A program made the translations under genes and the position numbers. Of a stretch of DNA of 35,414 nucleotides, positions 1-35,414 are shown piece after piece. The DNA is from Allosphingosinicella sp. (GTDB lineage: Bacteria > Pseudomonadota > Alphaproteobacteria > Sphingomonadales > Sphingomonadaceae): the NCBI GenBank assembly GCA_036399955.1, contig DASWMB010000065.1:1-35414 (forward strand), written 5' to 3'. Within the stretch, counting starts at the first letter, position 1, and the number at the start of each line of letters is the position of its first letter. The notes beneath the pieces were generated by a model. The model ran no database searches and was not told where the DNA came from. It worked only from the letters and a program-made list of their open reading frames with translations.

Positions 1-103
1 GCCGAGTTCTTCCGTCCGCAGATTTGCAAAACCGCGCAATAGCGGCGGAAGGTAAACGTTTTTGTCTCTTTGCGTGGCCGCGCCTCCGGGATTAGTGGAG
101 GGC

Positions 104-2032
<1,929 letters not shown>

Positions 2033-2045
2033 CGCGTCGCTCCCT

Positions 2046-3212
2046 CTAGGCCACTGCGAACAGCGCCTGCTGCCGTGCCAGCTCCTCGGCGAGCGGGGCG
2101 TAGACGCCGCGCAGCCCGCCGGAGTGCGGCGTTGTGAACAGGCCGACGTGGGCGTGGCGGCTGTTATCCCAGCCCGGATAAGCGGTGACGGGGTAGAGGC
2201 ACAGGCCGCGGAGGTCCACGCCGCCGCGCATCGCTTCGCGCACCTCCTGCGCGACGTAGTGGAGCCAGGCGGGCCGCGCCGATCCTTCGGCGCCGGTCTC
2301 GGCGATGAAGAGCGGCTTGGCGTAGCGTGCCGCCGCCTCGGCCAGCATCTCGGCGAGCGGACGATAATCGTGGTGGCCGAGCGGGAGGGTGGAGCCGCCG
2401 TGCACCCATTGGTTGTCGGGATAGTAATTGAGGCCGATCGCATCGATCAGACCGGGCGCGCCCCCGAGCGAAGCCTCGCGGAGCCCGAGGAGCATCTCGA
2501 CCGCTTCGAACTGCCAGAGGCGGACCTCCTCGGCGCGGTGCCGCGCGTCGTCGTCGCCGCTTGAAGCAGCCGTGATGTTGATCAGAGGCTCGGCCGAGAA
2601 GAGGTGGCAGCCGGGATCGACCTCCCGCATCGCCTGCGCCGCCGCGATCGAGGCGCGCACCAGATGGCGCTTGAACCAGCCATGCTCGTCGGGGCCGGCC
2701 GGGGGAAAGTAGCCCGTCCGGACGGCCCAGGTGAAGAAGGAGATCTCGTTGATCGGGATGGCGAGGATCGCCTTGCCGGTGACGCTGCGATGGACCCGCG
2801 CCGCCTCCGCGGCGAAGCGCGCGAAGGCCGCAACCATCTCCGCGCTGCCTTGGTCGAGACCGTCCGGCGAGCCGTAGTGGAACAGGTCCCACATCACCTC
2901 CACACCGGCCTCCTGCGCCGCTTCCAGCATCGGGATCCAGGACGACCAGTCGTAAGCGCCGGGTGCGGTCTCGATCAGGTGCCAGCGAAGGCCGTCGCGA
3001 ATGGTGCGGATGCCGAGCGCCGTGCAGCCGCGATAGTCGGCGAGCGCCAGCCTGTCGTGGGCGGTGCTGTGGATGAGGTCGAGCCGCAGCCCGTCCTGGC
3101 GGCGATGGGAGGAGCATTCGAAGCCGGCCATGAAGAAGCTGGCGAAGGCGGGGTCGTCAGGCATGGGCGGGCCGTGCGGCAACGCGCGACCCGGCGCAAC
3201 ATCATCGATCAC
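2046..3212 (-). CDS. GH1-like beta-glucosidase family protein
   Basis: N-terminal FMAGFECSSHRR, INE acid/base motif, IGLNYY and IAETG nucleophile motif; start could be the ATG at 3164. Confidence 0.8.
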   Translation of the reverse strand: MIDDVAPGRALPHGPPMPDDPAFASFFMAGFECSSHRRQDGLRLDLIHSTAHDRLALADYRGCTALGIRTIRDGLRWHLIETAPGAYDWSSWIPMLEAAQEAGVEVMWDLFHYGSPDGLDQGSAEMVAAFARFAAEAARVHRSVTGKAILAIPINEISFFTWAVRTGYFPPAGPDEHGWFKRHLVRASIAAAQAMREVDPGCHLFSAEPLINITAASSGDDDARHRAEEVRLWQFEAVEMLLGLREASLGGAPGLIDAIGLNYYPDNQWVHGGSTLPLGHHDYRPLAEMLAEAAARYAKPLFIAETGAEGSARPAWLHYVAQEVREAMRGGVDLRGLCLYPVTAYPGWDNSRHAHVGLFTTPHSGGLRGVYAPLAEELARQQALFAVA

Positions 3213-3314
3213 CCGAGCCGGGACCGGGACTGCGGTGCAGAGCGAGCTGACCTGGTAAACGTCTCTGGCGAAAAGGGATTTTGACGGCTACGACGTGTTG
3301 CTGGGTGGAGGGGA

Positions 3315-6300
3315 TTGATCGTGGAGTTGATTGCAAGCGAGGGCTTCGCGGGTGCGGAGCAAGTGGTGGCGGGCAGCAGTCCGGCAGGTGTTCAGTACGA
3401 CCTGAGGCTCACGCCCCTCGCAGGCGGCGGGTTCGTTGCCGTGTGGCTCGAGGAGGTCCAGTTTGCGGCGCCCAAGGTCTGGGCCCGCCTGCACGACGCC
3501 AATGCGCGGCCGGTCGGCGCCGAATTCATGATCGACGATTCCGGCGCCCGTCCCACCGTCGCCGCACTTGCGTCGGGTGGATTCCTGGCCAGTTGGGGGA
3601 CCTACTCCGATCTCGGAATGGATGGGCGCGTCCAGATTTTCGACGCCGGCGGCGCTAAAGTCGGCGCGGAATTCGCGGTCAGCGCTCCAGTCGCAGGCGA
3701 TCAGGCGCCGACCGCGGCCGCCGGGCTAACCGGCGGCGGCTTCGTCGTTCTGACGACGCACAGGCCGGTCCCTTCCTCATGGGAATATCACACGTCGGTT
3801 TTCGACGCAGCCGGGCAGAAGGTCGCCGACATTCCGGTCAGCGGCGCCGGCTTCATCGTCACCGCAGACGTAACGGGTTTGTCGGGCGGCGGCTTCGTCG
3901 TCACGTGGGACGAAATGAATGGCGGCGGCTCGGTCCTGCGAGCGCAGATCTTCACCGCATCGGGCGTCGCTGTCGGCAGCGCCTTCCCTGTCGGCGGCAG
4001 CACGGTGCCCTGGCAGGAGCAGCCTTCCATCGCAGCGCTTCCCGACGGTGGCTTTGTCATCAGCTGGCGCGAGAATGAGGTCGACTCACGCGATGATGCG
4101 GAGGGGGCAGGACCCGCTACGGTCAAAGCCCAGCGCTACGATGCGTCGGGTCAGGCACTCGGATCGGAAGTCCTGGTCGCCATTGCATCTCGCTATGCCG
4201 TCGCCGGCGACGTCGCCGCGACTGCGGACGGCGGCTTCGTCGTCACATGGGATGATGCGTCCGGGGAACCCGACTCTGTCGCGCTCGCAGTGTATGATGT
4301 GAAGGGTCGGCTGTTCGATGCCGCCGGCGCGGCGGTGGGAGGCGAATTCCTCGTCAATGTAAATACCGCCTTCACCCAGGCCGCGTCCGAAACGATCGTG
4401 CTCCGATCGGGCACGATCGTCGCGGGCTGGTTGGACGGGTCGGGGTTCGATTTGGATGTCGCGCTGCGTGCCTTCTTCCCCGTCCGCCACGGGGACGCGG
4501 CGAACGAAAGCCTGGCTGGCGACGCTGATCGCAATGCTATCCACGGCCGCGATGGCGACGACATCATCTCGGGTGGCGCCGAAGGCGACGGTCTGTTCGG
4601 CGGCGCCGGGAACGACAGGCTCGAAGGCGGCGAGGGCAACGACCTGCTCGACGGCGGAGACGGCGACGACACGCTGATCGGCGGTGCAGGCGCCGACGAC
4701 CTGCGCGGCGGGACCGGCACCAACAGCCTCGCCGGCGAGGCCGGCAACGACGTCCTGCGCGTCACCGGCCCCGGCGCCGAAACCGCCGCCGGCGGAACCG
4801 ACACGGACATGCTCGTGGTCGGCTACGACGGGCTGTCGCTCGATGTGACCTCCAGCGCGCTTACCATTTCGCCCGAGGGAGGCTTTAGCGGCTCGATCGG
4901 TGCGGGCGACCGCAGCGTCGCCTTCAGCAGCATCGAGCGGATGAGGATCACGACCGGCTCCGGGAACGACAATATCCGCACCGGCAATGGCGACGACTAT
5001 GTCTGGAGCGGTGAAGGCGACGATATCATCGACGTCGGCAGCGGCTTCGACCGGGTTTTTGCCGGCGACGGCATCGACGGCCTGTCCGCGGATGCGAGCG
5101 CACTGACCGTTTGGGTCAGATGGGAGCTTTCGTACGCCCCCTCCTATATCGGGGCCGGTTTCGTGCCTCGATACCTCGGTATCGACTATCTCATGAACTT
5201 CACGTCAGGCTCGGGCGACGACTCGATCCGGACGATGGACATCGCGCGCGATGAACGAATCTCGACGAGCGCGGGCAACGACCTCGTCGCCGTGCTCCAT
5301 GGACGCGACGTCGTCGACACCGGCAGCGGGCTCGACACCCTCGAGATCGACTACCGCGGCGTTGCAGATCGAGTCGTCGCGACTCAACTCGGCGGCACCG
5401 CGCTCGACGGCTATAGCGGTGCCTTTGCAGCAAGCGACCGCAGCGTCAGCTTCAGCGGTGTCGAACGCTTCCGGCTCTTCACCGGCTCCGCCAATGACGA
5501 GGTCCGCGGCGGCGACGGAGACGACATGCTCGACGGCGGCGGCGGCAACGACCGGCTCGACGCCGGAGGGGGCTTCGACACGCTGCGCGGTGGCGAAGGA
5601 AACGACGTGCTGTTCTACGGCGGCGGCCTCACCGGCACCGACATGAATGACGGCGGCGCCGGCACCGACACGCTGGTGCTCCAGGGCAATTATCCGGATC
5701 TGAGGTTCGGCTTCTTCAGCCTGGCAGGCATCGAAGGCGTCTCGCTCCAGAGCGGCAGCGTCACCCGCTGGGGCCAGAGCGGCGCCAACAGCTACGATTA
5801 CGTCCTGACGACCGCGCAGGCGAATGTCGCCGCCGGGCAGCAGCTTAGACTCAACGGCCAGTCGCTCGGCGTCGGCGAGGACTTCGCGCTGAACGGCTCG
5901 GCGGAGACCGACGGCGGCCGCTTCCTCGTCTATGGCGGCCACGGCGCCGACACCCTCACGGGCGGCTCGAGCGGCGACATCTTCTTCTTCGAGGCGGGGC
6001 GGCTCGCCGCGGGCGACAGGATCGCCGGCGGCGGCGGCAGCGACGCGGTGGTGGTGAGCGGCGCGGCCGCTGGGTCGGGCGCTACGGCGCAGGTGATCAT
6101 TGCTACCGGGATGCTGAGCGGGGTCGAGGCGCTGTCGTTCAACGGCCGGTTCGCAACCGATCCGTCCGCGCGCCCGTCCTACGACGTGGCGATGGCGGAC
6201 GGGAACCTCGCCGGCGGGAGCCTCATCGTCAACGGCAGCTCGCTCGGTGCCGACCAGTCGCTGTCGTTCAACGGCCTCGCCGTCGGCGACGGCCACCTCA

Positions 6301-6719
6301 GGATCTTCGGCGGCGCCGGCGGCGATGTTCTGAAAGGCGGCACGGGCAACGACGTCATCGAGGGCGGCGCGCTCGGCGACGCGATCACCAGCGGCTCTGG
6401 TGCCGACAGACTGGTCTACCGGACCATCGCCGACTCGTCCGGCAACGCCTGCGACGTCATCACCGATTTCCACTTCGGCAACGACAGGATCGACCTCTCG
6501 CTGATCGACGCAAACGTTGCGACGGCCGGCGACCAGGCATTCGCCTTCGTCGGCAGCGCGGCTTTCTCCGGCAAGGCCGGCGAGCTGCGCGCGGCCTTCG
6601 ATTCGGGCACGAATCTCTGGGCGATCCAGGGCGACGTCGACGGGGACCGCGTCGCCGACTTCCAGCTCTACGTCTCGACCGGTGCCGGTCCGCCCCCCGA
6701 AGCGGACTTCATCCTCTAG
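3315..6719 (+). CDS. RTX/hemolysin-type calcium-binding secreted protein with serralysin-like C-terminal domain
   Basis: Many GGxGxDxL nonapeptides; N-terminal repeated GGFVV(T/S)W units; C-terminal DRIDLS..DAN..GDQAF..GELR..GDVDGD..ADF typical of T1SS substrates; start codon uncertain. Confidence 0.85.
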   Translation: MIVELIASEGFAGAEQVVAGSSPAGVQYDLRLTPLAGGGFVAVWLEEVQFAAPKVWARLHDANARPVGAEFMIDDSGARPTVAALASGGFLASWGTYSDLGMDGRVQIFDAGGAKVGAEFAVSAPVAGDQAPTAAAGLTGGGFVVLTTHRPVPSSWEYHTSVFDAAGQKVADIPVSGAGFIVTADVTGLSGGGFVVTWDEMNGGGSVLRAQIFTASGVAVGSAFPVGGSTVPWQEQPSIAALPDGGFVISWRENEVDSRDDAEGAGPATVKAQRYDASGQALGSEVLVAIASRYAVAGDVAATADGGFVVTWDDASGEPDSVALAVYDVKGRLFDAAGAAVGGEFLVNVNTAFTQAASETIVLRSGTIVAGWLDGSGFDLDVALRAFFPVRHGDAANESLAGDADRNAIHGRDGDDIISGGAEGDGLFGGAGNDRLEGGEGNDLLDGGDGDDTLIGGAGADDLRGGTGTNSLAGEAGNDVLRVTGPGAETAAGGTDTDMLVVGYDGLSLDVTSSALTISPEGGFSGSIGAGDRSVAFSSIERMRITTGSGNDNIRTGNGDDYVWSGEGDDIIDVGSGFDRVFAGDGIDGLSADASALTVWVRWELSYAPSYIGAGFVPRYLGIDYLMNFTSGSGDDSIRTMDIARDERISTSAGNDLVAVLHGRDVVDTGSGLDTLEIDYRGVADRVVATQLGGTALDGYSGAFAASDRSVSFSGVERFRLFTGSANDEVRGGDGDDMLDGGGGNDRLDAGGGFDTLRGGEGNDVLFYGGGLTGTDMNDGGAGTDTLVLQGNYPDLRFGFFSLAGIEGVSLQSGSVTRWGQSGANSYDYVLTTAQANVAAGQQLRLNGQSLGVGEDFALNGSAETDGGRFLVYGGHGADTLTGGSSGDIFFFEAGRLAAGDRIAGGGGSDAVVVSGAAAGSGATAQVIIATGMLSGVEALSFNGRFATDPSARPSYDVAMADGNLAGGSLIVNGSSLGADQSLSFNGLAVGDGHLRIFGGAGGDVLKGGTGNDVIEGGALGDAITSGSGADRLVYRTIADSSGNACDVITDFHFGNDRIDLSLIDANVATAGDQAFAFVGSAAFSGKAGELRAAFDSGTNLWAIQGDVDGDRVADFQLYVSTGAGPPPEADFIL

Positions 6720-6731
6720 GCGGTAACCGCC

Positions 6732-7493
6732 TTAAAGCCGCATCACGCCGCGGCGCGGCTCTCTCGTTCCGAGCGTCGCGGCGGTGAGCGGCGCGCCCAC
6801 GGCGAGCAACGCCGCCCGCCGCCCCTGCGGGTTGGTGCTGAGCTGCGCCTGCTCGCAGGGAAGCGTATGGGCGAAGCAGTCGTGCTCGAGGGCGCGGGCG
6901 ACGAAGGCGGCGGTGCGTGGCCAGCGCAGCGCGTCCGGCTCGACGCCGACGTAGGCGGCGTTGCGGAAGAAGCTCGCGATCGCGATGTCGGCAAGGCCGA
7001 TCTCGGGACCGAACAGCCAACCGGATTCCGGCAGCTGTCCTTCCAGGTAATCCAGCTCCCGCGGCAGGTCCTCCGCCAGCGTCTTCTCCACCCGCGCCTC
7101 GTCGCCCGCTTCCGCGAAGACCGCAGGGCGGACGAAGCGCTGATAGAAGAGGCCCCAGATGAAGACGTCGCCGAGCCGCGTATCGGCATATTCCTCCAGC
7201 CACCGCGCCCGCGCCCGGTCACGCGGGCTGAGGGGAAGCAGCGGCCGCTCCGGATAGGCCTCGTCGAGATAGGCGCAGATCACCGACGAATCGCACAGCG
7301 TCAGGTCGCCGTCGGTCAGGACGGGGATGCGGCGCAGCGGGCTCAGCCGCTCGAACTCGTCGCCGCCGAAGAAGGCCGTGATCGGGTCGATCTCGTAATC
7401 GAGACCCTTGAGGCGGAGGCAGGCGAGGACCTTCCTCACATAGGGGCTGACATAGCTGCCGACGATCCGCAGCCGTCCGCCGCCGGCGGTCAT
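6732..7493 (-). CDS. glutathione S-transferase family protein
   Basis: SPYVRKV, PLRRIPVL, DSSVICAYLDE and LADIA motifs; ATG at 7493 overlaps the upstream stop (ATGA). Confidence 0.9.
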   Translation of the reverse strand: MTAGGGRLRIVGSYVSPYVRKVLACLRLKGLDYEIDPITAFFGGDEFERLSPLRRIPVLTDGDLTLCDSSVICAYLDEAYPERPLLPLSPRDRARARWLEEYADTRLGDVFIWGLFYQRFVRPAVFAEAGDEARVEKTLAEDLPRELDYLEGQLPESGWLFGPEIGLADIAIASFFRNAAYVGVEPDALRWPRTAAFVARALEHDCFAHTLPCEQAQLSTNPQGRRAALLAVGAPLTAATLGTREPRRGVMRL

Positions 7494-8362
7494 TGCGCCG
7501 CGCGCGGAAAGGCGGGGAGCTTGGCGACGTCGGCGGCCTCGTGCTGGATGATGACGCGGGCGCCAAGGTTGCGCGCGATCCGATCGAACCGGTCCATCGA
7601 AGCGAGCGTATCCGCCCGGTTGTGGTTGAACGGCGGCACGCCGCGGTTCCGGACCTGCTCGGTGAAATGATAGAGATCGCCGGTCAGCAGCACCGGGCCC
7701 GAGGCAAGGCGGACGAGGAGGGCATTGTGTCCCGGCGTATGGCCTGGCGTGGTCAGCATGACGACGCGCCCATCGCCGAAGACGTCGCGGTCGCGGACCG
7801 TCGCCTCGAGCTTTCCGGGGCCCGTCAGCCAGTGCGCGAGGGCCGTCGCCGAGTCCTGATCGGGCGGCGGCGTCGCGCGCAGCGCGTCCGCATCCCCCCG
7901 GCCGATGAGCAAAGTCGCGCCGGGAAAACGGGGCGCCTGCCCGACATGGTCGAAATGCCAGTGGCTGATGCCGATATATTCGATCTGCTCTGGGCGGACG
8001 CCGAGCTCGCGCAGCTGATCGACAAGGCTGCGGTTGAGGCGCAGCGTCTGGGCGGCGTTGCTGAACGGCCGCCCGACGAGGGCATCGGTGAGGCCGGTGT
8101 CCCACAGCATGTAGCGTTGGCCGTGTCTGATGAGATAGCAGCTGCCGACGATATTCTTCGGCCCCGGCGGATATTGGAAGGTGTCCGAGAAGAAGGCGCC
8201 GTACTGGTTGATCACGAACTCGCCGCAATCGAGCCGCCAGAGGGACAGCGGCGCCTGCGCCTGCGGGCGAGCGGCCTGCCTCGCGGGCTGAGCGACGGCC
8301 GGAGCAGGCGTCAGCGCGGCCGCGGCGGCGATAGCGGCGGCAAGTGCAATCCTCATGATCAT
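7490..8362 (-). CDS. secreted N-acyl-homoserine lactonase-like MBL-fold metallohydrolase
   Basis: HWHFDH zinc motif, GHTPGH, GDLYH and QHE; Ala-rich signal peptide MIMRIALAAAIAAAAAL. Confidence 0.85.
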   Translation of the reverse strand: MIMRIALAAAIAAAAALTPAPAVAQPARQAARPQAQAPLSLWRLDCGEFVINQYGAFFSDTFQYPPGPKNIVGSCYLIRHGQRYMLWDTGLTDALVGRPFSNAAQTLRLNRSLVDQLRELGVRPEQIEYIGISHWHFDHVGQAPRFPGATLLIGRGDADALRATPPPDQDSATALAHWLTGPGKLEATVRDRDVFGDGRVVMLTTPGHTPGHNALLVRLASGPVLLTGDLYHFTEQVRNRGVPPFNHNRADTLASMDRFDRIARNLGARVIIQHEAADVAKLPAFPRAAQ

Positions 8363-8411
8363 GGATCCCCGGTTGAACGCGCGGAATCCTACTGCCGCGC
8401 GGCGCGGAGCG

Positions 8412-9047
8412 CTACTGCTCGTAGCGGGCCGTCGTCTTCGCCGCCACTTCTTCGGCGGTGACATCCGGCGCCAGCTCGATCAGGCGGAACGGTCCCTGGT
8501 GGTCCGGGCGGTGGAAGACGCACAGATCGGTGACGATCATGTCGACCACGTTCTTGCCGGTGAGCGGCAGCGTGCACTCCGGGATGAACTTCGGATCGCC
8601 GTTCTTCGACGTATGCTCCATCACGACGATGATCTTCTTGACGCCCGCGACGAGGTCCATCGCCCCGCCCATGCCCTTGATCATCTTGCCCGGAATCATC
8701 CAGTTGGCGATGTCGCCCCTTTCGGAGACTTCCATCGCGCCGAGCACGGTGAGATCGATATGGCCGCCGCGGATCATCGCGAAGCTGTCGGCCGAGCTGA
8801 AGTAGCTCGACGAGGGAAGCTGCGAGATGGTCTGCTTGCCGGCGTTGATCAGGTCAGGATCGACCTCGTCGTCATAGGGAAAGGGCCCGATGCCGAGCAT
8901 GCCGTTCTCGGACTGGAGCGTCACCTCCATCCCTTCGGGGATGTTGTTGGCGACCAAAGTCGGGATGCCGATGCCGAGATTGACGTAATAGCCGTCGCGA
9001 AGCTCCTTCGCGGCGCGGGCGGCCATCTGGTTGCGGTCCCAGGGCAT
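8412..9047 (-). CDS. scoB: 3-oxoacid CoA-transferase subunit B
   Basis: VNLGIGIPT, catalytic [14 protein letters not shown]. Confidence 0.93.
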
Positions 9048-9754
9048 CAGGCGGCCTCCCTCTCGCGCACGGTGCGGAATTCGATCTTCTTGTCGTAAGG
9101 GGCGCCGAGGATCATCCGCTTCACGTAGATCGAGGGGAGATGGATGCAGTCCGGGTCGAGGCTGCCGACGGGGACGATCTCCTCGACCTCGGCGACGCAG
9201 ATGCGGCCGGCGGTCGCCATCGGCTGGTTGAAGTTGCGCGCGGTCTTGCGGAAGACGAGGTTGCCCGCCTCGTCCGCCTTCCAGCCCTTGACGATGCTGA
9301 GGTCTGCGCGGATGCCGCGCTCGAGGATGTAGGTCTCGCCGTCGAACTCCTTGTGCTCCTTCCCATCGGCAACGACGGTGCCGACGCCGGTCTTGGTGTA
9401 GAAGCCGGGGATGCCGGCGCCGCCGGCGCGGCAGCGCTCGGCGAGCGTGCCCTGGGGGCAGAACTCGACCTCGAGCTCGCCCGCGAGATATTGCCGCTCG
9501 AACTCCTTGTTCTCGCCGACGTAAGAGGAGATCATCTTCTTCACCTGGCGCGAGCGCAGGAGCTTGCCGAGGCCCTCATTGTCGATGCCGGCATTGTTCG
9601 ACGCGATGGTGAGGCCGGTGACGCCGGAGCGCTGGATGGCGTCGATCAGTCGCTCCGGTATGCCGCAGAGGCCGAAGCCGCCGGCGCATATCGTCATGCC
9701 GTCTGACAGCAGGCCGTGGAGCGCGGCGTCGGCGTCGGGATAGATCTTCTTCAT
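9047..9754 (-). CDS. scoA: 3-oxoacid CoA-transferase subunit A
   Basis: [28 protein letters not shown]; ATG at 9754 (MKKIY); its stop overlaps the scoB start by 1 nt. Confidence 0.93.
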
Positions 9755-10009
9755 CGCTGCTCCCCGGAAGAATTCGCCCCGCCGATAGGCGCTCGCGCCG
9801 AGTCTGGTCAAGCGAACCTGAACGACTCTTCAGTTCGGCTGCAACGGATCGCGCTATGAAAGATTCGCGCCGCGCGCGTCCCGAACTGGGACGGCGAAAA
9901 ACCCGCTGTTGTTCGTGCGCACAAGTTAAGGCAGGCCCCATTCTTGCCCGTTCCTGGACGGACAAAAGCAAAGCGGCTTCCCCCGAAGCCTGCAACATGG
10001 AGACTACAG

Positions 10010-10237
10010 ATGCGCGATCTGAACAAGTCCGAACTGACGTTCGTCTCGGGCGGCCATGGCGGCTGCTACACCCCGCCCCCGCCCTGCCCGCCGACCCCGA
10101 CCTGCCCGCCCTCCGGCGGCCGCACGAAGAACAACAACGGCTTCGGCAACGGCCCCGAGTCCGGCGACGCCCCGGGCAATTCGGGCCGGAACAACTCGCC
10201 CAGCGCGAGCGACAAGCAGAACAACCGCGGCCGCTAA
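10010..10237 (+). CDS. small peptide with double-glycine-type leader (75 aa)
   Basis: MRDLNKSELTFVSGG leader; GGAGA SD about 6 nt upstream; GC-ending codon use; own intrinsic terminator downstream. Confidence 0.75.
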   Translation: MRDLNKSELTFVSGGHGGCYTPPPPCPPTPTCPPSGGRTKNNNGFGNGPESGDAPGNSGRNNSPSASDKQNNRGR

Positions 10238-10264
10238 GCTTCGCAGCCGTCGACGATCAGGATT

Positions 10265-10302
10265 GGCGCTCCGAGCCCCAGGGCCCGGAGCGCCTTTTCT
10301 TT
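10265..10302 (+). terminator. intrinsic terminator of the peptide gene
   Basis: GGCGCTCCG...CGGAGCGCC stem followed by TTTTCTTT. Confidence 0.8.
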
Positions 10303-10306
10303 GGCG

Positions 10307-10603
10307 TCAGCGCAGCTTGGCGAGGACGCCCTGGAGCTGCATCGCATTCGACATGTCGCCCTCGACCTTCAATTTGCCCTGCATGAAGGCGGTCATGCCG
10401 TCGAGCTTGCCGTCGCGCATCGCTTCCCAGTCGGACCAGGCGACCTTGATCGTGGTGTCCGCCGCCGCGTCGTCTTCGGTGACGCGCTCGCCGGCGCCGT
10501 CGAGCAGGATCACGCCCTCGTCGCCGAAGTCGAGCTTCACCCGCTTGCCCGGCAGCCACGCGCTCCGCTCGTTGAGGGCCGCCGCCATCTCGCTCTTGGT
10601 CAT
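10307..10603 (-). CDS. SCP2 sterol/lipid-binding domain protein
   Basis: ADTTI and LDGMTAFMQGKLKVEGDMSNAMQL SCP2 signature. Confidence 0.9.
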   Translation of the reverse strand: MTKSEMAAALNERSAWLPGKRVKLDFGDEGVILLDGAGERVTEDDAAADTTIKVAWSDWEAMRDGKLDGMTAFMQGKLKVEGDMSNAMQLQGVLAKLR

Positions 10604-10648
10604 CTCTGGGTCGCTCCCGCGCTCGCTGTGATCCGATCGCCTCCACCT

Positions 10649-10668
10649 ACTTGACGTAAACGTCAAGT
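10649..10668. promoter_or_regulatory. palindromic operator, LiuR-like (TTGACGT-AA-ACGTCAA)
   Basis: ACTTGACGTAAACGTCAAGT: perfect 9-bp arms with a 2-nt spacer, about 45 nt upstream of the SCP2 start. Confidence 0.65.
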
Positions 10669-10726
10669 CAAGCGGGGCGAACCCGCAGCGCGAGGCGGTG
10701 CGCGGGCCACGCGTCCGTCGACCGGG

Positions 10727-11128
10727 TCAGCGGCGAGGGCGCCTCATGCCGCGCTCGTTGGTCTGGATGCAGCTGTCCGTCACCGTGCGCGAGCAGGGCG
10801 GATAATTGCGCATGCCCTGGCTGCCGTTGGCGGGGCTGCCGGTGCCGGTCCAGGCCCCGCTGCCCGTGCCCTGACCCGCTCCCTCGCCCGTGCCCTGACC
10901 CGTGCCCGGCTGCGCGGCCATGCCCAAGGCGGGATTGACCTCGCGTGCGCCGTCGGCGCGGTTGGTCTGCTGGACGTCGGGCATGTCCTCGCCCGTTGTG
11001 CCGGTGCTCGTCGGCTCCTGCTGCTGCGCCGGCTGCGCGCCGGTCTGGCCGGTCTGTGTCGGCTGTGCCGTCTGAGCAAAGGCAGCGCCGCCTACGCAAA
11101 GCGCGGCCGCGATGATCAGTTTCTTCAT
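10727..11128 (-). CDS. secreted low-complexity protein with C-terminal YPPCSRTVTDSCIQ motif
   Basis: Sec signal ending AFA-Q; AGGAGAGG SD; two-Cys C-terminal motif of a kind I recall from sphingomonad small proteins. Confidence 0.75.
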   Translation of the reverse strand: MKKLIIAAALCVGGAAFAQTAQPTQTGQTGAQPAQQQEPTSTGTTGEDMPDVQQTNRADGAREVNPALGMAAQPGTGQGTGEGAGQGTGSGAWTGTGSPANGSQGMRNYPPCSRTVTDSCIQTNERGMRRPRR

Positions 11129-11322
11129 AACCTCTCCTGTGCTTGCAGCCGCGGTCGGGGAACCACACGCAACGCCGGCCGCATCGAGGGGAACCCGCCG
11201 GTCCGCGCTTCGCTCCCGCTGTTTCGGCGGAAGCTCATCTGGATCAGTGACTTTACCGATCGGGCCTCGCCCGGGGCGCGGCAGGAGTGGAATTCGCTGC
11301 CCGCGGCGGCTAGGCGCTCCCG

Positions 11323-12987
11323 ATGAGCAGCAAGCGCACGGGCGGCCGCATCCTCGTCGATAATCTGGTGGCGCAGGGCTGCGACCGGATCTTCACCGTG
11401 CCGGGCGAAAGCTTCCTCGCCGTGCTCGACGCGCTTCACGACACGCCGGCGATCGACCTCGTCGTCTGCCGCCAGGAAGGCGGCGTCGCCTACATGGCCG
11501 AAGCGGACGGCAAGATGACCGGCCGCCCGGGCGTCGCCTTCGTGACGCGCGGCCCGGGGGCGACCAACGCTTCCGTCGGGGTCCATGTCGCGCACCAGGA
11601 TTCGACGCCGATGATCCTGTTCGTCGGCGACGTCGCCCGCAGCGATCGCGATCGCGAGGGCTTCCAGGAGGTCGATTTCCTAGCGATGTTCCGCCCGCTG
11701 ACGAAATGGGTTGCGAGGATCGAGGACGCGGGGCGTATCCCCGAATATGTCGCCCGGGCCTGGTCGACCGCACTGGCGGGTCGGCCGGGACCGGTCGTGC
11801 TGGTCCTGCCCGAGGACATGCTGCGCGACGAGGTCGAGGCGCTCGACCGTCCGAAGGTGGCGCGCTTCTGCCAGGCGGCGGATCCGATGGCGGTCGCGGC
11901 GCTGATGGAGATGCTGAAGGGGGCCTGCGCCCCGATCGCGATCGTCGGCGGTGCCGGCTGGTGCCCGGGCGCGACGCACTTCTTCGCCGGGTTCGCCGAG
12001 CGCATCGGCCTTCCCGTCGCCGCCGCCTTCCGCCGCCAGGACGCGTTCCCGAACTCGAGCCCGGTCTATGCCGGCAATCTCGGCTACGGCCCCAACCCGA
12101 AGCTCGTCCAGCGAGTGAAGGAGGCGGACCTGATCCTCGCCGTCGGCGCCCGGCTCGGCGAGGCGACGACCGACGGCTACACGCTGGTGACACCCGACCA
12201 TCCGAGCCAGCTCCTCGTCCACGTCCATCCCGATCCCGAGGAGCTCGGCCGCGTCTATCGCGCCGACCTTCCGATCTGCGCCGACATGCGCGAGCTCGCC
12301 GAGCTCGCCGCACAATGGGACACCGACGAGATCGTCCCCTTCTCGTCCGGCGCGCAGGCGCATCGCGAGTGGCTGGAGTGGGCGACGGCGCAGCCGACCG
12401 GCGCCGCGCTCGACGTCGGCCAGTGCGTCATGCGGATGCGCGAGGTTCTTCCGGCCGACACGATCGTCTGCAACGGCGCCGGCAATTTCTCCGGCTGGTG
12501 GCACCGCTACTGGCCTTACGGGCCGATGCCCTCGCAGCTCGCGCCGACCAACGGATCGATGGGCTACGGCCTTCCCGCCGGCGTCGCCGCGGCCCTGCGT
12601 TTCCGGGAGCGGCAGGTGCTGGTCGTCGCCGGCGACGGGGACTTCCTGATGAACGGGCAGGAGCTCGCCACCGCCGTCCAGCACCAAGCGGACCTGCTCG
12701 TCCTCGTTCTCGACAATGGCAGCTACGGCACGATCCGGATGCACCAGGAGCGGGACTATCCGGAGCGCGTCTCGGGCACGACACTGAGGAACCCGGACTT
12801 CGCGGCCCTGGCGCGCGCGTTCGGCGGCTGGGCCGAGACGGTGGAGCGCACCGACGAGTTCGCCCCCGCCCTCGCCCGTGCCCAGGCGCAGAGGGGCGTG
12901 CGGCTGCTCCACCTCAAGACCGACGTCGAGCAGATCACGTCGGCGACGACGATCGCCAGGATACGCGAGCGCGCGAAGAAAGGCTGA
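11323..12987 (+). CDS. thiamine pyrophosphate-dependent enzyme (acetolactate synthase-like)
   Basis: VPGES, RQEGG, TRGPGATN, GSMGYG, GDGDFLMNGQEL...DNG TPP motif. Confidence 0.92.
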   Translation: MSSKRTGGRILVDNLVAQGCDRIFTVPGESFLAVLDALHDTPAIDLVVCRQEGGVAYMAEADGKMTGRPGVAFVTRGPGATNASVGVHVAHQDSTPMILFVGDVARSDRDREGFQEVDFLAMFRPLTKWVARIEDAGRIPEYVARAWSTALAGRPGPVVLVLPEDMLRDEVEALDRPKVARFCQAADPMAVAALMEMLKGACAPIAIVGGAGWCPGATHFFAGFAERIGLPVAAAFRRQDAFPNSSPVYAGNLGYGPNPKLVQRVKEADLILAVGARLGEATTDGYTLVTPDHPSQLLVHVHPDPEELGRVYRADLPICADMRELAELAAQWDTDEIVPFSSGAQAHREWLEWATAQPTGAALDVGQCVMRMREVLPADTIVCNGAGNFSGWWHRYWPYGPMPSQLAPTNGSMGYGLPAGVAAALRFRERQVLVVAGDGDFLMNGQELATAVQHQADLLVLVLDNGSYGTIRMHQERDYPERVSGTTLRNPDFAALARAFGGWAETVERTDEFAPALARAQAQRGVRLLHLKTDVEQITSATTIARIRERAKKG

Positions 12988-12994
12988 GCGGCGC

Positions 12995-13162
12995 CTAGAG
13001 CTTGTTGATGACGCCCTTGACGGCGCCCTTGATCTCCTGGCCCTTGCCCCTGGACGCCTGGGCCTTGCCCTCTTCACGGACGGCGGGGTCGGCGCTGTTC
13101 TGCTTGAGGGTGCCTGCCGCCTTGTTGGCATTCCCTTTCAGCTTGTCGGTGAATTCGCCCAT
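12995..13162 (-). CDS. csbD: CsbD family general stress protein (55 aa, not in ORF track)
   Basis: Hand translation MGEFTDKLKGNANKAAGTLKQNSADPAVREEGKAQASRGKGQEIKGAVKGVINKL; AGAGGA SD; EcfG-like promoter upstream. Confidence 0.85.
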   Translation of the reverse strand: MGEFTDKLKGNANKAAGTLKQNSADPAVREEGKAQASRGKGQEIKGAVKGVINKL

Positions 13163-13222
13163 GTCGCGGTCCTCTTACACAGGTCCGGCGCGTCGGGGCG
13201 CGCGCCGCTAACCTGGATCAGT

Positions 13223-13247
13223 AACTACGCCGAGCCGGCGCAGTTCC
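13223..13247 (-). promoter_or_regulatory. EcfG/SigT-type promoter for csbD
   Basis: GGAAC-N16-AGTT on the minus strand. Confidence 0.65.
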
Positions 13248-13265
13248 GGCCCGCGCCGGAACGGC

Positions 13266-15227
13266 TCAGAGGCCGAACGGGTACATGTCGTCCTCGCCGG
13301 GCTGAGTCTCGCCCGGGAGTGGGGCCACCGCCTGCGTCTCGTCGAACCAGACCCAGGCGTCGAACTGGTTGGGGAGGACGGCCTGCGAATAGTGGCTCCA
13401 GCGCTCCGTCTCGGGGCGGTAGATGACGCCGATGAAGCGCTCGAGCCGCGGCTCCAGCAGAGCTTCGACGGCCGCCTCGTTCACGCCCTGCCGCATATCG
13501 AGCAGGAAGCGCGGCACGCCCGCATCGTGGCAGACGCGCTCGTAGCTTCCGGCGAGGGAGGGGCGGACGTCCTTCACTTCCATTTCGCCGTCCCAGTCGC
13601 TGGCGGCGGCGACGGTCCCCGTGTGCGTGCCGAAGCCGATCAGGCGGGAGGATTCGCCGAAACGCTCCTTGACCAGCTGGCCGATGTTGAGCTCGCCCCG
13701 GACCTGCCCCATCTCGGTGTGGGCGGCATTGCCGATGTGGCTGTTGTGCGCCCAGACCACGGCCTTCGAGTCCGCGCCCTTCGCTTCGAGGATCTGGAGG
13801 AGGGTCTCGAACATGTGCGTGTCGCGCAGGTTCCAGCTCTCGGCGGAGCCGTAATACATGACGCGGTAATATTGCTCGGCATTCTTCACGAGCCGCGCGT
13901 TGGCGGCGGCGTCGAGCCATTCGTCGCCGTCCTCGCCGACATAGTTCATCCGCTTCTGGAGCAGCTCGCGGAGCATCTGGATGACCTGCGCCTCGCAGCG
14001 GCCATAGCCTTCGCTGATCGCCATCCGGCCATAAGCCTGCGGATCGCGGCTCCACGGCATCAGGCAGCCGTAGCGCTCGCGCGCGACCGCCGCGGCTTCG
14101 GGGTCAACGTCGTCGAGATAGTCGATCACGGCGCGGATCGAGCCGCCCATGTTGTAGAGGTCGAGGCCGTAGAAACCCGCCATCGCCGCATTGTCGCGCG
14201 CGTGATTGTAGCGACGGAGCCAGCGGACGAAGGCGTCCACCTCCGCGTTGCGCCACATCCAGGTCGGGAAGCGGGAGAAGGGGCTCTCCTCCCCGTCCCT
14301 CTCCGGCCGGTGGCGGATGGAGCGGTCGATCGAGGCCGCGTCCGGCCAGTCGGCTTCGACGGCGACGATGTTGAAGCCGTGCCGCTCGATCAGGCGGCGC
14401 GTGATCGCGGCTCGAGCGCGGTAGAATTCGGACGTGCCGTGGCTCGCTTCGCCCAAGAGCACGACGCGGGCAGTGCCCAAGCGGTCGAAGAAATCGGCGA
14501 AGGTGGGATCGTCGATGTCCGGCAGCGGCTCGGCCGCCTCGCGCACGACCTCGGCGAGGGGGCGGGAGCGGCCGCCATTCGCGTTCCAGGCGTGGGCGCC
14601 GATCAAAGGCACGAAGCGAACCGCGCCCAATTCCTCCTGCTCGTAGTCGTCCTCGTCGACCCGCGTGACCTTGACCAGCTTCTGGACTTCTTCGGGCTCG
14701 CCGATCGGCATGACGAGCCGGCCCCCGATTTCGAGCTGCTGCAAGAGGACGTCCGGCACGTGGCTTCCGCTCGCCGAGCAGAGGATCGCGTCGAACGGCG
14801 CTTCGCTCGGGAGCCCACCGGTGCCGTCCCCCTCGTAGACCGAGACGTTCTCGGAGCCGAGCCGCTCGAGCCGCGCGCCGGCGAGCTTCGCCAGCTCGGC
14901 GTGGCGCTCGATCGCGAAGACCTGGTCGGCGAGCTGCGCGAGAACGGCGGCCGCATAGCCGGAGCCGGCGCCGACCTCGAGCACCCGGTCCTGCGGCCGG
15001 ATCTCGGCTGCCTCGATCATCAGGGCGACGATATAGGGCTGAGATATGGTCTGCTCCTCCTCGATCGGGAGCGGGCCGTCCTCATAGGCACGCTCGCGCG
15101 CCTTTTCGGGCACGAACTCCTCTCGCGGCACCGCGCGAAAGGCGGCGAGGATGCGCTCGTCTCGCACGCCGCGCGCTGCGATCTGGCGCTCAACCATGCG
15201 CTCCCGCAACTCGGAGAAGTCGGTCAT
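13266..15227 (-). CDS. pcm: protein-L-isoaspartate O-methyltransferase fused to erythromycin esterase-family domain
   Basis: N-terminal QTISQPYIVA, VLEVGAGSGY, APFDAI, VRFVPL; C-terminal LLGEASHGTSEFY, EADWPDA, WNLRD, WAHNSHIG. Confidence 0.92.
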   Translation of the reverse strand: MTDFSELRERMVERQIAARGVRDERILAAFRAVPREEFVPEKARERAYEDGPLPIEEEQTISQPYIVALMIEAAEIRPQDRVLEVGAGSGYAAAVLAQLADQVFAIERHAELAKLAGARLERLGSENVSVYEGDGTGGLPSEAPFDAILCSASGSHVPDVLLQQLEIGGRLVMPIGEPEEVQKLVKVTRVDEDDYEQEELGAVRFVPLIGAHAWNANGGRSRPLAEVVREAAEPLPDIDDPTFADFFDRLGTARVVLLGEASHGTSEFYRARAAITRRLIERHGFNIVAVEADWPDAASIDRSIRHRPERDGEESPFSRFPTWMWRNAEVDAFVRWLRRYNHARDNAAMAGFYGLDLYNMGGSIRAVIDYLDDVDPEAAAVARERYGCLMPWSRDPQAYGRMAISEGYGRCEAQVIQMLRELLQKRMNYVGEDGDEWLDAAANARLVKNAEQYYRVMYYGSAESWNLRDTHMFETLLQILEAKGADSKAVVWAHNSHIGNAAHTEMGQVRGELNIGQLVKERFGESSRLIGFGTHTGTVAAASDWDGEMEVKDVRPSLAGSYERVCHDAGVPRFLLDMRQGVNEAAVEALLEPRLERFIGVIYRPETERWSHYSQAVLPNQFDAWVWFDETQAVAPLPGETQPGEDDMYPFGL

Positions 15228-15253
15228 AGCCAAGGCTCCCGTCAGGTCGAGTA

Positions 15254-15278
15254 AACTTGGCGGAGCCGCCCGCGTTCC
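15254..15278 (-). promoter_or_regulatory. EcfG-type promoter for the pcm fusion
   Basis: GGAAC-N16-AGTT on the minus strand, about 27 nt upstream of ATG. Confidence 0.65.
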
Positions 15279-15321
15279 TGACCGGAGCGCTCATGCCCGC
15301 GGGGCTTTGCGCGGGCGCGCC

Positions 15322-15346
15322 GGAACCGCTCCCCTCTCCGACGATT
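15322..15346 (+). promoter_or_regulatory. EcfG-like promoter for ku-ligD
   Basis: GGAAC-N16-GATT (imperfect -10), about 32 nt upstream of ku. Confidence 0.5.
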
Positions 15347-15378
15347 GAACCGGAAACGAATCGATTGGAGCACATCGC

Positions 15379-16302
15379 ATGGCCGCGCGCGCGTACTGGA
15401 AGGGTCAGATCAGGCTGGCGCTCGTCTCGATCCCTGTCGAGATCTTCTCCGCCACCAAGAGCGGGGCCTCGATCGCCTTCAACCAGATCCACGAGCCGAC
15501 CGGCAAGCGGATCAAGTACGAGAAGGTCGTGCCCGGCGTCGGTCCGGTCGATCCCGAGGAGATCGTCAAGGGCTTCCAATATGAGAAGGGCAGCTACGTC
15601 CTCCTCAACGACGAGGAGCTCGAGGCAGTGAAGCTCGAATCGAAGAAGACGCTCGAGCTCACCCAGTTCGTCGACTATGACGACATCGACGTCCTCTATT
15701 ACGAAAAGCCCTATTTCGTGGTGCCGGCCGACGACCTCGCCGAGGAGGCGTTCATCGTCCTTCGCGAGGCGCTGAAGCGGACGCGCAAGGTGGGGATCGG
15801 CCAGCTGGCGCTCAGGGGCCGCGAATATCTGGTGAGTGTGAAACCGTGCGGCCGCGGCCTCGTGCTCGAGACGCTGCGCTATGCCGACGAGGTCAACAAG
15901 GCGCGAGACTATTTCCGCGACATCGCCGAGCACAAGCCCGACGAGGACCTTCTCGACCTCGCCGAGACGCTGATCGAGCGCAAGACGGCGGAGTTCGACC
16001 CGTCCAAGTTCCACGACCGCTATATCGAGGCGATGCACGACCTCATCGAGCGCAAGCGCAAGGGCAAGACGCTCCATACGGAGGATGACGAGACGCCGGC
16101 GCGCGGCACCAACGTCATCGACCTGATGGCGGCGCTGAAGCGCTCGATCGACACAGGAAGCGGGAGCAAAGGCTCGGCCGGGGATGGTGCGAAGAAGGGC
16201 GCGGCCGCGAAGCCTGCCGCTGCAGCGAAGAAGGCGGCCGCGAAGAAAGCGCCGGCGAAGAGCGCGCCCGCCAAGGCGGCGCCGGCGCGGAAGCGGGCCT
16301 AG
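15379..16302 (+). CDS. ku: NHEJ Ku protein
   Basis: RAYWKGQIRLALVSIPV, IVKGFQYEKG, NVIDLMAALKRS, Ala/Lys-rich tail. Confidence 0.96.
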   Translation: MAARAYWKGQIRLALVSIPVEIFSATKSGASIAFNQIHEPTGKRIKYEKVVPGVGPVDPEEIVKGFQYEKGSYVLLNDEELEAVKLESKKTLELTQFVDYDDIDVLYYEKPYFVVPADDLAEEAFIVLREALKRTRKVGIGQLALRGREYLVSVKPCGRGLVLETLRYADEVNKARDYFRDIAEHKPDEDLLDLAETLIERKTAEFDPSKFHDRYIEAMHDLIERKRKGKTLHTEDDETPARGTNVIDLMAALKRSIDTGSGSKGSAGDGAKKGAAAKPAAAAKKAAAKKAPAKSAPAKAAPARKRA

Positions 16303-16325
16303 ATCCGACTGTGGCGCATGAAATA

Positions 16326-16414
16326 CCGCTCGGGCTGAGCGTGTCGAAGCCCTGCCCTTTCCTCTGCTTCAGCGAAGGTGAAGGGCAGCCCTTCGACAAG
16401 CTCAGGGCGAACGG
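16326..16414. repeat. REP-like palindromic element (family A), intergenic
   Basis: Imperfect 34-bp inverted arms CCGCTCGGGCTGAGCGTGTCGAAGCCCTGCCCTT / AAGGGCAGCCCTTCGACAAGCTCAGGGCGAACGG. Confidence 0.8.
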
Positions 16415-16425
16415 AGTTTGTCTCC

Positions 16426-19035
16426 ATGGCTGAGCGTTCCGATCCGCTCGCCCGGTACAACGAAAAGCGCGACTTCACGAAGACCGCCGAGCCGCGGGGC
16501 ACCTACGACACGCTGTCGTGGGGACATGGCAACGGCTTCATGGTTCAGAAGCACGATGCCACACGGCTGCACTGGGACCTGAGGCTGGAGCTCGACGGGA
16601 CGCTGAAGAGCTGGGCGGTGCCGAACGGGCCGAGCCTCAACCCGGACGACAAGCGCCTCGCCGTCCGGACGGAGGACCATCCGCTCTCCTACGCGACCTT
16701 CGAGGGGACGATCCCGAAGGGCGAATATGGCGGCGGGACGGTGATGATGTGGGACCGGGGCACCTGGACGCCGGCTCCGGGCAAAGATCCGCGCAAGACG
16801 CTTGAGGAAGGGCATCTCCACTTCACCCTCGACGGCGAGCGGATGCAGGGCGAATGGGTGATGTTCCGCCTCAAGCCCAAGCCCGGTGAACGGCGCGGCG
16901 TCGAGAACTGGATGCTGAAGAAGGTCCGCGACGAGCATGTCGGCGGATCGATGGGGCTGACCGAGACGTACCTCACGAGCATCAAGACCGGGCGGACGAT
17001 GCAGGAGATCGCCAGCGGCAAAAAGGCCAAGGAGCTGGCGAGCTGGAAGAAGGGATTAGCTCCTCCCCGGCACGGGGACGGGGACCGGCTGAAGGCTGGT
17101 GGAGGGGATCGAGCGAAGCGAGCTTTGGAGACGCGGGCCCCCTCCACCACCGCCGCTTCGCGTCGGCGGTCCCCCTCCCCGTCCCGGGGAGGAGCTAAGA
17201 AGCGCTCATCCACGCCGCCCCCCTTCCGAGAGCCGCAGAAGGCGACGCTGGTCGATCACGTGCCGGAAGGGGCCGGCTGGATCCACGAGATGAAATATGA
17301 CGGCTATCGCTGCCTGCTCGCGGTCGGCGGCGGCCAGGCGAAGGTCTATACGCGCTCCGGCCTCGACTGGTCGGACAAGTTCCCCGAGATCGTCGAGGCG
17401 GCGCGCGCGATCGAATGCGACACGGCGCTGATCGACGGCGAGATCGTGAAGCTCGACGAGAAGGGGAATACCGGATTCTCGGCGCTCCAGCAGGCAATCT
17501 CCGAAGGCGGGCGCGGCCTCACCCTGTTCGCCTTCGACGCCCTCGAGATCGACGGGGAGGACCTGGCGCCGCTCGCCAACATCGAGCGCAAGGGGCGGCT
17601 GGCGACCCTGCTCGGGCCGGGCCGGCCGCCGCATATCCTCTATGCCGACCATATCGTCGGCCATGGCGAGAAGCTGTTCGATGCGATGTGCGAGGCGGGC
17701 CAGGAAGGGATCATCTCGAAGCGCGCCGATGCCCCCTATCGGGGCCGGCGGACCAAATGCTGGCTGAAGGTCAAGTGCACGCTGCGCCAGGAGTTCGTCA
17801 TCGTCGGCTGGTCCGAAAGCGACAAGAAGGGCCGCGGCTTTCGCGCGCTGCTGCTCGCGACCCGGGACGGCGGCGAGCTGCGTTATGCGGGCAAGGTCGG
17901 AACCGGTTTTTCGAACCAGATGCAGCACGACCTGCGCGCACGCTTCGAACGGCTCGCGGCGGACAAAGCCGCCGTCGCCGTCCCCCGCGCCGATGCGCGC
18001 GGCGCGCATTGGGTGAAGCCCGAGCTCGTCGCCGAAGTCGCTTTCGCCGAGTTCACGGCGGACGGCGTCGTCCGGCATGGAAGCTTCCTCGGGCTGAGGA
18101 CGGACAAGAAGGCGAGGGACGTGGTCCGCGAGCTGCCGCAGAAGGCACCGGCCGCCGCCCGCCCCTCCGCGGGAGACGGGATCAAGATCAGCAATCCCGA
18201 GCGGGTGCTCTGGCCCGAGGCCGGGGTGACCAAGCAGGAGCTGGTCGACTATTATCGCGCCGTGGGTCCGATGATGGCGGCGTGGGCGGCGAACCGGCCG
18301 CTCTCGCTCGTACGCTGTCCGCAGGGGCGATCGAAGAAATGCTTCTTCCAGAAGCACAATACGGCGACCTTCGGACCGCAGGTCCGGCAGATCGAGATCG
18401 AGGAGAAGAAGGGCGAGCGCGTCGACTATGTCTATGTCGAGGATGTCGCCGGCCTCGTCGCCTGCGTCCAGATGGGGACGATCGAGTTCCACGGCTGGGG
18501 CTCGTCCGTCGCCGATATCGAGAAGCCCGACCGGCTGGTCTTCGACATCGATCCGGATGAGGGCCTCGGCTTTTCCGAGGTGAAGCGAACCGCGCGCGAC
18601 CTTCACCGCTATCTCGCCGACATGGGGCTGCAGAGCTTCCCGCTGACCACCGGCGGCAAGGGGCTCCACGTCGTCGTCCCGCTGACGCCCGAGGCGGAGT
18701 GGCCGCAGGTCAAGGATTTCGCCCAGCGCTTCTGCGTCGCGCTGGCGACGGCGGAGCCGGAGCGGTTCACCGCCAACCTCGCCAAGGTGAAGCGCAAGGG
18801 CCGGATCTTTCTCGATTACCTCAGGAACCAGCGCGGCGCGACGGCGATCCTCCCCTACAGCGCGAGGGCCCGCGACAACGCCACCGTCTCGGCACCGATC
18901 AGCTGGGACGAGCTCGACGATCTCCAGGGTGGCAACATCTACACCGTCCGCGACGCCGAGCTGCTGGTCGAGCGCGCGTCCGGACGTGCGCTCCAGGGCT
19001 GGGGCGAAGCGAGTCAGGCCCTGCCGAATTTTTAA
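16426..19035 (+). CDS. ligD: DNA ligase D (phosphoesterase-ligase-polymerase)
   Basis: QKHDATRLHWDLRLE phosphoesterase; EMKYDGYR ligase; RCPQG, PDRLVFDIDP and TTGGKGLH polymerase. Confidence 0.97.
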   Translation: MAERSDPLARYNEKRDFTKTAEPRGTYDTLSWGHGNGFMVQKHDATRLHWDLRLELDGTLKSWAVPNGPSLNPDDKRLAVRTEDHPLSYATFEGTIPKGEYGGGTVMMWDRGTWTPAPGKDPRKTLEEGHLHFTLDGERMQGEWVMFRLKPKPGERRGVENWMLKKVRDEHVGGSMGLTETYLTSIKTGRTMQEIASGKKAKELASWKKGLAPPRHGDGDRLKAGGGDRAKRALETRAPSTTAASRRRSPSPSRGGAKKRSSTPPPFREPQKATLVDHVPEGAGWIHEMKYDGYRCLLAVGGGQAKVYTRSGLDWSDKFPEIVEAARAIECDTALIDGEIVKLDEKGNTGFSALQQAISEGGRGLTLFAFDALEIDGEDLAPLANIERKGRLATLLGPGRPPHILYADHIVGHGEKLFDAMCEAGQEGIISKRADAPYRGRRTKCWLKVKCTLRQEFVIVGWSESDKKGRGFRALLLATRDGGELRYAGKVGTGFSNQMQHDLRARFERLAADKAAVAVPRADARGAHWVKPELVAEVAFAEFTADGVVRHGSFLGLRTDKKARDVVRELPQKAPAAARPSAGDGIKISNPERVLWPEAGVTKQELVDYYRAVGPMMAAWAANRPLSLVRCPQGRSKKCFFQKHNTATFGPQVRQIEIEEKKGERVDYVYVEDVAGLVACVQMGTIEFHGWGSSVADIEKPDRLVFDIDPDEGLGFSEVKRTARDLHRYLADMGLQSFPLTTGGKGLHVVVPLTPEAEWPQVKDFAQRFCVALATAEPERFTANLAKVKRKGRIFLDYLRNQRGATAILPYSARARDNATVSAPISWDELDDLQGGNIYTVRDAELLVERASGRALQGWGEASQALPNF
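17056..17198. repeat. palindromic element (family B) in frame inside ligD
   Basis: 32-bp arms TTAGCTCCTCCCCGGCACGGGGACGGGGACCG / CGGTCCCCCTCCCCGTCCCGGGGAGGAGCTAA (2 mismatches) plus inner TGGTGGAGGGG / CCCCTCCACCA. Confidence 0.8.
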
Positions 19036-19045
19036 CCATCAGGGA

Positions 19046-19102
19046 TTGACATCCTACGCAGGATGCGCTATGTAGGATCAACCGGAACCGGCTCTTTGAC
19101 AA
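19046..19102 (+). promoter_or_regulatory. sigma70-like promoter followed by boxA-like motif, with no obvious downstream gene
   Basis: TTGACA-N17-TATGTA, ATCCTAC/GTAGGAT inverted repeat, GCTCTTTGACAA at 19091-19102. Confidence 0.4.
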
Positions 19103-19176
19103 TTGTGAGACTGACGATTCGCGCCCGCGCCTCGACGGCAGCCGGGGCGGGGACGGCTGCCAGAACCGTCCTCGTC

Positions 19177-19854
19177 TCAGTTGCCCGCCGACCAGAGCGC
19201 CGCGACGGAGGCGAAGGCGGCGAGTGCGGCGACGGCCGCGCGCCAAGCGGGGGCTGGCGTCATCGGCGGCGTGCCGCGCGGACCGATGGTGCGGCCGGTC
19301 ACCATTGGGCCGACGAGGTTCTTTCGCCTGACGAGGAGGTAGAAGAGGATCGCGGCGACATGGAGCAGGATCAGCCACTTCAGGACCTCGAAGGAGGTCT
19401 CGTGGAGCTCGGTCACCGCCTCGACCGCTTCCTCGTTGAGGAGGTGCGAGAGCGGCCCGGAGAGGAAGCCGTCCTCGTCCGCTGCGAACAGGCCGAGCCC
19501 GACCTGTAGCGACAGCATGAAAAGGAGGGCGAGCACGCTGAGCGCGCCGAGCGGGTTGTGGCCGAGGACGAACTCGCGCCGGCCGCGCAGATGATCGAGG
19601 ATGTGACGCGGGCCGCGGACGAAGCTCGCGAACCGCGCGGTCGAGCTGCCGATCAGGCCCCAGACGATCCGGAAGACGAGCAGGAAGAGGATCGCGAAGC
19701 CGGAGCGCGCGTGCCAGTCGAGCATCTCCTCCTCGGCCGTCCACCAGGAGAAGCCGACGAGGAGGACGATGAGCCAGTGGATCAGGCGGACCGGGAGGTC
19801 CCAGACGGCGATGCGGGGCGCCGCCCCTTCCGGCTCAGTGGTCGTCGGGTCCAC
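19177..19854 (-). CDS. cytochrome b/b6 domain protein (Ni/Fe-hydrogenase cyt b-like)
   Basis: VWDLPVRLIHW, WH..SG, GHNPLGAL, LHE and LHV His ligands, NLVGPMVTG; GTG start estimated. Confidence 0.88.
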   Translation of the reverse strand: MDPTTTEPEGAAPRIAVWDLPVRLIHWLIVLLVGFSWWTAEEEMLDWHARSGFAILFLLVFRIVWGLIGSSTARFASFVRGPRHILDHLRGRREFVLGHNPLGALSVLALLFMLSLQVGLGLFAADEDGFLSGPLSHLLNEEAVEAVTELHETSFEVLKWLILLHVAAILFYLLVRRKNLVGPMVTGRTIGPRGTPPMTPAPAWRAAVAALAAFASVAALWSAGN

Positions 19855-20380
19855 GGAACTTGTCGTGGCAGTTCGAGCAGGACTGCCGCAGCGCCGGAAG
19901 CTGCGCCCGCACCGCCTCGAGATTGCCGCTCTGCGCCGCCCGGTTGAACTCGCCCGAGACCTGCTCGAAGCGCTGGGCGGCGGCGCGGAAGGTCGCCGCA
20001 TCGGACCAGATCTCGGCCTTGGCGCGGGTCTTGCCGGCCTCGGGACCGCTGCCTTCGGGGAACCAGGTGAGGATCTGCGGGCCGAAGCCTGCGACGACGC
20101 CTGCGTGGCGCTGAATGGCGGCGATGTCGGGGCTGCTTCCCTTCAGCTGGTCGCCGATCCCCTTCATCGCCCGGCCCATTTCCTCATAATGCTCGTGGCG
20201 GGCATGCATGATCGCCTTGTGGTCCTGCGGCGTCCCCTGCCCCGAGGCCACGTTCGTGACGGCTTCGTTCTGCTGGCCGTTCGTCTCCGACGAGGCGTTG
20301 TTGCCGTCGCCGCCGCTATTGCACGCCGCGGTGACGATCACCGCCGCGACCGAAACGATCGTGAAAAACCTGTTCCTCAT
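19835..20380 (-). CDS. class II cytochrome c (c'/c556), predicted lipoprotein
   Basis: C-terminal CSNCHDKFR, FPEGS, AKAEIW; lipobox-like VTAAC; GGAGG SD. Confidence 0.9.
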   Translation of the reverse strand: MRNRFFTIVSVAAVIVTAACNSGGDGNNASSETNGQQNEAVTNVASGQGTPQDHKAIMHARHEHYEEMGRAMKGIGDQLKGSSPDIAAIQRHAGVVAGFGPQILTWFPEGSGPEAGKTRAKAEIWSDAATFRAAAQRFEQVSGEFNRAAQSGNLEAVRAQLPALRQSCSNCHDKFRGPDDH

Positions 20381-20412
20381 GCGCTCACCTCCGCTTGCCG
20401 CGCCGATGAAGG

Positions 20413-20438
20413 AATGCGTGCGGGGGCGCAAGCGTTCC
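20413..20438 (-). promoter_or_regulatory. possible EcfG-type promoter for cytochrome c'
   Basis: GGAAC-N17-CATT on the minus strand. Confidence 0.4.
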
Positions 20439-20485
20439 GGGACGAACAGGCGGGACCGTGTGACGAGGCGGCCGCGTGATGTGAA

Positions 20486-20651
20486 AGCCCCTCTCCCATT
20501 TCGGGAGAGGGAGGGGCCCGCCGCCGCAGGCGGTGGGAGGGTGAGGGCACGGCGGGTCGGGACCGCGGCGCCACCTGGTTGCACCGTCGTGCCCTCACCC
20601 TCCCATTGCTGCGCAATGGGCCCCTCCCTCTCCCCTGCAGGGAGAGGGACT
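20486..20651. repeat. palindromic element (family B), intergenic
   Basis: CCCTCTCCC..GGGAGAGGG hairpins at both ends; GGGAGGGTGAGGGCACG / CGTGCCCTCACCCTCCC central inverted repeat. Confidence 0.8.
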
Positions 20652-20657
20652 CGGGGT

Positions 20658-21332
20658 TTACGCCCTCTCGGCGATCTTGGACCAGCTGTTGCCCTCGATG
20701 CTGTGGTCGCCCCAGCGCCAGGTGCGGCCTTCGCCGTCGAAGACGCGGACCGAAAGGAGCGCGCCGTAGCCGCCGGTCTGGCGCGGGTTGACCCACCAGC
20801 CGGCCGACGGGTCGAACAGCTTCACCTCGCCGTCGCCGACGACCAGCGCGCAGGCTTCGTGATAGATCACGTCCTCGTCGATCCAGTGGGTGGAGACCTT
20901 TTCCTCCTCCCACTTGCCCTGCCACTGGGATGTCGCCTCGGTCGTATATTGCTGGACGAACTGGGCGGGGAAACTGACGAGGCCGCGCTCGGCGAAGAGC
21001 TCGCGCGCCATGCAGCCCAAAGCGCCGCAATCGAGCGTGTCGCGCTCGACCGCGTCGCACCAGTGGATCGGCCAGCCCGAGGGCCCCCAGGTCCAGCGCT
21101 GCCGCAACCACCGCGGGCCGCTCAACGCGTCGGCGCCGTTCAGCTGGGCGAAGTCGTAGGCCATCACCCACTCGCGGGCGACGTCGCAGCATTCCGCGCC
21201 GTGATGCGAGATGCAGCTGTAAGGGAAGGCCTCCCAGCGCGCGCTCGGGCAGGGCCGCGGCGCGACCTCCGGCTCGAGGATGAGATCGAGGCGGTTATCC
21301 GCGGCCGAATACATAGGACATGCTCCTGTCAT
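20658..21332 (-). CDS. hypothetical protein, transglutaminase-like (papain-fold) Cys-His-Asp pattern
   Basis: LDCGAL..MARELF...G, then YHEAC and FDP in transglutaminase-core order; overlaps the end of the upstream gene (alternative ATG at 21314). Confidence 0.55.
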   Translation of the reverse strand: MTGACPMYSAADNRLDLILEPEVAPRPCPSARWEAFPYSCISHHGAECCDVAREWVMAYDFAQLNGADALSGPRWLRQRWTWGPSGWPIHWCDAVERDTLDCGALGCMARELFAERGLVSFPAQFVQQYTTEATSQWQGKWEEEKVSTHWIDEDVIYHEACALVVGDGEVKLFDPSAGWWVNPRQTGGYGALLSVRVFDGEGRTWRWGDHSIEGNSWSKIAERA

Positions 21333-23571
21333 AACCGCCGGCGTCGCAGAACACGATGAGGTCGCCGGCTTGCGTGCCTTCGGGAAGCTTGACGTTCGTC
21401 GCGACGATGTCGTGCTCCATGCACAGCCGGCCCATCAGATGGGTCTTGCCGCGCGTCAGCGCCTGCCATTCGCCGGTCCGCCTGCACTTCCGAAGCATGC
21501 GGTGGGGGTAGAAGAAATACATCGGGAGCTCGGCGATCGAGGCGTCGACGACCGCCTCGACGCGCTCGTCCTCATGCTCCTGGACCTCGAGGACGCGCAT
21601 CGCGAGCGCCATCGAGGGCTGCGCCATCGCCTTGCCGGGCTCCGAGACGATCTGGCGGACGCCGGGCAGCATCGCGCGGACGGTCTCGACCGCCTTGGCG
21701 AAATCGCCCTCCTCGCCGTCGTGCCAGTCGTCCGGGAACCAGCCGCCGCCCATGTCGAGGATCTCGATGGTGCGGCCCGAGAGCTTCTCGATCGAGCGGC
21801 ACCATTTCAGGATCGATTCGAACAGGTGCCACCACTGGGCAACGCCGATATTCGCCGAGGCCATGTGGAAATGGACGCCGAACTTCGTGTCCGTGGGAAG
21901 CCGCTTGACGCCGTCGACGAGCTTCCTGAACGTGCCGGGGCTGTCGAGCGGGATGCCGAAGCGCGAGACCACGTTCGGGGTGCGGATGCGGATGCCGACC
22001 GTGTTCGACGCAAGATCGCCCGCCTCCAGCGCCGCCACCGTCCGTTCGAGGTCCGCGATCGAATCGCAGAAGACGGCGTGGAGCGGCCCGTCCGGGAGCA
22101 TGTTCTCGGGCCACCATTTGCCGGGGCCGTTCAGGATGCATTCGTCGGTGCGGAAGCCGACCTTCAGCGCCGCCTGGATCTCGGCGAGGCTGATCCCTTC
22201 GGCGAGGAAACCGTTGTCGCGGGCGAGCTTGATGAGGCGCGGGTCCGGATTGGTCTTGATCGAATAGGCGTTCACCACCTGGGTCTCGTTGGTGCTGAGC
22301 CGGTGGGCGCGCTCGTTCGCCTTCTTGAACAGCGATTCCGCCGTCGATTCGAGGAACAGGAATTCGGGCGTCTGGACGGTGTCGAAGTCCATGCTCGAAA
22401 GGTCCGCGATGAAGCTGTCGGGGACCTTGGGCGCCTCGCCGCCCGTGTCCGCGATCTCCTCCGCCTCGAGCAGTGCCGCGTCGCGCTTGTGGAGGCGCTC
22501 GGCCAGCGAGGGAAGGCCAGAGGGGTGCTTCATCGAATGGCCGATCGCGCCGGCAAAGGGCTCCGGGAGCGGCGGAAGCGGGTAATCGGGACGCACGGGC
22601 ACTTCGAGGACGACGCGAGTGAACTCTTCGCTCTCGGCGCGCTCGGGCCGGGCGATGACGCCGGTCGCCGCCTGGACGAGGCGAGCGGGAAGGTTGGTGC
22701 CGGCGATGGTGGCGCCGTGCACCCAGGCGGGGAAGCGCGGATTCCACTCGAGCAGCCAGAGCTGGTTCTTCGGGTCGCGCACCATCTCCAGCTCGCCGCC
22801 GCCGGTCCAGTTCAGCTCGCGCACGATCCGGCGGAGCGGGCGGAGGAACTCGTCCGGGACCGTGCCGATGTCCCCTGCCCAGGTCTTGCCCTCCGGCGTG
22901 ATGTCGCGCTTGCGCATCGACACGGCGCCGAGCAGCTCGCCGCGATAGGCCGAGAGCATCACCGATTCCTCATAGCCGCCGACATGGGCCTGGAGGAAAA
23001 GCTTGCTCGTCGACCAGACCTTGGTGAGCGCATTGCGGGCGGCTTCGAACACGTCCCAGCTCGGCGTCCGCGCGGCGTCGTAATAGGGGCCTTTCAGCCA
23101 GACGCGCCAGTTGTGCTGGCGGCAGAAGGCGTGGAGGTCCCAGTCGGGAAGATCGGTCGAGACCCAGGTCGGGATCGTGACCGGAAGGCCTTCATGCGCC
23201 TCCACGTCGGGCTTTCCGATCCGCTTCAGCGCGCCCATCGGCGGCGCGAGCAGGTTGCGGTGCCCTTCGGGGAAGACGTCGGCGAGCCACAGCGCCTCGA
23301 GATCGCTGCCCGAGATCCAGCAGGCGCCGCCGTCGAGCAGCGCCCTCACCTTCTCGGCATAGCTGTCGAGATCGAGCTCGTCCCATGGGCGCTGGATCCA
23401 GAGATCGTCCAGATCCTGCCAATGTATTCCGGAAACCCTGTTGGAATATTCGACGCCGATCAGCGTCGCGTTGGGGAAGCCCTGCCGCAGGGAGCGAATG
23501 ATTCCGACGCCGGGCTGCGGATTGCCGCCGGAATAGAGGCCGCTGACATAGATCTTCATGTTCGAAAGCAA
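21295..23571 (-). CDS. ATP-grasp ligase fused to fold-III PLP-dependent (Orn/DAP/Arg-type) decarboxylase
   Basis: N-half WLKGP, LFLQ, ELEM, LLEWNPRFP; C-half AYSIKTN (PLP Lys), LNGPGK, SRFG, HFHM, LDMGGG, SEPGK, GRLCMEHD, AGGY; TTG start after GGAGAGG or ATG at 23559. Confidence 0.85.
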   Translation of the reverse strand: MLSNMKIYVSGLYSGGNPQPGVGIIRSLRQGFPNATLIGVEYSNRVSGIHWQDLDDLWIQRPWDELDLDSYAEKVRALLDGGACWISGSDLEALWLADVFPEGHRNLLAPPMGALKRIGKPDVEAHEGLPVTIPTWVSTDLPDWDLHAFCRQHNWRVWLKGPYYDAARTPSWDVFEAARNALTKVWSTSKLFLQAHVGGYEESVMLSAYRGELLGAVSMRKRDITPEGKTWAGDIGTVPDEFLRPLRRIVRELNWTGGGELEMVRDPKNQLWLLEWNPRFPAWVHGATIAGTNLPARLVQAATGVIARPERAESEEFTRVVLEVPVRPDYPLPPLPEPFAGAIGHSMKHPSGLPSLAERLHKRDAALLEAEEIADTGGEAPKVPDSFIADLSSMDFDTVQTPEFLFLESTAESLFKKANERAHRLSTNETQVVNAYSIKTNPDPRLIKLARDNGFLAEGISLAEIQAALKVGFRTDECILNGPGKWWPENMLPDGPLHAVFCDSIADLERTVAALEAGDLASNTVGIRIRTPNVVSRFGIPLDSPGTFRKLVDGVKRLPTDTKFGVHFHMASANIGVAQWWHLFESILKWCRSIEKLSGRTIEILDMGGGWFPDDWHDGEEGDFAKAVETVRAMLPGVRQIVSEPGKAMAQPSMALAMRVLEVQEHEDERVEAVVDASIAELPMYFFYPHRMLRKCRRTGEWQALTRGKTHLMGRLCMEHDIVATNVKLPEGTQAGDLIVFCDAGGYDRSMSYVFGRG

Positions 23572-23719
23572 TACCTCTCCGTCGCCGGGAACCGGCGTGA
23601 TGCGCGAAAAGTTCGTCGCCGAACTTGATGTGGACTGTAAGCGGCGCGATAGACGTAAAATACTGTTGCGCCACCAACACAGATTAAGGCGGATATTTTT
23701 TAAAAACCGAGACCCGTTG

Positions 23720-23744
23720 AACGGCGGAGCGCCCCGCAGGTTCC
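23720..23744 (-). promoter_or_regulatory. consensus EcfG promoter for the ATP-grasp/decarboxylase operon
   Basis: Exact GGAAC-N16-CGTT on the minus strand. Confidence 0.7.
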
Positions 23745-23815
23745 GTTACGGTTCCGAAGCAGCCATTTGCGCCCCGGGCACAAGGGCTTAGCGCGCGAGA
23801 AGGGTATCGAGAAGG

Positions 23816-24484
23816 ATGGCCGGAGCGTTGCTTTACCCGAGCTATATGGACCTCGATCCCTGGATCGACGTGGCTTGGCTGAAGTCGCTCGACGGCTTCG
23901 TCACCGAGCGGCTGATGGAGCGGCTCGACGCTGCCGGCGATCTTGCATTCTACACGGGTCCGTTCCTGCTCAGCGACGCGGCGCCCCGCCTACCCGGTTC
24001 GCGAATGGTCTCGCTGACCGCGGGGGGGAACGAGGATTATTACGCGCTCGGCCAGGCGGACGTCTGGCGGCCGACGGCGGAGGCGAAGGCGTTCGCCCCG
24101 CTGATGGAATTTATCGCCACGCTGCCGTTCGAGGCCACGGGGCGGATGATCATCATGTACGACTTCGACGGCCGCGCCGTGCCGGCCCATCGCGACCATG
24201 AGAGCGCGGAGCTGTGCCACGAGTTCGTCTGGTTCCGGACGAACTTTTCGAAGCGCTTCTACATGCTGAACCCGGAGACGGGGGAGAAGCGCTACGTTTC
24301 CTCGCACAGCGCCTGGTTCGACACGGTCAATCAGTATCACGGCGCCGACGCGGCCCGCGGTCTGTCGTTCAGCATCCGCGTCGACGGCCGCTTCTCCGAC
24401 GACTTCCGCCGGCAGATCCCGGACGCGGCGGCCAATCCGGCGAGCGCGCCGGCGCTTTGGGCGGCGGCCGTCGTGGCACGATGA
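23816..24484 (+). CDS. hypothetical protein, putative Fe(II)-dependent cupin/DSBH oxygenase
   Basis: HRD (HxD) plus a distal His in WFDTVNQYHG, within beta-rich sequence resembling Asp/Asn beta-hydroxylase-like proteins; ORF well supported, function tentative. Confidence 0.5.
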   Translation: MAGALLYPSYMDLDPWIDVAWLKSLDGFVTERLMERLDAAGDLAFYTGPFLLSDAAPRLPGSRMVSLTAGGNEDYYALGQADVWRPTAEAKAFAPLMEFIATLPFEATGRMIIMYDFDGRAVPAHRDHESAELCHEFVWFRTNFSKRFYMLNPETGEKRYVSSHSAWFDTVNQYHGADAARGLSFSIRVDGRFSDDFRRQIPDAAANPASAPALWAAAVVAR

Positions 24485-24510
24485 GAAAGGGGCGGCCGAA
24501 GCCGCCCCCC
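24483..24510 (-). terminator. hairpin between convergent genes, likely terminator
   Basis: GGGGCGGC-CGAA-GCCGCCCC with TTTCTC following on the minus strand. Confidence 0.65.
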
Positions 24511-24533
24511 CAACGTCCCTCGAGAGGAACGAC

Positions 24534-24698
24534 TTATTGCGGGCCGAAATTCTTGTCGGCAGGGCCCTTGTAGCTCTCGCCGGGCGAGTGCGCCGGATTG
24601 CGCCGGCTGGGATGCTGGCCCGGCGGGAAGGGATGGCTGGCGGGCTTGTTGCCGCCGCCGGCGACGAGACCGAGCTCGTCCGTGTGAAGGTTGCGCAT
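24534..24698 (-). CDS. small peptide with double-glycine-type leader (54 aa, not in ORF track)
   Basis: Hand translation MRNLHTDELGLVAGG-GNKPASHPFPPGQHPSRRNPAHSPGESYKGPADKNFGPQ; strong GAGGAG SD; terminator downstream. Confidence 0.75.
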   Translation of the reverse strand: MRNLHTDELGLVAGGGNKPASHPFPPGQHPSRRNPAHSPGESYKGPADKNFGPQ

Positions 24699-24832
24699 GC
24701 TTTTCTCCTCTGTGCCGCGCGCCGAGGAGTAGCGCGCCGCCGAGGCAGGAATTCAGAAGCGGCGCGAAGGTTCAACGCCCCATTTACGCGTGTCCCGGAA
24801 CGGGACGATCGGCGCGCCTTTCCTGAAAGCCG

Positions 24833-24864
24833 AAAAAAAACGCCCCGGCCGGAGCCGGGGCGTC
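24833..24864 (-). terminator. intrinsic terminator of the glycine-zipper gene
   Basis: CGCCCCGGC-TCCG-GCCGGGGCG followed by T8 on the minus strand. Confidence 0.85.
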
Positions 24865-24901
24865 TTCCAATCGCGAAGCCTGGATACTGGGCTCCGAGTT
24901 C

Positions 24902-25207
24902 TTAGCGGCAGCGGCGGGCGCTGCGGCCCCTCTGGACCTCGCGGCCGACCAGCGCGCCGACGGCGGCGCCGAGGATGGTGCCGGTGGCCCGCGAACGGCC
25001 GCCGTCGAGCGCGCGGCCGACGAGGGCGCCGCCGGCGCCGCCGACGATGAGGCCGGTGGTCCCGTTCGAGCGGCGGCAATAGATGCGGCCGTCGCGGCCC
25101 TGCCAGGTCGGCCCGTTATAGGCCTGGGCATGAGCGGTGGTGGTCATGACCGGCAGCGCCGGAACCGCGAGAGCCGCAGCCGAGGCGGCGATGAGAATCT
25201 TGCGCAT
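24902..25207 (-). CDS. glycine zipper 2TM domain protein
   Basis: Signal peptide; GTTGLIVGGAGGALVG...GTILGAAVGALVG; GAAGGAG SD. Confidence 0.9.
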   Translation of the reverse strand: MRKILIAASAAALAVPALPVMTTTAHAQAYNGPTWQGRDGRIYCRRSNGTTGLIVGGAGGALVGRALDGGRSRATGTILGAAVGALVGREVQRGRSARRCR

Positions 25208-25384
25208 GTGAATACTCCTTCACTCATTTTCTCTCTCGCGGGAGGTGCGGGCCCCGCGGGATGTGTGAAGGTCTAGACCGATTCGCCTGAGCCCCGTCTG
25301 AATCGAGGCGTTAGCTGAGGTTCAGGAGGATCAACGGGCGCGGCGCGCCGGGTAGCGGCTCGCTTCTCAATGTAAAGAGTTCGG

Positions 25385-25403
25385 TTAACGGCTTCTTTAC
25401 CAT
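25385..25403. promoter_or_regulatory. possible CtrA-box variant
   Basis: TTAA-N7-TTTACCAT in a divergent intergenic region. Confidence 0.35.
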
Positions 25404-25446
25404 GCCCGTTTACCTCCGCCCCGGGAATAATTTTGGGGGACGTGAG

Positions 25447-25752
25447 ATGAGCATCCTTTTTGCGGCGGCGCTGCTGCTCGGCCCGAGCGGGCTTCCGGAG
25501 ATCGACCGGCGATCGCTCGATCTTCAGGCACGCGCCGAGGCGCTGCAGCCGCGGCTCGCCCGCTCGCACCGCGAAGGGCTGTTCGAGCTCGAGGCGATGA
25601 CGACGGTGTGCCGGGCGGCGGGCAGCCAGACCGATCCGCGCGCGTTCCTCGCGACGCTGAGCCGCGCTTATGGCCTCAGCGCCACCGAGACGGCGGCGCT
25701 TCGCGGCAGCTGCGCCGCCTATCTCGCCGGCCGCGCCGACGGCCGCCGCTGA
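25447..25752 (+). CDS. hypothetical exported protein
   Basis: Hydrophobic N-terminus, two Cys, coding-like codon use. Confidence 0.6.
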   Translation: MSILFAAALLLGPSGLPEIDRRSLDLQARAEALQPRLARSHREGLFELEAMTTVCRAAGSQTDPRAFLATLSRAYGLSATETAALRGSCAAYLAGRADGRR

Positions 25753-25755
25753 GGC

Positions 25756-25947
25756 TCAGCGGCCGTCGCCCGGCTTGTCCGGCGACGGCACGTCGGTGTC
25801 GTAGGTCGAGGTGGATTTCGTCACCGCCGTCGGTGCGGGCGTGCGCAGCGCATATCCGGACGCCAGCCAGCCGAGTACCGCGAGCAGCAGCACGAGCAGG
25901 ACCAGCATGACGAGGCAGGAAGGCCGGGTCCATCGTGCGCACTGCAT
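25756..25947 (-). CDS. small single-TM hypothetical protein (63 aa)
   Basis: MQCARWTRPSCLVMLVLLVLLLAVLGWLA...; GAGGAG SD. Confidence 0.6.
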   Translation of the reverse strand: MQCARWTRPSCLVMLVLLVLLLAVLGWLASGYALRTPAPTAVTKSTSTYDTDVPSPDKPGDGR

Positions 25948-26142
25948 CTCATCTCCTCGCCCGGTTGCTTGGCACGGGTGAGCCGCTAAACCGCCGAGGA
26001 CGCGATCGGTGCCGCGGCGCTTGACAGTCCCGCGGCGGGGCAGCGGCGACGACAGCATTGGGCGCGCCGCCGCCATACGGTAGAAGCCGCAGGAGGCGTC
26101 AAACTCTATCTGAACCGGCCGCATGGCTGATTCGGCGCCGCG

Positions 26143-26541
26143 ATGGGGGATCGTGGGCGAGTGACACGGATATCCGGAACAACAACGATCGTGGCAGCAG
26201 CCCGGCTTGCCGGGCTCACGCTCGCGATCTTCGCCGCCCCGGCCGCGGCCGAGCAGGCGCGCGCCGTCCTCGCCGTCACCGCCACCGTCGTCCCCACCTG
26301 CTCGATCGAGCACCGTCCGGCGGCGCGCTACAGCGCCGACATCGCCTGCTCGACCGGGGCCACCGTCACCACCAAGACCGCGGCGCGCCATGACGCACAG
26401 CCGCTCGACGAAGCCGCCTCGCTGCTCGGCGCGCCCGTGAGGCGGAGCGGCGGCGTGGTCTTCACCGCGCCGGTCCGGGCGGCCTCCGCCGCGGCCGCCG
26501 CCGAGGCCGGCCAGCCGCAATATCTCACCATAACCTACTGA
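26143..26541 (+). CDS. secreted protein resembling a short spore-coat-U/Csu pilin-like domain
   Basis: Signal peptide, LAVTATVVPTC, second Cys, C-terminal YLTITY; start uncertain. Confidence 0.55.
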   Translation: MGDRGRVTRISGTTTIVAAARLAGLTLAIFAAPAAAEQARAVLAVTATVVPTCSIEHRPAARYSADIACSTGATVTTKTAARHDAQPLDEAASLLGAPVRRSGGVVFTAPVRAASAAAAAEAGQPQYLTITY

Positions 26542-26608
26542 TCGTTGCCGCTGGCGCCGCCGCGCCTGTTGCGCCTAGAAAGCGCGCCGGACAGCGACGA
26601 GGGGCGAC

Positions 26609-27913
26609 ATGACGGCAGGGGCGCAGGATCATCCGAACCGGGAGCTGAGGAAGGTCGTCGCGGCGAGCCTCGTCGGCACGATGATCGAGTGGTACGACTT
26701 CTTCCTCTACATCTCGGCCGCGGCGCTGGTCTTCAACGTCGTCTTCTTCCCGACCGCGGATCCCTGGACGGGCATTTTGCTCGCCTTCGGATCGAACGCG
26801 CTCGGTTTCTTCGCGCGGCCGATCGGCGGCATCGTCTTCGGCCATTATGGCGACCGCATCGGCAGGAAGCGCCTGCTGATGCTCAGCCTCGTGCTGATGG
26901 GTGCCGCGACCGTGCTGATCGGCCTCCTCCCGACCTATGGCCAGATCGGCGTCGCCGCGCCGATCCTGCTGGTGCTCCTGCGCCTCGTTCAGGGCTTCGC
27001 GGTGGGCGGCGAATGGGGCGGCGCCGTGCTGCTCGCCGCCGAGCATGGCGACGCGCGACGCCGCGGTTTCTGGGCTAGCTTCCCGCAGGCAGGCGTGCCG
27101 CTCGGGCTGGTGCTCGCCTCCGGCGTGCTCGCTTTGATGTCGGCGTTCCTCAGCGAGGCGCAGTTCCTCGCCTGGGGGTGGCGGATCCCGTTCCTGCTGT
27201 CGGCCGTGCTGGTGGGCCTCGGCTGGTGGATCCGCAATTCGGTGCCGGAGAGCCGGACCTTCGAGGATGCGGTCGCCGCGGCCGAAGCGCCGCCGCGGAT
27301 GCCGGCTCTCGAAGTCCTTCGCGAGCGTCCCCGCGCCCTCATCACCGGAGCGGGGCTCCGCGTCGGCGAGAACATCTCCTACTACATCATCACCGGCTTC
27401 TCGCTCACCTACATCACCAGCGCGGCGGGGCTCAGCCGGGACGTGGCGCTCCAGGCGGTGCTGATCGGATCGCTGGTCCACTGCCTCACCATCCCGCTGG
27501 CGGCGCGGCTCTCCGACGCGGTCGGCCGGCGCTGGGTCTACGCCGCGGGCGGGCTCGGCCTCGCCGGCTTCAGCTTCGCCTTCTTCCCGATGCTGGCGAG
27601 CGGCGACTATGGCACGATCGTCCTTGCGATCACGATCGGGCTCATCCTCCACGGCACGATGTACGGGCCGCAGGCGGCGTTCATCGCCGAGCTGTTCCCG
27701 ACGCGGATCCGCTATTCGGGCGCATCGATCGCCTACCAGCTCACCTCGATCGTCGCGGGCTCGCTGGCGCCGATCATCGCCACCGCCATCTATCGGGCGC
27801 AGCAGGACGCCTTCTGGATCGCCGTCTATGTGGGCGCGGCCTGCCTGGTGAGCGGCGTGACCGCCCTTCTCGCCCGCGAAACCAAGGGGTTGGAGCTGTC
27901 ATCGATCCGTTGA
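26609..27913 (+). CDS. MFS transporter, metabolite:H+ symporter (ShiA-like) family
   Basis: GTMIEWYDF, ARPIGG, GDRIGRK, QGFAVGGEWGGA, WGWRIPF, ELFPTRIRYSG. Confidence 0.93.
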   Translation: MTAGAQDHPNRELRKVVAASLVGTMIEWYDFFLYISAAALVFNVVFFPTADPWTGILLAFGSNALGFFARPIGGIVFGHYGDRIGRKRLLMLSLVLMGAATVLIGLLPTYGQIGVAAPILLVLLRLVQGFAVGGEWGGAVLLAAEHGDARRRGFWASFPQAGVPLGLVLASGVLALMSAFLSEAQFLAWGWRIPFLLSAVLVGLGWWIRNSVPESRTFEDAVAAAEAPPRMPALEVLRERPRALITGAGLRVGENISYYIITGFSLTYITSAAGLSRDVALQAVLIGSLVHCLTIPLAARLSDAVGRRWVYAAGGLGLAGFSFAFFPMLASGDYGTIVLAITIGLILHGTMYGPQAAFIAELFPTRIRYSGASIAYQLTSIVAGSLAPIIATAIYRAQQDAFWIAVYVGAACLVSGVTALLARETKGLELSSIR

Positions 27914-27932
27914 CTCCGCGCCGCGCCTGGGC

Positions 27933-29378
27933 TTGATCGTCGCTGGGCAAGCGGGGGCGACGGTGCAGACGGGGACGAGACCGCTCAAGTTCAGCGAGGC
28001 GCCGGGCGCCGGCGAAGCCTCGTTCCACGCCCTCGCCGACTCGATCGACCAGATGATCTGGTCGACCCGCCCAGACGGCTACCACGATTATTACAACCGC
28101 CGCTGGTACGAATATACCGGCGTGGCGGTCGGTTCGACCGACGGCGAGCGCTGGAACGGCATGTTCCACCCGGAGGACCAGGAGCGGGCCTGGGCCGTGT
28201 GGCGCCGGTCGCTCACGACCGGCCAACCCTATCACATCGAATATCGCCTCCGGCACCGCTCCGGCGAGTATCGCTGGGTGCTGGGGCGCGCGCAGCCGGT
28301 GCGCGGCCCGTCCGGCGAGATCCAGCGCTGGTACGGGACCTGCACCGACATCCACGAGCTGAGGCTGGCGCAGGACGTCGCACGGCGGGCGGAGGAGCGG
28401 TACCGGCTGGCCTTCAGGGCGACCAAGGACGCGATCTGGGACTGCGACCTCACCACCGACGAGCTCGACTGGAACGAGGCGCTCCAGACCGCCTACGGCT
28501 ACGACCCGGAGACGGTGCGGGTGACCGCGGCCTGGTGGCTCGACCACATTCACCGGGACGACCGCGCCCGCGTCGACGCGAGCGCCCGCGCCGCCATCGA
28601 GGGGGAGGGGTCCGACTGGACCGAGGAATATCGCTTCCGCCGCGCCGACGGCAGCTATGCGGAGGTGCGCGACCGGGCGACGATGATCCGCGACGAGCAT
28701 GGTCGCGCGGTGCGGATGATCGGCGCGATGCTCGACCTCACCAGCTGGAAGCGGGCCGAGCAGCACCAGCGCCTCCTGATCAACGAGCTCAACCACAGGG
28801 TGAAGAACACGCTCGCCATCGTTCAGGGGATCGCCCAGCAGACCTTCAGGGGCGAGGCCGCGGCGCCCGCGGCCCGGGAGGCGTTCGAAGGGCGGCTCGC
28901 GGCGCTGTCGGCGGCGCACAACGTCCTCACCGACCGGAGCTGGGCGCCCGTCTCGCTGGTCCAGATCGTCGAGGACGCGATCGCGCCGCACCGGGCTCAG
29001 GCGGACCGCTTCTCGGTCTCCGGGCCGGATGTCGAGCTTCCGCCCAAGGCGGCGGTCTCGCTCGCGCTGACGATCCACGAGCTTTCCACCAACGCCGTCA
29101 AATATGGCGCGCTCTCGGCTCCGGACGGGCGGGTCGAGATCGCGTGGAGCGGCGACGGCGGGCGCCTCCGCCTCGTCTGGCGTGAGAGCGGCGGGCCAGA
29201 GGTAACCGAGCCGCGCCGGCGCGGCTTCGGGACACGGCTGATCGAGCGCGGGCTCGCCGCAGAGCTCGACGGCAGCGCCACGTTCGCATTCCGCCGCGAG
29301 GGCGTCATCTGCACGATCGAAGCGCCGCTTCCGGCCACCGTCCAGCATCTCGACAGATCGGGGAGACCAGAAAAATGA
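27933..29378 (+). CDS. HWE-family sensor histidine kinase with two PAS/PAC domains
   Basis: ELNHRVKN H-box, HELSTNAVKYGALS, WRESGG, GFG; HPED and HRDD PAS motifs; start uncertain. Confidence 0.93.
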   Translation: MIVAGQAGATVQTGTRPLKFSEAPGAGEASFHALADSIDQMIWSTRPDGYHDYYNRRWYEYTGVAVGSTDGERWNGMFHPEDQERAWAVWRRSLTTGQPYHIEYRLRHRSGEYRWVLGRAQPVRGPSGEIQRWYGTCTDIHELRLAQDVARRAEERYRLAFRATKDAIWDCDLTTDELDWNEALQTAYGYDPETVRVTAAWWLDHIHRDDRARVDASARAAIEGEGSDWTEEYRFRRADGSYAEVRDRATMIRDEHGRAVRMIGAMLDLTSWKRAEQHQRLLINELNHRVKNTLAIVQGIAQQTFRGEAAAPAAREAFEGRLAALSAAHNVLTDRSWAPVSLVQIVEDAIAPHRAQADRFSVSGPDVELPPKAAVSLALTIHELSTNAVKYGALSAPDGRVEIAWSGDGGRLRLVWRESGGPEVTEPRRRGFGTRLIERGLAAELDGSATFAFRREGVICTIEAPLPATVQHLDRSGRPEK

Positions 29379-29626
29379 ACCAGCGCGCCTTCATCCAGAC
29401 GATGATCGCCCTCGCCTCCGCCTCGCTCGGCCTCGTCGCCGCTCTCGCGTGGAACGAGGCGATCAAGGCGACGCTCGCCAGGCTCGGCCTCGGCGACGAT
29501 CTTGTCGGCCTCTACACCTACGCGATCCTGGCGACGGTGCTCGCCATCGTCATCCTGGTCTGGCTCGGCAGGATCGCCGCGCGCATCGGCGGCGAAGCCG
29601 CGATTACGCGGGAAGCCGAGGGCTGA
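29375..29626 (+). CDS. DUF5654-like small membrane protein
   Basis: GLVAALAWNEAIK motif, two TM segments, ATGA overlap with the kinase stop. Confidence 0.75.
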   Translation: MNQRAFIQTMIALASASLGLVAALAWNEAIKATLARLGLGDDLVGLYTYAILATVLAIVILVWLGRIAARIGGEAAITREAEG

Positions 29627-30929
29627 GGGGCCCGCCCTCCGGCTCCGCCGGGCGGAAGGCGCGGCGCAGCCGGGCGATGAGGCCGTTGCGCTCGATCCAT
29701 TCGGCGTAGCGGCGATAATCGGGGTCGGCCATCAGGTGCCGCTCCTCGGTCCTGGCCCGCCAGTAATAGACGCCGCTGACGATGCCGAGGAGCGCGGTGT
29801 TGCGGATCATGTCCGCCGGGTCGCCGGTCGTCGCGAGGAACGGGAGCGTCATCAGCCACCAGGTGATGTTCTTCGAAATATAGGCCGGGTGCTTGGTCCA
29901 GGCATAGGGGCCGTGAGTCAGGATGCCGCGGTGGGTGAGGTTCGAGAAGCGCGGCCCGAATGCGACCGTCGCCCAGGCATAGACGCAGTGGAGAAAGGCG
30001 ATGGCGATGCCGACTGCAACCATCGCCAGCGGCCAGCTGTCGAGCCAGTAGGTCCATTCGCCGGTGCCGGAGCGGTAATCGAGCGGCCCGCCGCCCTGCA
30101 TCGGGCTGAAGGGCGGATAGCAGAGCAGGGCGGCGATCCAGGCCACCGCGAATGGATTGGCCGAGCGGATGTGCGAATCGAGCGGCTTCAGCGTCAGCAT
30201 GTAGCCGACCGTCGCGAAGCTCACGTCGACCATGAAGCTGGCATGGGCGAGCCAGATCGTGAAATTGATCGGATTGGCCGTGATGTCGCGGCTGCTCGGT
30301 GCGATCACGACCTCCCAATTGTAGGGCAGCGCCGAGATCATGAAGGCGAGGAAGAAGCCCTTGATCGCCCAGCCGCGGGCATAATCCTGGAGCACCGCCG
30401 GGTCGGCGAGATGCCGCCGCCCGGCGACCAGCTGGCCGAAATGCCAGGCGCCGTCGCGCACGTCCTCCACCCGCCGGTCCAGCCAGATGATATAGGGGAT
30501 CGAAACGACGAGCAGGCCGATCGATCCGATGCCGAGCACGTACATGGCGAACAGATACTGGCCGTCCCAGTACCAGCGGCCGATGCAGTAGGCGAAGGCG
30601 ATGATCGCCCATGTCGCCCACAATCCCGCGATCTTGACGATGCTGCCGTCGAGGGTGTCGCGGAGCGGGCGCGCCGGACGGTCCCAGGCGATGCCGGTGC
30701 TCGCATGGCGATGGACCTTGTCGACGAGCAGCGACCAGAGGATCATCGGCACGCCGCAGGCGACGAGCGCGGCCAGTGCGGCGAAGGGTCCGACCATGCC
30801 GTAGGCCCGGGACGCCGCCGTCCAGGCGAGGAGGCCGAGGCAGCCGGCCAGGCCGACACCGGTGCTGACAGCCGATTTCGGCCTCTCGTCGGCGGCGAAG
30901 GACGCCGCAATCTGGCTCTGCGCGTTCAT
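29604..30929 (-). CDS. isoprenylcysteine carboxyl methyltransferase-family membrane protein
   Basis: Multiple TM segments; C-terminal RGILTHGPYAWTKHPAY and RARTEERHL..Y..Y. Confidence 0.8.
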   Translation of the reverse strand: MNAQSQIAASFAADERPKSAVSTGVGLAGCLGLLAWTAASRAYGMVGPFAALAALVACGVPMILWSLLVDKVHRHASTGIAWDRPARPLRDTLDGSIVKIAGLWATWAIIAFAYCIGRWYWDGQYLFAMYVLGIGSIGLLVVSIPYIIWLDRRVEDVRDGAWHFGQLVAGRRHLADPAVLQDYARGWAIKGFFLAFMISALPYNWEVVIAPSSRDITANPINFTIWLAHASFMVDVSFATVGYMLTLKPLDSHIRSANPFAVAWIAALLCYPPFSPMQGGGPLDYRSGTGEWTYWLDSWPLAMVAVGIAIAFLHCVYAWATVAFGPRFSNLTHRGILTHGPYAWTKHPAYISKNITWWLMTLPFLATTGDPADMIRNTALLGIVSGVYYWRARTEERHLMADPDYRRYAEWIERNGLIARLRRAFRPAEPEGGPLSPRLPA

Positions 30930-31060
30930 GGCAGGAGGATTATCCCAGGGGACCGGTGCGAGTCGTTAATGGCGGCGCCCGCCGAAGCTGCGGTCCCGCT
31001 CTGGCACGGCCGCGGCGGGCGCGTTAACAGCCCCGCCCGATCCAGCCCGAGGAGCCGCCA

Positions 31061-32107
31061 ATGCCCCCACCCCTCCCCTACAGCGCCGACGAGCAACGAT
31101 ATGACGGACGCATGCCCTACCGCCGCTGCGGGCGGAGCGGGCTCGAGCTTCCCGCCGTTTCCCTCGGGCTGTGGCAGAATTTCGGCGGCGCGGACGTGTT
31201 CGAGACGGGTCGCGCGATCCTCCGCCGTGCCTTCGACCGCGGCGTCACCCATTTCGACCTCGCCAACAATTACGGCCCGCCCTACGGATCGGCCGAGGAG
31301 AATTTCGGCCGCGTCCTGGCAGCTGACTTCAGGAGCCACCGCGACGAGCTGATCGTCTCGACCAAGGCGGGCTGGGACATGTGGCCCGGGCCCTATGGCG
31401 ATATCGGCGGCAGCCGGAAATATCTCGTCGCGAGTTGCGAGCAGAGCCTCAAGCGGCTGGGGGTCGACTATGTCGACATCTTCTACTCGCACCGGGTCGA
31501 TCCGAAGACGCCGCTCGAGGAGACGATGGGCGCCCTCGCCCACCTCCACCGCCAGGGCAAGGCGCTCTATGTCGGCATCTCATCCTATTCGCCCGAGCTG
31601 ACGCGGCGGGCGCAGGAGATCCTCGCCGCCGAACGGGTGCCGCTCCTCATCCACCAGCCGAGCTACTCGATGCTCAACCGCTGGATCGAGCAGGGGCTGC
31701 TCGACACGCTTGAAGCGCTCGGCGTCGGCTGCATCGCCTTCTCGCCGCTGGCCCAGGGCCTGCTCACCTCCAAATATCTGAATGGGGTTCCGGAAGGGGC
31801 ACGGGCGAGCAAGGGCGGATCGCTGCGGGAAGGACAGCTCAACGAGGATAATCTCGGCCGCATCCGCGCGCTCAACGCGATTGCGGAGCGCCGCGGCCAG
31901 ACGCTGGCGCAGATGGCGATCGCGTGGGTGCTGCGCGATCCGCGCGTCACCTCGGCGCTGATCGGCGCCCGCACCGTCGAGCAGCTTGACGACAGCCTCG
32001 ACGCCGTGAACGGCGCACCGTTCTGCGACGAGGAGCTGGCGGAGATCGACCTCTACGCCGGCGAGGGCGGCATCAACATCTGGAAGGTGTCCTCGGAGAT
32101 CAGCTGA
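31061..32107 (+). CDS. gpr: L-glyceraldehyde 3-phosphate reductase (aldo/keto reductase, YghZ-like)
   Basis: SLGLWQNFG, HFDLANNYGPPYGSAE, STKAG, YVDIFYSHR, IHQPSYSM. Confidence 0.92.
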   Translation: MPPPLPYSADEQRYDGRMPYRRCGRSGLELPAVSLGLWQNFGGADVFETGRAILRRAFDRGVTHFDLANNYGPPYGSAEENFGRVLAADFRSHRDELIVSTKAGWDMWPGPYGDIGGSRKYLVASCEQSLKRLGVDYVDIFYSHRVDPKTPLEETMGALAHLHRQGKALYVGISSYSPELTRRAQEILAAERVPLLIHQPSYSMLNRWIEQGLLDTLEALGVGCIAFSPLAQGLLTSKYLNGVPEGARASKGGSLREGQLNEDNLGRIRALNAIAERRGQTLAQMAIAWVLRDPRVTSALIGARTVEQLDDSLDAVNGAPFCDEELAEIDLYAGEGGINIWKVSSEIS

Positions 32108-32936
32108 GCGCCGGTGCGAGGTCCGGCAGCGCGTCAAGCTCCTCGTAAAGGGCCGGAAGGTCCGCGCCTTCGATCCTGCGCAGCAAATCGTCGAAGCTGT
32201 CGATCACGAAATAGGCCTCCTGGAAGGCGTTGCTCCTGTAGGTCGTGCGCAGCACCTGCTCGAGATCGAAGCGCGGGCGGCTCGGCTCGGGGCTTTCGAG
32301 GCTGAAACGGGATTCGCCAAAGCTCGACAGGATGCCGGCGCCGAAGATGCGCAGCTCCCCCTCATCGCGGGCGAGGCCGAACTCGACGGTGTACCAGTAG
32401 AGCCGCGCGAGGCGGTGAATCTGGCCGCGGCCAAGCGCATCGAGCCCAAGCTCGCCGAGGCGCTGCATGAAGTCCGCGACCGCTGGGAGCGCGAGCAGCG
32501 GGACGTGGCCGAAGACGTCGTGGAACACGTCCGGCTCCTCGAGATAATCGAGCTGCGCGGCCGAGCGGATGAAGTTGCCGGCGGGGAAGCGGCGCTTCGA
32601 AAGATGATCGAAGAAAATATCGTCCGGCACGAGGCCGGGGACCGAGACGACCTGCCAGCCGGTGCGGCCGAACAGGCGCTCATTGAGCTCGTCCAGCTCA
32701 GGTATGCCGGGGCGGGAGAGGCTGAGGACGTCCAGCCCTTCCTCGAAGGCGCGGACGGCGCGGCCGTGCAGCATCTCCTGCTGGCGGGCGAAGAGCAGGT
32801 CCCAGACGCGATGATCCTCCGGCGTGAACCGCTCCCAGCGCTGCGGGATCGTCCAGTCGGCCGCGCAGCCGGGCGACGGCAGCGACGACGCGGACGCGCG
32901 CGGCGGCGCGAGATCGAGCGAGAAATCGGTGAACAT
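32100..32936 (-). CDS. phhA: phenylalanine 4-monooxygenase
   Basis: YLEEPDVFHDVFGHVP iron motif, RLYWYTVEFG, GAGILSS.GE. Confidence 0.95.
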   Translation of the reverse strand: MFTDFSLDLAPPRASASSLPSPGCAADWTIPQRWERFTPEDHRVWDLLFARQQEMLHGRAVRAFEEGLDVLSLSRPGIPELDELNERLFGRTGWQVVSVPGLVPDDIFFDHLSKRRFPAGNFIRSAAQLDYLEEPDVFHDVFGHVPLLALPAVADFMQRLGELGLDALGRGQIHRLARLYWYTVEFGLARDEGELRIFGAGILSSFGESRFSLESPEPSRPRFDLEQVLRTTYRSNAFQEAYFVIDSFDDLLRRIEGADLPALYEELDALPDLAPALS

Positions 32937-32956
32937 CGGAAGCTTTCCTTCGAGAC

Positions 32957-32989
32957 AAAGAAAACCCCGCCCGGAAATCCGGACGGGGC
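32957..32989 (-). terminator. attenuator terminator upstream of phhA
   Basis: CCCCGTCCGG-ATTT-CCGGGCGGGG then TTTTCTTT on the minus strand, about 20 nt before the phhA ATG. Confidence 0.8.
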
Positions 32990-33022
32990 GATCGAGAAGC
33001 TGAGCCGGGTAGCGTCAGCGCG

Positions 33023-33127
33023 TCAGATCGGTCCCGCCCGGGCGGTGCCGTAATAATGATAAGCCGCAGCGGCGAGTGCGGGGCCGGAGGCGCGCGGATC
33101 GCTGGACTGGGTGCTGCGGTTCGTCAT
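33023..33127 (-). CDS. putative Tyr-rich leader peptide of phhA (34 aa)
   Basis: MTNRSTQSSDPRASGPALAAAAYHYYGTARAGPI; GAGGAG SD; terminator follows. Confidence 0.75.
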   Translation of the reverse strand: MTNRSTQSSDPRASGPALAAAAYHYYGTARAGPI

Positions 33128-33200
33128 CTCGCTCCTCGCTGGCGGCTCGGCGCCGTCATGTCAACGCCGCTCTTTTTGCGCGGCCGCGGCTGAACGGACG

Positions 33201-33232
33201 TTGACCGGTCCCAATTCGCCCGATAGCTATGT
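33201..33232 (+). promoter_or_regulatory. sigma70-type promoter of the trp leader (probably leaderless mRNA)
   Basis: TTGACC at 33201, GCTATGT at 33226, ATG at 33240 with no SD. Confidence 0.5.
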
Positions 33233-33239
33233 GCTCGTA

Positions 33240-33332
33240 ATGACGGCCGAATTCCGCATCGCGCGCAACGCTCCGGGCTGCTGGTGGCGCTGGCCCCCGC
33301 ATATCCAAGGCGCGCGCCCAGCGATCGACTAG
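33240..33332 (+). CDS. trpL: trp operon leader peptide (30 aa)
   Basis: MTAEFRIARNAPGCWWRWPPHIQGARPAID; Trp cluster; terminator follows; upstream of aroF-trpE. Confidence 0.85.
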   Translation: MTAEFRIARNAPGCWWRWPPHIQGARPAID

Positions 33333-33363
33333 CCGAAGCGAAAAGCTTCCTGAAGCGACTCCC

Positions 33364-33392
33364 AGGCCCGCCCTCACCAGGCGGGCTTTTTG
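33364..33392 (+). terminator. trp attenuator terminator
   Basis: GCCCGCC-CTCACCA-GGCGGGC followed by TTTTT. Confidence 0.85.
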
Positions 33393-33422
33393 TCGTCCCT
33401 TTTGTTGAACTGGAAACCTCGA

Positions 33423-34439
33423 ATGATCATCGTCCTGAAGCGCGAAGCCCCTCCCGAGACGGCGCAGGAGCTGCTGGAAAAGATCGCCGCAAAGGGGCTG
33501 AAGCCGCTCCACATGCCGGGCACCGAACGGGTCGTCCTCGGCGCACTGGGCGACGAGCGGGTGCTCGCCGAGCTCGCGCTGGACAGCCATCCGATGGTCG
33601 AATCGCTGAAGCCGATCCTCGCGCCCTACAAGCTGGTCAGCCGCGAGATGCACCCGCACGACACCATCGTGCGGCTCGGCAAGGCGGCCATCGGCGGCCG
33701 CGGCTTCACCGTCATCGCCGGCCCCTGCGCGGTCGAGACCGAAAGCCAGATGCGCAACACCGCCCGCCTCGCGAAGGCGGCGGGCGCGCACGGCCTGCGC
33801 GCCGGCGCGTTCAAGCCGAGGACGAGCCCCTATGCCTTCCAGGGGCACGGCCTCGAGGGCCTGAAGCTGCTGCGCGCGACCGGCGACGAGTTCGGCCTGC
33901 CGGTCGTCACCGAGGTGATGGAGACGGGCGATGTCGGCATCGTCGCCGAATATGCCGACGCGCTCCAGATCGGCGCGCGCAACATGCAGAACTTCTCGCT
34001 GCTCAAGGCCGTCGGCCGGGCGGGCAAGCCGGTGGTGCTGAAGCGCGGCATGGCGGCCAAGGTCGAGGACCTGCTGCTTGCCGCAGAATATCTCCTCGCC
34101 GAAGGCAACGGCGACGTCATCCTGTGCGAGCGCGGCATCCGCACCTTCGAGACGGCGACCCGCAACACGCTCGATCTCAATGCCATCCCCTACATCAAGC
34201 AGAGGTCGCATCTGCCGGTGCTGGTGGACCCCTCGCACGGGACGGGCGTCCGCGACTTCGTGATCCCGATGGCGCTTGCAGCGGCGGCCTGCGGTGCCGA
34301 CGGGATCCTCGTCGAGATGCACGAGAACCCGGCCGTCGCCTGGTCCGACGGCGCCCAGTCGCTCTACCCGGAGGGCTTTGAGCAGTTGATGGCGGCGCTG
34401 GCGCCGGTGGTCGCGGCGGTCGGGCGGCAGCTGGCATGA
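33423..34439 (+). CDS. aroF: DAHP synthase type I-beta with N-terminal regulatory domain
   Basis: IAGPCAVE, FKPRTSPY, QIGARNMQN, LCERGIRTFE, VDPSHGTG, SDGAQSL. Confidence 0.93.
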   Translation: MIIVLKREAPPETAQELLEKIAAKGLKPLHMPGTERVVLGALGDERVLAELALDSHPMVESLKPILAPYKLVSREMHPHDTIVRLGKAAIGGRGFTVIAGPCAVETESQMRNTARLAKAAGAHGLRAGAFKPRTSPYAFQGHGLEGLKLLRATGDEFGLPVVTEVMETGDVGIVAEYADALQIGARNMQNFSLLKAVGRAGKPVVLKRGMAAKVEDLLLAAEYLLAEGNGDVILCERGIRTFETATRNTLDLNAIPYIKQRSHLPVLVDPSHGTGVRDFVIPMALAAAACGADGILVEMHENPAVAWSDGAQSLYPEGFEQLMAALAPVVAAVGRQLA

Positions 34440-35414
34440 ACGCGCTCCACCCAGGCGGCGGAACGGCGCGGGCGCTGACCCGGCGGCTCGCGGCGGGCGC
34501 CGACCGGCTGGCCTTGTACGCCGCGCTGAGCGATGGCGGGACCCGCGGCGATACAATGCTGCTGGAGACGCTCGGCGGACCGAGCCTGATCCTCGACCAA
34601 GCGGCGGTGCGGATCGAATGCCGCGAGGGCGAGGTGACGCTGACCCGGCTCACAGCCGGCGGGGCGGCGGTGCTGGCGACGGTCGAGCGCACGCTCTCCC
34701 ACCGCGTCGCCGAGCGATCCGCGGATCGGCTCGTGCTCCGGTTTCCGCGGATAGCCGGCGACGATGCCGAGCAGCGCCTGCTCAGTCCTTCGCCGTTCGA
34801 CGTGCTCCGCGCGCTGACCGGCGGCGTCCGCGCCGAGACGCCGGAAGAGCCGTTCACGCTGACGCTGCTCGGCGTCGTGGCGTTCGATCATGTCGACCTG
34901 TTCGAGGATCTCCCCGCCCCTGCCGAGGATCCGCTGGGCTTCCCCGACTTCATCTTCTGGGTCGCCGAATCGCTGGTGGTCGCCGAGCCGGGCCTCGCGC
35001 CGCGGCTGGTCTGCACCTCGTTCGGCAGCGATCCGGACGAGGCGTTGCGCGGCGAGAACAGCGCCGCCGAGCGGCTCGCGGAGCTTGCTGAATGCTGCGA
35101 AGCCGCCCCCGCTTCCCTGCTGCACACCAAACCTCGTTCGTCCCGAGCGATGTCGAGGGGCGCAGGCGCGGACTCCGTGCAGTCGCCCCTCGACTGCGCT
35201 CGGGACGAACGGAATCCTCACTCGTCACCTAATCCGCCTTCCGTGCCCGAGGCGGTGCCCGATCTGGACGACTGCGAATATGCGGCGCTCGTCGGGCGGA
35301 TGAAGGAGCATGTGCTGGCCGGCGACGTCTACCAGATCGTCCCCTCGCGCACCTTCCGCGCCCCCTGCGTCGACGCCATCGCCTCCTTCGCAGCCGTGCG
35401 CCGGCTCGACCGAA
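34436..35414 (+). CDS. trpE: anthranilate synthase component I (3' end truncated by window edge; not in ORF track)
   Basis: Hand translation: LLET, FDVLRAL, AFDHVDLFEDLP, PDFIFWVAE, MKEHVLAGDVYQIVPSRTF; ATGA overlap with aroF. Confidence 0.88.
   Translation, partial: MNALHPGGGTARALTRRLAAGADRLALYAALSDGGTRGDTMLLETLGGPSLILDQAAVRIECREGEVTLTRLTAGGAAVLATVERTLSHRVAERSADRLVLRFPRIAGDDAEQRLLSPSPFDVLRALTGGVRAETPEEPFTLTLLGVVAFDHVDLFEDLPAPAEDPLGFPDFIFWVAESLVVAEPGLAPRLVCTSFGSDPDEALRGENSAAERLAELAECCEAAPASLLHTKPRSSRAMSRGAGADSVQSPLDCARDERNPHSSPNPPSVPEAVPDLDDCEYAALVGRMKEHVLAGDVYQIVPSRTFRAPCVDAIASFAAVRRLDR
35135..35211. repeat. REP-like palindromic element (family A) in frame inside trpE
   Basis: 28-bp arms CGTTCGTCCCGAGCGATGTCGAGGGGCG / CGCCCCTCGACTGCGCTCGGGACGAACG with 2 mismatches. 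Confidence 0.8.

What the first reader, a model, noticed from the sequence alone, without database searches (positions are those of the whole stretch)
20658..24698. Candidate new peptide/small-molecule biosynthetic system: ATP-grasp-decarboxylase fusion + transglutaminase-like enzyme + Fe-oxygenase + GG-leader peptide
Seen: four adjacent genes of no housekeeping function: an amide ligase/PLP decarboxylase fusion overlapping a Cys-His-Asp protein, a divergent HxD...H protein, and a 54-aa double-glycine-leader peptide (core with Gln, Lys, Glu, Asp, His, Pro) that the ORF track misses. Known: butirosin AHBA side-chain assembly uses similar logic (BtrJ ATP-grasp, BtrK fold-III decarboxylase, a hydroxylase, papain-like transferase BtrH), and ATP-grasp enzymes, transglutaminase-like proteases and Fe/2OG hydroxylases all act in RiPP pathways. 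Inference: either the peptide is a RiPP precursor given a ligated, decarboxylated or hydroxylated residue, or the enzymes build an amine-containing unit that is transferred to a target. I do not recognise this combination as a described pathway. Linkage of the oxygenase and peptide to the operon rests only on adjacency, and they are separate transcription units.
Basis: partly seen in the sequence, partly recalled or inferred. Interest (0 to 1): 0.85.

Follow-up and report, generated by a model that had tools for sequence, protein, structure and literature searches.

The report
Self-tethering ligase-decarboxylase module with hydroxylase
Three neighbouring genes form a real, undescribed module of soil bacteria that likely builds a small hydroxylated amino-amide on a lysine of its own main enzyme instead of on a separate carrier protein, while the small peptide next to them is a bystander.

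Summary
All four genes are real. Three belong together. The ATP-grasp/PLP-decarboxylase fusion is followed by the transglutaminase-fold Cys-His-Asp gene in 67 of 67 testable genome loci. The 2-oxoglutarate/Fe oxygenase lies beside them in 66 of 78 loci, in three gene orders across three phyla. The double-glycine peptide does not belong (1 of 78 loci; found unlinked elsewhere), so the RiPP reading fails. No carrier protein was found, so this is not a butirosin- or closthioamide-type member. Distant clades keep the pair but carry a urea-transporter-like channel instead of the oxygenase. A lysine in the fusion's variable linker (K344) survives motif swaps and is lost in dead-ligase copies. In split relatives a similar lysine sits on the decarboxylase's tail, beside an RRE gene in one locus. 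Best model (about 50%): an acidic amino acid is ligated to K344, hydroxylated, decarboxylated and cut off by the cysteine enzyme. One clade with an intact ligase lacks the lysine. An EcfG-type stress promoter precedes the fusion in 24 of 39 sphingomonad loci. Substrate, product and complex are untested. The scan found this module before on other DNA, and the lysine idea came from those notes.

The parts
21295..23559 (-). FUS: ATP-grasp ligase fused to a fold-III (alanine-racemase-fold) PLP decarboxylase, 754 aa
   Evidence: Pfam/NCBIfam; best PDB match is FigC/FslC 7kh2, E 9e-27; conserved residues
22603..23559 (-). ATP-grasp domain (res 1-319); K116, K156, K217, K225, E256, E258, N273 and R275 conserved; the Gly-rich loop is short
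   Evidence: standalone relatives end just after the FxRVVxE motif
22372..22602 (-). Pro-rich variable linker (res 320-396) holding a conserved island K344-H-P-S-G; the K344 codon is at 22530-22528 (inferred tether)
21298..22371 (-). Decarboxylase domain (res 397-754): K435, H565, G604-606, E640, C713; family signature C-M-E-x-D
   Evidence: FigC catalytic residues from PMC7857480 passages
20658..21314 (-). TGL: transglutaminase-fold Cys-His-Asp enzyme, 218 aa, overlapping the FUS stop; triad C102/H158/D174 plus invariant H44, C48, C49, C92 (numbering from 21332)
23816..24484 (+). OXY (type A): 2-oxoglutarate/Fe(II) oxygenase, nearest folds proline 3-hydroxylase, Cpz10 and AspH; clade-specific tailoring member
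23720..23744 (-). EcfG-type (general stress response) promoter motif GGAAC-N17-GTT pointing at FUS; not shown to be active
   Evidence: motif definition from PMC6599016 passages
24534..24698 (-). 54-aa double-glycine-leader peptide: a real gene, NOT part of the module

Best explanation
The fusion, the cysteine enzyme and the oxygenase are one inherited module that likely builds a small hydroxylated amino-amide on Lys344 of the fusion's own linker and then likely cuts it off. Shown: the three genes, their folds and conserved catalytic residues, their co-inheritance, no carrier gene among the neighbours scanned, and the conservation pattern of Lys344. Inferred steps: (1) The ATP-grasp domain activates the side-chain carboxyl of Asp or Glu and joins it to the Lys344 amine. 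(2) OXY hydroxylates the tethered unit; some loci add a second OXY, a TauD-family oxygenase, a GNAT or a SET protein. (3) The linker swings to the PLP site, which removes the alpha-carboxyl and leaves a beta-alanyl- or aminobutyryl-type unit, possibly for further rounds. (4) TGL cleaves the amide through a Cys102 acyl-enzyme and hands the unit to water or to an amine acceptor. In this genus the operon is probably switched on by the EcfG general stress sigma factor, so a stress-protective role is more likely than an antibiotic one. The peptide gene is not involved.
For: Co-inheritance: TGL follows FUS in 67 of 78 GTDB loci, and the 11 misses all end within 2 nt of the FUS match. TGL is also found in 39 loci with FUS at 34-53% identity. 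OXY-A lies in 66 of 78 loci: 39 divergent, 21 upstream on the same strand, 6 downstream. FUS and OXY occur in the same 10 of 60 related genomes, and 29 of 30 FUS-positive genomes among 121 of the family of G243 have OXY. No carrier: no PP-binding hit among 110 small and 92 larger neighbours or among 94 proteins, 93 of them from distant loci; 95% of CtaD-like loci have one (PMC7183216). Lysine: K-H-P-S is present in 90 of 91 OXY-clade fusions, and all 19 channel-clade fusions keep a Lys at the same spot although the motif becomes K-Y-G or K-K-G. A Lys falls in linker positions 19-34 in 71 of 84 anchored 50%-cluster representatives, against 21, 25 and 14 of 84 in three other windows. Of 97 representatives, 8 lack it; 4 of those have 7-9 of 12 ligase residues changed with the decarboxylase intact, against 2 of 89 with two or more catalytic changes among those that have it. 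Dead-ligase rows are scattered on the tree (4 changes, at least 2 forced). Two split relatives carry a Lys motif on the decarboxylase's N-terminal tail; one has a PqqD/RRE gene, and both have an M23 peptidase-channel fusion with no TGL hit. The decarboxylase is closest to FigC, whose clade acts on conjugated amino acids. TGL's fold neighbours include isopeptidases and acyl transferases.
Against: There is no biochemical or complex evidence, and no model of FUS was made. One well-supported clade (7 labelled rows) keeps the ligase residues and mostly H-P-S-G but lacks the Lys directly before it (one has a Lys at -2) and has E197 changed to H/Y/F. P0153 and P0186 also lack the Lys. Loss of the Lys along with a dead ligase is equally expected if it is a catalytic or docking residue. 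The split-relative argument rests on 2 loci, and the RRE-leader motif is recalled, not tested. Asp/Glu as substrate comes only from the BtrJ/CtaD analogy, while the best structural relative, FigC, acts on N-acyl-ornithine. TGL fold matches are weak (Z 7.0-7.7, rmsd 3.0-5.2; no Foldseek hit at E<=0.001). One distant locus (L181, FUS in two pieces) has no TGL. Four loci with long flanks lack OXY nearby, and in two of their genomes none was found. The EcfG motif ends about 160 nt upstream, while the best-scoring EcfG sites cluster within 100 nt; it is absent from 15 of 39 sphingomonad loci, and its carriers are mostly one genus.
Confidence: 0.5

Rival explanations
1. Carrier-free small-molecule route like FigA/FigC. 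The ligase acylates a free amino acid (for example the side-chain amine of ornithine, lysine or diaminobutyrate), the fused decarboxylase removes CO2, OXY hydroxylates, and TGL cyclises, condenses or trims the product, perhaps a compatible solute. Lys344 is a structural or catalytic residue.
For: FigC is the best PDB match and shares C-M-x-H-D. No carrier gene was found. A urea-type channel in 20 distant loci suggests a small neutral product. One clade has an intact ligase without the Lys. EcfG motif.
Against: It does not explain why only the Lys is kept when the motif is swapped. It also does not explain why split relatives carry a Lys tail on the decarboxylase, with an RRE gene in one.
Confidence: 0.25
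2. Protein or cell-envelope modification in trans. FUS adds and decarboxylates a residue on another protein or on peptidoglycan, and TGL erases or transfers it.
For: TGL's fold neighbours act on proteins and cell-wall isopeptides. AspH-like, SET and GNAT accessory genes are typical of protein modification. Split relatives carry an M23 peptidase.
Against: No conserved target gene was found in the 78 GTDB or the metagenome loci examined. No hydrophobic signal or membrane segment in the three enzymes. A small-solute channel is the partner in distant clades.
Confidence: 0.14
3. Thiotemplated as in butirosin and closthioamide, but borrowing the housekeeping ACP or CoA, or one of TGL's invariant cysteines, as the thiol carrier.
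For: The enzyme logic matches CtaD/CtaF/CtaG. TGL has four invariant Cys.
Against: No dedicated carrier was found in any locus, against 95% of CtaD-like loci. It leaves the Lys344 pattern unexplained.
Confidence: 0.08
4. RiPP: the 54-aa double-glycine peptide is the substrate of the three enzymes.
For: Adjacency in the window and in one close relative, L017.
Against: It is present in 1 of 78 loci, and no other GG-leader ORF was found in them. It is unlinked in G022 and occurs without FUS in G003. It is transcribed convergently with OXY, and sister peptides are dispersed in the genome.
Confidence: 0.03

Closest known systems
Closthioamide CtaD (ATP-grasp) / CtaF (fold-III decarboxylase) / CtaG (papain-like transacylase) with carriers CtaE/CtaH (PMC7183216: passages and section 8 read)
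   Same: Ligase plus conjugate-acting decarboxylase plus Cys-His-Asp transferase; Asp is loaded and decarboxylated to beta-alanine in rounds.
   Different: Here the ligase and decarboxylase are fused and no phosphopantetheinyl carrier was found. TGL matches transglutaminase/NAT folds; CtaG appears only among weak Foldseek rows (E>0.2). A 2OG/Fe hydroxylase is added.
Butirosin AHBA module BtrI/BtrJ/BtrK/BtrO/BtrH (as described in PMC7183216 and PMC7857480 passages; BtrO detail recalled)
   Same: Ligate, decarboxylate, hydroxylate, transfer; BtrK matches the decarboxylase profile at E 2e-16.
   Different: No carrier, no aminoglycoside genes; the hydroxylase is 2OG/Fe rather than flavin-dependent; the ligase and decarboxylase are fused.
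FigA/FigC (FslA/FslC) rhizoferrin pathway, with SbnH and AcsE (PMC7857480: passages read)
   Same: Closest decarboxylase structure (7kh2, E 9e-27), shared C-M-x-H-D loop; ligate-then-decarboxylate without a carrier.
   Different: The ligase is ATP-grasp, not an NIS synthetase. FslC model score is 71 against a cut-off of 500. No siderophore exporter or receptor is conserved; TGL and OXY have no counterpart.
AspH / proline 3-hydroxylase / Cpz10-type 2OG-Fe hydroxylases
   Same: Fold (Z 10.3-10.5, rmsd 3.2-4.2, 148-178 aligned) and HxD...H plus S-x-R residues.
   Different: No Pfam or PDB sequence match, identity 10-17%; substrate unknown.
Amino-group and lysine carriers (LysW/AmCP, biotinyl/lipoyl arms, EF-P beta-lysylation) - recalled, no call
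   Same: A substrate is held by an amide bond to a protein and released by a peptidase, or carried on a swinging lysine.
   Different: Here the proposed tether lies inside the enzyme's own linker, carries no cofactor, and is the amine partner; untested.

Membership tests
Thiotemplated ATP-grasp/decarboxylase pathways (butirosin, closthioamide) | ATP-grasp ligase with intact active site | tested here: met
   Pfam ATPgrasp_Ter E 4e-6 (below cut-off), profile match to biotin-carboxylase-type domains, conserved K116/K156/E258/N273/R275
Thiotemplated ATP-grasp/decarboxylase pathways (butirosin, closthioamide) | Fold-III PLP decarboxylase | tested here: met
   Pfam above cut-off; K435, H565, E640, C713 conserved
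Thiotemplated ATP-grasp/decarboxylase pathways (butirosin, closthioamide) | Cluster-encoded phosphopantetheinyl carrier protein | tested here: not met
   No PP-binding hit in 110 of 138 small neighbours scanned (most of those left out were repeats from near-identical loci), 92 larger neighbours or 93 proteins from distant loci; the same scan does detect PP-binding in an unrelated locus
Thiotemplated ATP-grasp/decarboxylase pathways (butirosin, closthioamide) | BtrH/CtaG-family transacylase | tested here: inconclusive
   Cys-His-Asp triad and papain/transglutaminase-like fold present, but no Pfam hit and best rows are transglutaminase/NAT folds
Thiotemplated ATP-grasp/decarboxylase pathways (butirosin, closthioamide) | Thioester intermediates | not testable with these tools
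   needs biochemistry
RiPP with double-glycine precursor | Precursor gene co-inherited with the enzymes | tested here: not met
   1 of 78 loci; unlinked or FUS-free in 2 genomes
RiPP with double-glycine precursor | RRE or C39 transporter in the cluster | tested here: not met
   None among neighbours scanned; the genome's two C39 matches are on contigs C11 and C127
FslC/FigC N-citrylornithine decarboxylase (rhizoferrin) | FslC equivalog score | tested here: not met
   71 bits against a cut-off of 500
FslC/FigC N-citrylornithine decarboxylase (rhizoferrin) | NIS synthetase partner | tested here: not met
   No IucA/IucC hit among neighbours scanned
Diaminopimelate decarboxylase (LysA) | LysA equivalog score and C-E loop | tested here: not met
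   92.8 bits against a cut-off of 297.9; the loop is C-M-E-x-D. JGI names it so automatically
2OG/Fe(II) oxygenases | Double-stranded beta-helix with HxD...H and 2OG-binding Arg/Ser | tested here: met
EcfG regulon | GGAAC-N17-20-GTT upstream, at a conserved distance | tested here: met
   24 of 39 sphingomonad loci at -171 to -198, 0 of 37 others, background 1.2%; PRK09191 response regulator above cut-off in the genome (its name PhyR is recalled)
EcfG regulon | EcfG-dependent transcription | not testable with these tools
   needs RNA data or a reporter assay

The most novel reading that the evidence does not exclude
A pantetheine-free assembly line in which the enzyme is its own carrier. A fused ligase-decarboxylase loads Asp or Glu on a lysine of its own swinging linker, decarboxylates it, possibly in rounds (a short nylon-3/4-like oligoamide), lets plug-in hydroxylases, acetylases or methylases decorate it, and a new transglutaminase-fold family releases it. 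In sphingomonads of dry soils it would serve as a general-stress product.
Probability: 0.4. Interest if true: 0.87.

Novelty: new variant of a known kind. Interest (0 to 1): 0.66.

Why it matters
Genome-mining rules for this chemistry look for a carrier protein, so they would miss this module. It is deep (97 full-length 50%-identity clusters among the best 150 hits) and occurs in Alphaproteobacteria, Acidobacteria, Verrucomicrobia, Burkholderiaceae and a Streptomyces plasmid. If the lysine model holds, it is a new way to tether intermediates and can be tested with one purified protein and mass spectrometry. It would also give substrates to two unannotated enzyme families. The EcfG link would add an unknown metabolite to the alphaproteobacterial stress response. 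Cultured carriers exist, for example Sphingomonas xinjiangensis DSM 26736 (L013).

Tried and rejected
RiPP reading: rejected (see rivals). Pfam, NCBIfam and PDB sequence searches for TGL and OXY gave nothing useful. Viral contigs: no relative of OXY or FUS. TGL was not found in 200 other Sphingomonadales genomes sampled. Long TGL fusions: 2 hits (P0278, P0279) that look like assembly deletions or frameshifts. Sequencing runs: no RNA holder listed. Rfam: no match in the window. The sigma-70 scan found no promoter-like site in 20300-25400 and did not call the GC hairpin between OXY and the peptide as a terminator. The idea that the segment before K344 is conserved specifically for OXY was not supported: it tracks overall identity, and the channel clade also has a Pro-rich segment. 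A Y-x-x-P-x-L leader remnant in the linker is present in 68 of 90 OXY-clade fusions but in only 3 of 97 distant representatives (21 with a loose pattern; Pro-rich region), so it is not used as evidence. A SyrP-like label for the TauD neighbour is recalled only: PDB and NCBIfam gave At3g21360-like and weak clavaminate-synthase matches, and I saw the SyrP papers only as a search listing. Plasmid decarboxylase hits H5, H9, H15 and H24 were other systems or unannotated. The careful tree did not finish; the quick tree was used. Literature: searches (1 hit, closthioamide; 0; 29 papers, 25 listed, none describing this by title or abstract start; 1, unrelated; 0; 0) found no description. The 2009 ATP-grasp amidoligase survey could not be read and may mention these gene neighbourhoods. 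No supplements were opened.

Full report
1. Observation. The four ORFs are present. FUS runs 21295-23559(-); homologues start at the ATG at 23559. Pfam finds a weak ATP-grasp and a clear fold-III PLP decarboxylase. The Cys-His-Asp gene (TGL) starts at 21314, inside the end of FUS: 64 of 65 fusions use TAT at the overlapping Tyr, creating the ATG, against 48% TAT at other Tyr codons, and the Atlas holds the protein from that Met. OXY is 23816-24484(+) and the peptide 24534-24698(-). The contig is from a 65%-complete genome whose nearest named relatives are Allosphingosinicella.

2. What the proteins are. The TGL model (pLDDT 89) matches only transglutaminase, arylamine-acetyltransferase and isopeptidase folds at the top of the list (Z 7.0-7.7, rmsd 3.0-5.2, 117-163 aligned). 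Foldseek had no hit at E<=0.001, and the Atlas gave Transglut_core clusters at 0.91-0.93. C102 and C92 are in 40 of 40 rows of a distant set (window plus 39 loci), H158 in 38, and D/N174 in 38; H44, C48 and C49 are in 39-40, a possible metal site (inference). The OXY model (pLDDT 92) is a 2OG/Fe oxygenase nearest proline 3-hydroxylase, Cpz10 and AspH, with HxD...H and S-x-R invariant. The decarboxylase is closest to FigC (E 9e-27), ahead of DAPDC and BtrK, and keeps the catalytic set listed for FigC (PMC7857480 passages). That paper places FigC, SbnH, AcsE, MccE and BtrK in one clade with DAPDC and D-ornithine decarboxylase, and says that members other than those two usually serve specialised metabolites. 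I did not place FUS on that tree. LysA and FslC model scores are far below cut-off.

3. What belongs together. Of 110 confirmed GTDB stretches the tool kept 80, giving 78 loci from sphingomonads, Caulobacteraceae, Pyrinomonadaceae, Chthoniobacterales and Burkholderiaceae. TGL is in 67, and the other 11 end within 2 nt of the FUS match. OXY-A is in 66, in three arrangements (39, 21, 6). Of the 12 misses, 8 are cut short on one side; 4 have long flanks (L003, L009, L033, L056), and for L009 and L033 OXY lies elsewhere in the genome while for L003 and L056 none was found. Among 60 related genomes the same 10 have FUS and OXY, side by side, one with OXY in two pieces. Among 121 genomes of the family of G243, 30 have FUS and 29 of these have OXY; no OXY was found without FUS (this count includes unpublished G256, and is 28 of 29 without it). 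Kin are not independent, but the link survives gene-order changes in three phyla. Optional extras in the 78 loci are a second OXY subfamily (12 loci, always with type A), one GNAT family (12 close members plus one divergent), a TauD-family oxygenase (11) and SET proteins (5).

4. The peptide does not belong. It is in 1 of 78 loci, the close relative L017, and a leader-pattern scan found no other. Of 60 related genomes two have a clear homologue: G022, on another contig than its FUS, and G003, where no FUS was found. The genome holds three more such peptides, one about 1.5 kb from a C39 peptidase gene.

5. Distant relatives. The ATP-grasp profile found 1117 representatives, and 97 of the best 150 are full-length fusions at 23-58% identity with a C-M-E-x-D loop. 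In 76 metagenome loci and a Streptomyces plasmid, TGL follows FUS wherever the contig continues, except L181. Below about 54% identity no locus has OXY. Instead 20 loci, several near-identical, have a urea-transporter-family gene after TGL (Pfam confirmed for the 10 sent). The plasmid has a fatty-acid-desaturase-like gene there. So the core is FUS+TGL, and the window carries the hydroxylase version. No carrier protein turned up among the neighbours scanned, whereas 95% of CtaD-like loci have one (PMC7183216).

6. The linker lysine. Earlier scan notes proposed that the fusion carries its intermediate on a linker lysine; I took the idea from them and tested it. K344-H-P-S-G is an island of 71-83% conservation in a linker otherwise at 13-57%. 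It is in 90 of 91 OXY-clade fusions (1 could not be anchored), and all 19 channel-clade fusions keep a Lys there although H-P-S is gone. A Lys lies in that window in 71 of 84 anchored representatives, against 14-25 in control windows (about 5 of the 13 misses are anchoring errors). Eight of 97 lack it, and four of these have a wrecked ligase site with an intact decarboxylase, against 2 of 89 (the Fisher p of 3e-4 ignores kinship). The dead-ligase rows fall in separate places on a decarboxylase tree. Two split Acidobacteriota loci have an ATP-grasp that ends where the linker would start, a decarboxylase whose N-terminal tail reads [WY]-x-K-P-x-L...G-x-x-N-K-F, and a urea-channel/M23-peptidase fusion with no TGL hit; one also has a PqqD/RRE gene, and the other's contig ends first. 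Against: a 99%-supported clade with intact ligase residues lacks the Lys before H-P-S and has E197 changed, and two further rows lack it. A catalytic or docking role would give the same co-loss. No complex or FUS model could be run.

7. Regulation. GGAAC-N17-GTT lies at 23744-23720(-), the only match in the window. It is at -171 to -198 in 24 of 39 sphingomonad-type loci (group assigned by hand from record titles), 0 of 37 others, with a background of 1.2% of random 300-nt windows; the boxes are conserved while the spacer varies. It fits the EcfG motif of S. melonis (PMC6599016 passages). The genome has 53 such sites and a PRK09191 regulator above cut-off. Caveats: the distance is longer than typical, most carriers are one genus, and OXY has the motif in only 2 of 37 such loci.

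8. Mechanism. Shown: genes, folds, residues, linkage, no carrier found, lysine pattern, promoter motif. Inferred: ligation of Asp or Glu to K344, hydroxylation by OXY, decarboxylation, release by TGL, and a stress-related role. I give this 0.50, free intermediates 0.25, modification of another protein or the envelope 0.14, a borrowed thiol carrier 0.08 and the RiPP 0.03. That the three genes are one amide/amine-building module of unknown product is far more certain (about 0.9).

9. Known systems and novelty. It works like CtaD/CtaF/CtaG and BtrJ/K/O/H but fails their defining carrier test, and it is not FslC, LysA or a RiPP. Six literature searches found no description; the 2009 amidoligase survey was unreadable and subscription papers are not covered. 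The scan has met the module before in other genomes. This window adds exclusion of the peptide, whole-genome co-occurrence of OXY, the co-loss test and the EcfG motif. I class it as a new variant of a known kind, and as categorically new if the self-tether is confirmed. Interest 0.66.

Noticed in passing
window 10010-10237 (+): A second double-glycine-leader-like ORF (75 aa, Cys/Pro/Asn/Gly-rich) in the same window; no Pfam hit.
   Followed up: partly
G000:C11:1715 and L207 (C11:3210); C156:2579; L083:1498-1824: More dispersed GG-leader peptides: one lies about 1.5 kb from a C39 peptidase gene. The C156 peptide resembles one that sits in tandem with the homologue of the window's peptide in G003.
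   Followed up: partly
window 23674-23688: A conserved AT-rich, near-palindromic element (TTAAC-N4-GTTAA-like) just downstream of the EcfG motif in the aligned sphingomonad loci; possible regulator site.
   Followed up: no
window 24489-24508: A GC-rich hairpin between the convergent OXY and peptide genes; a similar one follows the peptide homologue in L083, so it travels with the peptide.
   Followed up: partly
window 20488-20655: Several short inverted repeats (CCCTCTCCC...GGGAGAGGG type) between TGL and the cytochrome c' gene, REP-like by eye.
   Followed up: no
P0260 (1182 aa): A fusion with long low-complexity inserts whose N-terminus resembles, by eye, the C-terminal end of TGL placed before the ATP-grasp; it keeps K-G-H-P-S. 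Possibly eukaryotic; origin not determined.
   Followed up: partly
P0143, P0146, P0157, P0184, P0202, P0213, P0222: One clade with an intact ligase, E197 changed to H/Y/F, mostly an N-terminal P-L-P-G loop, and no Lys directly before H-P-S: probably a changed acceptor; gene context unknown.
   Followed up: partly
P0142, P0178, P0209, P0263, P0240: Fusions with a decayed ATP-grasp site but an intact decarboxylase, arising more than once.
   Followed up: partly
L107:14911-16428; L168:6597-7415; L179:148-834; L169:5709-6389: Other tailoring genes beside distant copies: fatty-acid desaturase-like, fatty-acid hydroxylase, NNMT-type and small methyltransferases.
   Followed up: no
L200 (G606:C66), L201 (G553:C59): Split relatives: ATP-grasp, decarboxylase with Lys tail and urea-channel/M23 fusion, with a PqqD/RRE gene in L200; each is followed by a roughly 300-aa ORF with no Pfam hit.
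   Followed up: partly
G009:C6:34639-35142: OXY in two pieces with a gap in the match, next to an intact-looking FUS.
   Followed up: no
window 13266-19035: PCMT-erythromycin-esterase fusion, Ku and LigD lie 1.6-7 kb from the module; PAS/HWE kinases and other stress-type genes recur near it in relatives.
   Followed up: no
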